Below are positions 1 through 64,000 of a stretch of DNA of 64,000 bases, piece by piece. Numbering within the stretch: position 1 is the stretch's first letter; every line of letters begins with the position of its first letter. This stretch comes from a virus, in IMG/VR virus record IMGVR_UViG_3300049734_000491, positions 63,993 to 127,992 of that record. One strand, written 5' to 3'. A program made the translations under genes and the position numbers. The notes under the pieces are model-generated. The model searched no databases. It worked only from the letters and a program-made list of their open reading frames with translations, and was not told the origin of the DNA.

Positions 1-81
1 CCGCGGCAGGTCCGCCATCCCGGCATCAAGGCCAACCCGTTCCTGACCGACGCCCTGCAGAAGGTGTTCGGACACCTCTGA
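1..81 (+). CDS. 3' end of an HK97 gp10-like neck/tail-completion protein (partial)
   Basis: Frame 1 reads ...VRHPGIKANPFLTDALQKVFGHL*, a C-terminus typical of actinophage gp10-like proteins; lies just upstream of the tail chaperone. Confidence 0.55.
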   Translation, partial: PRQVRHPGIKANPFLTDALQKVFGHL

Positions 82-293
82 TCCCAGCTCAGCCAACTGG
101 TAGCGTTGGAGGTACTCCGACGACATCGGTCCCAGGTGGACCACCCTCGGATGGCCCGGCAGGACCGCCGTGTGCCATCCCATCAGGATGGGACCTGCAT
201 GTTCTCGTCGGCATCGCCACTCCAGAACCTCGTGCTTGGTACCGTCCCACGGAGCCAGATCACCGACCACGAGCAGGTTCAGGAGACACGACC

Positions 294-653
294 ATGGTCA
301 AGCGCAGGTCATTCGGGACAGTCCAACAGCCCCTCGAGCCCATCGAGATCGAGGTCAACGGCGAGGTCTTCACGGTCAACCAGAAGATCCCCGGACCCAC
401 GATGCTCAACTTCCTGGCTGGGGCCGACGAGACCCGTCCCGACAAGATGGCTGCGTCCCTGCAGCAGTTCCTCCAGATCGCCATCGAGTACGAGGATCGG
501 GAGCGCTGGGAGAAGTTCATCGAGAACCCCGACAACGGGGTCACGCTCGACATCCTGGCTGAGATCGCCGGCTACCTCGTCGAGACCCTCAGCGGAGGGG
601 GTGAGGCAACCCGCCCTACCCCGCCGTCGTCGCCGTCTACCTCTCCCTCCTAG
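294..653 (+). CDS. Tail assembly chaperone (gpG-like)
   Basis: 119 aa, AGGAG RBS, two ORFs upstream of the tape measure gene, ends ...TRPTPPS. Confidence 0.75.
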   Translation: MVKRRSFGTVQQPLEPIEIEVNGEVFTVNQKIPGPTMLNFLAGADETRPDKMAASLQQFLQIAIEYEDRERWEKFIENPDNGVTLDILAEIAGYLVETLSGGGEATRPTPPSSPSTSPS

Positions 654-973
654 AGAACTGGGAGGAGGTGAGCGGCCGGTACACGATGGCGACCGGCCTG
701 CGCCTCGAGGATCTCGAGGCCGACCTGTTGTTCAACGTCGCCATGGCCGAGTTGTACCGCCATGCCGAGCTATCGGCCGAGGCGCACTTCGCCCGCAGCC
801 AGGTCGAATTGGCCATCCTGAAGGCGACCCAGCCAGTCGAGGAACCCGCGATCCCGGATTGGGGGATCCCCACCGCCGACCAGTTGGGTCCCCAGATGGA
901 TCTCTCCAACATCCCGACAGGGCGGCAGATGGGGTCCTTCGACGATCTCGTCCTCAACGAACCGCTCCTTTGA
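605..973 (+). CDS. Tail assembly chaperone extension (gpT-like), probably reached by -1 frameshift
   Basis: The -1 frame is open from 605 to 973, overlaps the chaperone 3' end and precedes the tape measure gene. Confidence 0.6.
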   Translation, partial: GNPPYPAVVAVYLSLLENWEEVSGRYTMATGLRLEDLEADLLFNVAMAELYRHAELSAEAHFARSQVELAILKATQPVEEPAIPDWGIPTADQLGPQMDLSNIPTGRQMGSFDDLVLNEPLL

Positions 974-991
974 TCGACAGGACGGCCAGCC

Positions 992-3900
992 ATGCCTGAA
1001 ATCGTCGGTACCGCGTATGTGCGGATCAAGGCCATCACCGACGGGGTGGCCAAGGACATCCAGTCCGGTCTGGACAAAGGTGCTGCCGATGTCGACGGCT
1101 CGGGGGCCGGCAGGAGAGTCGGCACGACCTTCACCCAGGGTGTGGTCGACGGGATCGACAAGGGTGGGGACGACGTCGATGCCAAACTCGGGTCGCTCGG
1201 CAAGGACGCCGATGACTCAAGTGGTTTCACCTTCGCCCAGAGATGGGCATCCAAGTTCTACCTCGGGCTCGAGAAGGCGACTGACAAGAAGAAGGAAGAC
1301 GGCTTCTTCAAGGGTCTGACCAAGAACCTCGACAAGCTCAACGACAAGCTGAAGGTTCCGAGAATTGCCCTCGCCGGCCTCTTCGGCGCACCGGCGATCG
1401 GTGGAGCGGTCCAGGCACTCGGGGGCTACATCGTCTCGATCGTCGGCCAACTCGGATACCTGAGCACCGCTGCGATCGGTGCAGCAGCCGGCATCACGGG
1501 AGCCTTCGGTGCCGCGGCGTTGGCCATCGGTCCGCTCATGCTGGCCTTCAAGGCTCAGACACCGGAGTTGGACGTCTTCCAGGCCAAGGCCTCGGCGATC
1601 GGTGACATCTGGAAGGACGTGGGTGTCGCCACCCAGAAGTACCTGCTCCCTGCCCTGACCGAGGCCATGGAGTCGTCGCTCGAGTTGGTGCCGACCTTCG
1701 AGGTCTTCGGAGAGAGCATCGGCGCCGTCTCGGGGATGCTCGCCAAGTTCGCGACGGAGATGTTGACCTCGAACCAGGTCAGCGAGCTCCTGCACAACAT
1801 CCTCGATGCCGCGATCCCGATCTTCGAGTCGTTGGGTCTGGCAGCGGTCGCCTTCGCCAGAGGGATGCTCGAGCTGTTCGATGCGGTGATCCCCTTGGCC
1901 TCACGGTTCGCCGGCACGATCCAGCACATGGCAGGGCAGTTCGCCCTGTTCATGACGGCGCAGAACCGCTCCGGTCAGCTGACCCAGACGCTCACCGAGT
2001 GGTACGACCGAGCCGAGTTGGTGGGCCAGGCGTTCATCGACTTCGGCAAGATCATCTGGAACGTGTTCAAGGTCGGTGCTGACGCAGCCACGCCGTTCTT
2101 CGAGACGTTTGCTGCGTTCGCCCAGAAGTGGGCCGACTTCTCGAAGACCGAGGTCGGGCAGGCCAAGATCAAGGGGATCTTCGAGGAGGCGGTCCCCGTC
2201 GCCCAGTCGATCAATGCCCTGCTACGGGACATCATCGGCTGGATCGTCCAACCGATCGGTAAGGACAGCTCGGGGATCGTCCGGTTCTTCGACACCCTGC
2301 GGACGGTCATGCTGCCGTCGATCCAGAAGATCGCCGAACAACTCACCGGAAACTTGTCTGGGGCCCTGGACACCTTCGTGCAGTCCATCCTGGGATTCCT
2401 GGAGGCAACTGCCTCTTCCGGATCACTTGAGGCATTCTTCGGGGTTCTCGGTCAGGTCCTCAACGTCCTCACCGCCATCATGCAGATCCCGGGGCTGGAC
2501 ACCTTCGTCGGCCTCATGCTGACCCTCGGCGGGGCGTTCAAGGCCGTCCACTTCGCGGCGAAGCCGTTCATCGCGGTCATGACCGGCTTCAAGGATCTCC
2601 TCTCGAGCAGCATGGGCAAGGCAGCGTTCAAGCCGGTGATCGAGGGCTTCGAGGCGTTCATCACCAACCCGAAGGGCGGTCTGACGGCGGCCAAGGACGG
2701 ACTCAGCACGTTCATCGGGTCCATCGGCGGAGTTGGCCTCGCCATGGGCGGGATCACCATCGCGGCCGCGGTCGGGGCTGCGGCCTTCATGGCGTGGCAG
2801 ACCAACGTCAAACGAGTTGAACAAGAGTCGAAGACCTTCGCCCAGACCCTCCTGAACGGCGGTGACGCCCTCGAGGAGCTCGACAAGAGCTACCGGAACA
2901 TCCTCAACACCCGGCAGTCCTTCGACTCCTCGATGGAGAAGAGTGGGATCAGCATCGCCCGTGTCACCAACTTGGTCAACGAGAACACCGGTGACGTGGA
3001 CAAGTTCCGGGCGGCATGGCACCACGCCGGAGGTGGCTTCAAGCAGTTCCGTGAGGAGGGCGGCAAGGTCCCCGCCTCGATGCAGGGCATCATCGCCCAC
3101 CTCGAGAAGCTGGGCGAAGCCGGCACCATGAGCCAGGGCGAGATCAATGAGGTCATCGACGGGATGACCGATCTCGACAAGCAGGCCCAGGCAGCCCAAG
3201 CTGGGATCGCAGCCCAAGCAGATCAACTGCTCAAGGCGGGAGAGGCTGCTGGCCTCAGTGCGGATCAGATGAAGTACTTCGCCGAGGCGGCAGATACTTC
3301 TGGGACGCTCGAGGAACAGAACGAGGCGCTACAACAGGGTATCGCTCTGTATCCGGTGATCGCCGAAGAAGCCGGTGTGTCGATGCAGACCATCACCCAG
3401 GTTTCCCAAGAGGTCAACCGGCAGTTCCAGTCCATCATCGACAAGCTCGACAAGTTGGCTGGTCGACAACTCAACGCTGATCAGGCCACCAGGGACTTCG
3501 CCCAATCCCAGATCGAGTTGAGCGAGAAGTTCGCCACGACCGGCGGCGTGCTGGCCGGCCAAACCAAAGAGGCCCTCGCCAACCGGGACGCCCTTGATGG
3601 CATGATCGCATCGGGCAAGCGGGCGGCTGAGGCTCAAGCATCGGTTGACTCGACCGGACAGAGTTCGATCGCTACCTTGAAGGGTTTGCAGCAACAGATC
3701 ATCCTGCTCGGACAAGCTGGTGGGTTGAGCACCGACGAGGTCAACGCCCTGCTCGATTCGTTCGGACTCTTGGACGACCAGCAGATCCAGGCCCAGGTGA
3801 GCGTTGCCACCGACCAGGCCATCACCGACACGGAGGCTCTCAAGAAAGAGATCCGTGAGATGGACGGGGTGACCGAGCCGGTGCGGCTCCGTCTCAACGC

Positions 3901-4744
3901 CTTGGTCGACAGCGGTTCCGTTGACCAGGCCAGGGCCGCGATGGAGGCCTTCAAGAAGCAGCAGGCCGCCGAGGACATCCTGCTCGCGGTCCACGGTGAC
4001 ATCTCGAAGGCGGAGAACGACATCTTCGCCCTGTTGGGGTGGACCAAGGAGCAGGACGGCACCGTCAACATCGAGGGCAACAAGTACCCGTACGAGGAGG
4101 CGGTCAAGGCTGCCAAGGAGTACGCCGAGGGCACCACAGGCACCGTCACCATCACCGGTGATGACGGTGAGGCCCGGGTCGTGGCCCAAGGTACGCAGTC
4201 CTACATCAACAGCCTGACCGGAACGATCAACCTCACCGCCACGATCAGGAAGGAAGAGCTCCAGCGGATGACCCGCGAGGCGGCCCGCATCGTGGAGGAT
4301 GCTGCCGGACGGCAGATGACGGTCGGGCAGGCCGACAAGGGCACGTCCCTCATCACGATGGGGGTTGGCGGTGTGGTGATCCCCACTGCCGCAACGGCGT
4401 TCGGGGGTCCGACGTTCAGTCCCGCCGTGGTCGGTACATCACTTCGTTCCACGATCGCACAGGGACGAGCGATGGGGGCCCCGTCCGCCGGCGGCATGTC
4501 CGGTCTGCTGGCCAAGGGCGGGGCGATCGGACCGTTGGCGTCGGGCCACCACGGAGCTGGTGGTGACACCGGATCGGTGGAGGACTCGACGAACGTCGCC
4601 GTGCCGTCGGATGGCGGGGGAAGTGCGACCCCGACGGTCAACATCATCGTGAAGATCGGTGACCGTGACATCACCGACATCGTGGACGTGCAGATGAACG
4701 GGCGGATGGGTCAACTCGCCACAGCGATGAGGAGGGCCGGCTGA
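992..4744 (+). CDS. Tape measure protein
   Basis: 1250 aa, Ala/Gly-rich and helical; N-terminal VGTAYVRIKA motif; follows the chaperones. Confidence 0.92.
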   Translation: MPEIVGTAYVRIKAITDGVAKDIQSGLDKGAADVDGSGAGRRVGTTFTQGVVDGIDKGGDDVDAKLGSLGKDADDSSGFTFAQRWASKFYLGLEKATDKKKEDGFFKGLTKNLDKLNDKLKVPRIALAGLFGAPAIGGAVQALGGYIVSIVGQLGYLSTAAIGAAAGITGAFGAAALAIGPLMLAFKAQTPELDVFQAKASAIGDIWKDVGVATQKYLLPALTEAMESSLELVPTFEVFGESIGAVSGMLAKFATEMLTSNQVSELLHNILDAAIPIFESLGLAAVAFARGMLELFDAVIPLASRFAGTIQHMAGQFALFMTAQNRSGQLTQTLTEWYDRAELVGQAFIDFGKIIWNVFKVGADAATPFFETFAAFAQKWADFSKTEVGQAKIKGIFEEAVPVAQSINALLRDIIGWIVQPIGKDSSGIVRFFDTLRTVMLPSIQKIAEQLTGNLSGALDTFVQSILGFLEATASSGSLEAFFGVLGQVLNVLTAIMQIPGLDTFVGLMLTLGGAFKAVHFAAKPFIAVMTGFKDLLSSSMGKAAFKPVIEGFEAFITNPKGGLTAAKDGLSTFIGSIGGVGLAMGGITIAAAVGAAAFMAWQTNVKRVEQESKTFAQTLLNGGDALEELDKSYRNILNTRQSFDSSMEKSGISIARVTNLVNENTGDVDKFRAAWHHAGGGFKQFREEGGKVPASMQGIIAHLEKLGEAGTMSQGEINEVIDGMTDLDKQAQAAQAGIAAQADQLLKAGEAAGLSADQMKYFAEAADTSGTLEEQNEALQQGIALYPVIAEEAGVSMQTITQVSQEVNRQFQSIIDKLDKLAGRQLNADQATRDFAQSQIELSEKFATTGGVLAGQTKEALANRDALDGMIASGKRAAEAQASVDSTGQSSIATLKGLQQQIILLGQAGGLSTDEVNALLDSFGLLDDQQIQAQVSVATDQAITDTEALKKEIREMDGVTEPVRLRLNALVDSGSVDQARAAMEAFKKQQAAEDILLAVHGDISKAENDIFALLGWTKEQDGTVNIEGNKYPYEEAVKAAKEYAEGTTGTVTITGDDGEARVVAQGTQSYINSLTGTINLTATIRKEELQRMTREAARIVEDAAGRQMTVGQADKGTSLITMGVGGVVIPTAATAFGGPTFSPAVVGTSLRSTIAQGRAMGAPSAGGMSGLLAKGGAIGPLASGHHGAGGDTGSVEDSTNVAVPSDGGGSATPTVNIIVKIGDRDITDIVDVQMNGRMGQLATAMRRAG

Positions 4745-7700
4745 TGGCGATCAAGTTCAAGGGTCTGTCATCGGTTCCACTTGGGACTCGGACCAACACC
4801 ACGTTCAGCATCCCATCTGGAATTGATAATGGTGACGTTCTCATCCTCGTGTTCCTGACGAGGAACCAGGGCGAGGCAGTCGATCCCAGTGGACTCACCA
4901 GCGCATCGGTCGGCTGGAACGAGCACGGATCCTCTCCCTGGTCAGTCACGACAGCTTCCGGCGTGGAAGCCGAGATGCGGCTGTACAGCAAGACCGCCCG
5001 CAACGAACCGACGACGTACACGGCAACACACGCAGAATCTGAAACACAGGTCGTGTGCCTGCACTACACGGGCATCAGCACCCTCGACGTCAGCTACGAC
5101 GGCGGTCTGTCCGCAACCGGTGCTGGTTCAACTTCGACAGTGCCGGACAACCAGTCCGACCGAAATCCCGAGAACTTCATCTTGTGGCTCGGCTGTGACT
5201 GGGCCGACAACGCCAACGATCGTCGACCACCTTCCGGAGACGATCCCACCTTCACCGAACGATTCGATTCCCAACTCCTCTACGTCGCGGACGGCGTGAA
5301 GACCCAACGAGGAGTTATTGGAGTTCGATCAACGACCAACCAGTCCAGTGCCACGAACTCGTGGATCGCTGCGATGCCGAACTACCGGTCAGAGAGGTCT
5401 GATGGCGGGTACCTCGGCACAACCGGTACCACGTTGGAGGCACAGAACACTGTGCCATCAGCGACGCTGAAGGTGCCGAGCACGGGGTATCCGGTTGGGA
5501 CCACGCTGATAGCGCTGCTCGGAACTGAGCACGTTGATCCCCCCGTCATGTCCGCCAGTGATGTTCGGGGGAACGTCTGGACGTTGCTTCAGTCCGCCCA
5601 AACAGACCCCAGAGAGCTTGCTGGACACCTGCTCACCACCAAGGTCACGACAGCACTCCAACCCAATGACCTCATCACGTTCACGACGAGCATCCCCACC
5701 TACCGCTGGGTCATCACCCTCTCTGCTTTCAGCGACGATCTCACGCCTACCACAGGTGCTGCAACCAACTACAACAACTCGTCGGTCAACGATCTTCTCG
5801 TCCAGCTCAACACGACTGCCCCAAACAGTTTGGTCTTCGGTGGCCACGTCGTTGATCCGAACAGCGTCGGTGTCCAAGCCATCGACGTCGATGCGAATGC
5901 CTGCCAGACCTGGCCGCTCTACACCCCCTATCCAGCAGGGACGTTCGACTACGTCCAGGTCACGGGCCAGTACCAGTACGTCGGACCGGGACTCTTCAAC
6001 TTCAGGGCACGGCAGAGGGGTGTGTCCGGAAGTGCCGTCACGCTCGCTCATGCTTTCACAACGTCGCTACCACCAGCAGAATCACAATCACCGATCCAGC
6101 TCCGTAGCTACACGTCCGTACCTCGAGCACTTCGCACCAACACCGTCGTCGACTACCCAGCCGGCGTGCAACCGAGCGACCGGTTGTATCTCGTCTTCAC
6201 GTCAGAGAACCTCACCGAAGCGGTTGATCCATCAGTTGGAAGCTCTGGCTGGGAGCTGATAACCAGCGCCTTGGGTGCCACCGTGGCTGGCACCGAGATG
6301 GAAACCCGTGTGTACGGGAAGAACCACTACGGCGAAGCGTCATCCCTGACACTGACTCACGCCGAATCAACCACCCAAGCGGTCATGGTGGCGTACTCCG
6401 GTGCCGCCAACCTGCGGGGCGTCACTTGGTTGACCCAAACGGGGACAGGAACATCGTCCACGCTTGCCAACACCCAAATCGAAGTCCCCAACGGGAAGGC
6501 TGTGTCGTTTTCCTGGGATTGGGGTGATGGAGGCAGGGCGAGAATTCCACCCTCAGGCTATACTGCACGCTTCGATTCTGAGCGTCTGTATGTCGTGGAT
6601 TCCCCGATGCGATATGTCGGGCAAACCACAGCCAGGGCACTTACGAACAACTCGTTGGCAACCTCGCCGTGGGGAACATGGCACGGCAGCCTCGATCCGC
6701 AACTGAGGGTCGGCGGACACGTCAACACCACTGGCGCAATCCGCTCAGGTTCATCGACAACGGGAACCTGTGTCGTGCCCCCCGGCGGATATCCGGTTGG
6801 AATCAACCTCTTCGCTCTGATCTCGACCAGCCACGCAGCAGCGACGACCATGACGGCCAGCGATCCCGGTGGCAACACCTGGAACATGGTGCAGTCCACA
6901 ACGAACACGGTCGGGGGAATCTCCCTCTACCTGCTGTGGACGAAGGTCACTACGGCCCTCACTGAAGGTCAGGTCATCACTTTCACTTCTGGAACAGCCG
7001 CTACGAAGTTCGCTGTCAACCTGTCTGCGTTCACCGGCAACCTGATCCCGACCACTGGTACAGCAAACAATTACAACAACACAACAGGCGTCGGAGCGAA
7101 CAACACCCTCACCTCAGGAATGGTCACCACGACGGCCGACCAGTCGCTGTTGATCGGTGGTCACGGTCACGTCTCGTCGACTCTTGTTGTCCTGCCGTCC
7201 GATGGAGGCATCGGTACGTTCAGGGTTAGCACATTCGGTGGATCTGACAGGGTCGCACAAGGTCAGTACAAGTACGTTGGTCCGGGTACGACAGATCTTC
7301 ATGCTGATGCTGTCTCGAACGGGACGTTCGTCTCCCTCGCTCAAGCGTTCGAGGTCGGACCGGACACCGTTCCGACAACGCCCGTCCCACCCGGCGAAGC
7401 CATCGAACCGAATCCAAGTTACGCATATGCAGCCGGTCGTGACTACGGCTTCTACCTGGACAAGAACGGCGAGCTCAAGGTCTTCGGGGCCCTGTGGTCC
7501 TACAACCTGCCCCAGTCCGATGGGCAGCCGTACCTCGGCAACAAGGCGGTCATCGCCGTCGAGGAACCGGAGGAGGGAGGAGTACGCCCCCAGGCCGGTG
7601 GCTTCATGCTGGGCTACGAGGGCCACGTCATCGGGATCGGGTACTACGACCAGGACTACTGGCGGGGCTTCCCGCCCGACGAGCAGCAGGACACACCTGA

Positions 7701-9825
7701 GCTCCAGATCACCGAGGGTGTCTCCGGCTACACCGCCATCGCGGGCAGCTCGCAGATGGGGACGTGGGCGCTGGACTCTGTCGGCCAACCCCAGTTGGTC
7801 TACATCTCCCCGCTGGCCACGAACTACACGGCGATCTTGGCTGGGGTCTTCCCCCGACCCAAGCCCAGTGGCTCCGGCTACGTCGGGATCGCGGTCGGCT
7901 CCAACAACGTGTACCTCCTTGATGCAGCCGGTGGCCTCTCGGCGTTCGGATTCGGGCTTCCTCCGGCGGGGGGTGCTGGGCCCAGCGGTGGCAAGTGGAT
8001 CAAGGTGGTGGCCAGCGCCACCCACTACGGAGTGCTCTCCGACCAAGGTCAGATCTACTGGGACATCGAGGTTCCCGGCGACAACGCCACGATCGCCGCC
8101 ATCCAGGCCCCGCCGACGGAGAAGATCTTCGCTGACGTCGCCGTGGGGTACCACCACACCTACGCGTTGCTGAATGCCAGCCAGACAGCTCCAGGCCAGG
8201 TCTATGGGTACGGCACGCCCTGGAACACGAACATCGGTGAACACACCGTCCTGACCAACCCCGGACACACCGGCATCGGCGCCGGACCACCGGTCGGAAC
8301 TTGGGGATTCGCGGTCGTCTCCGAGACCGATACCCGTCCCTTCGGCCTCACCGTGTTCGGACCGGATGCTCCTGACATCCCACCGGCCACCTCGGCCCCG
8401 GGGGCACCGAACAACTTCAGGGTCATCAACTACAACGGAAGTACCGACACCGGCGGGACCCACAACACGGTGACTCTCGAGTGGGAGCGTCCGCTGTCCG
8501 GTCAGATGCCGGCCTGGTACGAGATCACCTACACACCCATGACCGAGGGGGCCCCGCCGACCTCCCCACCGATTGGGTCGGTCATCGCGACCGTTCCGGA
8601 CAACGGAGAGGTCCGACAGACGGCAACCATCGAGTTGCCCGCCGGACTGCACGGTCCGATGTACTACATGATCCGTTCGATCGGACAGGGCGGGGTCTCC
8701 GCCGGCGGTGCGTCGTTTTGGGTCCTGACCACCTACGACAACACCCTGTTGCTCGGTGACTGGCGGAAGGTCCGTGTCACCCTCGTCGACTACAGCTGCG
8801 ACCAGGGCGGCTACGTCATCATGTTCGAGATCGACGAGATCGTCGGGGGCACCGACGGATGGACCGGGGCCCAGATCGACTTCGACATGATCCCGGAGGG
8901 AACCTTCTACTTCCCCGTCAACTCGAAGGTCTCCGTCGCCCGTCAGTTCGGACCCTGCATCGCCGGTCGCCCGACCACGGCGTTCCACATCGCCGGCCTC
9001 GAGCACATCACGGTGCCGCCGAGTCCCCAGAACATCGTCAAGGTGATCATCGACTACTCGATCTGCGTCGAGGACGGATACGCATACTGGGTCCATGATG
9101 ACAGCCAGTCGATCCAGAGCGGCAACGAGAACCGGATCGACGTGCCCCCGCTCTACGAGCACTGCAAGACGATGATGCCCAAGGTGCAGTACCTGCGTGA
9201 CCTGCACAGCCCATTCGTCGTCTCGGACTTCTGCCTCGGAGCACTCGACAGCTTCCAGTACGACATCCGTTCCGGTGTGTTCTCCGTGCTCGGACGCCCG
9301 GCTCCGGTGGTGGTGGTCGACTCTCGTTCGACTGCCAGTGGTCAACTCATCTTCATCAACCAAGGGTCTGGGGCAGAAGGACGAAGTGCGCTTCTCGCCC
9401 TACAAGATCTGTTCCGCAGCGGCCACCCCATGCTGCTCCAAGTCTTGAGTGACTACGAGGTCGGCCACGGTGAGTTGTACTTCCAGCCAACTTCCATCAA
9501 CGACCGGTGGATCGGTCCCGACGCTCGTCGACCCGAGCACGCCCTCGAGGTCAACTTCATCGAAATCGATCCCCCCAAGGGTCAGGTCATCCTCTACCAG
9601 ATCGGCATTCCGTTGTCGGCCGAGCCCGGCACGGAGCTGGTGAAGACGCCCGAGTACGTCGACTGGCCCGGTGACACGAACCCGTTGTTCGGGATGAGGT
9701 TCTGTGAGGGTGGCTTGAAGGAGCGATACGACACCTGTGATGGGGTGCTGTACAAGGACATGACGACCGGAACCAAGCGGACCTGCAACGAGGTGTTCCA
9801 CTCACCGGAAATGACGACCTGCTGA
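4744..9825 (+). CDS. Large multidomain tail protein: repeated beta domains, RCC1-like repeats, Fn3-like domain and C-terminal distal-tail-like domain
   Basis: 1693 aa directly after the tape measure gene; internal A-B-A-B repeats; IAVG..H repeats; C-terminal GVFSVLGRPAPVVVVDSRST. Confidence 0.7.
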   Translation: MAIKFKGLSSVPLGTRTNTTFSIPSGIDNGDVLILVFLTRNQGEAVDPSGLTSASVGWNEHGSSPWSVTTASGVEAEMRLYSKTARNEPTTYTATHAESETQVVCLHYTGISTLDVSYDGGLSATGAGSTSTVPDNQSDRNPENFILWLGCDWADNANDRRPPSGDDPTFTERFDSQLLYVADGVKTQRGVIGVRSTTNQSSATNSWIAAMPNYRSERSDGGYLGTTGTTLEAQNTVPSATLKVPSTGYPVGTTLIALLGTEHVDPPVMSASDVRGNVWTLLQSAQTDPRELAGHLLTTKVTTALQPNDLITFTTSIPTYRWVITLSAFSDDLTPTTGAATNYNNSSVNDLLVQLNTTAPNSLVFGGHVVDPNSVGVQAIDVDANACQTWPLYTPYPAGTFDYVQVTGQYQYVGPGLFNFRARQRGVSGSAVTLAHAFTTSLPPAESQSPIQLRSYTSVPRALRTNTVVDYPAGVQPSDRLYLVFTSENLTEAVDPSVGSSGWELITSALGATVAGTEMETRVYGKNHYGEASSLTLTHAESTTQAVMVAYSGAANLRGVTWLTQTGTGTSSTLANTQIEVPNGKAVSFSWDWGDGGRARIPPSGYTARFDSERLYVVDSPMRYVGQTTARALTNNSLATSPWGTWHGSLDPQLRVGGHVNTTGAIRSGSSTTGTCVVPPGGYPVGINLFALISTSHAAATTMTASDPGGNTWNMVQSTTNTVGGISLYLLWTKVTTALTEGQVITFTSGTAATKFAVNLSAFTGNLIPTTGTANNYNNTTGVGANNTLTSGMVTTTADQSLLIGGHGHVSSTLVVLPSDGGIGTFRVSTFGGSDRVAQGQYKYVGPGTTDLHADAVSNGTFVSLAQAFEVGPDTVPTTPVPPGEAIEPNPSYAYAAGRDYGFYLDKNGELKVFGALWSYNLPQSDGQPYLGNKAVIAVEEPEEGGVRPQAGGFMLGYEGHVIGIGYYDQDYWRGFPPDEQQDTPELQITEGVSGYTAIAGSSQMGTWALDSVGQPQLVYISPLATNYTAILAGVFPRPKPSGSGYVGIAVGSNNVYLLDAAGGLSAFGFGLPPAGGAGPSGGKWIKVVASATHYGVLSDQGQIYWDIEVPGDNATIAAIQAPPTEKIFADVAVGYHHTYALLNASQTAPGQVYGYGTPWNTNIGEHTVLTNPGHTGIGAGPPVGTWGFAVVSETDTRPFGLTVFGPDAPDIPPATSAPGAPNNFRVINYNGSTDTGGTHNTVTLEWERPLSGQMPAWYEITYTPMTEGAPPTSPPIGSVIATVPDNGEVRQTATIELPAGLHGPMYYMIRSIGQGGVSAGGASFWVLTTYDNTLLLGDWRKVRVTLVDYSCDQGGYVIMFEIDEIVGGTDGWTGAQIDFDMIPEGTFYFPVNSKVSVARQFGPCIAGRPTTAFHIAGLEHITVPPSPQNIVKVIIDYSICVEDGYAYWVHDDSQSIQSGNENRIDVPPLYEHCKTMMPKVQYLRDLHSPFVVSDFCLGALDSFQYDIRSGVFSVLGRPAPVVVVDSRSTASGQLIFINQGSGAEGRSALLALQDLFRSGHPMLLQVLSDYEVGHGELYFQPTSINDRWIGPDARRPEHALEVNFIEIDPPKGQVILYQIGIPLSAEPGTELVKTPEYVDWPGDTNPLFGMRFCEGGLKERYDTCDGVLYKDMTTGTKRTCNEVFHSPEMTTC

Positions 9826-11798
9826 TGTACCTCTACGGCGGCGGTCCGGATGGAACCCCCGAGGTGCCGGGGGACGAACGGTTCCGGCTGCACAAGGACG
9901 TCAAGGCGATCACCAACGAACAGATCATCGAGATCTCCGAGATCGTCCAGAGCTCACACCACATCAACACCAGAGTGATGCGATGCGTGGCCGAGCCCAT
10001 GGTGAAGGTGGCGCTCAAGGGAGCAGAGGCCAACGGGTGCCGGACCCAGCCCTACTTCTGGTCCCGCTGGGATCCTTCGTACTGGACGCCGGTCACCTTC
10101 TTCATCGAGTCGGGATCGATCAGTGAGTCCCTGACCGACGAGACCACCCGTTCGCTCAGCCTGACCTGCCACTCCGAACACTGGACCACCTTCGAGTCGT
10201 TCCAGAACGAGATCTCTCCGTTCCACACCCTGCTGCGGGTCGAGCGAGGGGTCGAGGTCGCCACTTCGACCAGTACGGATCCACCCAGTCCCGGTGAACC
10301 TGTCACCATCTGGATCCCGCTCGGGATCTACCGGGTCCACAAGGTCAACTTCAACCGGGACCACACCGCCGACATCGAGGCGTACTCCCTCGAGCAGGTG
10401 TTGAAGGACTTCCTGTACGAGAAGATCCCAGCACCGCTCGCGTCGGCCAGGCCGTGGATGGGGTTGTGGGAGGAAACCTGGCTGCCCGGTGGTCTCGACA
10501 ACACCGACCCGAACGCCCGGGACTGGTCCCACGTCACCTACGAGCTCAGCAACTCGATCACACCGGATGCGGCAGCCAAGGTGGCTGGGGAGACCTTCCA
10601 GTCAGGATTCCAGGTCGGGACGTCCTTCGCTCGGTGGACCGGGATCCGGGACATGCTCGAGGCCCGCCACTTCAACCTCTACGTCAATCGGGTCGGCAAG
10701 CCGATCGTGGTCCGGATCCCAGAACCACAGGATGCTCCGGCGGACTGGGTTCCACAGGAGATCCAGAACCAGCTCATCATGAACGAGGGTGGCGGGGCCA
10801 ACCTCGGCAACATCGTCAGCCGAACCGAGGACTTCAACCGCGACGGCCTCTTCAACACGATCGTGGCCTACGGGGAAATCGAGGTCGAGAGCAACGCGGA
10901 CGGATCGGCAGGTTCGCCCAGCAAGGCGGGAACACCCGTCGTCACCATCGTCACCGACGACAATCCGGCTTCACCCACCTACGTCGGCGGGCCCTTCGGA
11001 CAGATCGGCATCGAGCTCCACGTCGAGAGTTTGCTGGCGGCCGGCAAGCTCGAGGTCGAGGGCAAGGCGAAGTTGGCTCGGTCCAAGATCCTGACCACTC
11101 GCACCAACCTGTCGCTGCTGCCGAACCCCACCATCGAGGTCGGTGATCGGATCAAGGTCCACTACCCCGACGGGTCGTACCGGTTCTTCATCATCGAGTC
11201 GGCCGACATCCCCCTCACCGTCGACTCCGAGCTCTCGGTGCAAGCCTTCACCTACGACAACAGCCGGACCCTCGCCTGCATCGGCATCCCGACCGACATC
11301 CAGATCTCATGGGGCCCGACCGACTCGGCGATCCGGCTCAACTTCTTGGGGGTGGACGGAGCTACGGGCTATGAGTGGACCTCGGACGCCGCCCTGTTCT
11401 GGAATCCCATCGTCACGACGAACCTCCCGAACGGTCGGGTGGAGATGGAGATCACTGGGCTTCGTCCTCTGACCGACTACTCGATCCGGCTCCGGACCGT
11501 CATGGACAACGACTACGAATGTCCACCCATCCAGTTGATCGACGACGAGTTCGGCATCGCCAGGATCCCGGGAAGTCTGTTAGTGGCCGAAGCCGGCTGG
11601 CCGGGGAGGTTCCAGGACCCGATGGCCACCCCAGCCAACATTGTCATGGCCAACCTGTACGGTGCGTTCCACATCCTGCCGTTGGCTGGGAGCTTGGCTG
11701 GGGTGAACAGCCCGTGGGACCAAGGTGCGTACATTCTCATGGCCGACGGCATGGAAGCGACGTGGACCGGTGACCGGTTCGTCCAGAGGATCGGCTGA
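9825..11798 (+). CDS. Minor tail / baseplate hub protein (DUF5047-like) with C-terminal Fn3-like domain
   Basis: WIPLGIY, SPTYVGGPFG and LPNPTIEVGDRI motifs typical of actinophage minor tail proteins. Confidence 0.75.
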   Translation: MYLYGGGPDGTPEVPGDERFRLHKDVKAITNEQIIEISEIVQSSHHINTRVMRCVAEPMVKVALKGAEANGCRTQPYFWSRWDPSYWTPVTFFIESGSISESLTDETTRSLSLTCHSEHWTTFESFQNEISPFHTLLRVERGVEVATSTSTDPPSPGEPVTIWIPLGIYRVHKVNFNRDHTADIEAYSLEQVLKDFLYEKIPAPLASARPWMGLWEETWLPGGLDNTDPNARDWSHVTYELSNSITPDAAAKVAGETFQSGFQVGTSFARWTGIRDMLEARHFNLYVNRVGKPIVVRIPEPQDAPADWVPQEIQNQLIMNEGGGANLGNIVSRTEDFNRDGLFNTIVAYGEIEVESNADGSAGSPSKAGTPVVTIVTDDNPASPTYVGGPFGQIGIELHVESLLAAGKLEVEGKAKLARSKILTTRTNLSLLPNPTIEVGDRIKVHYPDGSYRFFIIESADIPLTVDSELSVQAFTYDNSRTLACIGIPTDIQISWGPTDSAIRLNFLGVDGATGYEWTSDAALFWNPIVTTNLPNGRVEMEITGLRPLTDYSIRLRTVMDNDYECPPIQLIDDEFGIARIPGSLLVAEAGWPGRFQDPMATPANIVMANLYGAFHILPLAGSLAGVNSPWDQGAYILMADGMEATWTGDRFVQRIG

Positions 11799-12406
11799 TG
11801 CCCAAGAAGAGCTCTGCCTCCGCTCCGGTCCAGTTCAGGACCAGTGCTCCTCCTCCGGTGCTGTCGATGAAGCACATCGGTCGGACGAGCTTGGTCGTGA
11901 CGTGGCCCCACGTCTACGGCGTGTCGGAGTTCATCGACAAGTACCGAGTCACCCTCATGCCCGGAGGCACGTGGGACACCGGACGGCTCAGCAACGAGGG
12001 CGACGCGAAGGAGTGGACCTTCAGCGGTCTCGCCATGAACTACCCGTACGCCATCTCGGTGCAGGCGGTGAACACACCGGTCGGGAAGCCCGAGGCCGTC
12101 GGACCGCCGGGGACGATCTCGGTCTCGACGCTGCCGCAGTGGGCCGAGCCTCCAGCACAGGGGATCGACGGATGGACCGGATCGGCGTACGTGGCCGGTC
12201 GGACGAACCTTCGCTACAACCAGTCAGGGATCTTCGACACCGTGGACAACTGGGCCAAGGCCCAGATCGGTGGGATCCTGGCTGCCGGCGACCCGACGGT
12301 CGATCGCAGGGAGGGCATGACGTGGATCGAGTTCGGGATCAACCATGCTCCCGAGCTCCAGATCCTCGCTGTGGTGATGCGGGCGGGTGACACATGGCCG
12401 GAGTAG
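11798..12406 (+). CDS. Fn3-domain virion protein
   Basis: SLVVTW...YRVTL...FSGL...YAISVQAVN pattern. Confidence 0.6.
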   Translation: MPKKSSASAPVQFRTSAPPPVLSMKHIGRTSLVVTWPHVYGVSEFIDKYRVTLMPGGTWDTGRLSNEGDAKEWTFSGLAMNYPYAISVQAVNTPVGKPEAVGPPGTISVSTLPQWAEPPAQGIDGWTGSAYVAGRTNLRYNQSGIFDTVDNWAKAQIGGILAAGDPTVDRREGMTWIEFGINHAPELQILAVVMRAGDTWPE

Positions 12407-12415
12407 GAGGACCTG

Positions 12416-13141
12416 ATGTCAGCTGTAGGTGACGCGATCGCACAAGAAGCACTCAATGGTCTCGGGACGTGCGAGAACAGTCGTGGGTTGGCGCCGCCCT
12501 ACACCGACACCATCGGAGCACAGGCATGGTGCGGGTCCTTCATCGAGTACTGCTATCGGGTCAACGGCGTGAACCTCCACAGCTACACGTCCAATCCGTA
12601 CTACGTGTCGACGTACTGGGCGGACATGAAGAAGCGAGGGTTCAACCTCGCCCCCAGCCAAGCCGAGCCGGGTGATGCGGCCTTCTACAACTGGGATGGC
12701 GGTCGTGAGGATCACGTCGAGATCGTGATCCAGAACAAGGGGAACGGCGTCCTCGACTGTGTGGGCGGGAACGTCAGCAACTGCGTGAAGCGACAGGACC
12801 GGAGTGGGCACACGCTGATCGGCGTGGCTCGAGTCCCAGAGCTGCGGAGCAGCGACTCCGGAGGAACCGGTGGTCCGGGTGACCCCGACGTGCCCACCCT
12901 GCCAGATCCCATCGGCATGGACTACGGACTCAACATCTACTCCGCCGAGGAACGGAACAACCGCCTCTACGAAGGACCGCTGCAGTACTGCGCCCACAAC
13001 AGCCTGTTGGGGTGGGACGTCTCAGCGATGGGACGGGGAGTGGCGGCGACCAAGTTCAGCATCTGGACCCAGCGGGGGAACTACTGCCTCGACACCGTGT
13101 CGGTGGTGTGGGACTTCGCTGGCAAGCCAAACCCAGATTGA
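12416..13141 (+). CDS. CHAP-domain amidase/peptidase (tail-associated or lysin)
   Basis: AWCGSF (catalytic Cys), PGD, DHVEIV (His) and GGN motifs. Confidence 0.8.
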   Translation: MSAVGDAIAQEALNGLGTCENSRGLAPPYTDTIGAQAWCGSFIEYCYRVNGVNLHSYTSNPYYVSTYWADMKKRGFNLAPSQAEPGDAAFYNWDGGREDHVEIVIQNKGNGVLDCVGGNVSNCVKRQDRSGHTLIGVARVPELRSSDSGGTGGPGDPDVPTLPDPIGMDYGLNIYSAEERNNRLYEGPLQYCAHNSLLGWDVSAMGRGVAATKFSIWTQRGNYCLDTVSVVWDFAGKPNPD

Positions 13142-13150
13142 GGTACTGAA

Positions 13151-13501
13151 ATGCCCATGGACGACAGAAAGTCCCTCCACGCAGGTGCGGTCAAGGGACC
13201 GTCATTCGACAAGCTCGACGGGTTCAAGGACTTCCTCGGTGTGCAGTCGGAGTCCAGCGACCGGGACAACACAGTTCCACAGGTCGTGCTCCGGTACGGC
13301 ATCTTTCGTGGCTGGCGTCCCAACACGCCCACTGGGCAACCCCACCTGGCCATGGTTGATGTCGGTGGTGGGAACACGATCTACGCCCACGTGGTGCACA
13401 CCGATCCCACGTATCCCACTCTGCCGACCGACAGTCGTGTGGTGGTCATGACGTGGGGCGTAGCCCAGGCAATCCTTCTCGGTAGGCTCTATCACGACTG
13501 A
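13151..13501 (+). CDS. Small tail protein (spike OB-fold-like)
   Basis: 116 aa in the tail operon, ends ..RVVVM...ILLGRL. Confidence 0.45.
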   Translation: MPMDDRKSLHAGAVKGPSFDKLDGFKDFLGVQSESSDRDNTVPQVVLRYGIFRGWRPNTPTGQPHLAMVDVGGGNTIYAHVVHTDPTYPTLPTDSRVVVMTWGVAQAILLGRLYHD

Positions 13502-13512
13502 TCGGAATTCCA

Positions 13513-14889
13513 ATGCCCAAGCCCTACAAGACCTTCATCATCCCGACCGGACAGGATGAAGCGAACATCCCCTTCATCTTCGAGCAGTTCATCGACTCCG
13601 GTCTCAAGACCGGCTCGGTCATCGCCCACTTCGCCAGCATGGCTGATGCTGACGCGGCTGCGGCGACGGGAGCGTTCCCCTACGGGTCGATGGCTTGGGT
13701 CAACGCCGTGCTCTGCCGCAGCACGGGCACGAGGTTCGAGCCGGTGCTCAGCCCCTACATGAGCACCTATGCGTACTTCAACTCTGTGTCGGGACGGGAC
13801 GACTTCTTCCTGAACGACGCAGAGGGTGGAACGCCGGCGATCGGACAGCTCGCGGTGGTCGGGCCAGCCAACGAGATCAACCTGACGGTCTACGACGGGA
13901 CCAAGTGGTTGAGTGCGACCGACTACATGTACCGACAGGGCCGACTTCTCGGGGACCACACGGGGAACACCGTGAACATCGGTGACCCGAACAACCCCAA
14001 GGGGACGCCGTACAACCCAGGTGGGTTCCGAGATGCTGAGGGATGGGCGATCAACCTCGCCGGCAACACGTTCGTGGACGGTGCGATGAACGTCCACGAC
14101 CCATTGGGTGCCTACGACGAGTTCCATACCCATGGACCAGTGAACTTCCGAGACGGTGCCATCACGGTCCACGGCAGCACCTCCTTCGACGTCCACACGT
14201 GGACCAACTTCTGGCGGAACGTCAGTCTCAAGGGGGACGTCTATATCGAAGCCAACAAGATGTACTCGTGGGATTCCTTCATCGGGAACATCTACCCGAA
14301 CGGTGGAGAGAACGGGTACATCCACTCCCGCGGCAACCACAAGATCTGGAACACGCTCATCGTCAACCAGGCTGCATACATCACCGGCGGAATCGTGATG
14401 AACGTGGGTAGCAACCTCAGTGGAGGTGACAACGTCGACGCCAACTCGATCACCGGCAACGTGCTGTGGTCTCGTGGAAGCGTTCTCGGCACTGCGTTCA
14501 TCACGACCTCCGACAGTCGGCTCAAGTCCGACATTCGCTCCGCACCGGTCGGGGCGCTGGACATCGTCGAAGCGGTACCGACCAAGAGCTATTCGATGGA
14601 CGGAGCGAAGACGACCTTCGGTTGGCAGGCGGAGCGGGTACAGGAAGTCCTTCCCACTGCTGTTGTGGAGACCGACACCACTGCCTACGCTCCGCCCCCG
14701 ATCGATTCCAGCCAGGTTCCTGAAGGATTCTCGGTGCCCGAACCGCCAGACGGTCCAAACTTCACCGATCTCAAGTCGATCAACTTGAGCGAGATGACCG
14801 CCACGCTGTGGAAGGCGGTGCAGGAGCTCTCGGCCGAGGTGCGCGATCTCAAGACGCAGTTGGCTGGCCTGACAGGTCCTCCGGCCTGA
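13513..14889 (+). CDS. Tail fibre/spike with C-terminal peptidase S74 intramolecular chaperone
   Basis: TSDSRLKSDI autocleavage motif, FGWQAERVQEVLP, terminal coiled coil KAVQELSAEV. Confidence 0.85.
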   Translation: MPKPYKTFIIPTGQDEANIPFIFEQFIDSGLKTGSVIAHFASMADADAAAATGAFPYGSMAWVNAVLCRSTGTRFEPVLSPYMSTYAYFNSVSGRDDFFLNDAEGGTPAIGQLAVVGPANEINLTVYDGTKWLSATDYMYRQGRLLGDHTGNTVNIGDPNNPKGTPYNPGGFRDAEGWAINLAGNTFVDGAMNVHDPLGAYDEFHTHGPVNFRDGAITVHGSTSFDVHTWTNFWRNVSLKGDVYIEANKMYSWDSFIGNIYPNGGENGYIHSRGNHKIWNTLIVNQAAYITGGIVMNVGSNLSGGDNVDANSITGNVLWSRGSVLGTAFITTSDSRLKSDIRSAPVGALDIVEAVPTKSYSMDGAKTTFGWQAERVQEVLPTAVVETDTTAYAPPPIDSSQVPEGFSVPEPPDGPNFTDLKSINLSEMTATLWKAVQELSAEVRDLKTQLAGLTGPPA

Positions 14890-14985
14890 GAATTGGCGGT
14901 TCTCCACGTGGTTCGACCTCGGTATCTGTAGTACCTTGGCATTGGTCTGATGTGGCAGATCAACACCCACCGAACATCGTGAAGG

Positions 14986-15576
14986 ATGGAAATGGCCAAG
15001 GTCACAACCGAACGAATCGCCCGTGCGCGTCTGAAGAAGGAAGAAGCGATCCAGAACCTGAAGGATCTGGTCGTCCAGTCCGTCAACGACGGGGTCCTGC
15101 TGCGTGACGCCTCCGAAGCGGCTGGGGTCACCTACGAGACCGTCCGGCTCTGGAGGCTCGAGGCCGGCCAGGTCGTCGATGCCCGCCGCAAGGGCACCCC
15201 GACCGCCGAGACGAAGAAGCGGATGCAGTCCGCGAAGCGCGTCGCCGAGCAGATCCGTGCCAACGGAATCGCCCCGACGGCCGCTGCTCCAGCCAAGAAG
15301 AAGGCCCCAGCCAAGAAGAAGGCCTCGGCGCCCGTGGCCCCAGAAGCACCCCCCACCGAAACCGAGGCCCCAACGGCGCCGGTGAGGAAGGCTCCGGCCA
15401 AGAAGAAGGCTGCTCCGAAGACGGCGAGGAAGTCCACGACGACCAAGGCGCCTGTTCCCCTTCCGGCCACGGCTGCAGCTCTCAACGGAGGCGGTGAGCT
15501 CACGACGGCCCAGCGTCGGCGCCTCGAGGCGGCCGAGGCCGCTCGGGCCAAGAAGCTGGCCGCAGCAGGCAAGTGA
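14986..15576 (+). CDS. HTH DNA-binding protein with histone H1-like PAKK tail
   Basis: LRDASEAAGVTYETVRLW HTH; repeated APAKKKA. Confidence 0.7.
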   Translation: MEMAKVTTERIARARLKKEEAIQNLKDLVVQSVNDGVLLRDASEAAGVTYETVRLWRLEAGQVVDARRKGTPTAETKKRMQSAKRVAEQIRANGIAPTAAAPAKKKAPAKKKASAPVAPEAPPTETEAPTAPVRKAPAKKKAAPKTARKSTTTKAPVPLPATAAALNGGGELTTAQRRRLEAAEAARAKKLAAAGK

Positions 15577-15755
15577 TGCGGCTCCGGATCACGGTGCGGG
15601 GCACCGACACGGAGCTCAGGGGCTACATCGACATCGATGACGACATGGAGCGGTTGAAGGCGTTCGCCGCTGCGATGGAGCCCTTCGGACTCGTGCTGGC
15701 CTCAGAAGCCGATGAGGACTACGACCCCTTCGTCTGGGTCGATCCGGGAACCTGA
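15573..15755 (+). CDS. Hypothetical protein
   Basis: GTGA overlap with the upstream gene; phage-like codon usage. Confidence 0.5.
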   Translation: MMRLRITVRGTDTELRGYIDIDDDMERLKAFAAAMEPFGLVLASEADEDYDPFVWVDPGT

Positions 15756-15898
15756 CCCCATACGCGGAACGACCGCCCCGAAGGACGGCCGTTCCACACA
15801 ACAACAACAGGACAACCACATCCCGTTGTCGATGAGTGTAGCACCAACCGTTTCACCCACGCCAGTCCCTTCACGAATCCTGAGGGAATCTGCAGAAC

Positions 15899-16423
15899 TC
15901 ACGACTGACGCTGCCGAGCCCTCCAACGTCGACCAGCTTCTCGCTGACACGTTCGACAACGACGAAACCCTTTCGGGTCGATGTACGTGTTCGCTGTGTC
16001 GTAGGGATGTCCGAACGGACAGCTGGTCATGTGTTCGTAGCGTCGACGTAGGTTCTCGGAGCGCGTAACCGGCTCGAGATGCTCAGGATTCACACACAGC
16101 GTGTTGAGGCAGAGGTGATCAAGGTCCAAGTCATCTGGAACCTTGGGTCCAAGCGCTTCGTAGATAAGTCGGTGTGCTCGATGAGTGCGACCCTGCCACT
16201 TGATCTGACCGTACCCATCACTACTGACTGTTCCTTTCCACTGCCAACAACCTGAGCTAGGGACAATTTCGTAGAGACGGTGTAAACGATCTTCAAGAGT
16301 CTCGTCACGAAATGCCCCACCAGCGTAAGGATCACCGTACCGCGACTGTCGATAGTGGTGAGGTCCGCAAAATCCATCTGCTCTGATCGGACGAGAGCAG
16401 TCTGGCAGCAAGCACTCAGACAT
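15899..16423 (-). CDS. HNH homing endonuclease
   Basis: CWQWKG..DGYG..AHRL..DHLCLNTLCVNPEHLEPV..EN. Confidence 0.88.
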   Translation of the reverse strand: MSECLLPDCSRPIRADGFCGPHHYRQSRYGDPYAGGAFRDETLEDRLHRLYEIVPSSGCWQWKGTVSSDGYGQIKWQGRTHRAHRLIYEALGPKVPDDLDLDHLCLNTLCVNPEHLEPVTRSENLRRRYEHMTSCPFGHPYDTANTYIDPKGFRRCRTCQREAGRRWRARQRQS

Positions 16424-16434
16424 CAACGTGAACT

Positions 16435-17736
16435 CTAATCGTACGGAAGCTCCAAGTGCTTCAGAATGTGGTACGCCAACCAACGTGCCACCGGTGAAGC
16501 GATCCCATTACCAATCATCTTGTATCGTGCACTATCTGGGATTTCGTTGCCACTTGAATCCCATCTAGTATGATCATCCGGCCAGCCCTGCAGTCGCTCA
16601 CACTCCCGAGGCGTGAGCCGTCGAACCCCGATCATGTCCCCAGCTACCTGTGGGACACCAGCTCCGTTGGCCACCCGTAGCGTCGGGGTGAACTTGTCCG
16701 ACACCTGCTCGTCGTGCAGGTTGTTCCCGTTGAACGAGACCACCGCCGGAGCGTGGCCGTCCGCCGGCAGCGTGGGCGAAGGATCCCCGGGCTTGGGATG
16801 GGATCGGTTGGTCTTGCTGGTGATCTGGGCGGTGTCGAACGGCATCGGCTCAGCCACGACCGTGTACATCCCCTTGTCGAGGCGGGTGGGGATCCCCTTG
16901 TAGTCGCGAGCTGTCAGCGTGTTGGCCATCTCTGGGATGAAGGTCATGCGCTCGGTGTCGGGTGACCAGCCACGTCGACCGGACCCCCCGCCCAGCGTGC
17001 CGGCCACGTCGGGGATCAAGTGGTTGGCTTGGGCGGAGTTGTCATCCGCGCCGCAACCTGCTCCAACGCCGTTTGCAGTGAGGGCGGAAGCGATCGTCCC
17101 CGACTTGCTGCCCTTCGCAGGATCCCGGCGCACCCTTTCGGTGACAGGAAGTATTTGGGGTCCACCGACTCTTCCAAGATCGAAGCAAGCGACGACGAAC
17201 ACTCGTCGGCGCCGTTGGGGGACTCCGCAGAAACGAGCATCCAGCACTCGCCACTGGATGTCCACCGCCCCGCATTCGGCCAAGAGGTCGAGGACTTGCG
17301 CGAAGTCGTCGCCCTGAGAGCTTGAGAGGGCGCCTCCGACGTTCTCCCAGACAGCATATGAGGGGATTCGTCCAAGGTCACGGTACTCCTTGATGATCCT
17401 GATCGCCTCGAGGAACAACCCCGAGCGAGTTCCTTCCTTCATGCCAGCTCGTTGACCCGAGATCGACAGATCTTGGCACGGGCTGCCGAAGCTGATGATG
17501 TCGCAGGGCGGCAGGTCCACTGCCTTCACGTCGGAGACATCGCCCCAGCGAGGTGTGTCCGGCCAGTGCCGAGCCAGGATCTCGTTGCACCACGAGTCCC
17601 ACTCGACCAGTCCCACGGTGTTGGCCCCGACTGCCTCGAAACCGAGATCCATGCCACCGACGCCGGCGAACAGGGAGAGGTGGTCGGCCCGAGGAGTGGC
17701 GATCCGTCGCTGTCGTCGGCGAGTTGGGGTAGCCAT
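16435..17736 (-). CDS. DNA (cytosine-5)-methyltransferase
   Basis: Motif I FAGVGG, motif IV GSPCQD, motif VI ENV, motif VIII QRRRRVF, LTPRECERLQG, motif X GN. Confidence 0.95.
   Translation of the reverse strand: MATPTRRRQRRIATPRADHLSLFAGVGGMDLGFEAVGANTVGLVEWDSWCNEILARHWPDTPRWGDVSDVKAVDLPPCDIISFGSPCQDLSISGQRAGMKEGTRSGLFLEAIRIIKEYRDLGRIPSYAVWENVGGALSSSQGDDFAQVLDLLAECGAVDIQWRVLDARFCGVPQRRRRVFVVACFDLGRVGGPQILPVTERVRRDPAKGSKSGTIASALTANGVGAGCGADDNSAQANHLIPDVAGTLGGGSGRRGWSPDTERMTFIPEMANTLTARDYKGIPTRLDKGMYTVVAEPMPFDTAQITSKTNRSHPKPGDPSPTLPADGHAPAVVSFNGNNLHDEQVSDKFTPTLRVANGAGVPQVAGDMIGVRRLTPRECERLQGWPDDHTRWDSSGNEIPDSARYKMIGNGIASPVARWLAYHILKHLELPYD
17016..17381 (-). CDS. Overprinted alternative-frame methyltransferase subunit (M.EcoHK31I beta-like)
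   Basis: SSLASILE..KYFLSPKGCAGILRRAASRGRSLPPSL, nested in the methyltransferase on the same strand in another frame. Confidence 0.65.
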   Translation of the reverse strand: MTLDESPHMLSGRTSEAPSQALRATTSRKSSTSWPNAGRWTSSGECWMLVSAESPNGADECSSSLASILEESVDPKYFLSPKGCAGILRRAASRGRSLPPSLQTALEQVAARMTTPPKPTT

Positions 17737-17763
17737 GGTCGGAGCTTACTCGGTCGACCAGGC

Positions 17764-18048
17764 TCAGCCGGGAATGGTCAACTCATTTCGGCGCTTCCGT
17801 CGTCGGCTCGTCTGGCGGTTCTTGGCCTCATCGGTGGTGGGCCCCTCCATCATCACGACGCGGACGAGCCACTGGCGGCGGCACCGAGTGTTCACGCACT
17901 GCACCACCGTCACGGCCGTGTCGGTGGAGGGTTCCTGACCCGTCTTGTGGGTGTCCCCATCACGGTCGGACTGGAAGGTGTTGCTGTTCACGTGGTCGAC
18001 CTGTCCACCACAGCGGAGGCAGGTCACATCGAGTTGGTATCGGCTCAC
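17764..18048 (-). CDS. Zinc-ribbon protein
   Basis: CLRC...CVNTRC; TAGTAT box 6 nt before the GTG start. Confidence 0.55.
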   Translation of the reverse strand: MSRYQLDVTCLRCGGQVDHVNSNTFQSDRDGDTHKTGQEPSTDTAVTVVQCVNTRCRRQWLVRVVMMEGPTTDEAKNRQTSRRRKRRNELTIPG

Positions 18049-18079
18049 AGGGCCATACTACAACTCATTGGTGAAACCC

Positions 18080-18358
18080 CGCCACCGCCGGCCGTGATTC
18101 CTGTGGCTGTCGGTGGGCTTTTGTCCGACGGTGGCGTGAGATGCCCCGCACCGCCAACCGCTCCTCGAAAGGCTGTCGAGGTAACTTCAGGTTGACGGTG
18201 CGGGAACCCGATGATCGCCACTGGTCTTGGCTGTCGATGCGACATCGGATCATTGGGTCGAGGGAGGGGCGGCTGTCGGATGTCCAATGGACCCTAGAAG
18301 GTGTCACCGCTGGCCGGAGTGCTTACAGCTGTCGCGAACTCTATGGGCCAGCGGTGAC
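18080..18358 (-). ncRNA. TIGR-like stem-loop guide array 1 (five units)
   Basis: Five hairpins whose loops read, on the - strand, NNN-N9-CGACAG-CYN-N9-CG with different spacers (one second spacer is 10 nt); directly downstream of the Tas-like gene. Confidence 0.85.
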
Positions 18359-18363
18359 GAGTA

Positions 18364-19218
18364 TTACAGACCCTCCTCTGACTTCCAGCGGGGCGGGAGG
18401 CCCGAAGCGACACGCCACAGGTCGATGCCGATCTGCTTGGCGGTGAACCGGAGGGCGGCGTTGTGCTTGTGGGCCTGCGTCCACTCCTCGCGGGCCTCGT
18501 ACTTCGCCTTGGCCTGATCGTAGGCATCACGGTAGGGAGACCGACGACGGGGCGCCCGTGTTACGGCTGTCGCGGCATTCGCGGCCGCGTCGTCGGTCAG
18601 GATGACGGGATCATCGGTACCACCACCGGTCGCGCACAGCCCAGCTCCCGTAACCACATCGGACTCGGTGGTGGTACCGGCCGAGCCGATCTGCTTGACG
18701 CAGGACTCGGCGAGCAGGTGGAGCAGCATCTTCGCCACGGGGTTGCCCAGAGCGAGGGTGTCTGCCTGGTCCATCCCCTTGCGGCGCTTGGCCGCGGGGT
18801 CGCCGTGGCCGCAGTAGGCCAGCAGCTGGCGGGGCGTGCGGTCGAACGGCTCGAGCGCCACGAGGTGGCGATCCTTGCCGCAGCGGAACGAGCACTCGTG
18901 CCCCTCGGGGGACTCGTCCATCCAGATCCACGGCTCGGCGTGGATGGGATCACCGATGGCACCGAGCAGGCGAGCCACGGTGTGCTCACCCAGTCCGACG
19001 GTGTCTCGGGCCCACGCGTAGAGCTCGGGGGCGGCGACACGGAAGGTCCGCTTCATCGCCAGCGCCAGCATCTTCTCGGTGGCCTGCAGGTTGGTCACGT
19101 GCTGGGTCATGGCCTCGGGGGCCGCTGGGATGTGGCGGAGTCTGTGCTCCGTGGCGATCCGCAGCTTCTGGGCATCGTGATAGCTCTCGGCGATCACCTT
19201 CAATTGGTCGTAGCTCAT
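18364..19218 (-). CDS. TasA-like Nop-domain RNA-guided DNA-binding protein 1 (IS110 C-terminal-like, no RuvC)
   Basis: Coiled coil, GLGEHTVARLLGAIG, QLLAYCG, GNPVAKMLL, SPYRDAYD..K, HKHNAALRFTAK; no DEDD domain; adjacent array. Confidence 0.8.
   Translation of the reverse strand: MSYDQLKVIAESYHDAQKLRIATEHRLRHIPAAPEAMTQHVTNLQATEKMLALAMKRTFRVAAPELYAWARDTVGLGEHTVARLLGAIGDPIHAEPWIWMDESPEGHECSFRCGKDRHLVALEPFDRTPRQLLAYCGHGDPAAKRRKGMDQADTLALGNPVAKMLLHLLAESCVKQIGSAGTTTESDVVTGAGLCATGGGTDDPVILTDDAAANAATAVTRAPRRRSPYRDAYDQAKAKYEAREEWTQAHKHNAALRFTAKQIGIDLWRVASGLPPRWKSEEGL
18540..18679 (-). ncRNA. Two guide hairpins embedded in frame in Tas-like gene 1
   Basis: CCG-ATGTGGTTA-CGGGAG-CTG-GGCTGTGCG-CG (18615-18679) and CCG-CGAATGCCG-CGACAG-CCG-TAACACGGG-CG (18540-18597), each closed by a long stem. 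Confidence 0.8.
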
Positions 19219-19252
19219 TGTCTTGTCCTTTGGTCGTTGTCGTTGTCGTTGG

Positions 19253-19747
19253 TCAGTTGTCGAGGTCAGCGAGACAGGTCACGCCGGCCGCGATGATGGT
19301 CTGTGCAGCCTCCTCGTGGGCGAGGCGGGTGTCACGGATGGAGTTCTCTTGGGTGAGCAGCCAGCCCGCACGGGCGAGATGGTCGTCGGCGGTTGCCTTC
19401 AACCATTCAACCCATCGTCCATCGGGCAGGATGAACGACTGCTCCATGAGCAGCCGACGGGCGGTAGTGGGGTCGGCTCCGGCCGCGATGTCGGTCCGGA
19501 CTCGGATCTCGGTCCGACGAACCTCGGCCCGCTGAATGCGGGACACCTCGTAGCGCACGAGCTGGAGCAGCCAGCGCCGTCGCTCGGACTCGGTGAGCGC
19601 AGCGATGGCTGCCTCGGCGATGTCCTGCTGATCTTCGAGACCCGAAGCGATCGCAGCCTTGATGTGGGCGTAGAGCGACGTGGGTGTCGTGACAGCCGAC
19701 GGGAGGGTAGTGGTTGTCGGTGTTGTTGGTGGTGCTTGGAACGTCAT
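19253..19747 (-). CDS. Tas-associated partner protein 1 (function unknown)
   Basis: DGRWVEWLKATADDHLARAGW...IAAGVTCLADL; paralog of 60863-61561. Confidence 0.7.
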   Translation of the reverse strand: MTFQAPPTTPTTTTLPSAVTTPTSLYAHIKAAIASGLEDQQDIAEAAIAALTESERRRWLLQLVRYEVSRIQRAEVRRTEIRVRTDIAAGADPTTARRLLMEQSFILPDGRWVEWLKATADDHLARAGWLLTQENSIRDTRLAHEEAAQTIIAAGVTCLADLDN

Positions 19748-19818
19748 GGCGGTGACTATAACACACGGTCCTTCGCTGCTGACAAATTACCTGTGGTATC
19801 CACAGGAAGGAGCTCGCT

Positions 19819-19944
19819 GTGAGTCCCCGAGGAAGAGATCCTGATGACCCAGACGAGTTCCTGCTGTTCGTGCTGGTCGGCCTCGCTTGCCTGGTCCTGC
19901 TGTTCTACTGGTTCCTGTGGTGGTACCGAACAGGCGGGTCGTAA
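19819..19944 (+). CDS. Small membrane protein
   Basis: AAGGAG RBS; MSPRGRDPDDPDEFLLFVLVGLACLVLLFYWFLWWYRTGGS (41 aa, one TM helix). Confidence 0.5.
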   Translation: MSPRGRDPDDPDEFLLFVLVGLACLVLLFYWFLWWYRTGGS

Positions 19945-19949
19945 CAGGA

Positions 19950-19978
19950 TTGACACGAACGGAACCCATCTGTAGTAC
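19950..19978 (+). promoter_or_regulatory. SigA-like promoter for the transglycosylase gene
   Basis: TTGACA-17 nt-TAGTAC. Confidence 0.65.
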
Positions 19979-20064
19979 CCTGCCACAAACGAACGGAGCG
20001 ACCCCCCCTGCCAAGAGAAGGTCGCTCCGTTGTCCTAATCATCCACTGAAAGGACCCGCCGATT

Positions 20065-20517
20065 ATGGCACGCCCCAAGGCGCTCCGGCGAAAGATTCTG
20101 CTCGCAATCGGAGCCCTGCTCAGCTTCGGTACCCTCGCAGCCTGCTCGCCACACCAGATCGCTGTGTTCAACAGCCTCTCTCCCGAAGGACAGACTGCAG
20201 TGCTCCAGGAGCTGCAGCGTCAACAGGGCGGAGGAGGAAGTGGTGGTGACTGCTACAGCGCCATCGAACAGGTCTGGCCCGGACATCTCCAGGCCAAGGC
20301 TCGGACCATCGTGTCCCGCGAGTCCGGCAACAACCCCAGTGCCCAGAACCGTTCATCATCCGCGGCGGGTTGTTGGCAAATCCTGACTGGCTCGTGGATC
20401 GACCCCGGCGGCTGCCCGAGGTCAACTCGTTACGACGCCGTGTGCAACACCCGTGCAGCGCTGGCGCTCTACAACTCGGCCGGCGGTTGGTCGCCGTGGA
20501 GGCTGACCGCCTACTGA
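20065..20517 (+). CDS. Secreted lipoprotein, lytic transglycosylase (SLT/Rpf-like)
   Basis: Signal peptide with LAAC lipobox; IVSRESG..P.AQN..SSAAGCWQI; GWSPW. Confidence 0.8.
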   Translation: MARPKALRRKILLAIGALLSFGTLAACSPHQIAVFNSLSPEGQTAVLQELQRQQGGGGSGGDCYSAIEQVWPGHLQAKARTIVSRESGNNPSAQNRSSSAAGCWQILTGSWIDPGGCPRSTRYDAVCNTRAALALYNSAGGWSPWRLTAY

Positions 20518-20655
20518 TGTTCACCCTGTCGTAACGGACCATTCCGGTAGGGTTCCGGCAGATCGATCCCCCCTGGTCGATTCGGATGGCGGGTAGCGTG
20601 GCCCCCCTCGCTGCCCGCCATCTGCGCGTCCGGCCACTGGAGAGGATCAAGGCTG

Positions 20656-20766
20656 ATGGGCGACGTCCCGCGCGAGATGGCCGTGATCATGGCGTGGTTC
20701 GTCGGTCTGGTGATCGGCTACTTCCTCATCGAGACTGTGGTGCTCTGGCTGGTATTCCGGTTGTAG
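20656..20766 (+). CDS. Small membrane protein
   Basis: MGDVPREMAVIMAWFVGLVIGYFLIETVVLWLVFRL with AGGA RBS. Confidence 0.4.
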   Translation: MGDVPREMAVIMAWFVGLVIGYFLIETVVLWLVFRL

Positions 20767-20918
20767 TCACCCCTCCAGCCAGCTCGGCCAGTAGGATTTC
20801 GCTGTGTCTGGCGAATCCAAGGAAGAGCGCGAGAAACGCTACGACCGTGAAGACCGCGAGGACCGTCAAGAGCCAGACCCCGATGGCGGGTACCTCGAGG
20901 ATCCTGAGGAGGTAGCCC

Positions 20919-21140
20919 GTGAGCGACGACGACTCAGACGGCGACGAGCGAACCCTCCGAGAGCGGATCGGTGATGCTGTCGAAGGTCTCGGTGAACGGA
21001 TCGGCGGCAGTGACGAAGCCGAGTTCTTCGAGGACGTTGAGGAGAACGAGGAAACCGACGAGCGCGGGATCTTCCGCAGGTTCGCCGGCCGGCTTCCCCT
21101 CCGGCGTCATCCTGACTCAGTGGACGAAGATGAGCGCTGA
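20919..21140 (+). CDS. Small acidic hypothetical protein
   Basis: GAGGAGG RBS; 73 aa. Confidence 0.5.
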   Translation: MSDDDSDGDERTLRERIGDAVEGLGERIGGSDEAEFFEDVEENEETDERGIFRRFAGRLPLRRHPDSVDEDER

Positions 21141-21508
21141 CGTCGTTCCTCACGACAGATCCGGCACGTCCTTGACACGTAGCCGTCAGTGCCTCGCTGC
21201 CAGTACGTGGACTCTTCGGTGTAAGGATGACCGTGGATGCACGCCACCTTGCGTTCATTCCGACGTCGCCGGTTCTCGGCGAGGGTGACAGCCTCAAGAT
21301 GGCCAAGGTTCACACAACCTCGGTTGCCGCACAGGTGGTCGACTTCCCAGCCAGGTTCGAGAGGACCGTTGGCTTCGATCCACACCCAGCGGTGAGCCGG
21401 CGTTGTGGTGGCACGTCCATCGACCTTGATGTGTTTCGTCCCGTACCCGTTGGGTTTCAGGGCGCCAGACCACAATTCACAGTCTTCAGTGTTCACTCCG
21501 ATACCCAT
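21107..21508 (-). CDS. HNH homing endonuclease
   Basis: [35 protein letters not shown]. Confidence 0.88.
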
Positions 21509-21543
21509 CCTTGGATCATGACAGGAATGGAGGTGTAACGACA

Positions 21544-22242
21544 ATGTCTTGGTATGTTGCTCAGTCGCTCGATCAGCTGCTCGATGAGATCAACGCCAGT
21601 GCCCCCGGCAGGAGCAAGGCCTCCGACGGGAGCATCGGCGATGCAGATCACAGCAGCCGTACGAGCGACCATTAGCGCAATCCCTGCGATTGCCACCGAG
21701 CTGTCTGTGCTCGGGACTTCACACACGATCCCGGCGGCGGCTTCGACTCCTACGCGTTCGCCCACTGGTTGGCTGAGCGAACCAAGGGCCCCGAGACCAG
21801 GGTCAAGTACATTATAAGCAATGGTCAGATTGCTAGCGGACAGGGGCAGGACTACCCAGCTGGCGTCTGGCGGCCCTACACGGGAAGCAACCCCCACGAC
21901 CATCACGTCCACGTGTCGGTACGCCACGGCTCCGAGCTGTTCGACAACGCCGCAGGCTGGAGTTGGTCGGGAGCGGCGCCAGGCCCCGGCCCCGGCCCGG
22001 AGCCGCCAGAACCAGAGATCCCACAAGGAGTATTCGACATGTTCGTTCTGATCGCCGACCAAAAGCCCGGTGCGTTGCTCGGCAACGTCTACTTCGAGTT
22101 CGCCATGGAGGAGTACCTCGCGGCGCAGAAGTACTCGCCGAACGTGCCGGTCATGCAGATCGGCCCGGAAACGAACGGCCTTGGCCGTCAGTGGCTGGTC
22201 GATCGTCTCCGCGAGCAGTCGGCCAAGGCAACCGGAACCTGA
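21544..22242 (+). pseudogene. Endolysin (Zn peptidase-like, HVHVS family) interrupted by an in-frame TAG at 21673-21675
   Basis: [62 protein letters not shown], all in one frame. Confidence 0.75.
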
Positions 22243-22322
22243 TTGGTGTGGGTGACGGCTTGGACGGCACTCATCGTCTTGGCTCTCGCCCTGCTCTACA
22301 TCTGGGCGACCGGCTATGACCC

Positions 22323-22559
22323 ATGACGACGAGTTCCGCCCCGAGTTGGTCAAGCTCTGCCTCTAGAAGTGCAGATGAAGGACCATCGTTCATCACGCTG
22401 CTCTCCCTGATCTTGGGAGTGTTGCTGATCATCGAGGCCTTCCGCACCGACGATGCGATCTGGGCTGTTCTCGGCGGGGTGTTCCTCGGGATCCCGGGCA
22501 TCACCGAGCTCGTGAGCTACGTCCGGAACTGCGAGCCAACCGTGGGGAGAGAGCAGTGA
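22323..22559 (+). CDS. Putative holin (two TM helices)
   Basis: Two hydrophobic segments; downstream of the endolysin. Confidence 0.5.
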   Translation: MTTSSAPSWSSSASRSADEGPSFITLLSLILGVLLIIEAFRTDDAIWAVLGGVFLGIPGITELVSYVRNCEPTVGREQ

Positions 22560-22831
22560 AGTCCGTGACGTGGCTCAGCCTCGTGGCGTTCTTCGTCGTC
22601 GTGCTGGTGGTGTCGACGATGTCCACGGTCTCGGTTGACGAACTCCGAGATCGGCTCGGCCCGATGGCCGACTGTCTGGCCGAGAAGAGATGCGAGATCG
22701 TGCCGGTCACCGCTCCCGCCATAGAGCAGCCAACCGCCTGCCCACTGGGATCGACACTGACCCCGTTCTCGGTTTATCAACGCCAGCCGGTCGAGGCCGA
22801 CCGAACGATCCTGGTCTGCGTTCCGGACTAG
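22556..22831 (+). CDS. Membrane-anchored protein of the lysis cassette
   Basis: N-terminal TM helix, Cys-containing ectodomain, GTGA overlap. Confidence 0.45.
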   Translation: MKSVTWLSLVAFFVVVLVVSTMSTVSVDELRDRLGPMADCLAEKRCEIVPVTAPAIEQPTACPLGSTLTPFSVYQRQPVEADRTILVCVPD

Positions 22832-23769
22832 AGCTCAACTCCCGCACGACGGAGTTGGGCCCGCAGGTTCTTGATCGACCGGTGGTCCGAAGGCGTGCTC
22901 GGTCCGATCAACGTCCTCGTGCCGTTCCCGTTCTGAGGGATCATCTTGACGTGTCCACCGCCGGAGCGCTCCAGCGTGTAGCCCTGCGCCGCCACGGTGC
23001 CGTACAGGTTCCGCAGGTCCTTGTCGGTGACCGACGAGGGGACCGCTGAGAGCCTCGGCTTGACCGTCTTGTCCTTCTTCTCGGTTCCGTCCGAGTCCCC
23101 GTCCATCTCGGGCAGGAGATCCATGACGATGGGGTCGTCGTCAGTGGTCTCCTGCAGCAGGCTCTCGATCCGGTCGATCTTCTCGGTCATCTCCAGCCAC
23201 GCTGCGAAGGTCTCCGAGACGAAGTTCTGGAGCTGGTCGGTCATCTGCCGGTAGCCCTCGATCAGGACTGCGATCTGGCTGGGCTCGAGCGCAGCCGGCG
23301 GAGGAAGCTCGCTGAGGTCAGCCAGGATTTGAGCGGCTCGGCTGGCTGGCAGTTCCACGCTCACCCTGACCAACGGCTCATTGCTCAGATCGACGGGCTT
23401 GATGTCCGGGACCGACGGGAGTTCGGCAGCCGAAGGAATCTCAGCCACCTTTTCAGGTTCCGTTGACACTTCTGGCTCCAACGCTCCTTGAACCTCGTGG
23501 GGAGATCCAAGCTCTTCTCGGGTCGCAGGAGCCAAGTCGATCCTGGTCGAGATTCGGGATGACTTGCGCTCCACCACGACCCGACCACTCTTCTCGAGGT
23601 TCTTGACGTGGAAGAACCACGAGGCGTTGGAGACCTTGTACTCGGGATGCTCGTCCAGCATCTGCTGGGAGATCTCCCACGCCTTCTTGATGGCGTTGGC
23701 TCTGGTTGGTCGATGGTCCTTGATGGGTCCGTGTTCCCGTAGGAAGTCGATGAGTGTGTCTTGATTCAT
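22828..23769 (-). CDS. Protein with N-terminal wHTH-like and C-terminal HicA-like domain
   Basis: C-terminus GYTLERSGGGHVKM...PSTPSDHRSIKNLRAQLRRAG. Confidence 0.6.
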   Translation of the reverse strand: MNQDTLIDFLREHGPIKDHRPTRANAIKKAWEISQQMLDEHPEYKVSNASWFFHVKNLEKSGRVVVERKSSRISTRIDLAPATREELGSPHEVQGALEPEVSTEPEKVAEIPSAAELPSVPDIKPVDLSNEPLVRVSVELPASRAAQILADLSELPPPAALEPSQIAVLIEGYRQMTDQLQNFVSETFAAWLEMTEKIDRIESLLQETTDDDPIVMDLLPEMDGDSDGTEKKDKTVKPRLSAVPSSVTDKDLRNLYGTVAAQGYTLERSGGGHVKMIPQNGNGTRTLIGPSTPSDHRSIKNLRAQLRRAGVEL

Positions 23770-23818
23770 GGTTTTGTTCCTTGTCGTCGTCTGTGTCGGG
23801 GTCTGGTGAATGCTGCTG

Positions 23819-25286
23819 TCAGGCTGCTGGCAGGTTGGTGAGCCACTCCTGAGCCGTGATCAGGTTCCCCTTCCACAGGACGTCTGCGCGCCCCATCGAA
23901 GAGGTCTCACCGTCAGGATCAAGTCGTTCAACCAGTTGACGGGTTACGGTGACCAGAACCTGCTCGCGCTGCTTCTCGGTCCGGGTCAGGAGACCCGAGG
24001 TCTCGCCCAACCGCATCGCTCTCTGAATGGCCGTGGTGATGTTTTCGTTCTCACCCTCGACCACACGCGTCACGAGCGACGGTGGGTCATCCGGATTCAT
24101 GGCCGGCACCATCAGTGTGATCGCCATCATGTTGTCGTTGTTCTCCTTGGTAATTACGAACGCCCAGGTGCGTCGAGGAACGCCCTGAGCCTGTGCCAAC
24201 ACTCTACTTCCACAGATGAGTTGACCCAACCGACGCCTGAGAAGAGGTCCTCGAGGTGGCGGGCGTGGGAAGTAGGCACGCCCCAGACGAAGCTCGGCTG
24301 GGTCGGTGTGATGGGCGTACTCCCCACACCCGCGCTCGGGTCCCGCGCCAGATCCTCACGATGCTGGATCACATCACGGATGGTGAGGTTCAGGAGCCGG
24401 TGGACGTGATGATCGCGGTAGCCGGCGATGAAGAGGTTGTTGGTCCAGATGACCTCGTCGACAGCGAGATCACCGAACCGCCGAAACTGACCACCGATCC
24501 CCAGCTCGGTCACTTCAGGCACTCGCCCGTCGCAGGTCGACATCAAGATCGGGATAGACAGCCAGCACCTCTTGGCGGGCGTCCTCCACCATCTCTGCCC
24601 AGAGTTCGGGATCGTTCTGCTTGATCCACCGAACAGCTGCAGTCGTCGCCTTCCGCTGGCTGAGCTGGCTCAGACGGGTACGGCCACGCTTGTTGGCCCG
24701 AACCTCCGCCATCTTGGCGGAAGCAGCTGCTGTGCAATCTTCGCAACGGCACTTCCACCTCTGGTACGTCGACGCGGAGATGGGCAGGTCTGGCGATACG
24801 TGCACTACCTGGGCCGTTGACACAGCTGTACCTTTGGTCGTGTTCGTGCGTACGGTTCCGAACCTCTCGGACACGTACCCACTACAAGAGTAAGGCATCC
24901 ACGAACTGTCTCAAAGAATTTCATGCACGAAGTTCACACGGTGTTCACAGGATCACTACCAGCGGTTAGTCGCTGAGTAGATCAACCATCTCGCGAGTGG
25001 CCTCGTGGCAGTCCCGACACCGGCAGCCGAGGAAGAAGGCGTCCCAGTGCGGAGGCCCGAACTCGATGATGTGCCGGAGCGAAGTCACCCGCCGACGTGA
25101 CGACGGACTCCAGCAATCGTCCACGGTGGTTCCGCAGATGCTGCACTGACCTTTCGACCTTCGCTGGGCTAGCACCAGCTCTTGGATCTCTGGTTCGGCA
25201 TCGTTCATGAGCTCGGTGAGGCACAGGCAGCAGATTCTCAACGGCTGATGTTTCAGCCGAGAGAGCCGATGGACTCTGAACGGCAT
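23819..25286 (-). CDS. Four small hypothetical genes (23819-24229, 24154-24546, 24515-24898, 24966-25286); two carry CxCxxC zinc motifs
   Basis: Adjacent or overlapping - strand ORFs; CRCEDC and CRCRDC motifs. Confidence 0.5.
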
Positions 25287-25297
25287 GACCGATGAGG

Positions 25298-27124
25298 TCA
25301 GTCAGCCAGGAGTTCGGCGAACTCTTCGTCCCGGAGAACCTCTTGGGCCCGTCGGGACTTGTCGAACAGCATACGCAGTTGCTTCTGCTCCACAGAGTCC
25401 TCCACGAGGTAGTCGATGTACCGGATGTGCTCGTGGATCTCCGATCCGATCCGAAGATTCCGAGCCTGGACCTGCCAGTGAACGACCGATGACCACGGCC
25501 TTACGAGCCTCACCATCGTATCGGCTGCGGTGAGGGTGATGCCCTCGGAACCGGCCCTCGTGATGACGATCATCTTGTACTCGCCGGACTGGAACTCGTC
25601 GATCACCTTCTGCCGATCGTCACCCGTCACGTCCCCGTTGATGTAGCCGTGGGGAATGTCGTCGGCGGTCAGGGCGGCATCCAACAGGTTCGCCACCTGA
25701 CGGCTGTCGGAGAACACGATGAGGCCGGCAGCGCTGTCGTAGTCGCCCGACTCGTAGTCCTCGAGGAACGCCTCGACCTTGAACGACGACGTCATCTGGA
25801 GCCGGACCGACACCTCGCCGGTCTCGGGGTCGGTGTCCTCCTCCACCGTGCCCGTGCCGTTGGCCAGCTGGATGAGCCGGTTGGCCGCCTCCATGCGGGT
25901 GGCCGAGGTGAGCGTGCCCTCGCCCCCCGACTCGGCCATGTTGGCGATCAGCTTGCGCTTCATGTCCTTGTAGACCTTGCGAGCCTGCGCCGGCATCTCG
26001 ACCCAGCGCTCCTCGAAAGAGTGCTCGGGCAGGAACGGAGCCACCATCTTGGTGGTGAGCCGCCTCGAGTAGGCGTCGATGATCGTCAGGAACTCGTCCT
26101 TGTGGATCGGGTTGAGTCCGTCGATCGTGCGGCCTCCCCAAACGTTTTCACCTACCAAGAGGAACCGATCCAGGTACTGAGTTTTGCGGGTGAAGGCCTC
26201 GGGGTCGATGAAGTAGAGCACCGACCACAGATCCTCGGGCGTGTCCTGGATGGGCGTGCCGGTCAGACCGATCCGGTACGGAGCTGAGCCGGCCGCGGCC
26301 CACAGCGCTCGGGTGGTCTGGGACTTCGGGGTCTTGGCTCGATGGACCTCATCGGCGATCACCGTGCGGAAGTCGATCTGCTGGAGCTCCTTGGGCTCCT
26401 TCTGCTTGTCCGTGAGCTTGGTCGAGCCGAACGGGGCGAGCCGGCTGTGTCCAGCCAACCCTCCGTAGCCGATCACGTACACGTCGGCGCCCGGATCCAA
26501 GGCCTTGCGGCGGTTGGTGGGGGTGCCCTGCACGACCCTGATGTCGGCTGACGGCAGCCACTTCTCGAGCTCCCGCCGCCAGTTGATCACTACCGACTTC
26601 GGACAGACGATCAGTGCAGGAAATGGATCATCAAGTGACAGCATCCCGGCGATGGCCGTGCGGGTCTTCCCTGCTCCGGTCTCGTCGTACAGCATGAACC
26701 GCCCGTTGGAGCCGTAGATCATCTGGGCCCCGACCTTCTGGGCCGACAGCAGGTGGATCCACTGGTGCTCGTGGTCGGGATCGTTCAGCAAGCCGACCTG
26801 GCTGGCCCAGAAGTCCGAGCTGGAATCCTCCAGCGAGGTTCGCAGCTCAGTCATCCTCTCGATGCGAGCCTTCTCGGCGTACGCCCACTTGGTCAGGTGG
26901 GGCCCGATCGAGAGTTGCTCACCGAGCTCGGCCCGTAGCGCCAGACAGGTCTGCCAGCGGAGGGGGAACACCCACAGCCGGCTTCCGTCGGTCTGCCAGT
27001 GGCCCGAGAGCACCGCCTTCATCGACTCCACGAGCCGGTAGTCCGACTCCACCGAGATCACTCCCGGCCGGTCCTCTCGGATCTCGGCGTAGGCCCGAGC
27101 TGTCATCGTCGTCGTCGTTGTCAT
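25298..27124 (-). CDS. SNF2-family (SF2) DNA helicase
   Basis: DETGAGKT, DEVH, LTGTP, GSEGITLT, Q..AR..RIG. Confidence 0.92.
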   Translation of the reverse strand: MTTTTTMTARAYAEIREDRPGVISVESDYRLVESMKAVLSGHWQTDGSRLWVFPLRWQTCLALRAELGEQLSIGPHLTKWAYAEKARIERMTELRTSLEDSSSDFWASQVGLLNDPDHEHQWIHLLSAQKVGAQMIYGSNGRFMLYDETGAGKTRTAIAGMLSLDDPFPALIVCPKSVVINWRRELEKWLPSADIRVVQGTPTNRRKALDPGADVYVIGYGGLAGHSRLAPFGSTKLTDKQKEPKELQQIDFRTVIADEVHRAKTPKSQTTRALWAAAGSAPYRIGLTGTPIQDTPEDLWSVLYFIDPEAFTRKTQYLDRFLLVGENVWGGRTIDGLNPIHKDEFLTIIDAYSRRLTTKMVAPFLPEHSFEERWVEMPAQARKVYKDMKRKLIANMAESGGEGTLTSATRMEAANRLIQLANGTGTVEEDTDPETGEVSVRLQMTSSFKVEAFLEDYESGDYDSAAGLIVFSDSRQVANLLDAALTADDIPHGYINGDVTGDDRQKVIDEFQSGEYKMIVITRAGSEGITLTAADTMVRLVRPWSSVVHWQVQARNLRIGSEIHEHIRYIDYLVEDSVEQKQLRMLFDKSRRAQEVLRDEEFAELLAD

Positions 27125-27181
27125 CCGGTCAGACTACACTGTCGTGAAGGCGTCGTGATCATTTCAGGTAGGGCTGTCGAC

Positions 27182-27766
27182 ATGTGCAGGGTTGATGGAT
27201 GTGATCGTCTACCGAGCGTTCGAGAGATGTGCAGTGCTCACTACGCTCGATGGAGAAAGGGCACAGATCTGACTGTTCCCCTGCGTCGGCACTTCCCATC
27301 GGGAGAGGCTTGGCAGCACTTCCTTGATCACTATATGCAATCGCAAGAAGAGTGTCGGATCTGGCTGTACGGATACAGCATGGGGGGTTATCCAATAGTC
27401 GGTGTTCCAGAGGTGGGTGTGCGTACTGTACACACCCTCGTTTGTGAACTGACTGAAGGACCGAAGCCGTTCAAGAAGGCACATGCTGCACACAGCTGTG
27501 GCGTCAAGTCCTGCTGGAACGCAGCTCACATTCGTTGGGCCACACCAGCAGAGAACTCCGCTGATCGACTTGCTCACGCAAACACTCCTGGCAAGGAGCG
27601 GGATCGTACTGCCAACCTCAAGCTGATGCCTGATCAGGTCCGCAGGATTCGGAACTCGTATGCCGAAGGTTCGATCACTCAGAGGGAGCTGGGAGAACAT
27701 TTTGGTGTGAGCCAAGACACCATTAGCCGCATCGTGAATCGGAAGACTTGGGACTGGCTGGATTGA
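27182..27766 (+). CDS. HNH endonuclease with C-terminal HTH
   Basis: AHSCG..CWNAAHIRWATPAEN; TQRELGEHFGVSQDTISRI. Confidence 0.85.
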   Translation: MCRVDGCDRLPSVREMCSAHYARWRKGTDLTVPLRRHFPSGEAWQHFLDHYMQSQEECRIWLYGYSMGGYPIVGVPEVGVRTVHTLVCELTEGPKPFKKAHAAHSCGVKSCWNAAHIRWATPAENSADRLAHANTPGKERDRTANLKLMPDQVRRIRNSYAEGSITQRELGEHFGVSQDTISRIVNRKTWDWLD

Positions 27767-27769
27767 TCA

Positions 27770-28192
27770 TCATACACGGCGTGTAAGGGTTCGTAAGTAG
27801 AGGAGAGCATGTCGTGCAGCATCACGAGCGTGCTCACCCTTGACGTAGGCACCTAGATCCTTGAGGTTCTCGTTTCCGAAGGCCGCCTTGGCATCGGCCG
27901 GCGACTGCATCCGGATCGGGATCTCCCGATTGACCCCGATGCACAGTGCCGCCCCGATCACGTACACGGCGTCGTACTGGCTGGACAGCTTCGTGGTGCG
28001 GGGAGTGAACACGAATCGCTCGATCCCGATGCCTTCCACGGTCAGCATCACGGCTGAGTCGTAGAGCCACCGCATCGCTGCCTCGAGAGCGAGCTCAAGA
28101 CTGTCGACGACCTCAACCGTCTTGTTGTAGCTGTCCCACTCGAGGACGGCCAGTCCCGTAGTTCCGCCTGGGTCGACCCCGAGGACTCTCAT
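27770..28192 (-). CDS. RuvC-like Holliday junction resolvase
   Basis: VLGVDPGGTTG, IERF, HARDAARH. Confidence 0.85.
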   Translation of the reverse strand: MRVLGVDPGGTTGLAVLEWDSYNKTVEVVDSLELALEAAMRWLYDSAVMLTVEGIGIERFVFTPRTTKLSSQYDAVYVIGAALCIGVNREIPIRMQSPADAKAAFGNENLKDLGAYVKGEHARDAARHALLYLRTLTRRV

Positions 28193-28210
28193 TTGATCAA
28201 CCCTCCACGA

Positions 28211-30304
28211 TCAGATCCATGCTGAACCATCCCACACCTTCGCCGAGCCGAGTACCCACGCAGCACCATCCCACACCTTCGGGTTGCCATCGACCCACGT
28301 CGAGCCATCCCACACCTTCAACCCGCTGGCCGGCGGTGCCGGCCCGCTCACGGTGAATGCCTGGGCGAACGAGACGACCGGACCGGTCACGGTGCAGGCG
28401 AGTTGGAGCTCGTAGGTCCCGGGTGCCTTGTACCGGTACTGACCTCTCACCGACCTGATCGGCAGGCTGGTCCCAGCCGGCAGCCACCACGTCGAGATGA
28501 CCGCGTCGTCACCGGTCTGCTGGCTGATCGCCTGGAGCTGGTTCCCGCTGGCATGACCACCGAAGATGAGGCTGTTCGTAGCGGTCGTCGTGATCGGTCC
28601 CGACGTGTACGTCACCGGGGCGCTGCCGTTGCCGTAGTTGTTCACGACGCCGTGCGATGGGGTGATGTCATCGCTGAACGACGAGATCGTGATGCTCCAC
28701 CGTGTTGCCGCCGCGGATGCCGTGAAGGTGATGAGGTCACCGCCCACCAGCGCGGTCGTCACCTTGGTGTGGATGAGCCACCCGGCGACACCCGGGCTGG
28801 CCGAGGTGTTGAACCCTGACTGGAGCGTCGTCCATGTGTTGCCACGAGGATCGGTGGCCGTCATGGTGGTCGCCGCGACGTGGGTCGTCCCGACGAGTGC
28901 CATGAGCGAGGTACCGACCGGGTAGCCCTCGGGCGGGACCTCCACCGTCAACGAGGTCACTGATGCCGTGGTGGTGTTCCCGGTCGTCCGGAGATACCCG
29001 TCGAACTTCTCCTCGAAGTTGAGTCGTGCGATCTCAGCAGACCAGCTGCTCGTAGCGAGGGAGTTGTTCGTCATCGAACGACTCGTCATCGTGGTCGACA
29101 CGTTCCTGATGCCGTCAGCGATGAAGACCGGACCAACGTCGTACCGCTCGGTGAACACAGGATCGGTTCCACCCGGCGGTACTCGGTCGATCCCGGCATC
29201 GGCCCAGTCCAACCCTGCCCACAGGAGAAGCTGACCGGCTGAAACCACGCCGGTCGGACTCACCGTCGAGGTCGTGCCGGTTCCCGCCGCGGTCTGCATC
29301 TGGTTGTAGGTGGAACTGGGATCAACTCCCGTGTAGTGCAGCATCACCGCCTGCGTGTCGGACGATGCGTGGGTGATCGTGAGGGTCGCTGGTTCGTTGA
29401 GGGCTGTCCTGTTGTAAAGACGAAGCTCGGCGTTGACCCCGCTCAAGGAGATGTCGAGCGCTGACCCGTTCTGTGCCCAGCCGATCGGAACGGACGGATT
29501 GACCGCCTCAGTCGGGTTACGGGTCAGGAGATACAGAACCAGCCCGTCACCGTTGGCGATGCCGGTCGGGATGTCGATGGTCGTGTTCGTACGAGTGGCG
29601 AGCGGCACCGTGGTCATCGACTGGAAGGTGACCGGCACCGGGGACGAGTTGTACGTCCGGACCTGAAGGTTGGAACCTGCTCCGACGAAGAACCCGGGAG
29701 CGTCTGCCGTCGCCGCCAACGTGGTGTTCGCCATCGCCACGACGTACTGGAACTCCACCTGAACGGCGATGTCGTTGGTCCCAGCAGTGGTCGCCACCTT
29801 CCCGGTGTCGATCCACGGCGCCGGGATGGTCAGGGTTCGGGCAGCATCGAAGAACCCGAACGAGCCAACGACGATGTTCGACGGGATTGATCCGCCCCAC
29901 GCAACCGGGAGACCAAGGTTGGTGACTGCCGTCTCGCTGTAGTCACTCGCCGTCACGCCGAGGGCGGTGATGTTGTCCTCGGCCGAGAAAGCGAGAACTG
30001 ACGCCGCCATCCGTGCCGATGCTGTCGAGGTGCTGAAGGTGATCACGTCCCCAGCGTTGAGCGCCGTCGTGATCTTGGTACCGAGCTGGCGCATCGCCAT
30101 CCCACCGGAGTACGCCTGACCGGTGTAGTCGCTCCACACGTTGCTGCCCGGATCGGAGCCGCTGACCAGCACGGTCGATCCATGAGCGGTGGCAACACTC
30201 GCGATGAGCTGGGTTCCCTCCGGGTATCCGCCGGCCGGAACCGTGGCAGTGACCGACGTCCCGCTGACGTTGGAGATGCCGGAGAACTGCCCGAGGAAGG
30301 CCAT
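28211..30304 (-). CDS. Virion appendage protein, paralog of the N-terminal half of 4744-9825
   Basis: Shared PxGYPVGTxL, DPRGNTW, TKVTTAL and PLxTRTNTT domains; terminal KVWDG repeats. Confidence 0.7.
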   Translation of the reverse strand: MAFLGQFSGISNVSGTSVTATVPAGGYPEGTQLIASVATAHGSTVLVSGSDPGSNVWSDYTGQAYSGGMAMRQLGTKITTALNAGDVITFSTSTASARMAASVLAFSAEDNITALGVTASDYSETAVTNLGLPVAWGGSIPSNIVVGSFGFFDAARTLTIPAPWIDTGKVATTAGTNDIAVQVEFQYVVAMANTTLAATADAPGFFVGAGSNLQVRTYNSSPVPVTFQSMTTVPLATRTNTTIDIPTGIANGDGLVLYLLTRNPTEAVNPSVPIGWAQNGSALDISLSGVNAELRLYNRTALNEPATLTITHASSDTQAVMLHYTGVDPSSTYNQMQTAAGTGTTSTVSPTGVVSAGQLLLWAGLDWADAGIDRVPPGGTDPVFTERYDVGPVFIADGIRNVSTTMTSRSMTNNSLATSSWSAEIARLNFEEKFDGYLRTTGNTTTASVTSLTVEVPPEGYPVGTSLMALVGTTHVAATTMTATDPRGNTWTTLQSGFNTSASPGVAGWLIHTKVTTALVGGDLITFTASAAATRWSITISSFSDDITPSHGVVNNYGNGSAPVTYTSGPITTTATNSLIFGGHASGNQLQAISQQTGDDAVISTWWLPAGTSLPIRSVRGQYRYKAPGTYELQLACTVTGPVVSFAQAFTVSGPAPPASGLKVWDGSTWVDGNPKVWDGAAWVLGSAKVWDGSAWI

Positions 30305-30305
30305 C

Positions 30306-31022
30306 TCAAAGGTTGGTGTCCACCCAGACCGTGCCGACCGAAGGTGATGCTGGGGGAGTGTTACCTGAGTACACCGGAACACCTTCTGGTGGGATCGAAT
30401 CAATGACGAGATCTTGACCGTTGTTCTGCACCGACATCGTGGTGCCGGGCGGGAACATGATCCGACTGAACCCGTGGCCCAGTGCCATCGAACCACCGGT
30501 GACACCCCAGTAGAGCTCACGCTGGTTGAACGTCCCGAGGACGGCCCAGCCAGCTGCTGGATCCCAGGCGTAGTAGTGGCGATCCGCGTCGAGAGAGTTG
30601 ATGACGTAGGCGATGTCCCCAGGATTGCCCGGTAACGGTAGGTCTTCATCTTCGGTGTAGACGGGAACTGATCCCGCTGATGGAGGATCTCCCCACGAAG
30701 TGTCGTAGTCGGTGCCGCTCGTCTTGGTCAGAACCTGGCCAGCGGTTCCTCCGGTTGCGACACCGGGGCCGGCTGGGCCTTGAGCTCCGTCCTCACCCGG
30801 AAGTCCGGGTGGGCCCTCTGGTCCGGGCACGGTCGAATCGGCACCGGGCGGACCCTGTGATCCGGGATCACCTTGTGGACCTGCTGGTCCTTCCGGACCG
30901 GGCACAGTCGAGTCAGCACCGGGAGGTCCTGGATCACCTTGCGGGCCCGGCGGCCCAGTTGGACCTGTGCCACCTTGAACTGGCTGCCAGGTCCCACCGA
31001 CGTTGGCGTAGAGGACTCCCAT
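30306..31022 (-). CDS. Collagen-like (Gly-X-Y) minor tail/whisker protein
   Basis: GPxGPx repeats; [10 protein letters not shown] motif. Confidence 0.75.
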
Positions 31023-31043
31023 GTCAGCTCCCGAGAACTTGCG

Positions 31044-31352
31044 TCAGGCCTCTGGTTCCGGCGGCCAGTGGGCGACGATGGCCGCGGTGATGTTGCCATC
31101 GGAGATCACGCCCTCGTCACCACCTGGGTTCGGGTTGTCCTGATCGACGGCGTAGGCGTATTCCGTCTCGTAGTCGATGGCGACCGGCCAGCTGAACCAC
31201 GTGATGGCGTTGCCCGGACCCTCACGGAGCTGGCGAGCTCGTTCGGTGTCCTTGAGGGTGGCGTTCTCTTGCGCCTCTCGCTGGGCGGCAGCCACGATCC
31301 GGTCGATCAGGGCTTGGTCCTGCGTGGCGGCGTACATGGTCGTATGGCTCAT
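31044..31352 (-). CDS. Small tail-associated protein
   Basis: DQALIDRIVAAAQRE..PGGDEGVISDGNITAAIVAHWP; AGGAGG RBS. Confidence 0.55.
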   Translation of the reverse strand: MSHTTMYAATQDQALIDRIVAAAQREAQENATLKDTERARQLREGPGNAITWFSWPVAIDYETEYAYAVDQDNPNPGGDEGVISDGNITAAIVAHWPPEPEA

Positions 31353-31366
31353 TGGTGTGATTCCTC

Positions 31367-32110
31367 CTACGTCGACAGGTAGACACCGTTCCACTGGGTC
31401 AGCTGTTTCCCACCAGTGACGGTCTTGGATGCTCCCGGCGCAGCCACAAACAATTTGATGTTCCAAGTTGAACCTGCAGTCACCGGAACTGCTGTGCACA
31501 GCGTCATGCTGTGGTTCGGATTGTTGTTGGAGTTGGCGCCACCCACAGCACTCCCACGGAAGACATCTCCTCCTGCCGTGTGTAGACCGAAAGCTAGGTC
31601 GTAGAAAGCAGCCGTACCGGTCATTCGGAAGTCGAGCATGGCGCTGAACAGAACGACACCAGCCACGGGAGCGGTGAACGTCGTTGACGTTGCCAGCATG
31701 TTGTACGGATCATCACGTGCATCCCACTGAATGTCGTTCCAGACGCTGTCAGGACCGATGCCGTAGTTCGCGGTCCGCCATGTCTGGAATCGGCGACGTG
31801 TCTCCCCCGATGATCCCCAGCCTTCGGCACGGTACATCTGCAACGTCGGTGGGTCCCCCACGACAGCCAACTGACCGAGTACCGGTGCTGGGATCGCAGC
31901 ATCTCGAGCTGCGGCCGTGGCGAACTTCGGGACGTGATCCGTGTACTTGGTGTCGTGGTCGAAGTAGACCAGCGTGTCGGAACCAAGCGTGATGTCGTTG
32001 CCGGCGTTGGCCGACACGGCGTTGGGGCCCGGTGGTCCCATCGGTCCAACTGGACCTTGGGATGGCATGTCGACCCAGGTACCATCCACATTGATACGTA
32101 GAACGCCCAT
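31367..32110 (-). CDS. Fibre protein with C1q-like C-terminal head
   Basis: Short collagen stretch; FATAAARDAAIPAP; TFTAPVAGV. Confidence 0.6.
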   Translation of the reverse strand: MGVLRINVDGTWVDMPSQGPVGPMGPPGPNAVSANAGNDITLGSDTLVYFDHDTKYTDHVPKFATAAARDAAIPAPVLGQLAVVGDPPTLQMYRAEGWGSSGETRRRFQTWRTANYGIGPDSVWNDIQWDARDDPYNMLATSTTFTAPVAGVVLFSAMLDFRMTGTAAFYDLAFGLHTAGGDVFRGSAVGGANSNNNPNHSMTLCTAVPVTAGSTWNIKLFVAAPGASKTVTGGKQLTQWNGVYLST

Positions 32111-34107
32111 TACTGTCCACCAGTGCTGATGATGTACCTGACCACGATGTAGGGCTGGAGATTCAGGTGCGATACGTTGCTGCCCGCAGAGCCAGTTGTC
32201 CCACCACCATCGGGTGAACCAAGATTCGACCAACGTGGTGTGGCTACTGTTGCGCCGAAAGCAACGTGGTCGCCACCTGAAGCTGGAGCCGCTCCGAAGT
32301 CATAATCCCTGGTGTAGACCGTGTGATCATGAGCTGGAGTGGTGTGGGTGTGAGCAGGAATCTGAGCTGCTGAAAGTGTGACCGTATTTGCTCCACCGGT
32401 TTTAGCGAGAGCATCGAACTCTGTCTGAGCTGCATCCAGACCAGCAGGCACACGACCTTTCAAGTTAGGCAGATTGAAGGTGGTCGATCCATCACCCGTC
32501 CCATATGCAGTACCGACTGCCGCATACAACAAACTGTATGTGGTACGAGAAACTGCCGAACCATCGCACAACAACCAGCCAGACGGAATCACACCAGTTC
32601 CCATCCATTGCGTCATGGCTGCAGCAGGCAGAACAACGGTTCGCCATGCCACGGCGTAGTCGACGTCCGTCGCCTTGGTAAGAAACTGACCGGCGGTGCC
32701 TCCAGGTGGCAGGACGCCGACCGCCGCTGTGTCAGGAGCGTCCTTGTCGTACCAGATGTCGAAGGCCAGACCGGGGTCGGTATCCTGAACCGCCACCTCG
32801 TTGCCGGTCGACGCAGCGGTGTCGACGTACCTCTTCGTCGCCACCTCGAGATCGGCTGTCGGGTCGTTGTTGACATAGACCCGATGAGTTGCTGCACCCA
32901 GCATGATCTGGTTGTTCACAGTTGCCACGGCTGACTTGCCGAGGGCAACACTGTTGGACCCCTGAGCCTGGGCCCTCGAGCCGATGGCAACACCATCCGA
33001 GTTAGCCACCGCGTAGTAGCCGACGGCGACGATCTCGTTCCCGGTGCCGGCGCTGTAGGCACCGGAGTCTCGACCGACCGCCGTCTGGTTACTGGCCGTC
33101 GTGGTGGCGTTCCCGACAATCCCGGCAGGAGTCTGGAGAGCTCCGTACCCGACAGCAGTGTTCGCACCGGCCGTTGTCATTGACTGCCCAGCGAGAGCTC
33201 CGATGAGCGTGTTGTAGCTGCCGGTCGTCGCCGTTCCTGCGAGGTATCCGACGAGCGTCAGACTGACCCCGTTTGCGACGTTGCCCGCCATGTATCCGAT
33301 CGCGGTGCTGAATCCGCCGGTCGTCGCAGCCCCCAACGCGTTGTATCCGATGGCGACGATACCGCCCCCCGTTGTCAACGCCTTCGCCGCCCCGTAGCCG
33401 ATGCTCACCATGTAGTTGCTCACGGCGTTCTGGAGTGCCTGGAACCCGATCCCGACCGATCCCGTCGTCGTTGCTAGTGACTGCGCCTGGTAGCCGACTC
33501 CCACGTTGTAGCTCTGGGTGGTGAACGCCTGACCAGCCTGATATCCAATCCCGACGTTTCGGAGACCAGTCGTCACCGAGTCGAGGGCATTCGCTCCAAC
33601 CGCCACGTTGTGGTCGCCGTCGGTGATGACCTGTAGTGCTCGGTACCCGATGGCGATGTTGTCGGTCGCACCCACCAGTAAGGATCCACCGGACCCACCA
33701 GAGTCGACACCGTACCGAGTGTTCCGTTGGGCATCAGACTGCGGTGGGAGCTGTGCGGCAACGACGAACCCCGACGCATCGAGTGCGGCATATCCGTTGA
33801 CCACACCCTTCTCGGACCGCAACTGGGCAACAGCCGCATCCACCGAGATGGCATCCGCCGCCACGATGATGCCGGAGCCGGCTCCGACGTCGATGGTCCG
33901 ATCAGCCGACAGGTCACCACCACCGGTCAGGCCCTGCCCCGCCGTGATGATCCGAGAGGTGGGAGCTCCTTCCGACTTCTTCCACGACGTTCCATCCGAG
34001 AGGTACAACACATTTTCTGTGGTGTTGTAGTACGTCGAACCAGCGGGCCCGACCGCTGGTGCGGCTGGCCACGGAGCTACGTTCGTCTTGCCGTAGTCCC
34101 GAGCCAT
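32110..34107 (-). CDS. Tail fibre with beta-roll repeats and tail-collar domain
   Basis: NxAxGYxA repeats; PSGWLLCDGSAVSRTTYSLLYAAVGTAYGTGDGSTTFNLPNLKGRV; HLNLQPYIVVRYII. Confidence 0.85.
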   Translation of the reverse strand: MARDYGKTNVAPWPAAPAVGPAGSTYYNTTENVLYLSDGTSWKKSEGAPTSRIITAGQGLTGGGDLSADRTIDVGAGSGIIVAADAISVDAAVAQLRSEKGVVNGYAALDASGFVVAAQLPPQSDAQRNTRYGVDSGGSGGSLLVGATDNIAIGYRALQVITDGDHNVAVGANALDSVTTGLRNVGIGYQAGQAFTTQSYNVGVGYQAQSLATTTGSVGIGFQALQNAVSNYMVSIGYGAAKALTTGGGIVAIGYNALGAATTGGFSTAIGYMAGNVANGVSLTLVGYLAGTATTGSYNTLIGALAGQSMTTAGANTAVGYGALQTPAGIVGNATTTASNQTAVGRDSGAYSAGTGNEIVAVGYYAVANSDGVAIGSRAQAQGSNSVALGKSAVATVNNQIMLGAATHRVYVNNDPTADLEVATKRYVDTAASTGNEVAVQDTDPGLAFDIWYDKDAPDTAAVGVLPPGGTAGQFLTKATDVDYAVAWRTVVLPAAAMTQWMGTGVIPSGWLLCDGSAVSRTTYSLLYAAVGTAYGTGDGSTTFNLPNLKGRVPAGLDAAQTEFDALAKTGGANTVTLSAAQIPAHTHTTPAHDHTVYTRDYDFGAAPASGGDHVAFGATVATPRWSNLGSPDGGGTTGSAGSNVSHLNLQPYIVVRYIISTGGQ

Positions 34108-35810
34108 CAGCCCATCACAACGACACGGCAGCCAGCGCCGAGGGCGGGGTTGAAGTTAAGGGTCACGGTGTTGGTGGTCGTCGCTGTCCAGTCGACGTCG
34201 ATCGCAGTGTTGGCTGAGTCACGAACCTGGACGATCACATCTTGGGTGGCGAGGTTGTGGGTGACCACCTCGGACGAGCCCGATCCGGTGAGGGCCGCTG
34301 CGTACTTCTTCGCAGTGCTAGTGATGGCACCGTCGACGTAGGCACGGGTCGCGATCACCGTCGTATCGACCGCCACCGTGTCAGCAGCGACCGTGATTCC
34401 AGTGCCGGCCCCCACGGCGAGGACGTTGGCGGCGAGGGTGAGGCCGTTGCCTCCAACCGCTGCAGCGAGGTCTGGGTTCGGGTAGTTCCCGGTCAGAGTT
34501 CCACCAGCAGCGCCGGTCGGTGGACCACCGGTCGCCGGAGCCGGACCCCACGTCCCGTCACCGTGGAGGACATCGGTGGCAACACCGGTCGATGTGGGAA
34601 CGACACCCTTCGCCGATGACGTGAAGACATCGAGCATCGCCGTGACCTGCGTAGCAGTAAGGTCGATCGAAACACCGGCAGTACCCGCGTTGTTGCCCTT
34701 CAGGGTGCCGGGGGCCATGTTGTACAGGTTGTAGTTCGAGATTGTGTTATCAGCGATCTTGGGACCCGTGATGGTGCCAGCCAAGATCTTGAGGCCAGTG
34801 ACGGCGTAATCCTGAAGTTGGGTGGTGCCGACGCTGTTGGCTGCCAACTTGGCGTTGGTTACCGCACCGGCGTCGATGGTCAGTGTCGTGCCGTTCCCGC
34901 CGACGGTGATGTCGCCCTTGTCCCCGTCGGGACCGAGCGTGTCAGTCCCAGCAGAGAACTGGACGAAGGTGAGAGGCGTAGAACCGACAGAGATCGGGGC
35001 ATCGGTGGTGTTCACCCACGCTGTGTCGTGGTTGACGGTTCCGTTGGTGACGAAGACCGCCATCGCAAGAACCTCGTCCTCTACGTCAGCATCGGGAGGA
35101 CGTGTCCACGATCCGGACGCTGCGATCCAGATTCCGTTCGTACCGCCGACACTTTGGTTCTTGACAAGGATCCGATCTCCTGCAACCGGTGTGTACCCGT
35201 CGATCACCGTGAGGCCACTGAGAGGGATGTTCACTGTGGTCGCTGCCACCACGGCGTCCTTCCAGGACAGACCGTTGACGAGGCTGTCGACGTACAGCTT
35301 CGTTGCAGCATCGGTCGTATTCGTCGGTACGCCGAGACTGGTGATCTTCATCCCGTTGAAGCTGACGTTGGCCTGTGGTGGAGCAAGAGCACTGAGCCAG
35401 ATGGATGAGTGTGCTGCGTTGTCGTGAGCCGGCGTGCCGTGGGTGTGGTCATTGCGGGCGAACAGCACGCCGGTGCCGCTGGATGACGCAGCGCCGAAGG
35501 TCATCTGAGCGGTGACAGCGCCCCAGTCCGGTATGTCGTGGACGTGGTCAGCTCGAGCCACCGTGGTCGCCACGCCGGCGGCACCGGGAGTCGTCGGGGT
35601 GAGCGCTGGCGGCACTCCACCGAGAGCAGGAGCAGACCCCTTCGCCGCCACCCAGCTCGTGCCGTCCCAGTAGTAGAGGGTGTCATCGGCGCTGTTGAAG
35701 TAGATCTGGCCTTCCACCGGCGCTGCCGGAGGCGTCGCGAGAGTCTGGATCGCAGCGTTCTGTAGTTCGTTCTTGCTGAGGTCGATACTCGTGAGGAACT
35801 TGCGGGCCAT
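34107..35810 (-). CDS. Tail fibre / head-fibre protein
   Basis: DAATKLYVD, GDRILVKNQ..NGIW, VTHNLATQDVIVQV. Confidence 0.75.
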   Translation of the reverse strand: MARKFLTSIDLSKNELQNAAIQTLATPPAAPVEGQIYFNSADDTLYYWDGTSWVAAKGSAPALGGVPPALTPTTPGAAGVATTVARADHVHDIPDWGAVTAQMTFGAASSSGTGVLFARNDHTHGTPAHDNAAHSSIWLSALAPPQANVSFNGMKITSLGVPTNTTDAATKLYVDSLVNGLSWKDAVVAATTVNIPLSGLTVIDGYTPVAGDRILVKNQSVGGTNGIWIAASGSWTRPPDADVEDEVLAMAVFVTNGTVNHDTAWVNTTDAPISVGSTPLTFVQFSAGTDTLGPDGDKGDITVGGNGTTLTIDAGAVTNAKLAANSVGTTQLQDYAVTGLKILAGTITGPKIADNTISNYNLYNMAPGTLKGNNAGTAGVSIDLTATQVTAMLDVFTSSAKGVVPTSTGVATDVLHGDGTWGPAPATGGPPTGAAGGTLTGNYPNPDLAAAVGGNGLTLAANVLAVGAGTGITVAADTVAVDTTVIATRAYVDGAITSTAKKYAAALTGSGSSEVVTHNLATQDVIVQVRDSANTAIDVDWTATTTNTVTLNFNPALGAGCRVVVMG

Positions 35811-35842
35811 GACTCTCTCCTAGCTCAGGTACGATCCATGGA

Positions 35843-36391
35843 ATGGTGGAACGCAACTGTTCAATCGAAGGGTGTGATCAGCCCTACGAATCTCATGGTT
35901 GGTGCCACAAGCACTACATGCAGCAATACAGCTGTGGTAATCCCCTGATTTCCAAAGCAGTGTCAACGTGTTCGGTCGAAGACTGCGATCGACCTCATTA
36001 CGCTCGTGGCTTGTGTCGAGCGCACTACCAGCGGCAACGGAAGGGTCGATCACTGGAAGCACCCCTCCAAGATCGGGCAGCGAAGGGAACTGATGTTCTC
36101 ACACGAATCATGAACCGAGTGGTGGAGGACGATGACTGTTGGATCTGGACAGGAGCCAGGTTCACCAACGGTTATGGCGAGATCAATATTGCGGGTCGTC
36201 CTCAACCGGTACATCGCATGATGTACGAAGCCAAGATCGGTCCGATACCGAAGGGCAGGATTGTGATGCACTCGTGCGACCGACCACTGTGTGTCAATCC
36301 ACTGCACTTGTCCGCTGGGACATACCGAGACAACTCGCTCGACATGATGTCCAAGGGACGTGGACGTAAGCAGTTCGGTCATGATAGGTAG
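35843..36391 (+). CDS. HNH homing endonuclease (antisense insertion)
   Basis: Two CSxxxC..G.C..HY repeats; [23 protein letters not shown]. Confidence 0.88.
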
Positions 36392-37320
36392 GCCGAACCG
36401 CTGAACGGAGCCGAGAACACGATCGTGAGGTTGTCGACGTCGTCGTAGGTGACATCACCCTCAACATCACTCCCAGCCGAGTCGATGACGGAGACGTTCG
36501 GATTGAACCCGAGATTGTGGTTGATGACCCACGTGGCTGACACAACAGATTGGTTGTGGGTGTAGGACCCTGCTACGCCGCCAGTCGCGCTGTCGATCTG
36601 AGCCTGCATGGCGTCCAGACGTTCAGCCAGGTCGACGTAGCCGGCGAGGACGTCGGTGAAGTCCTCTGGGAAATCCTTGTCGATCTGGATCCCACGACGA
36701 TCGAACTCTTCGCGGGTGTAGACCGGCATGTCGACCCACTCGTACTCATCTGCCTTGGTCAGACTGATCGTCAGAACCTGGCCGGGTTGGCCGGCTGGGA
36801 TCTCCGGCTCGTCGCCCACAGCATCTGGGTCGTACCACAACTCATACCCGGTTCCCGTTCCGGGATCGGTGAGCGAGACGAGTACCTCGTCGCTTCCCGG
36901 ACCAGGTGGGCCCTCTGGGCCCTGTTCGCCTTGTTCACCCTGTGGACCAGGCGGCCCCGGGGCTCCGTCAGCTCCGGCTGGGCCGGGGTCACCTTGGGGT
37001 CCTGTGGCTCCAGTGACGCCCGGTGGCCCGGGATCACCCGTCTCGCCTTGGGGACCTGCTGGACCGTCTGCACCCGGCGGCCCTGCTGGGCCGGGATCAC
37101 CCTCTGGCCCCGGTGCTCCGGGAGCGCCGGCTGGGCCTGTCGGACCTGCTGGACCTGTCGCACCGGGCGGGCCCGGAGGTCCGGGCGTTCCCGTGATGAT
37201 GTCGATGACCGGAGTCTCGTCCTCAATGATGTCGATCAGGACGGTCCTCGGATCGGGGTCGATGACGTCGACGACAATCGTGCCCTCGTCGGTGACTTCG
37301 ACCTCGATCACGTCGGTCAT
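36379..37320 (-). CDS. Collagen-like fibre protein
   Basis: About 30 Gly-X-Y triplets; [14 protein letters not shown]-terminus. Confidence 0.78.
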
Positions 37321-37321
37321 C

Positions 37322-37762
37322 TCACCGGCCCGATCTGAGCGTCATGCCCGGTCGGATCGACCTCGTGTGGGTCGAGGTCGGGGGGTTGCAGGGAGCTCCG
37401 GAGTTGGTGACGTCTTGGGTAACCGTGACCTCCCCAGCCATCTTCGTCTGGACAACGTTGCCCGGGAACGTGATCTCGAGATCCCAGACCCCACCGGCGG
37501 ATGGGAACCCAGCCCACATCTCAGGCCACATCCGCATGTCCACGAAGTTCGGCAGCACGATCTCGCACTCGAGGTACACGATCGAAGATCCGTGGTATCT
37601 GTCCCGGATCTCGGCCTCCGCCACGGCGTCGGTGAGGTTCGTGGGTTGGGTTTTCTCCTTGTCGTCCCAGAGCCGGAACCGCCAGGCGTGATAGTCGCCT
37701 CGGTACAGCTCCAGGTCGTAATTTCCGGGGTTCACGACGTCAGCGCTCCTGTGAGGGGACAC
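37322..37762 (-). CDS. BppU-like baseplate/adaptor protein
   Basis: LELYRGD..NLT...[21 protein letters not shown]. Confidence 0.6.
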
Positions 37763-37825
37763 CGGAGATCCAAGCCCTCAGGGGAGAAATCTAGACGCCA
37801 CCGCCCCCCAACGGGCGGTTCCGAG

Positions 37826-39592
37826 CTACTTCGCGTCCCCCCAGCGGGACACGGGTGGGGAGCAGCCGGCGGTGAGCGGGATCCGGAAGTCGTGGTTGGT
37901 CATCGAGGCCTCCAAGATGTGGGAAACCTCCTCGGTGTCCTCGGGGGCTACCGACACCACGATCTCGTCGTGGACCGTGATCAGCAGGGCGTCCTCGAGG
38001 CCGGCCTGGGCGATGTCGATCGTGGCTCGCTTCAGGATGTCGGCTGCGGTGCCCTGGATCAGGTAGTTCGTCGAGGCGTAGATCTTCTCCTCGTCCACGG
38101 GCAGAACCCGGCCGTAGGCGGTCGTGACGGTGAAGTCGTTCTGTCGAGCCAGGTTCTGAACCTGGCTGCCGAGCCGGGCGTACTGGGGGTACGCGGCTGT
38201 AATTCCTCGGCTGATGACCTCCATCTCCGACACCGGCACCTTGGCTGTGGCAGCCATCTTCGGCACGCCGGCGCCGTAGAGGTTCGAGTACCAGAAGTTC
38301 TTGATCGGTGACCGGCGGGGATCGGCCTTCGTGGCCTCGGGATCGCCATGCACGGCCCGCACCGACTGGGTGAAGAAATCCAGGCCACCTTCTTCGTCAG
38401 CCAACCTGAACGCCTCGATCAGCGCAGCGTCGTTCGCCATCGACCCAGCGAGCCGGAGCTCGATCTGGTCGGCATCGCAGGCGAGGATCACCTCGTCCTC
38501 GTAGCGGGGGAGCATGGCCTGGCGGACAGCTCGAGCCTCGGGGGACGGATCTCGGCTGGGGAGTGTCTGGAGGGCCGGCGACGAGACACTCTGCCGACCG
38601 GTGCGGGCCCCGAGCGTACGGATCTCGGGGTGCAGCAGGTTGTCGGCGTCAGCCATGTCGATGAAGTTCTCGAAGTAGGTCCCAGCCAACTTGTCGAGCG
38701 TCCTGATCCGCAGCGCCTGGTCGATCACGTCCGCCACCAAGCCGGGATTCTCGAGCCGGATCATCTCGAGGGCATCCTTGTCGACCTGCGGGGCGTTGTT
38801 CTGGGTCCACCGCTTCGGGGGGATCTCCATCGTGTCGTGGATCCAGTGCCCGAGTTGGCTGTTGGAACGGGGGTTGTCGATGGCCGAACCGGTCAACTCG
38901 GCGATCCGGAGCACCGAGAGTTCGGTCTCGCGGCGGAGAGCATCGGCCTGCTCCTGGCTGAACTTCACATCGACCCGCATCCCGTTGCGTTCGATCGTGT
39001 TGGCGATCCGACGAAGGTCCATCTCAAGGGCGAACACCGGCGAGCGGGCCCCACGACGGATCTCCTCGGACTCCCAGATGCGGGAGAGCAGGATCACGTC
39101 CAGAGCGGCGTAGTGCAGATATACCGGATTGTCGATGGGGACGGTGTCCCAGAACCAGCCCGTCTTGGCGAACAGCTCCTGCAATTCGACCTGCGCCGCG
39201 GCGGCACCGTGGGAGGTGTACTGGGTGGCGAGTTGCTTGAGGCTGGATGAACGGCCGGGGCTGGCGAGTTGGCTGGCCAGCATCGTGTCGACCACGGTTT
39301 CCCATGGGAACTTCACACCCATTGCGTGCAGAGCGTGTGCGTCATAGCTGGCGTTGTGCCAAAGCGACACACCCTTGAACTTGGCAAGAGCGTCCTCTGC
39401 AACACCGAGCCATCGACGTGTGTCAATCAACCACGCTTCGTTGACGTTGCCCGCCTGCACCAACCGAACCTTGAAGTTCGCATCATGGACATTCAATCCG
39501 GTAGTTTCAGTATCCCATGCTATAGTGTCCTGCTCTGAGAGCCAGCGGAAGAAGGCGTCGATGTCCGACGTCGTCTCAATCACGGTCAGCAT
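37826..39592 (-). CDS. polA: DNA polymerase I (family A) with 3'-5' exonuclease
   Basis: [43 protein letters not shown]. Confidence 0.95.
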
Positions 39593-40175
39593 GTGACCAC
39601 GTCTTTCCGGAGCAGATCTTGTAGATCGTGGACGGACTGACACCAAATTCTTCGGCGATTTCTCGACCGATCCAACCAGACTTCTTGAGAACCCGAATCA
39701 CCACCACGTCATCCTCGGTGAGGATGGTCTCGTAGTGGGCAGATCCACACACCTGACGACCCTTCCTGTCCCTGTCAGCGGTGTTGTCCTGTGTGGTTCC
39801 CAAGAACAGGTGGTGTGGATTGCAGCACGGAGGGTTGTCGCAGTCGTGGCAGATGAACAAATTCTCGGGGGTCTCTGGGATGGGTCCGAAATGAATCTCC
39901 CACGAGATTCGATGTGCCCCCACCTTCTTTCGTTGACCGTCGTCACCCCTGATCCACATTCGTCCATACCCGTAACTACCTGATGCTGTCCAAGGCCAGC
40001 AGGAGTCAGGCCCTCCACTCCGATCCACGTTGGCCCAAAACCGAGCAACGTGGTCCTCCCTGCTGGGGTGACAACCGAGTGGATCTCCGTACTGCTGGTA
40101 CTTCCAGTAGTGCTTCCGGCACCAACCCAGAGCCTTGTGGGGGCTTTCACACCCTTCCACCGAACAGGTCCGCAC
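39576..40175 (-). CDS. HNH endonuclease with C-terminal HTH
   Basis: CWPW..GYG..AHRISW..CHDCDNPPCCNPHHLFLGT..DN. Confidence 0.9.
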   Translation of the reverse strand: MRTCSVEGCESPHKALGWCRKHYWKYQQYGDPLGCHPSREDHVARFWANVDRSGGPDSCWPWTASGSYGYGRMWIRGDDGQRKKVGAHRISWEIHFGPIPETPENLFICHDCDNPPCCNPHHLFLGTTQDNTADRDRKGRQVCGSAHYETILTEDDVVVIRVLKKSGWIGREIAEEFGVSPSTIYKICSGKTWSHADRD

Positions 40176-40697
40176 CTACTCCACCACTTCGACCCGATAT
40201 GCACTGGCCACTTCAGGGTACCGTTCAGAGAGTGCCTCGAGCACGCCTTGAGCGAAGTAGGGCAAACGCCTTGTGCCATTCTTCCGGCGGTGCACGGCCT
40301 CCACGAGGGCATCCACGTCCTGGCAGATCGAAGCCCAGTACCGATCCTCCTCGGCGAGCAGGGTGGTGAAGTCGTACACCTCGGGCACGCACTCGCAGAA
40401 CACGTACCCGTCGTCGGGATCGTGGCCGGGGTGGGCCTCTTGGAACCGCGGCAGCTTCTCGGTCTGCACCCGTTCGCAGCCGGGTTCGTGCACCACTGTC
40501 GAGCGTCCGACCTTCTCAACGATCCACGATCCACCCTTGGACCGATACACCCGCAGTTCGGTCCAGCGACCCTTGCTCGAGGGATTGGCCGAGGAAGCTG
40601 AGGCCACCAGCTCACCCTGGAAGGTGATCACCCTGCGTCCGTCACGGGCGGTGTGCTGTTCAGGGGCCATCAGATCCGTCATTCGTCCATCGTCCAT
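40176..40697 (-). CDS. Hypothetical protein
   Basis: RWTELRVYRS.GG motif; strong codon bias. Confidence 0.55.
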   Translation of the reverse strand: MDDGRMTDLMAPEQHTARDGRRVITFQGELVASASSANPSSKGRWTELRVYRSKGGSWIVEKVGRSTVVHEPGCERVQTEKLPRFQEAHPGHDPDDGYVFCECVPEVYDFTTLLAEEDRYWASICQDVDALVEAVHRRKNGTRRLPYFAQGVLEALSERYPEVASAYRVEVVE

Positions 40698-40790
40698 GTT
40701 GTCATCTTGACAGGTTCACCGTTCTCAACGGCGACACCGCCGCCCGAGGAACCCCTGGCCTCCTCGGGCGACGATGCCATGATGTGGTCG

Positions 40791-41309
40791 TCAGAACGGA
40801 CGAGGCGGCCCATCCCCACTGGCGGCAGCGGTCGCCGGCTGGGGACTCGGAGCGGGCGGTGCCGGTTCGGCCGACGGCGACGGGGCGTCGGGCACGGCGG
40901 ATTCCGCACGCTTGAAGTTCTTGACCTCGTTGCGTTCCTCTCCCTGGTACATCTTCGTGCCGACCGTCGCCACGGCGATCATGCCGACCATCTTCTCGGC
41001 CACCTGCACGAGGCTGGGGTTCTGGGTCCGGAGCCAGTCGGGGTCGACACCGATGGCCTGGATGTTCCGGACCGAGATCTGGCGGGCCTGTCCCTCCTTC
41101 ATCACGAGGTTGGTCCAGAGCCAACGACCGGCGTGGGGGCCGTTCAGCACCCCGAGCTTGAGCTTCAGGCCGGTCGTGCCCGACGAGAAGGTCGTCGCCT
41201 CGGCCTCGATGACCGACACGTCGTAGTCGTCAGGCGGGATGGGCCCGAAGGAGTTGTTGTCTGATGCGTCCTGGAGCACTGCACCCCAGTCGACGTCGTA
41301 CTGAGCCAT
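40791..41309 (-). CDS. DUF669-like ssDNA-binding protein
   Basis: PIPPDDYDV..GPHAGRWLW..YQGEERNEVK; Pro-rich tail ending PF; follows the AAA gene. Confidence 0.75.
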   Translation of the reverse strand: MAQYDVDWGAVLQDASDNNSFGPIPPDDYDVSVIEAEATTFSSGTTGLKLKLGVLNGPHAGRWLWTNLVMKEGQARQISVRNIQAIGVDPDWLRTQNPSLVQVAEKMVGMIAVATVGTKMYQGEERNEVKNFKRAESAVPDAPSPSAEPAPPAPSPQPATAAASGDGPPRPF

Positions 41310-41367
41310 GGAGGCCTCTTTCTCTAGCGGTTGATGGTTGTCTGCTCTCCGACGGGATCCGTCGCGA

Positions 41368-42183
41368 TCAGGACGCCACTTCCTCGACAGGAGCGGCGGT
41401 GGGCTCGAGCTCCGGTTCGGGCTCGGGCAGTGAACTTTCGGCACCCTCGGCGGGGAAGACCAGAGTGAGCATCTGATCGAGTCGTGGGTTCTCCACGATG
41501 CGGGGGATGCGTCCACCGACCCGTTCGCCGGCCTCGAAATCCGAGGTGGCACGGGTCAGCAGCTTGCGGGTCTCGGTCACTTCGCCGGACAGTGGATCGG
41601 TCACGGGGTCAATGTACAAGTACCCTGTGACATCCAAGAGGTACGGCAGCACGGTGGCGACCTGACCGACCAGCCACGGGTGCCAGCGACCGTCCTGACC
41701 CTGCCGGGCCATAGCGACCATCACCACCTGCGTGATCGGGTTGATGGGGTGGACCGTCAGGTCACGGATGTCCCGCACCAGACCGCCCACCGCTCGGTAG
41801 GCCGCCCCGTAGTTCTGCATGGTCGGCTGGGTCCGACCGGCCTCTTGCTCGAGGAAGCGGTTCTGGAGCTCGCTGATGCTGTCGATGATCACCGAGCGGA
41901 ACGGGTGGCGGCCCGAGGCCAACCACTGGTAGCCGCGTTCGACGTCCTTCCACGATCTGGTGTTGACGACGGCGGTGTCCCAACTCCCGTCGTACTCGGG
42001 CGGGGGATCACTCGGGTCCCACACCACCCGTTTGATCGGAAGGAACCGGGAGGCGGCCTCCACGTCGAACATCAGTCTCGGTTCGACGGTCGTGGCGGCC
42101 AGGGTGGACTTGCCAGCCTTGCTGGCGCCGTACAACAGGACTGTCAAGGAACAGTCCGTGCACGACGCGGGAACGTCCCACAT
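41368..42183 (-). CDS. AAA_24 / Sak4-like ATPase recombinase
   Basis: YGASKAGKST, IIDSISELQ, LPYLLDVTGYL. Confidence 0.85.
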   Translation of the reverse strand: MWDVPASCTDCSLTVLLYGASKAGKSTLAATTVEPRLMFDVEAASRFLPIKRVVWDPSDPPPEYDGSWDTAVVNTRSWKDVERGYQWLASGRHPFRSVIIDSISELQNRFLEQEAGRTQPTMQNYGAAYRAVGGLVRDIRDLTVHPINPITQVVMVAMARQGQDGRWHPWLVGQVATVLPYLLDVTGYLYIDPVTDPLSGEVTETRKLLTRATSDFEAGERVGGRIPRIVENPRLDQMLTLVFPAEGAESSLPEPEPELEPTAAPVEEVAS

Positions 42184-42375
42184 CTCGTTTTCTCCTCGCT
42201 GGGGTGTGCAGTTTCTTCTCTCGTCGTTCTGCTCTGGGAGCCAACGCAGGGGTGAAATCTACCAGGGCGGTGTGACGGTGTCGCGGACTGTTCGGGGAAA
42301 TTTGGGGTCGAGGATCAGCTGCAGACTCCGATCCACGAGCTAGGTTCGAGACAACTCGGATCATTTGGAGGAGTT

Positions 42376-42927
42376 GTGACCACCACCAACGTCGAACCAG
42401 TCCGCGTCGAACCACTCCACCTCAGGGCGGCCCTTGCCTTCACAGCGTTCGTGGGGTGCGTGTGGGGTGCCAACTGGGCACTGGGTCGGTTCGGGATCGT
42501 GCCGTTCCTCGGCTGGTCGGCGCTCATGGTCCCCGCCGGCACCTACTTCGCCGGCCTGACCTTCGGGATCCGGGACGTCCTGCACGAGTGGGGCGGTCGG
42601 GTGTGGGTGTACGCCGCCATCATCAGCGGAGCAGTCCTGTCCTACGCCCTCGAGGACGCCAGGAAGTTCGCCATCGCCTCAGGTGTGGCGTTCCTCGTCT
42701 CCGAGACCGTCGATGCTCTGATCTACACACCACTGCGTGAACGGAACTGGCCGGTAGCGGTCACCCTCTCCAACGTGGTGGGTTCGCTGTTCGACTCGTT
42801 CCTGTTCCTCACGCTCGCCTTCAGTTGGGGTGCGGCGAAGGACGGCTGGTTCGACCTCACGGTCGGCAAGGCGTTGATGACCGTCCCGATCCTCGCCATC
42901 ATGGTGTGGGTCCGACGGCGGCGGTGA
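42376..42927 (+). CDS. VUT/YhhQ-family queuosine-precursor transporter
   Basis: Multiple TM helices; PAGTYFAG..RDVLHE, ASGVAFLVSE..D, SN.VG..DS.LFL. Confidence 0.85.
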   Translation: MTTTNVEPVRVEPLHLRAALAFTAFVGCVWGANWALGRFGIVPFLGWSALMVPAGTYFAGLTFGIRDVLHEWGGRVWVYAAIISGAVLSYALEDARKFAIASGVAFLVSETVDALIYTPLRERNWPVAVTLSNVVGSLFDSFLFLTLAFSWGAAKDGWFDLTVGKALMTVPILAIMVWVRRRR

Positions 42928-43553
42928 TCTACTACGCCAACCCGTCCACCCCCAAGATCAGAGCGCAGATGGATCGAGGGGCCCTCGGCTGCATCCTCAC
43001 ACCGGGCCAGGGGAACGCCCCAGACTACGACCGCTGGGACGTGATCGCCGACAACGGGTGCTTCGCGAACAACTGGGACGCCAAGAACTGGTGGAAGTGG
43101 TTGCTGAGCCGGTCACGCAACATGCGGTTCGCCGTGTGCCCCGACGTGTACGACCCCAGCGGGGCTCCGTGCCACGTCCCCACCGTGCGGCGGTGGAAGA
43201 AGTACGCCCCCCGGATGAGAGACGAGGGGTTCGTCCCCGCCTTCGTCTGCCAGAAAGGTGCCACCGCCTACAACGTGCCCGATGACGCCGAGGTGCTGTT
43301 CCTCGGGGGGTCGACCGAGTTCAAGCTCGGTGGTCAGGCCGAGCAGATCGCCATCGCCGCCCAGTACCGAGGGCAGTGGGTCCACATGGGACGGGTCAAC
43401 TCCAAGAAGCGGATGTCCCTCGCCCACGAGTGGGGTGTCTCCTCTGTCGACGGCACCTACCTCAAGTGGGGGCCCGACGTGAACCTCCCGAAGCTGCTCC
43501 GTTGGCTGGGGGAGATCCCGACTACCGAAAGTACTCTGCCGGATCGTGGATGA
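42924..43553 (+). CDS. TGT/DpdA-like base-exchange transglycosylase (compact)
   Basis: DNGCF, PDV, Q.G, LGG, HMGRVNS and DGT motifs; GTGA-coupled to the VUT gene. Confidence 0.65.
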   Translation: MIYYANPSTPKIRAQMDRGALGCILTPGQGNAPDYDRWDVIADNGCFANNWDAKNWWKWLLSRSRNMRFAVCPDVYDPSGAPCHVPTVRRWKKYAPRMRDEGFVPAFVCQKGATAYNVPDDAEVLFLGGSTEFKLGGQAEQIAIAAQYRGQWVHMGRVNSKKRMSLAHEWGVSSVDGTYLKWGPDVNLPKLLRWLGEIPTTESTLPDRG

Positions 43554-46095
43554 CCGGGGCTGTTTGTCGGCCTCTCCACGAACCGAGGTTCATGCTCCTC
43601 GTTTCCTGGCGGGCTCGGCTGTTCACCCCGTCCAGGAGTCGGGTGTCATCCAGCGAGGCGATGGTCATGCGGGAGTACGGACGCAACGGCCGGTCGTCGA
43701 TGAGCACCGCGGTCACGGCGTGGACCAAGGCGTCGAGCCGGTCGGGGGACCATTTGGAGCTCGGCTCCCACTCGGTGAGTTGGCCGGTGAGCTCGGGGAA
43801 GTCCTCGGTGTGGAACACCCGGCCACGTCGGTAGGCCAGCACGACCGGCTCGGCTCGAGCGGCCTTGGACTTCACCGAGGGAATCAGGGCGACAGGGATG
43901 GCGGGATCAGCTGACTGGATCACCGTGCGGACCATCTCGCCGCCCTGATTCTTCTCGGCCACCACGACGGTGAGGTGGTCTTCGTTGCTCTCGTGGTACA
44001 GGTCGGCCACGGCCTTGGCCCACTGCTCGGGCGGACCCTGCACGGAGCGATCTGCGGTGACCCACGCCCTTCGCTGGGAGATGTGCTCGTCCCGTTGCCG
44101 AGTGGTCTGCACCCGGACGATCCCGGTCTCGTCACCACCGGAGCTGGCTGAAGGGTCCACCCCGATCACGGTCACGAACTCGGGCTTGTTCGGACCGAAG
44201 ATGTCGTGGGCCATCTTGTCGGGGATGTTCCACCCCGGCGGCAACGGAGCGATCACGAAGTCCCGGTCCTTCCAGAGCGAGCCTTCGACCACCAGCACGA
44301 GGCGGCCGTAGAGCTCCTGCTCCTCCAGCGCCGTGCCGGCGTAGAGGTCGATCAGTGTCTGGAGGTACTCCGAGGACAAGTTGGCTCGGTTGTCGTAGGT
44401 CGAACCGGTCACGATCAGCACGTCGCTCTCGGGTTGCTGGGCTCGGTCGACCAGCTCCCGGATCAGAGGGATCCGCTTGGGTGTGGTGGTCACGAAGATC
44501 TGGGGGTGCTCGCCGAGACGGGTCGAGATCGTGATCTGCTCCCAGGCGTTCACGTCGGAACGGGACAGCTTGAACGCTGCGAGCTCGTCGGCCCAGGTGA
44601 AGTGCGACTGGGGGCCCCGCAACTGGTCCGGCGATTCCGACGAGAAGGTGATGGCCACCGTCGAGTTCGGCCAGATGACCTTGCGTATGGACGGCACGTA
44701 TTGGGGCATGAAATCTGGTGGTGACAACGCCAGGATCCCGGAGTTGTGTGTCGGAACCAGCGTCCGACCGACGAGGAACAGATGATCATCGTTGTCAACG
44801 GCGATGCATCGGACTGGGACCGACTCGGTGGGCTGCACATCGACGATGTACCGAAAGCCGTGTTCGGATGATCGTGGTGGCACAAGCCGTTCAACCTTGC
44901 GCCGGATCGTGAAGACCGGAAGACCGGTGCAGAAGCCGACACGATGAAGTGGGAGGTGTCCGATCTTCGATGGTTGGACACGCCAACGGCTCCTGAGACC
45001 GAGACTGGCGACCAGTTCAACCACAGCTTGAGCCAAGTGTTCGTTCGTGTTGGAGAACTCCACTCGTCCCGTTGCGTCGATCGACCCATCGGTGTCGAGC
45101 AGCCCACGTAGAAGATCCAGACGTTGCTGGTAAGAACTTCGGAAGTAGGCATCTGGGACGTGTTTGTTCGCGAGCAGTCCTGTGTTCTTGAGCAATCGAG
45201 ACAGTCCGAGAATCCCATAGGTACGTGCTCTTCCTTGCTGACCGTGGTCGGACCACTCCGTAAGAGCGAACCCATCAGCTGCGACCCCTGCAAGAACTTC
45301 GGGGTCCATCGTGGTGATGCCAGCGTGGTACGAGTGCCCATCTCCCAGCCACGCGCCCAACGTGTAGGGCGGGATCGGCAGGTCACACGGCTTGAGGTCG
45401 AGTGGTTGGGTGTTCGCAATGGCGTGATTCACCTGTCCGTTCGGCATCCGGAGGGTGTGGGTGATGTCCTCAGTCCGAACGACTTCAGGTTGGTGCTTGC
45501 TTGACAACGAGTTGAATCGACGGGCTTGGTGGGTCCACGTCAGCCACTTGTGGTTAGCATCAGCAATGATCTGTTCTCCGTCACTAAACACGATGCTGAA
45601 ACAGGGTCGATTGACATGAATCTCGGACACCCACGACACGACGACTGGGTATCCATCAGCACCCAGAACCTGATCACCAGCACGAAGATCGCCCATCGTT
45701 GCCCAACCCGTAGGCGTTGCTACTGGTGTGTCCAATGCCAGAGCTTCACCTTGGACCATGACATCGCGCACATCAGCGACGGTCCGCCCGACGAGGTGGA
45801 TCCTGGCCCCCGGGTTCTCCTTGGCCTTCTGGTTCACCCAGTTGGAGCCGGTCCGGGTCTTGCCGCCGCCGCGACCGGACAGCATCACGACCGTGCTCTC
45901 GCTGGCGTTCAGGGCGGAGAGCTGGTCGTTCGGTCTGAGCCAGAAGGCAGCGCTGTGCTCGAGGTCGGGCTCCTCCATCGCGAGTTCAGCCAGGATCTCG
46001 GCTCTCTGGTCGGGGTTCCTGACCAGGGCCACCCGCTCGGCCATCGACAGGTTGCCCTTCCCGCCGGGTCCTGAGTCCGAAAAGATGAGCGGCAT
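43522..46095 (-). CDS. terL: Terminase large subunit containing an intein
   Basis: GRGGGKT, LRGPQ..WADE, TTTP, GVDP, EKNQGG, SPDRLDA. Confidence 0.92.
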   Translation of the reverse strand: MPLIFSDSGPGGKGNLSMAERVALVRNPDQRAEILAELAMEEPDLEHSAAFWLRPNDQLSALNASESTVVMLSGRGGGKTRTGSNWVNQKAKENPGARIHLVGRTVADVRDVMVQGEALALDTPVATPTGWATMGDLRAGDQVLGADGYPVVVSWVSEIHVNRPCFSIVFSDGEQIIADANHKWLTWTHQARRFNSLSSKHQPEVVRTEDITHTLRMPNGQVNHAIANTQPLDLKPCDLPIPPYTLGAWLGDGHSYHAGITTMDPEVLAGVAADGFALTEWSDHGQQGRARTYGILGLSRLLKNTGLLANKHVPDAYFRSSYQQRLDLLRGLLDTDGSIDATGRVEFSNTNEHLAQAVVELVASLGLRSRWRVQPSKIGHLPLHRVGFCTGLPVFTIRRKVERLVPPRSSEHGFRYIVDVQPTESVPVRCIAVDNDDHLFLVGRTLVPTHNSGILALSPPDFMPQYVPSIRKVIWPNSTVAITFSSESPDQLRGPQSHFTWADELAAFKLSRSDVNAWEQITISTRLGEHPQIFVTTTPKRIPLIRELVDRAQQPESDVLIVTGSTYDNRANLSSEYLQTLIDLYAGTALEEQELYGRLVLVVEGSLWKDRDFVIAPLPPGWNIPDKMAHDIFGPNKPEFVTVIGVDPSASSGGDETGIVRVQTTRQRDEHISQRRAWVTADRSVQGPPEQWAKAVADLYHESNEDHLTVVVAEKNQGGEMVRTVIQSADPAIPVALIPSVKSKAARAEPVVLAYRRGRVFHTEDFPELTGQLTEWEPSSKWSPDRLDALVHAVTAVLIDDRPLRPYSRMTIASLDDTRLLDGVNSRARQETRSMNLGSWRGRQTAPVIHDPAEYFR
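44743..45744 (-). mobile_element. Class 3 intein (334 aa) with LAGLIDADG endonuclease
   Basis: Ala1 (ALALDT), HKW, VRCI, THN|S, LRGLLDTDG; exteins rejoin as VQGE|SGIL. Confidence 0.88.
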
Positions 46096-46097
46096 GG

Positions 46098-46391
46098 TCA
46101 GGATTCCAGCTTGAAGCCCGACGACGGGTGGGACAGCACCACGGCGATCCGGTTGCGGAGCACCGTCAGTCGTTCCCGTGACGCATCCAGGATGGCCAGC
46201 CGACCTTGGAGCACGTCCGCCGAACCCCTCACGAGCTGAGTCGAGCTCTCGAGCTCATCGAGCAGATAGTCGATGATGTGGAGTTGGCTGAAGATCGTCG
46301 AAGTGTCGTCCGCCGGTTTGTCTGCTGGGTTCTCTGCCATCGCCATCCAGCCATCAAACACCATCAACGGTGTGTGCCACGCGGATGTCAC
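46098..46391 (-). CDS. Hypothetical coiled-coil protein
   Basis: Immediately upstream of the terminase gene. Confidence 0.4.
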   Translation of the reverse strand: MTSAWHTPLMVFDGWMAMAENPADKPADDTSTIFSQLHIIDYLLDELESSTQLVRGSADVLQGRLAILDASRERLTVLRNRIAVVLSHPSSGFKLES

Positions 46392-46731
46392 CAGCGATCG
46401 TCTCGACGTGCGGGTGGTGTTCGATCCATTCGTGCACCGAGTGGATGGGTAGGTGAAGCGCCCGGGCTACCGCGACCTGGGCCCTGGTTTCGACGGAGTG
46501 GTTCCAGTACGGGAGCACGGCCATCCCCTCGGACCAATGGCAGATGGCTCTGAGGTTCCGATCCAGGGTTTCCCGGGGATCGAAGCCGTGGTCCCGGTAC
46601 ATCTCAGTCGAGTACACGACATCGAAGCCGTGTCGTTGGAGCGCATCCCGAGCCTCCTCGAAGGCTCCGAGGTTGAAGTAGGCATGGCCGGCCGTCGGAC
46701 CGGACAGGAAGAGTTTGTACTGAGCCAACAT
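46354..46731 (-). CDS. DUF4406 / nucleoside deoxyribosyltransferase-like protein
   Basis: FLSGP.G..FN..AF..A..L...G; LPYWNHS..RAQV.VA..L. Confidence 0.7.
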   Translation of the reverse strand: MLAQYKLFLSGPTAGHAYFNLGAFEEARDALQRHGFDVVYSTEMYRDHGFDPRETLDRNLRAICHWSEGMAVLPYWNHSVETRAQVAVARALHLPIHSVHEWIEHHPHVETIAGDIRVAHTVDGV

Positions 46732-47488
46732 CAGTACCCCCTTCGTCGACACTCCGGTTGAAACTGCTGACTGGCATCGTCCCACGCCAGCACGCAGGAC
46801 TCGGGGTCAGCTCTGGCCATCTTCGGCGGCAGCGTCACATCCACCGTGTTGTAGGTCTGGAAGATCACCATCTTCTGGCAGTGGGCGCAGCTCGATCCGA
46901 TCAGGATCTGGTCGCAGAGCCGCATGACCGCCTGCATGGGGGTGAACCCGCAGGCCGCCTCGAAGAAGAACTCCTGGGCCTCGGTTCCGTTGCTCGAGGA
47001 GGAGGCCGAACCCGGCAGGACGTAGAGGTTGTTGTACTGAGGATTCCGGTACCTGGCCAACGTCACCCACACCATCGGGTCGTCATCCTGCGAGCACCGC
47101 AGTTGGAACCCACCCGCTCCGGTGCGGGCGAGCAAGTTCAGGCCGGCCCGGAAGGCGGGGTGGTTGATCTCCTTGTTCAGGTCCGGCGGCACGTCGTCCA
47201 TCAGCTGTCCTCCAGTCTGGTGAACCCCCACTGCCACGCGGCAGGTGGGGTCGTCACCCGAGCCCGCAACCGGAAGATCATGCCCTCCATGACCGCGACC
47301 ACGGTGTCCTGCTCGAGTTGGGGATCCAGCCGGCTGTCGATCTCGATGTGGCGCTCGATCCAGTGGGGTCCGGAGCGCAGGGTGATCCGCATCGGCGTGA
47401 TGGGACGGGAACGGTCATCGGACCGGGCTTCCTCCAGCACTCGTCGGCTCAGCGAACCAACGTTCAGAGAGGAGCTCTCTCGGTCCAT
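46731..47488 (-). CDS. Two hypothetical genes (46731-47201 and 47201-47488)
   Basis: Stop/start-coupled ORFs; TAGCCT box before 47488. Confidence 0.5.
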
Positions 47489-47915
47489 GGTCCAAGGCTA
47501 GACCTGAGGGATGGCTGGGTGGCGGTAGCTGAATTCGGGTATGAGTGAGGCGATTACTGAGACGAAACCCAATTTATTTGTGGTAGCGAAGAAAGGCTGT
47601 GTACACTGTGGACACCATGAGCAAGCAATCCAAGACCATCAAGACAGAGTTCCGAACCACCGCGAGCGGACGGCGGGCGTGCCAACTGTGCGACCTGCCT
47701 GCCGTGGAGGCCCTCCTCCTCGACGAGACCACCGCGTTCCCCATCCCGCTGTGCCGGAACCACGCACGGCGAGGTCGGAAGTACGAGGCCGAGCTCAAGC
47801 GCCGCAAGCGTGAGGAGCGCAACGCCGACATCCGGAACCACGTGTCGGAGGTTGGTTTGCTCTGAACCACAAACTAGACTGACCAACGACAACGACAACG
47901 ACCACGGAGACAACC

Positions 47916-49151
47916 ATGACAGAGAGGACACGACGGGCCACTGAGGCGGTCGACACCCACGTCACCTACCTCGAGGCCCAACGGGTCGGCACCGCGGTGC
48001 ACGAGATCGAACGTCGACTGCTGGATCCCGCCGTGGATCCCAGCGACGTCCGCTTCGGCCACCAGGACTTCCTGTACGCCAAGTACGAGGAGCACACCTT
48101 CACCGGGATGATGAGGGAGATCGTCAACAAGGCGATGACCTTCACGGTGACCACCGACCTGATGCGGGAGATCGTGCTCACCACCGAGATGATGACCGAG
48201 GAGGGCATCGACTGGCTGCCGCTCCTGCCCCATCACGTCCCAGCCAGGACTGGTCTGATCCTCTTCCCCTACGGCGTCGAGATCACCGACTTCTACACCC
48301 GACCCATGCACGAGGAGCGAGTCTTCGACAAGCGGGACGGCCAGTTCCACACCTACGTCCTGGATCAGGGCGGCGGCGACCGCTGGTTCATCGACGGGTT
48401 CCTCTGGGAGCACTCCGACCGCGTCTCGAAAGACGGCCACGCCGGCACGCCCTCGAACGGTCTGATGATCTACCCGCTCACCCGTTGGCGGGGTCGGGAC
48501 GACGATCGTCCGTTCCGTGGCCTTCGTCACCACAACCCCGAGATGCATCCTCCGGAGCTCGTGGCCTCGGACAGCACGGCGTGGGCCTTCGACCAGCCCG
48601 GTGAGGTGGAGTGGATCGACCCCGTCGTGAACTGGGAGATCAGCCACGAGAACGGCACGGTCAAGATCCCGTCGGACCAGCTCGACGAGGAGGGCATCGC
48701 AACGCTCAACCTCGTGCGCTGGCAGACCCGTTCATTGATCTGGTCCACCTTCCGCTGGCTGATGGACGAGGTCTGGATCGACGAGTGGGCCGACCGTGCT
48801 GCGACCAAGCGCATGAAGCGGGCCCGTCCCATCATCCACGAGAACCCTCTGCAGGAGGACGGTCAGATCGTGATCGTGGACCTGCGGGCCGAGCGCAAGG
48901 AGTTCGTCGCCAAGTTCGGGCCGTCCGAACCGCCGTGGTGGCGTTGCCGCTGGACGGTCCGGGGTCATTGGGCCAAGCGTCGCTACGCCATCCGCGACGA
49001 GAAGGGCAAGGCGGTGGGACCCACACGCGGGGCCGGCGCCATCGAGGGTGAGACCTACTACATCAAGCCGAAGTGGATCGAGGAGTTCGAGAAGGGTCCG
49101 GACAATGCCCCCCTGATCCTCAAGGATAAGGTCGGGGTGCTCGACCGATAG
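47916..49151 (+). CDS. Conserved phage protein with VRGHW motif
   Basis: 411 aa; RWTVRGHW..KWIEEFEKGP. Confidence 0.6.
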   Translation: MTERTRRATEAVDTHVTYLEAQRVGTAVHEIERRLLDPAVDPSDVRFGHQDFLYAKYEEHTFTGMMREIVNKAMTFTVTTDLMREIVLTTEMMTEEGIDWLPLLPHHVPARTGLILFPYGVEITDFYTRPMHEERVFDKRDGQFHTYVLDQGGGDRWFIDGFLWEHSDRVSKDGHAGTPSNGLMIYPLTRWRGRDDDRPFRGLRHHNPEMHPPELVASDSTAWAFDQPGEVEWIDPVVNWEISHENGTVKIPSDQLDEEGIATLNLVRWQTRSLIWSTFRWLMDEVWIDEWADRAATKRMKRARPIIHENPLQEDGQIVIVDLRAERKEFVAKFGPSEPPWWRCRWTVRGHWAKRRYAIRDEKGKAVGPTRGAGAIEGETYYIKPKWIEEFEKGPDNAPLILKDKVGVLDR

Positions 49152-49393
49152 GACGGTCGATGCTGACCAAGAACAGGACGGTGACATGAGGGTGAACGAT
49201 CGGGTGAGGCCGGATGGTCTCATCTACCGGACCGGCATGGGGACGATCGTGGGGCTCCGTTCAGGGGACATCACGTCCTTCCAGGTGGAAGTCCGCTGGG
49301 ACGACGAGGCCGGCATTTGCCTCCACCGAGCAGAGGATCTGCAGGTGGTGAAGGATGTGGGTCCGGACTGGCAACGACAGGGAGATGATGACC

Positions 49394-49804
49394 ATGACCG
49401 AGAACTTGCGGAGTGAAGGCTGGATTGATGAGTCGCTGGTTGAGCCGTTGGCGGCGGCCCGCGACCTTGTCGCAGCCGGCTGGACCCAGGGGAGCTACGC
49501 CCGATCCGCCTCAGGTGACCCAGTGGCAGTGTCCGATCCCGAAGCCGCCGAGTGGTGCGCCATCGGAGCCTGTAGCGCAGTCACCGTGCTCCACGACTGG
49601 ACCGACGGCGAAGGACGGGACATCCAGGGTGGGGCGCTGGCGTTCGAGTTGATCGGCTGTCTGGTGGACGTGTTGGACGATGACTTCGCCGACCTGCAGC
49701 CCGGAGCTGCGCTGGTGGGTTACAACGACCAGCCGGGCACCACCCAAGGGGACATGGTCAAGGCATTCGAGCGGGCCATCACGGTGCAGCAGGCCAAGCC
49801 CTGA
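49394..49804 (+). CDS. DUF6197-like protein
   Basis: GWTQGSYA..WCAIGA..YNDQPGTTQGDMVKAFERA. Confidence 0.6.
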   Translation: MTENLRSEGWIDESLVEPLAAARDLVAAGWTQGSYARSASGDPVAVSDPEAAEWCAIGACSAVTVLHDWTDGEGRDIQGGALAFELIGCLVDVLDDDFADLQPGAALVGYNDQPGTTQGDMVKAFERAITVQQAKP

Positions 49805-49884
49805 CTCAAGAAGTAATTGATCCCAGTAATTACAACAAGTAGTTTCAGGAACTTAACAGTTCCAACACACGATGGAGTTGCACC

Positions 49885-52800
49885 ATGAGCCCAGCTAAGG
49901 ACACCTTCGAGTGGGCCGACCCGCCCCCGCCCAGCAAGTGGGATGAGATGGTCGGGCCCCTGAGCCTGTCCCCACTCGACAAGTTCTGCAAGCTCCTGGC
50001 TGAACGACCCGGTCAGTGGGCCGTCTTCAAGCGGGACTGGAAGGGCCGCGGTGTGGGCCAGCTCACCCGCCGGCACTCCGACGTGGAGTGGGTCATGCGG
50101 AAGAACCCCGACTCCGAGTGGGACACCGACAAGAAGGGTCGCAAGCGACCCACGAGCACGATCTACGGACGGTTGAAGGTCGGACCAGACGGTCGACCTG
50201 TTCCGCCCACCCCGTGACCCGACGGCAGCAGGACATCATTCTTCTGATCATCACTGCTGCCTTCGTTCTCGCCCTCCTCCTGTTCAGCATCGCTACCTCG
50301 GAGGGGTGGCTCACACTCTGACAACCGACCAAGACCAAGGACGACAACATGACTGCACTCGATCACCCCTGCCCGTACTGCCACGCCGAGGTGCACCACC
50401 TCTGCCGAGTGGTCCGGAGCCGGACCCGCGCGGACGGGTTCCCGTACAACTCGGAGTGGGGCTACATCCACGCCGCCCGCCGCAAGCTGGCTGAGGTCTG
50501 ACATGGCGGAGAAGCTGATGATCGCGTGCGACAATCCGAAGTGCTCGTCGGTCGGGGACCCCGAGTGGGTGCCCGGACAGGACGGCAAGCGCAAGCGGAA
50601 GGGTCAGGTTCCCACCGGCCCGTACGGCTGGCACCAGGGATCAGGCTGGCTGGTCGGTTGCGGACCGGACTACGTCTACTACGCCTGCTCGTCGGAGTGC
50701 GTGGGGCCGGCCATCAACGAGGTGGTGGACGAGATCCGACGGAAGGAACAGGAGCGGTGGTCATGAACGACGAAATCCGAACGATGGATGGCTCGTACTC
50801 ACAGAAGATCCCCAACTCAACTGCCACCGTGGACGTGACGCTCACCGTCGAGTGGGCGCATGACAGCGACGGACCCTTGATCGTGGTTCGACGGAGTTCC
50901 CACGCTCCCGAGAGGGAGAAGTGGACCTACGTCGACAACGAGAACGGTGCCAAGTTCTTTGAGGCAGATTGGGGCGTTCCACTTCCTGCCCGTCCCGAAC
51001 CCGAGCATGAGTGGGTGGAGGTGGGCGGCCAACGGTGGTGGAAGGACGCTGACGGCTCGTGGATCAACACCGACCGAACGAAGAACGACGTTGCCGCCGG
51101 CTCGCAACTCGAGCAGGCACTTACCGAGATCCATCGTCTGCGGGAGGTCGTCACCGAGATCAACGAGCAGTGGCGGGAGGACCAGGGGATGGAACTGACG
51201 TGAGCGACGACGACATTGTGACCCGACTCGAGATGTACGAGTGGTGGGACACCCCGACCGAAGCGACCGATCTCATGAACGAGGCTGCCGCTGAGATCAA
51301 GCGGCTGCGTGGCCTGCTGCCCGCGGTCGATCTGGATGGTGTCCACATCGTGACCAAGAGCGGACGGGTGATGACCGTGGCCGAGTTGCAGGCTCTGGCC
51401 GATGAAGCGGGGTTGCCCGATGAGTGACGAGATGATCGGCGGTGAGACAGTCGATGAGTATATGCGTCGATTGCGAGACGTGGGGCCTATCCGCCGTGCG
51501 AGTGACGACATCACTGTGACGGTCACGCTGCCACGGGAACAGGCGCAGGCGTTCGTGAAGAACGACATCGAAGCTCTGGAATGGCACCGGGAATACGCCG
51601 ACCTGTGGCATGAGGCGCAGGAAACCGTCGCCCGTGCCCTCGCTGACGCACTCGGAGAGGACGGCGATGAGTGACGACATCGTGGGCCGGCTGCGGGCGG
51701 TCGAGCACTACGAGTGCAGCGACTGCTGGTATTCCTGCCCCAACTCCAAGGACGGGTGCTGTGACGACACCGTCAAGAGGTGCATCTGCAACGCCCCCTT
51801 GATCTGGGAGGCCGCGGACGAGATCGAAACACTGCAGAAGATGGTTGTTGTCGATGGGATGGTGAAGGTCGCTCTCAACAACGAGGTCGAACGGCTGCGG
51901 GCATCGGGCGATGCCCATGTGTTCGTGTCCGATGACAACGGCGGGACAGTCAAGATCCTCGGTGATCCCGACGCTGTTGCTGCCGTCGAAGAACTGAAGT
52001 TGCTGACCGACGACCTGGCTGACGTGTTGGCTCGCATGGTCATCGGCTGGGAGGACCGCCTCGGGGTCGACCTCGCCCAGCATCCCGACGTGCAGCGGGT
52101 GATGGCCAGGTACCGCAGGAGCGTCGGACGTGAGTGACAACACCCGATCATCCGAGTTCATCTGCTGGGACTGCGAGGAGCAAGACCACGAGTCCTGTCG
52201 CCGAAATGGTGGCTGGCCGTTCCAGGACACCAACGAACGGTGCGGTTGTCATCAGAGTGGCCACCGGCTCGACAACCGACGGAAGACGCATGAGTGACGA
52301 CATCGTGGACCGCCTCCGCAAGTCGGCCAGCGCAATCCACATCGCCGTTGAACCCGAGGTGGCGCAGGATGTGGCTGCGATCATGACCGACGCCGCTGCC
52401 GAGATCGAGGAGTTGCGACACTACGTCGTGCTGATGGAGGTCACCTTCCTCAGTGATCCGGAGAACGTCGATGCGCTCCGGAAGCAGGCTGCGGTCGACA
52501 GGGAGACGAAGAAGATGGATGACGAACAGGACAACTTCCACGGGCACCGCAACCAGGATCGGCATCGCACGCTGGGCCCGCACCGGGCGTCGTGCGAGTG
52601 TGGGGTCTACTGCTACCCGCGGATCGAGGCTGCTTGCTACTGCTGCAAGGAGCAGATGGCCGACGAGGACCCGTGCCCGCACTGCGAGGGCACCGGCATC
52701 AACCCGAACCCCGAGTACGAGCCGGAGCTGGCGTGATCGCTCATCTCGGAGATCAGGACGACTAATGGGAGCACGGGACGACTCGGCTGCACGTTCACGA

Positions 52801-55800
52801 GCGCTCAACCGTCTGGCACGCCTGTACCCCGGTGTGTTCAAGCGCCTTCTCGCCGAGGAGCTCCAGAGCATCGGATGGGAGCAGAAGAAGCGGCTGGTGG
52901 CCCAGTGTGGGACGCCCTCTGGTGCCCATCGCCACCAGCGGCTCGGTGAGCCCATGTGCGATCCGTGCCGTGAGGCGACCAACGCCTACCAGCGGAGCCT
53001 GCGGGCTCGGAAGCGGGCTGATCTCAGTGGAGAAGAACATGACTGACATCGTCGACCAGCTCCGTCGGTCAGCACAGGCGATCCATCTTGCTACTGAGGA
53101 GGATGTGGCTCGGGACGTGTCCGAACTCATGCGGACCGCAGCCCACCTCATCGTGGAACTCCGTCGGGACGCTGCCTATCACCTCGATGCTGTCACAGAG
53201 ATCCAGAAGGTCTTGAAGGAGCGCTATGACTGACTTGTTGTGGTGCCTGTCGGTCGTGGCCTTCGCTGTGGCGATGGTGATGATCCGACTTCGGCTGGAC
53301 CGGGAGCGTGACCGCTGTGACTGAGGAGAAGCAGGACATCGTGGTTCGGATCCATGGAGCTCGGTCGTGTCCCATGGTCGAGCACTGCGATCACACCGAT
53401 TCGCTGTACGACGTGCTGACCGACGCCGCGGCCGACATCAAGAACCTGCGGGTTCTGCTCCAGCAGGCCATCGAGGACCGGCGGAAGCTGGCTGATGCGG
53501 GTCGCACCGGTGAAAGCGAAATGGAGCTGATGTGAACACCTACATCCTCGAGGTGCTGACCTCGACCCACAACGTGCTGGAACGTCGCCGGATGCACCTC
53601 CTCGACGTGCTCGAGGGGCGAGGTGCGGTGTCCAGTGACGACCGGCGGCTGCAGGAGTTGTGCGACATCTCTCGACTCATCGGGCAGATCGACGCCCTTT
53701 CGGCGTACTTCATGCAGGACGGGAGCGAGGCAGATGCTGGCTGGGATCCGGTGTCCGGCATGTCGGGCTGAGCTCGGGGCCCACACCTGCATCGACCTCA
53801 GCGAGGCACAGCCAAGTCCGGGCGATCCCTCGGTCTGCCTGTACTGCGCCTCGTTGTGCGTGTTCGATGATGTCCTGCAGCTCCGGTTCCCAACCGACGA
53901 GGAGTTGGAGGTCTTGGCCCATCACCCCGGGGTACGTGTTGCACGGGCAACCGCCCTCGCCTTCATCCGTGATGGAGGAACGCCACCGGGAGGTTGGTGA
54001 TGTGTGGTACCTGATGATGTGAAACCGGACGCGGCGTGAAAGGACCGGAGATGGCCAGCCACGATTGGGACGACCTCGAGCCCGAGACCCAGATGTCCAT
54101 CGAACTCGAGCGCACCGACGACAAGGGTGATCCCATCTGTGGGTGTGCCGTGGCTCGGGACGGCTCGTGGTTCCTCTGTACGTACCACAATGGATACAAC
54201 TCGGGGGCCTACGAGGTGCGCCTGCAGCATGAGCTCGATGCTTGAACAGACGCCCTGCTCGCTGTGCGGGGGCACCGAGGACGAGATCAACGAGTACATC
54301 GAACGCGACGGTTCTCGTGTCTGGTACCACAACCGATGCAAGAACCAGATGCTGCGGGACACCCTGCCCAGCCGGCTCCGGCGATCTGGACTGGTGTCGG
54401 CTCACCAGGCTGCCGACGAGTTGGAAGAACTTCGCTGGCTGGCCAAGGACTTGGCTCACGAGCTGAGCCGGATGCTCTATCACTGGGATGCCGAGTTCGG
54501 ACCGGACACGGGCGGTGGTGGCGTGTGGGAACCCACGAGACGGGTGCTGGAGCGCTACCGGAAATGGCGGAAGAACCTTCCGAACTAGGGCTGGTGTGGT
54601 AGTCAGGACAGATGATCTGCGACCAGTGCGTCCATCTCCAGCACTCTCGTTGTGAGGGGGACCTCAACCAGCACTGCGAGTGTCCCGCCTGCTACGGCGA
54701 TCCCGACCGTTCCCCGTTCTACGTGCCTCCGGACGGTACCCCAAATGATGAAGGAGTGAAGTGACAGATCGTGTCGGGATCCTGGTGCTGTGTGCGGTGC
54801 TGGTCGTGGCTGCGGTGACGGGTTGGTTGACCGGAGGCCGGCTGGGTGCCCTGTTGAAGCGGTGGATTCATGGCTGACCACGACGACGAGGAGCGCATCC
54901 TGATGGTGCCGCTGCGGGTCGAGTGGGACACCGTGTTCGGCACCGTGGTCATGCGGATGTTCCGGTCCGACGGGGCCGAGATCGGGGAGTTCTCCGTGGA
55001 GCGGTTCAAGGAGCGGTGGGGGGTCGATCCTCCTCCTCCGCCACCCGACATCTGGATCGACCCGCTCGGGGCCGGCCTGAGCCGCGAGCACGCCGAGTCG
55101 TTCGTCGAGATGTGGGCCAACGGCAATCGGGAGCTGACCCGCCTCGACACCGAAGCCGGCCGACTGATCACAGATCGTCTGCAGGGTGCCTTGGGTGGGG
55201 AGGATCGTGACTGACCAGATCCTCCGCCGACTTGTGGAGGTCTCGCTGCTGGATGACATGACCCTCGAGCGGGCCCGTCACGTGGCTGCCGATGCTGCGG
55301 TGGAGGTCGCCATCCTGCAGGCCATGGTTCGGGAGCTCGAGAGCACCCTCGACGGGCTGCTGGTGGGCAGGGATGGCTAGCAAGGATCTCCACGAGTTCT
55401 TCGAGGGGCGGACCATTGGCTATCAGGGCTGGGGTGGCGGCGACTGGACGTGGCGGGGCGAGGGCTACGACGAGGGCTGGAACCCCGTCTACCTGGCTGA
55501 GCTGTTGGAGCTCCATCGTTTGCTGACCGACTACCTCGGTGAGCAGGATCGCCTCGGTCCCAAGGGTGAGCCGTTAGGTTGATGTCCTGAGGGTCACCTG
55601 TGGTGTCCCGTACCTGTTGCACAGCCCATTTGGGGTAGCTGTGCTACAGTGTCCGACCGGACAACGACAAAGGAGACAACCATGGACATGGACGAGGAAC
55701 GACAGAGCCGACAGAAGGGCGCCAGCGAGATCGTCATGATCGCCGGCGAGCAGGTCACCACCTTCATGGAAGGCGAAGGCGGTATCGAGAAGGACGACTT

Positions 55801-57019
55801 CACCATCACTCGTGAGCGGTGGTGGCACTACTGGCCATCGGGCACGGTGGTCCTCGACCACCACCGCGAGATCCTCGGCTTCAAGCTCGGGCGGGTCTGG
55901 CTGGATCCCTTGGGGTTGGAGATCACCAACTTCGCCAAGCTGATCTCGGCGCCCATCCTCATCCAGATCTCCGAGGATCAGCAGGACGAGTTGCGCCAGA
56001 AGTTCGCCACCCTCTACTCCGCTCGTCGCTCCTATGCACGTGTGCTGGACGAAGCCGTCTGCGGTGCCTTGGAGGGGGGAGACGAGGAGGCCGACACGTG
56101 ATCCGGTTCCGCATGAACCTGGAGACCCGTCACCTCGAGTTGGTCGACAGCCGGCTGGACGACAAGGTCGTCGAATCGTGGCCGGCCAACGTGGTGCAGT
56201 GGTCCAATGACTACTTCGGCGGGGTCCCCGGCATCACCGAGGGAAGCAACGGGATGGGGGGTCGGCCGTACTTCAGCCGGACCGTGCAGGTGGTCTCTGA
56301 TGCCGGCTGGCGGGTGTCGGTGCTGTGGGGCACGTGGACGTGGTCCTCCAACCACGATCTCGTCGCTGGGGTGGAGGACTTCACCGAGGAGCCCATCACG
56401 GTGGAGTGCATCGTGCTCCCCGACGACCACAGCGAGGCCATCACGGTGAGTCGTGGTCCGAGGTTCTCCGACACTGACACGATCGTTCCGAACGTGGACG
56501 GTGAGACGTTCACCAAGTTGCTGGAACGAGCTGGGGAATTTTTCGCAGAACAAGGATCTGAACATGGCAGGAGTGCTGTACTTGATCTCCGGTAGGGGGG
56601 CTGCGGCTCTTGAGGGAGATCGGGAGGGAAGATACATGATGGTTCCGAGCGATCGCGCCCTGGTGGTGGAACCGAATGGGCGAATGCTGGTGCACGACCG
56701 TGACACGGATGAGTGGTCCGAGCTGTCGACCGACACCGACGTGAAGCGCATGGTCGAGGAGGTCGGCCCGACGCGGATCGTCGTGGTGGTCGGCGCCGAG
56801 GATCGTCCGCTGTTCGGCGGTCTCGACCTGTCAGCGGATCCAGAGGCGGATGCCCGTGAGACACGGGTGACGCTCGCTTGGCGCCGCTGGCGCCGGCTCC
56901 AGGACGAGTTGAACCGGAACACCGGACAACTCGCCTCCGTTCAATTCAGTGAGTTGAAGGACATCACCGAGCGGGCCTTCTGGCGGTGGATGGCGCTCGA
57001 GGAGGCGGAGCTCCCCTGA
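49885..57019 (+). CDS. Cluster of about 25 small, tightly coupled early/accessory genes, several Cys-rich
   Basis: ATGA/GTGA overlaps, e.g. 50503, 50763, 51200, 51420, 51667, 52290, 53039, 53308, 53532, 54238, 54870, 55682, 56098, 56564. Confidence 0.6.
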
Positions 57020-57103
57020 GTGGTGCAAACCACTTCGTGTTCGACTACCTTCTCCGCTGACCGAGACGGCGACAACGACAGCGACACGTGGCAGTGAAGG
57101 AGA

Positions 57104-57493
57104 GTGATGGCACGGCGACCAGCAAAGGCCGATGCGTCCGACGAGATCCCCTCCGGCTATGAGCGGAGGTTCCTCAAGTGCCGAGCTTTGGGACACTCGT
57201 GGCTCCACTCCACCGACGTGGTCACCAACCCCACCATGTCGTGGGTCCGTGGTTTGTCATCGGTCTGCTCTGGGTGTGGCACGGTGCGGACCCGCTGGCT
57301 GAGCCGTGACGGCACCCGTTGGGGAATGTCCTACACGTATCCCGACGGCTATCAGATGAAGCGGACGAGCACCAACGGCGATCTGCCGAGGCCCGCACCG
57401 CCAGCTCAGGAGTGGCGGCGGGAGTTCATCTCCCACCTCCCCTTCCCCGAACAGGCTGCACCGCTCCGACAGCCAGCGTCACGTCGGCGCTGA
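57104..57493 (+). CDS. Zinc-binding phage protein
   Basis: CRALGHSW..CSGCGTVR..YTYPDGY. Confidence 0.6.
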   Translation: MMARRPAKADASDEIPSGYERRFLKCRALGHSWLHSTDVVTNPTMSWVRGLSSVCSGCGTVRTRWLSRDGTRWGMSYTYPDGYQMKRTSTNGDLPRPAPPAQEWRREFISHLPFPEQAAPLRQPASRRR

Positions 57494-57535
57494 GCAGGAC
57501 AGTCAGACAAACGACCAAGAAGGACAAGGACAGAC

Positions 57536-58159
57536 ATGACAGAGAACAAGATGACCCACCTCGCCGTGCTCAAGGACGGGACGCTGCGGCTGGTCCGCTC
57601 CGACTCGGTTGGGGGCCCGATCGAGGAAGTTGCCGCCCTTGCGGTGGACGACCATGCCTCGCTGGACGACGTGATGTCGGCCTGCGTGGTCCTCACCGAG
57701 ATGAGCGCTGTCCTCCTGCAGGAGGGACGGACCAACGGCAGCACACCGCCTTCGGCGGCTCCGGCTCCGAAGGCCACCCCTGCGACGGCGAAGAAGGCAC
57801 CCGCTCGTCGGAAGCGGTCCAGGGTGAAGGGTGCCACCGAGACCCGCTTCGACCGTGACGACATCCTCATCATCGTGGGGGCCCACAACGAGACCGGCGG
57901 CCTGCGGACCAACGAGATCGCCCGCATGATCTGCCGGTCGCTGGGCATCGACTACCACCACGACCATCCGGTGGCCCGTGCGGTCGGCAACCGTGTCTCG
58001 GCGCTGGCCAAGGACGGCAGGCTCACCAAGGTGGCTGATGGCCGCTATGTCCGGACCGCCGAGGAGAGTTCTGGGGATGCAAACGTGGCTGAGGACTCGG
58101 TCGCGTTGGACGAACTCTCGGAGCATCCCAGCCCATCTGGCACCACTTCAGCTGTCTGA
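57536..58159 (+). CDS. wHTH-like DNA-binding protein
   Basis: GLRTNEIAR...VSALAKDGRLTKVADGRY. Confidence 0.55.
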   Translation: MTENKMTHLAVLKDGTLRLVRSDSVGGPIEEVAALAVDDHASLDDVMSACVVLTEMSAVLLQEGRTNGSTPPSAAPAPKATPATAKKAPARRKRSRVKGATETRFDRDDILIIVGAHNETGGLRTNEIARMICRSLGIDYHHDHPVARAVGNRVSALAKDGRLTKVADGRYVRTAEESSGDANVAEDSVALDELSEHPSPSGTTSAV

Positions 58160-58341
58160 TCGGCTTTGTGATCGGGCTGATCGGCGGACCGAAAGCTGGC
58201 TGGGCGATCTCGCGAGTTAGCTCGTCCAATAATCATCCAGTACGTATTCATTCACACTGGCTGCGTACTGGCCCGTATGCCCTCGGGTACCCATACGGGG
58301 TATGTGGTGCGGCGGAAGGGTGATGGGTCCGGACGCGAACC

Positions 58342-58376
58342 GCCCCTCTCCCCGGTGGGTGTTGGGGAGAGGGGCG
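58342..58376. terminator. GC-rich hairpin between convergent transcription units
   Basis: CGCCCCTCTCCCC...GGGGAGAGGGGCG inverted repeat. Confidence 0.55.
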
Positions 58377-58463
58377 ATCGCTCAGCGAAGGCTCATCGCT
58401 GATTCGGGGCGACGATCAAGGATCGATCGCTACCGTGCAGTGTAAGTGCTGGGCACGAGCTCG

Positions 58464-59603
58464 TCAGGCCGGTGCTGGAACCGACGTCTCGGCGTACCGC
58501 TGGTGGCGCTGGCCCGAGATGTAGTTCGGTGAGGTCGAGATCATGGCGATGGCCACGTCCGGTCCGTCGTCGGTGACGTCGCACGGTGTGCGGAAATCGC
58601 ACCAGCCGCAGGCATCGCTGGGGGACGGGAAGGCGTACCGCTCGGCCAGGTGCACCGTGGAGGGCTGGGCGGTCAGGGGCGTGACGTCGGCGGACGGGGG
58701 CGTGACCGGATCGAGCTGCAACGTGGCGTCGATGAGCTCGGCCACCACCGAGAAGATCTGCCGTCGGCGGCTGCGGCGCAGCGCCTGGGAGTGCGTGATC
58801 GGCAGGTCCCTCACCTCGGTGGGGGCATTTCTGGAGCGGGGTCGCTGGATGATCCGGTAGTTGAACTCGGCTGGGGGAGAGTTGGTTGAGATTGCCCGGG
58901 CCCGTGCCTCTTGGAGCGGAGCCGGTAGATCCTGAGCCATCTCCAGAAGCATGTCGTAGAAATACGACTGATTGGATCGCTGGAACCCCTCGTCCACCTG
59001 GAAGGTCCGGCCCGTCGTCTTCCAGTCCGTCATCCGGATCTGGGCGTAGCGGGGATCACTGGGATCGGGCGAGGTGTGCTGCTGAACCAGGTCGACCTTG
59101 CCCTGCAACCGGATCGCTGTGAAGCCCTGCTGCCGGAGTTGGGACGTCCGCTGGGCCACGGCGTGGGGGGAGTCGAGTTGTTCCCAGACGGGATCATCGA
59201 ACTCGAGGGTGTACCGCAACTTGGCTTCGGTGCAGACAGGATCCCACTGGGCGTCGGGTTGGTTCTCCTCCAGCCAGGTCACGTAGTCAGCCACCATCCG
59301 CCGACCGAGCAGCACATCCTCGTAGAGCTTGTCGCACACCCAGGGTGGCTGGCCGGTGCTCGAGGCCCGGGCGATGTCACGCTGGGCAAGCTCCTCGAAA
59401 AGCTGTCTGGGGTCTCTCGGGCCGGCTGGGTCGTAGTGACCCTCGAGCGCCTCGTGCACCCGGACACCGGCTGGGGCTGCTCCGACCGGGAACCGTGCAT
59501 CGCTGAACCCGAGCACGTAGTTGAACCAGAACTGTCTCCTGCACTGCAGGAAGCTGGCGATATCGGAATGGCTGATGTCAAAAGAACGGCCTGTACGAGT
59601 CAT
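58464..59603 (-). CDS. PD-(D/E)XK exonuclease (Cas4/RecB-like, Cys cluster)
   Basis: SHS..FLQCRRQ, G.RVHEALE, GKVDLV, DWKT, CGWCDFRTPC. Confidence 0.85.
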   Translation of the reverse strand: MTRTGRSFDISHSDIASFLQCRRQFWFNYVLGFSDARFPVGAAPAGVRVHEALEGHYDPAGPRDPRQLFEELAQRDIARASSTGQPPWVCDKLYEDVLLGRRMVADYVTWLEENQPDAQWDPVCTEAKLRYTLEFDDPVWEQLDSPHAVAQRTSQLRQQGFTAIRLQGKVDLVQQHTSPDPSDPRYAQIRMTDWKTTGRTFQVDEGFQRSNQSYFYDMLLEMAQDLPAPLQEARARAISTNSPPAEFNYRIIQRPRSRNAPTEVRDLPITHSQALRRSRRRQIFSVVAELIDATLQLDPVTPPSADVTPLTAQPSTVHLAERYAFPSPSDACGWCDFRTPCDVTDDGPDVAIAMISTSPNYISGQRHQRYAETSVPAPA

Positions 59604-59835
59604 GATCCGTACCGTTTCCTTGGTCCCAGCGGGAACGTGGATGGGTCTGGATCAGACTCGCACAGGCCTGTGACAAAATCGAGGATGGTCTACCTCTTGT
59701 TGGAGGGAGTGGACGATCCCCGTGGGGTGGTGTCTGCCGCGACCTTGGCGGTGCCGGTGCCGGCTCCGGTGCTGGTACCGATGCGGTAGACGCCCCGATC
59801 ACTCGCCCAGAGTACCTGTAATCAGTTGAGGAATA

Positions 59836-60011
59836 GTCCCCAGCGGCGGTCATCAAGGGGGTATCGCATCTTCTAAGGCCGCTGGGGACCGAGGATGCCA
59901 TCGACGGCGACTCTGGTTTGGGCATCGCTACTTCTACGACCGTCGATGGCGAAGGTGTCCCCGACGGCGGGGTATCGGTGGGTATCGCATGTGCTCCGAC
60001 CGTCGGGGACA
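59836..60011 (-). ncRNA. TIGR-like stem-loop guide array 2 (three units; a degenerate fourth at 59730-59793)
   Basis: Hairpins with loops NNN-N9-CGATRC-CCM-N9-CG; spacer pairs GAGCACATG/CCGATACCC, TAGAAGTAG/AACCAGAGT, TAGAAGATG/CTTGATGAC. Confidence 0.85.
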
Positions 60012-60017
60012 GACCAG

Positions 60018-60866
60018 TCACGCAAGCGTCGTCAGGTAGAGGTTATAGAGCCGACGAAGGAACTCCTTCGAGGTCCGCCGGATGGCGGCGTTGTCAGCGT
60101 GTCCCTTCGTCCAGCCGCGCTCTGAGTACATGAGCTTGGAGAGGTCGAGGTAGCAGCGGAGACAGAGGTCGTCCCGGACAGCGTCGCTACTGTGGGTGTC
60201 GGTCATACCATGACCGCCCGGGACGACGAAGGTGCCATCGACGGCGGGGCATCGGTGGGTGTCGTATGTGCTCTGGCCGTCAGGGAGATCGAGGACGCAG
60301 CCCGGAGTGTGCTCACCGGCCTTCCTGATCTGTGTCGTGTTCAAGTAGAGCAATGACTTGATGCGGACGTTGCCGGACGCCATCGCCTCGGACTGTGTCA
60401 TGCCCTTGGTGCGGCGGCGGGTCGGGTCGCCCAGAGCGCAGTAGGACCAGAGCTGGGAAACGGATCGGATCTGCGGCTCACCCTGCACCAACACCCGTTC
60501 GTCCGTGCTCCCCGCCTCGGATCCGGGAATCCACCACTTCGGGATGGCGACCACCGGATGTCCGATCGCTCCGAGGATCCGTGCGACGGTGTGCTCGCCG
60601 ACACCGCGCTGTGCCGCGACCCACTCCCGCACCGGTTCGGGAACGACATCACGGTAGGTCCTCTTCAGGGCCTTGCTGGCGGCCTTCTCGATCTCAGTCA
60701 ACAGATGGATCTGATCGTCGAAGAGACCAGCAGGAGCGTGTCTCAAACGATTACCGGTAGCGATCCTCATCAGCTGCATATCAGTGAACTGATCGGCGGC
60801 GAGACGCAGGAGCCGGTACTGATCATCAAGGGCGTCGATGGCATCGACATCCTTGAGGTCGATCAC
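60018..60866 (-). CDS. TasA-like Nop-domain protein 2
   Basis: GVGEHTVARILGAIG, SQLWSYCALGDP, GNVRIKSLL, GHADNAAIRRTSKEFL; paralog of 18364-19218. Confidence 0.8.
   Translation of the reverse strand: MIDLKDVDAIDALDDQYRLLRLAADQFTDMQLMRIATGNRLRHAPAGLFDDQIHLLTEIEKAASKALKRTYRDVVPEPVREWVAAQRGVGEHTVARILGAIGHPVVAIPKWWIPGSEAGSTDERVLVQGEPQIRSVSQLWSYCALGDPTRRRTKGMTQSEAMASGNVRIKSLLYLNTTQIRKAGEHTPGCVLDLPDGQSTYDTHRCPAVDGTFVVPGGHGMTDTHSSDAVRDDLCLRCYLDLSKLMYSERGWTKGHADNAAIRRTSKEFLRRLYNLYLTTLA
60168..60281 (-). ncRNA. Two guide hairpins embedded in frame in Tas-like gene 2
   Basis: CCA-GAGCACATA-CGACAC-CCA-CCGATGCCC-CG and TCA-TGGTATGAC-CGACAC-CCA-CAGTAGCGA-CG, each within a stem. Confidence 0.8.
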
Positions 60867-61561
60867 GCCAGCTCCTTCGGCGGGACAACCGTCAGGAGTG
60901 ATGCATCGGTCGACGGTGGCTCGGGACGCTTGGCCTCGGGCAATGCAGCGAGGTTGGGCACGCCGGCCTCAATGAGAGCATCGATCGCGTTCTGGTGCCG
61001 CTGGCAGTCGGTCTGGAGCGGTTCAATGTACCGCCGGTTGATCCAAGCGATCCGACCAGCGTGCTGTTCGATGGTCGCCTCAAGCCAGTCGACGTAGTCG
61101 GTGCCGTCGAAGAACTTGTACCCACCGAGTTGGTCCTTGGCGAGACGCGACCACGTCCGATGAACCGGTTCGGTCTCAGCCACCTCGACCTCCTCGGTGG
61201 GGATGTGTTCCGATTCACCGTTCTCTGCGGACTCACCCTCCTCAGTGGCAGGTGGGGGAGTGGTAACGGGGACGGTGGGGGTGTACGGATCGCCCACAGC
61301 ATTCTCGGCATCACGGGTCAGAGCCCGCTGCCACGTCTTGGCCTCCTTGATGAGCGAGGCGAGGACATACTTCTCGTACTCCGCTGTGGTCATCGCCTTG
61401 ATCGCCCGCTCAGCCAGCTTCTCCGGATCGGTGGTGTGGGGCTCGTCCCGATGTGGAACCGCCGAGGCGAAGATCTCAACCAGTGGTCGGATCTTCGGAG
61501 TGGATGACGACGAGGTCGTCGAAGTGGGCGTGGTCATCATCGTCACGTCGACGAGTTCCAT
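60863..61561 (-). CDS. Tas-associated partner protein 2
   Basis: DGTDYVDWLEATIEQHAGRIAW...IEAGVPNLAAL; GTGA-coupled to Tas-like gene 2. Confidence 0.7.
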   Translation of the reverse strand: MELVDVTMMTTPTSTTSSSSTPKIRPLVEIFASAVPHRDEPHTTDPEKLAERAIKAMTTAEYEKYVLASLIKEAKTWQRALTRDAENAVGDPYTPTVPVTTPPPATEEGESAENGESEHIPTEEVEVAETEPVHRTWSRLAKDQLGGYKFFDGTDYVDWLEATIEQHAGRIAWINRRYIEPLQTDCQRHQNAIDALIEAGVPNLAALPEAKRPEPPSTDASLLTVVPPKELA

Positions 61562-61686
61562 GAGATCTCCCTGTTGGTCTTGGTCTTGGTCTTGGTCTTG
61601 ATCATCGGCAGTTGGCCACATGAAGCAGGGAGACCAGTAGGTCATCTCTCACACCGACTGCCGCCTCGGGTTCAAGTAGGCGTTGG

Positions 61687-61715
61687 AGTATACGAGTTGT
61701 AGTGCATGATTGCAA
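61687..61715 (-). promoter_or_regulatory. SigA-like promoter of TIGR-like locus 2
   Basis: TTGCAA-17 nt-TATACT on the - strand. Confidence 0.7.
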
Positions 61716-61807
61716 ATCGGCGCTGGCGGTCACCACTATGCATAAGTAGACCGCAGCCAAGTTGAGGAATCGGGTCGCTCGGGGAAATTTTTCAGTAGGG
61801 TCCGAAG

Positions 61808-62530
61808 ATGGCTGAGACCCAGACACGAACACGGTCCATCGGCACCGTCACGGTCGCCCTTGCCCTGCTGCTCACCTTGGTGGGCGGTGCGTTGGGAGGT
61901 GGGGCCGTCGGGGCCCAGGAGACGGTCCCGCTCAACCCGGCCCACGTCGGGGCGGTCGGCTCGGAGTTCTCGGAGAACTGCACGGGGCTGCCCCGTCCGG
62001 TGGTGGGGAGCGAGGTGGCGTGGCACTTCGTGCTGCCCCAGCCGGAGCAGGGCGTGTTCGTGTCGCTGACCGTGGAGTTCGAGTTGGCCGGCGAGATCAC
62101 GATCACCACGTTCGGGCCCCCGACCGCGATGCACGCCTACGTGTACACACCGACCGACGACACGTTGTTGGGCGGGACGGCCGAGACCACGCAGAACCCA
62201 CCGGGATCGTTCTTCAACCTGTCGTCGGTGTGCGCCGGCAGTGGGACGACCACGAGCTCGTCCACGTCGAGCACGACCAGCTCCACGTCGTCTACGTCGA
62301 GCACGTCATCGTCGACCACGTCGTCAACATCGTCAACATCGTCATCGACGACCTCGAGCACGACGACAACGTCGAGCACGGTGCCCACGACCACGGGGTC
62401 GACCACGACCACCACGACCACGACGCGGCCACCTTCACCGCCTCCTGCGCCGCCTGTGACGAGTCCGCCGTCGTCACCACCTGTGGCGGCACCGCCCAGT
62501 GCCAGCCCTCCGTTGAAGTTCACGGGGTGA
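61808..62530 (+). CDS. Secreted Ser/Thr/Pro-rich surface protein ending in FTG
   Basis: Signal peptide, folded domain, S/T linker, C-terminal PLKFTG*. Confidence 0.7.
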   Translation: MAETQTRTRSIGTVTVALALLLTLVGGALGGGAVGAQETVPLNPAHVGAVGSEFSENCTGLPRPVVGSEVAWHFVLPQPEQGVFVSLTVEFELAGEITITTFGPPTAMHAYVYTPTDDTLLGGTAETTQNPPGSFFNLSSVCAGSGTTTSSSTSSTTSSTSSTSSTSSSTTSSTSSTSSSTTSSTTTTSSTVPTTTGSTTTTTTTTRPPSPPPAPPVTSPPSSPPVAAPPSASPPLKFTG

Positions 62531-62542
62531 GGGGCGCAGGGA

Positions 62543-62842
62543 TCACCAACTGAGTGGCAGGTCCTCCTCCGGGCGGGGGAGGAAGCCTGTCACGGTGATG
62601 CAGGTGTAGCCCTGCTCGGTGTCGTAGTCGGCGTCGTTGCGGAACAGGATCGGGCCGTCGAACCCGAGTTCGGTGGCCATGTCACGCGCGACCTTCTTCG
62701 CCATGCGTTGGCTCGAGGCGCAGTTGTACAGCTCGGAAGCCGGCTCGTTCTGGGAGACGTCGTTGATCTGGTCGAAGTCGATGAACCAGGCACCGTGGCG
62801 CTTGGTGATCTGGCCGATGGTCTGGCGGGGATGGGAAGTCAT
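62543..62842 (-). CDS. Hypothetical protein
   Basis: 99 aa with strong codon bias. Confidence 0.5.
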   Translation of the reverse strand: MTSHPRQTIGQITKRHGAWFIDFDQINDVSQNEPASELYNCASSQRMAKKVARDMATELGFDGPILFRNDADYDTEQGYTCITVTGFLPRPEEDLPLSW

Positions 62843-63020
62843 GGTGGGCCCTGTCGTCAGTGTAAATGATGGTTCGGAACACGCTGGGCCGCTTTCCTTT
62901 CGGCTGTCGAGAAGCCATTGGACCCAGCGTGTTCCTCACCACATACAGGCCGAGGGAGGGCGGGGATCCTTCGGGGCGGGGGAGATTTCCTGAGAGTCCG
63001 CTACCCATCGGAGTGGTGGA

Positions 63021-63476
63021 TCAACTGGCCTTGGCGTCCTCGGCCGCCTCGGTTGCGGCAATCGTGGCCGCGTCCATGATCTCCACCGTGTGTCGGGCGG
63101 ACCGCTCGAGTTCCCGGACCGTCCGACCGTCGGATGACCGACCGCTCGTACCCCGAACGCCCGAGGAGAAGATCGCGTGGACCGTCGTCATCAGACGCTT
63201 GGCGTACTTGAGCCTGTCGGCGCTCCACACCTTCGTCTCCCGCTCGAAGCCGGGGATCAGCATGATGCGGTGGGGCTCCCGCCATCCCTGCCGAACGGTC
63301 GGGATGTTGTGCTTCTCCTCCTCGCCGAGGTGGTCCCGCAGGTTCTGAACCGTGAGACGGGCAACCTGGACGGAGCAGCCGAGGAGGTCAGCCAACTCGG
63401 CGTAGGTGAAGCCGGCTGGGTTGGCCTTCAAGAGGTCGTACAGCTTCTCACGACGAAGGATCGTCCTGGACCTCAT
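63021..63476 (-). CDS. HTH protein
   Basis: FTYAELADLLGCSVQVAR. Confidence 0.6.
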   Translation of the reverse strand: MRSRTILRREKLYDLLKANPAGFTYAELADLLGCSVQVARLTVQNLRDHLGEEEKHNIPTVRQGWREPHRIMLIPGFERETKVWSADRLKYAKRLMTTVHAIFSSGVRGTSGRSSDGRTVRELERSARHTVEIMDAATIAATEAAEDAKAS

Positions 63477-64000
63477 GACAGCTCCCCGAGTCGGGCCAAC
63501 TCGGCATCCCAGTCGATGTCGTCGGTGCCCCCGAAGCGGAGCCCGATGAGGTCGATCAGAGCCTTGAGCTGGTTGACCGTGTCCCGCAGGAGCTCCATCT
63601 CGTCGTCGGAGAGGTCGACGTCGTGGGCCTCCTTCAGGGCATCGGTGAGGTTGCGCCGAGCCGTCATGAACCGACCCTCGAGCGACAGGTACACGAGGGT
63701 GTGGCCGGCCTTGCGGCTCTCCTCCACCCGCTTCGCGCGGGCCTTGTCCTTGGCCCGAGCAGAGGCGGCCTTGGGGATCTCCTCCTCCACGGTGGTGCCC
63801 TTGGCCTCGGCCCGTTCGCGGGCGTGGTGGACCACGTCAGCGATCTCGTTCCGATGGGCTCGTGTCACGTTGCCCGCCGTCGTGCCGGTCGCAGCAGCGA
63901 TGGCCTCGGCCGCTGCGGCCTTCTCGGTGGTGAGACCGGCCAGCTGAATCTGGTCGTTGAGGGAGTGGGTGATCGGGGCACCCCGATCACTCGCCTCCTT
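63473..64000 (-). CDS. Hypothetical helical protein (5' end outside the window)
   Basis: Frame open from 64000 to the stop at 63473; ATGA overlap with the HTH gene. Confidence 0.55.
   Translation of the reverse strand, partial: KEASDRGAPITHSLNDQIQLAGLTTEKAAAAEAIAAATGTTAGNVTRAHRNEIADVVHHARERAEAKGTTVEEEIPKAASARAKDKARAKRVEESRKAGHTLVYLSLEGRFMTARRNLTDALKEAHDVDLSDDEMELLRDTVNQLKALIDLIGLRFGGTDDIDWDAELARLGELS

Follow-up and report, generated by a model that had tools for sequence, protein, structure and literature searches.

Putative stem-loop guide units inside a nuclease-less TasA-type gene of an actinophage-like soil phage, with a probable weakened twin of a neighboring array unit

Introduction

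Xu et al. (bioRxiv, September 2026, 10.64898/2026.09.09.750476) have described stem-loop tigRNAs that lie in frame within tas genes, that of Bifidobacterium longum TasA (BlTasA) among them, and they allow for intragenic tigRNAs in "internal regions" generally. Small RNA-seq of BlTasA, a CUU processing boundary and the action of TasA as a repressor are documented in the same work, and its Methods define insertion 1 of TaTasR (Q247-T249). For PlTasA, the available excerpts of two reports (Faure et al. 2025, PMC12045711; Appleby et al., 10.64898/2026.08.11.744272) describe a TasA dimer, arrays that are cut to single units and binding to both DNA strands.

The intragenic-guide arrangement of the gene analyzed here, tas2, is therefore of an already known kind, since Xu et al. 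describe it. The window, namely the whole 64-kb stretch of viral DNA that was analyzed, holds tas2 together with a paralogous locus (Table 1), and we consider it probable that an actinophage-like soil phage here carries a TIGR-TasA system of the stem-loop type, with two tigRNA units inside tasA and three past its stop. New in this phage are the insertion-1 site of the embedded units, their recurrence in two paralogs and a rare twin guide.

Table 1. Positions in the window of the features of the two Tas loci.
Feature	Position	Strand	Description
tasA-type gene 2 (tas2)	60018..60866	-	282-aa ORF; Nop-domain, nuclease-less Tas; PHROG 4285
Upstream partner gene	60863..61645	-	260-aa ORF; stop overlaps the tas2 start
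Sigma-70-like promoter, TTGCAA-17-TATACT	61687..61716	-	Only one detected for the tas2 operon
Intragenic unit iA	60234..60296	-	Canonical loop, decayed stem; 60286-60234, or from 60296 with a bulge
iA-iB linker ACCTTC	60228..60233	-	Contains CUU; also after U1 and after unit 1 of the locus-1 array
Intragenic unit iB	60168..60227	-	Perfect 10-bp stem; 15 bp if three G.U pairs are counted
Downstream array, three units	59835..60011	-	U1 60011-59956, U2 59950-59897, U3 59890-59835
RNA-library contigs	60171-60321; 59961-60139; 59857-60000		iB and iA; ORF end into U1; U3-U2-U1
tasA-type gene 1 (paralog)	18364..19218	-	284 aa, 35% identical to tas2
Paralog-1 intragenic units, two	18539..18679	-	Same protein site as iA/iB
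Locus-1 downstream array	18080..18358	-	Box CGACAGCY

Results

The AF2 model of the tas2 product (pLDDT 83) contains a coiled-coil pair of helices (residues 7-42 and 50-74), and its best Foldseek match was the TIGR-TasR chain 9mty_B (E 1.3e-5, TM 0.54), followed by TasH chains and then, at ranks 8 and 14, by IS110-family recombinases. Likewise, a profile derived from 25 tas2 relatives matched 9mty (TaTasR) with an E-value of 1.8e-24 and TasH with 8e-12. A RuvC/HNH nuclease domain is absent from the 282 aa of the protein, in which the coiled coil starts at residue 7, and a Pfam search of both Tas proteins of the phage returned no domain; the tas2 product is a nuclease-less Tas of the TasA type. 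Its RNA-guided DNA binding and repression are predicted by analogy, such activity being known for other TasA proteins only. Pfam and PHROG searches with the partner gene product returned nothing, and a promoter search inside tas2 found none. Relatives of the phage's genes are found in actinophages. Megablast of the tas2 locus against the phage collection gave no match, and the 90% protein clusters contained identical or truncated copies only.

Both intragenic units are in frame, and the ORF continues through them into the conserved C-terminal helices. Profile alignment to TaTasR located the 48-aa tas2 insert between ...FIKQ and RTSVYRELYD, which corresponds to insertion 1 of the Nop domain and is outside the wedge loop (TaTasR G210-K230). 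The first-pass annotation had claimed units at the same site of paralog 1, and this is what the alignment revealed: the HMM anchors (tas2 L175 to Y236) are 61 aa apart in both paralogs versus 12-24 aa in most relatives, and two hairpins are situated there in paralog 1. The first of them (18679-18615) has a 14-bp stem and, in our own reading of the loop of the predicted fold, a diverged box CGGGAGCUG; its folding z-score is -3.49 and 1 of 300 synonymous variants folded as well. The second (18598-18539) has 15-nt arms with one mismatch, a 30-nt loop and the box CGACAGCCG, with a z-score of -4.23 and none of 300 synonymous variants equaling it, and the covariance model introduced below assigned 23.2 bits to 18595-18542.

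In the AF2 model pLDDT falls below 50 at residues 198-214 and 216-222 and secondary structure is none over 183-227, so that the peptide encoded by the insert is predicted to be unstructured. At codon positions 1/2/3 the core has GC fractions of 0.68/0.48/0.81, compared with 0.73/0.61/0.71 for the inserts (786 codons, 16 genes), which lack the GC3 codon periodicity seen in the rest of the gene.

Comparison of the units revealed a common grammar, composed of a variable stem, C(A/G), a 9-nt spacer A, a 9-nt loop, a 9-nt spacer B, C and the stem again, in which the 9-nt loop CGAYRCCCM holds box D (CG) and box C (CCA). Units iA, iB and U1-U3 each parse as 2+9+9+9+1 with the box CGAYRCCCM, in agreement with the consensus of the 211 canonical units of relatives (48 loci), of which 185 have a loop that opens with CA and 189 one that closes with C. 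The loops of U1-U3 open with CG or CT, openings that are rare in the family (6/211 and 2/211, respectively). All three array units have perfect 11-13-bp stems with z-scores of -3.75, -3.62 and -5.02 for U1, U2 and U3. CUU is present in two of the six linkers around the units of the tas2 locus (iA-iB and U1-U2) and absent at the four other borders. A CRISPR array was considered and rejected, as identical direct repeats of at least 20 nt are lacking and the units have the 9-nt box in common with stems that differ.

A covariance model (R1) was built from 144 units, all of them from other viral contigs. When it was run on the window, U1, U2, U3, iB and iA were the top five of 70 matches (E up to 10), with 39.3, 36.9 and 36.1 bits for the array units, 35.2 bits (E 5e-5) for iB and 31.3 bits (E 3.4e-4) for iA. 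The window has just 11 stems that are perfect over 10 bp or more and enclose 26-44-nt loops, and 7 of them lie within the two Tas loci; together with the fourth and fifth ranks of iB and iA under the covariance model, this places the match to the grammar above chance. The Rfam search produced one sub-threshold chance match only.

The 30-nt loop of iB consists of CA, TGGTATGAC, CGACACCCA, CAGTAGCGA and C. Its RNA folding (z -3.38) was equaled by none of 200 shuffles. Only 6 of 300 synonymous-codon variants folded as well, and in synonymous resampling of 10 control windows the lowest count folding as well was 9/150; the stem of iB is thus preserved to a degree that the encoded protein does not explain. 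Its G.U pairs can form on the sense strand only, and relative to the stem of U1 it has one compensatory pair change together with changes to G.U.

It is at this point that a reading of the insert as a protein feature can be weighed, according to which a repeated D-T-H and Cys/His peptide, perhaps metal binding, is what matters and the hairpins are a by-product. An x-D-T-H-x peptide indeed arises from both units in one frame with Cys/His on the flanks, and in relatives 19 of the 20 canonical wedge units share the frame and give D/E-T/A-H/Q. However, D-T-H is what the RNA box CGACACCCA encodes, and this box is just as present in the non-coding arrays, and paralog 1 as well as the relatives L003 and L016 use a different frame and encode a different peptide. 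With pLDDT below 50, a flattened codon periodicity, stems above synonymous expectation and non-coding units that score with the same grammar, we regard this reading as highly improbable.

Unit iA differs from iB in its stem. Its loop is made up of CA, GAGCACATA, CGACACCCA, CCGATGCCC and C, and the term hairpin is only weakly true of it because the arms pair poorly: the z-score is -1.09, 29 of 200 shuffles equaled it, 243 of 300 synonymous variants folded as well, and the alignment to the covariance model puts a 9-nt bulge in the 5' arm. Being no better than shuffled or synonymous variants, iA leaves tas2 with at most one good hairpin of its two units. The first-pass annotation had described two in-frame 9+9 hairpin units; the frame, both loops and the stem of iB hold, while the weak stem of iA does not fit that description.

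In register with U1, iA is identical at 53 of 70 positions and each spacer differs at 1 of 9 bases, the identity spanning the spacers, the box and the ACCTTCG linker. This bears out the earlier claim of an intragenic unit that departs from a downstream one by a single base per spacer. The 3' arm of iA, CCGTCGATGGC, equals the arm of U2 at 12/12 positions, which was also correctly noticed before, and it is U2-matching at all three informative sites there; the 5' arm, loop and linker are U1-like at informative sites. As judged from the alignment, iA and U1 share ancestry. The 3' arm of U2, joined to a U1-like remainder, makes iA a mosaic, a pattern that fits short-patch exchange between units. 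Copying between ORF and array, as had been proposed, is thereby partly supported, through the shared ancestry and the mosaic arms; recombination would be a putative mechanism, in either direction. Near-twin units are rare in relatives, where 1 of 558 within-locus pairs differs at no more than 2 of 18 spacer positions.

Having lost most of its stem, iA may be in decay rather than serve as a second functional guide; in all probability it is a U1 twin that has weakened or is decaying. In both U1 and iA, spacer B resembles the loop box, so these two may differ from normal guides in not being derived from a target. Self-targeting of the array by U1/iA was rejected, with the 9 nt beside the box matching spacer A at just 4 of 9 positions (by eye) and a blank genome search. 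When the 511-nt transcript was folded, the minimum-energy structure showed long-range pairing of the iA 3' arm with U2, yet this structure is only 3.5 kcal/mol better than the fold with the U2 stem forced and was therefore not used as evidence. The 27-nt degenerate pattern of the iA/U1 loop had 0 matches in viral contigs.

It can be deciphered from 50 distinct genes of relatives that enlarged loops and hairpins go together: insertion 1 reaches at least 50 aa in 5 genes, with hairpins there in 5/5, and the wedge reaches at least 41 aa in 12 genes, with hairpins there in 12/12. Units at insertion 1 were present in some homologs too (L003, L016 and L035). Among the closest protein relatives (P0002-P0007, P0018 and P0020), some show D-T-H peptides at this site; the DNA of the relatives' units was taken from viral contigs. 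The data on enlarged loops bear on the view that array pieces were duplicated into a tolerant protein loop, where the embedded units, and iA most of all, would be slowly decaying neutral relics without function. The chance-level stem of iA, its redundancy with U1, the disordered loop and an insertion 1 of just 12-24 aa without any insert in most of the 50 genes are in line with such a view. Yet iB and both paralog-1 units keep their stems beyond coding need, the stem changes between iB and U1 are compensatory or lead to G.U, two units are found at the site in each of two paralogs that are only 35% identical, and no enlarged wedge or insertion 1 in the relatives is free of hairpins. We therefore deem neutral relics decidedly unlikely as an explanation of the embedded units.

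The locus is represented in RNA libraries, as three metatranscriptome runs yielded one 100%-identical contig each over the unit-bearing part. These RNA-library contigs are 151-179 nt long at a depth of 3-4; DNA carry-over is possible for them, and RNA ends are not readable from contigs.

Targets were sought in the phage itself and in public collections. With 14 units, two geometries and gaps of 0-2 nt, no self-target with at most 2 mismatches was found in the 128-kb genome of the phage; at 3 mismatches there were 0-2 matches per unit versus a mean of 0.145 with shuffled spacers, which we call about equally frequent. The public query combined spacer A with the reverse complement of spacer B, with R/Y variants and a gap of 0-2. 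It retrieved two stretches in viral contigs, with the same flanks in both, and at least 120 stretches in genome contigs versus about 200 by chance, as estimated by us under uniform base composition. Of 82 stretches that were examined, a single conserved gene (peptide ...YEHMWGIGRH..., 2-nt gap) of mostly Alphaproteobacteria-titled records accounts for 32, which we read as one chance event multiplied by conservation given that the relatives of the phage's genes are in actinophages, and 8 lie in actinobacterial records with flanks that are all different. The public matches were rejected as evidence of an iA/U1 target, their level being that of estimated chance. The earlier suggestion that the twins track variants of one target was thus not borne out, as the searches were blank in the phage's own genome and at chance level in public collections.

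Discussion

In the explanation that we favor, one transcript from the promoter at 61.7 kb would cover the partner gene, tasA and the array. TasA dimers would bind every unit of this transcript, and host RNases would trim it at the linkers (CUU). The resulting guides of about 55-60 nt would steer TasA to 9+9-bp DNA sites, consisting of spacer A and then the reverse complement of spacer B, and TasA bound at such a site would block transcription. Release or binding of iA/iB would cut or block the tasA message, and guide production and TasA synthesis would in that case be coupled, probably as negative feedback. As for the origin of iA, a U1-type unit was probably duplicated and a short patch then swapped with a U2-type arm, breaking the stem.

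Ribosomal proteins such as L7Ae and L30 autoregulate through binding of their own message. Correspondingly, the embedded units could be TasA binding sites that control the translation or stability of its own mRNA, with guides supplied by the array only. The full protein-binding grammar is present in units that lie within the message, the promoter search detected none inside the gene, and the decay of a stem beside a canonical loop, as in iA, would be of smaller consequence at a binding site than in a guide that has to be processed. On the other hand, iB has unique, unit-like spacers, and embedded BlTasA units were recovered as tigRNAs in the purified complex by small RNA-seq (Xu et al.). A role as binding sites only is thus considered unlikely, and the two roles of the embedded units, as binding site and as guide, are mutually compatible.

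The guide reading of the embedded units can be extended, in a proposal that we put forward with considerable doubt, to the effect that embedded and array units form one exchanging pool, which changes by duplication, patch swaps and spacer point changes, and that iA/U1 is an intermediate covering two target alleles. If true, it would be the first concrete route of TIGR spacer turnover, a matter left open in published work. A side effect would be that the 3' arm of iA pairs with either U2 arm, whereby maturation of U2 could depend on the tasA message.

Overall, we present an independent natural case of putative guides inside the gene of the protein that would use them, at a second protein site and twice in one phage. 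It lends support to the idea that embedded guides have left most of the enlarged loops of stem-loop Tas proteins as their footprints, and the mosaic-armed twin guide is a small concrete clue to how TIGR arrays change. The locus is compact, fitting the partner gene, the 282-aa TasA and all five units into about 1.9 kb, and is hence a handy test case for the coupling of guide maturation and effector translation.

Comparison with known systems

The tas2 locus resembles BlTasA in its nuclease-less TasA, its stem-loop tigRNAs, the placement of two in-frame units in a flexible loop with others outside the gene, and CUU at unit borders, here at part of them. Unlike BlTasA, where the units are in the wedge loop, tas2 has them in insertion 1, which by TaTasR numbering lies about 20 residues beyond that loop. 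The phage also differs in having two paralogous systems with different loop boxes, and an embedded near-twin of an array unit; the text of Xu et al. makes no mention of duplication or paralogs. BlTasA has been characterized by small RNA-seq, whereas the tas2 locus is known from sequence and short RNA-library contigs.

With PlTasA, as portrayed in the excerpts of Faure et al. and Appleby et al., tas2 has in common hairpin guides whose two spacers are flanked by box C/D. The units of PlTasA are in arrays outside the gene, embedded ones being unmentioned in those excerpts, whereas tas2 has embedded units too. TaTasR (9mty), the best structural and profile match, shares the Nop fold and the 9+9 tandem-spacer logic; it possesses a RuvC nuclease and a Y/H processing loop, and its guides have conserved repeats and a fixed length of 36 nt, in contrast to the variable stems and nuclease-free protein of tas2. 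IS110/IS621 have a related RNA-binding domain, but these are recombinases that employ a single bispecific bridge RNA without arrays or embedded units.

Identity of the tas2 protein and layout of locus 2

The product of tas2, the tasA-type gene of locus 2, drew no match in a Pfam search and falls into phrog_4285 of PHROGs, labelled 'transposase'. Its AlphaFold2 model, computed with 25 relatives as input (mean pLDDT 83), found its best PDB matches in TIGR-TasR 9mty (E 1.3e-5) and several TasH structures, followed by IS110-family recombinases, and a profile search with the 25 relatives gave E 1.8e-24 for TaTasR and 8e-12 for TasH. The protein begins at the coiled coil and carries no nuclease domain, and is therefore TasA-type. 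The phage record comprises 127,992 bp (estimated completeness 95%), and relatives of its Cas4-like nuclease and Tas protein were found only in phages of Gordonia, Microbacterium, Arthrobacter, Mycobacterium and Rhodococcus and in one record named Actinomycetia phage. A relative of the tas2 TasA, annotated as transposase, HTH protein or hypothetical, is encoded by 81 Mycobacterium phage records (e.g. Bethlehem, Pari, Euphoria); their alignment ends at residue 184, directly ahead of the insertion-1 site.

The downstream array units U1-U3 have perfect stems of 11-13 bp, unlike each other in sequence, and 30-nt loops of common layout, in which a 9-nt box separates the 9-nt spacers A and B. Two segments with this loop layout, the intragenic units iA and iB, lie inside the tas2 ORF at 60296-60168, separated by the linker ACCTTC. 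In agreement with the first-pass annotation, which had placed dual-spacer units in frame within tas2, the ORF is continuous through both segments (…LPDGQSTYDTHRCPAVDGTFVVPGGHGMTDTHSSDAVRDD…) and on into the C-terminal part kept in all relatives. In the conserved C-terminal coding part (60053-60111, minus strand), a further hairpin of 11 bp, one of them G.U, encloses a 37-nt loop that lacks a box; it is probably due to chance.

Coordinates of the TIGR units and associated features
Feature	Position	Strand	Description
tas2 ORF	60866-60018	minus	282 aa
iA		minus	loop CA/GAGCACATA/CGACACCCA/CCGATGCCC/C
iB		minus	loop CA/TGGTATGAC/CGACACCCA/CAGTAGCGA/C
U1	60011-59956	minus	hairpin after tas2 stop
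U2	59950-59897	minus	hairpin after tas2 stop
U3	59890-59835	minus	hairpin after tas2 stop
Paralog 1 hairpin	18679-18615	minus	14-bp stem; three further pairs lead to a 30-nt loop with diverged box (loop parse read from predicted fold)
Paralog 1 hairpin	18598-18539	minus	15-nt arms, one mismatch; box CGACAGCCG
Orphan canonical unit, locus-1 box	62876-62935	minus	15-bp stem, loop CA/ATGGCTTCT/CGACAGCCG/AAAGGAAAG/C; 26.2 bits with family model
Three units, own genome, outside the window	G000:C1 3366-3413, 3550-3599, 3662-3711	plus	box CGACAGCC or CGACGGCC
Metatranscriptome contig	60171-60321		covers iB and iA
Metatranscriptome contig	59961-60139		over tas2 stop codon into U1
Metatranscriptome contig	59857-60000		U3 to U1

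Embedded units compared with chance

The whole window contains only 11 perfect stems that reach 10 bp or more and enclose loops of 26-44 nt, and 7 of them fall within the two Tas loci. A covariance model of 144 units, all from other viral contigs, was run without filters over both strands of the window, and its top five matches were U1 (39.3 bits), U2 (36.9), U3 (36.1), iB (35.2; E 5e-5) and iA (31.3; E 3.4e-4). The folding of iB was not equalled by any of 200 shuffles (z -3.38) and by 6 of 300 synonymous recodings of its own peptide; for the intragenic hairpins of paralog 1, the tasA-type gene of locus 1, 1/300 and 0/300 recodings folded as well, and in ten control windows of the two genes the lowest count of equally folding resamplings was 9/150. 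The arms of iA pair weakly around its canonical loop (z -1.09; 243/300 recodings fold as well), and the model aligned its 5' arm only with 9 nt skipped. The proposal of two hairpins hence stands for iB and is weak for the stem of iA. The observation of embedded units is real and well above chance.

Mosaic composition of the twin unit

Units iA and U1 agree in register at 53/70 positions (8/9 each in spacer A, box and spacer B; 7/8 in the linker region), so that the near-duplication reported earlier, with one base changed per spacer, is borne out. Two 9-mers matching at 8/9 each cannot be chance (odds about 1e-8 per pair by our own estimate), and such twins are rare elsewhere: when canonical units were paired within loci, 1 of 558 pairs differed at no more than 2 of 18 spacer positions (L014). 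The 5' arm of iA matches U1 at 9/12 and U2 at 6/12, and its linker is U1-like; its 3' arm matches U1 at 9/12 and U2 at 12/12, the latter being the stem match that had been claimed. Where U1 and U2 differ, iA follows U1 with five exceptions: a run of three successive informative sites within the 3' arm, and single sites in spacer B and the 5' flank. Because the arms are mosaic, the iA stem no longer pairs. Short-patch exchange between units would explain this pattern better than three random substitutions, and the suggested copying by recombination is plausible for the twin unit. Differences from U1 amount to 2/18 in the spacers and 6/24 in the arms, which does not make the spacers significantly more conserved, so these counts give no evidence of selection for a shared target. 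The iB stem is of U1 type (10/12 per arm); one of its pairs differs by compensatory change and two have turned into G.U, as RNA-level selection on the sense strand would predict.

At 59969-59987 in U1 and 60246-60264 in iA, spacer B (CCGATACCC and CCGATGCCC, respectively) approximates a tandem copy of the adjacent box (CGATACCCA and CGACACCCA), which looks like a 10-nt slip duplication rather than captured target sequence. The arm GCCGUCGAUGGC of U2 (unit 59897-59950) is nearly self-complementary, with two G.U pairs, so the orphaned iA 3' arm (60234-60245) can pair with either U2 arm; folding of the 511-nt transcript to minimum energy includes this pairing, favoured by only 3.5 kcal/mol over the fold with U2's own stem. 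Elsewhere among viral contigs, two stem sequences alternate along the array of L004 with entirely different spacers, a three-unit block is duplicated in L014 (one pair with 0-2 spacer changes), and the 48 loci hold 10 within-locus pairs with identical 5' arms and at least 8/18 spacer positions different. In such arrays, stems can be copied and their spacers replaced.

Insertion sites in the paralog and in relatives

Paralog 1 (19218-18364) is 35% identical to tas2. Between two HMM anchors, the helix …K..L.L and the motif YR..YD, both proteins have 61 aa, and most relatives 12-24 aa; with its two hairpins, paralog 1 thus carries units at the same site, as had been noticed, and the box of its second hairpin is that of locus 1's own array. 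Fifty distinct genes were compared, namely the two window genes and 48 viral loci (58 minus 10 duplicates). The insertion-1 loop reaches at least 50 aa in five (both window genes, L003, L016 and L035), with hairpins inside in 5/5, so homologs with units at this site do exist, as a minority. The wedge loop is enlarged (at least 41 aa) in 12/50, with hairpins inside in 12/12, and is a second site for embedded units, used oftener than insertion 1; in the other genes both loops are short.

Profile alignment to TaTasR places the insert between …SFIKQ and RTSVYRELYD. With insertion 1 at Q247-T249 and the wedge at G210-K230, as defined by Xu et al. (10.64898/2026.09.09.750476), this assigns the window units to insertion 1. 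The tas2 insert is unstructured in the AlphaFold2 model (pLDDT <50 at 198-214 and 216-222), and across 16 enlarged-loop genes GC1/2/3 is 0.73/0.61/0.71 in inserts and 0.68/0.48/0.81 in cores, a flattened codon periodicity; the inserts hence resemble RNA elements whose translation is incidental. Canonical wedge-loop units of L035-L056 share one frame in 19/20 cases, their box being translated D/E-T/A-H/Q, which points to common descent of the inserts or a possible frame constraint; insertion-1 units use two reading frames.

Expression, further units and targets

One sigma-70-like promoter was found upstream of the partner gene, which precedes tas2, and none in a search inside tas2. In each of three soil metatranscriptome runs, a single short contig matched the window at 100% identity, which shows that unit-bearing DNA sequence is present in RNA libraries, the contigs being no proof of transcription and silent on RNA ends.

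The orphan unit is found downstream of a 151-aa ORF (63021-63476), much nearer to locus 2 (2 kb) than to locus 1 (44 kb). The three units outside the window are far from both tas genes, so the phage has at least four places with TIGR units.

From the 8-nt 3' overhangs and C-5 cleavage rule reported by Faure et al. (PMC12045711), the target form was derived as spacer A, 0-2 nt and the reverse complement of spacer B, as the first-pass annotation had proposed. The phage's 14 units had no own-genome target at up to 2 mismatches. Public collections were scanned for the target form of the twin guide, as the first-pass annotation had suggested; among the matches listed, numbers stayed within chance range by our estimate and revealed no coherent actinobacterial locus. 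Short spacers make target calls unreliable, according to Xu et al. (10.64898/2026.09.09.750476). The form GAGCACATG-TG-GGGCATCGG occurs in a conserved gene encoding ...YEHMWGIGRH... (L064-L143, genome contigs; 32/82 examined stretches among the matches listed), most of whose contigs are titled Alphaproteobacteria; given the actinophage affinities of the phage, this is probably coincidence. Many spacers of the 14 units are AT-rich against a 64% GC phage and some resemble ribosome-binding sites (AGGAGAAAT, TTCGAGGAG, AAAGGAAAG), which would fit targets in regulatory regions.

Comparison with known TIGR-TasA systems

Locus 2, with its putative embedded guides, belongs to a kind of stem-loop TIGR-TasA locus already known. 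Xu et al. (bioRxiv, 11 September 2026, 10.64898/2026.09.09.750476) describe stem-loop tigRNAs lying in frame inside tas genes, mostly where the protein is disordered, small RNA-seq recovery of BlTasA units from within the wedge loop, processing borders marked by CUU and repression of transcription by TasA proteins, and state that the mode of spacer acquisition is unknown. The additions made here are modest: the insertion-1 site, the occurrence of this arrangement in both paralogs, whose boxes differ, and a twin guide of mosaic make-up. In BlTasA, as described there, the embedded units occupy the wedge, whereas those of tas2 occupy insertion 1.
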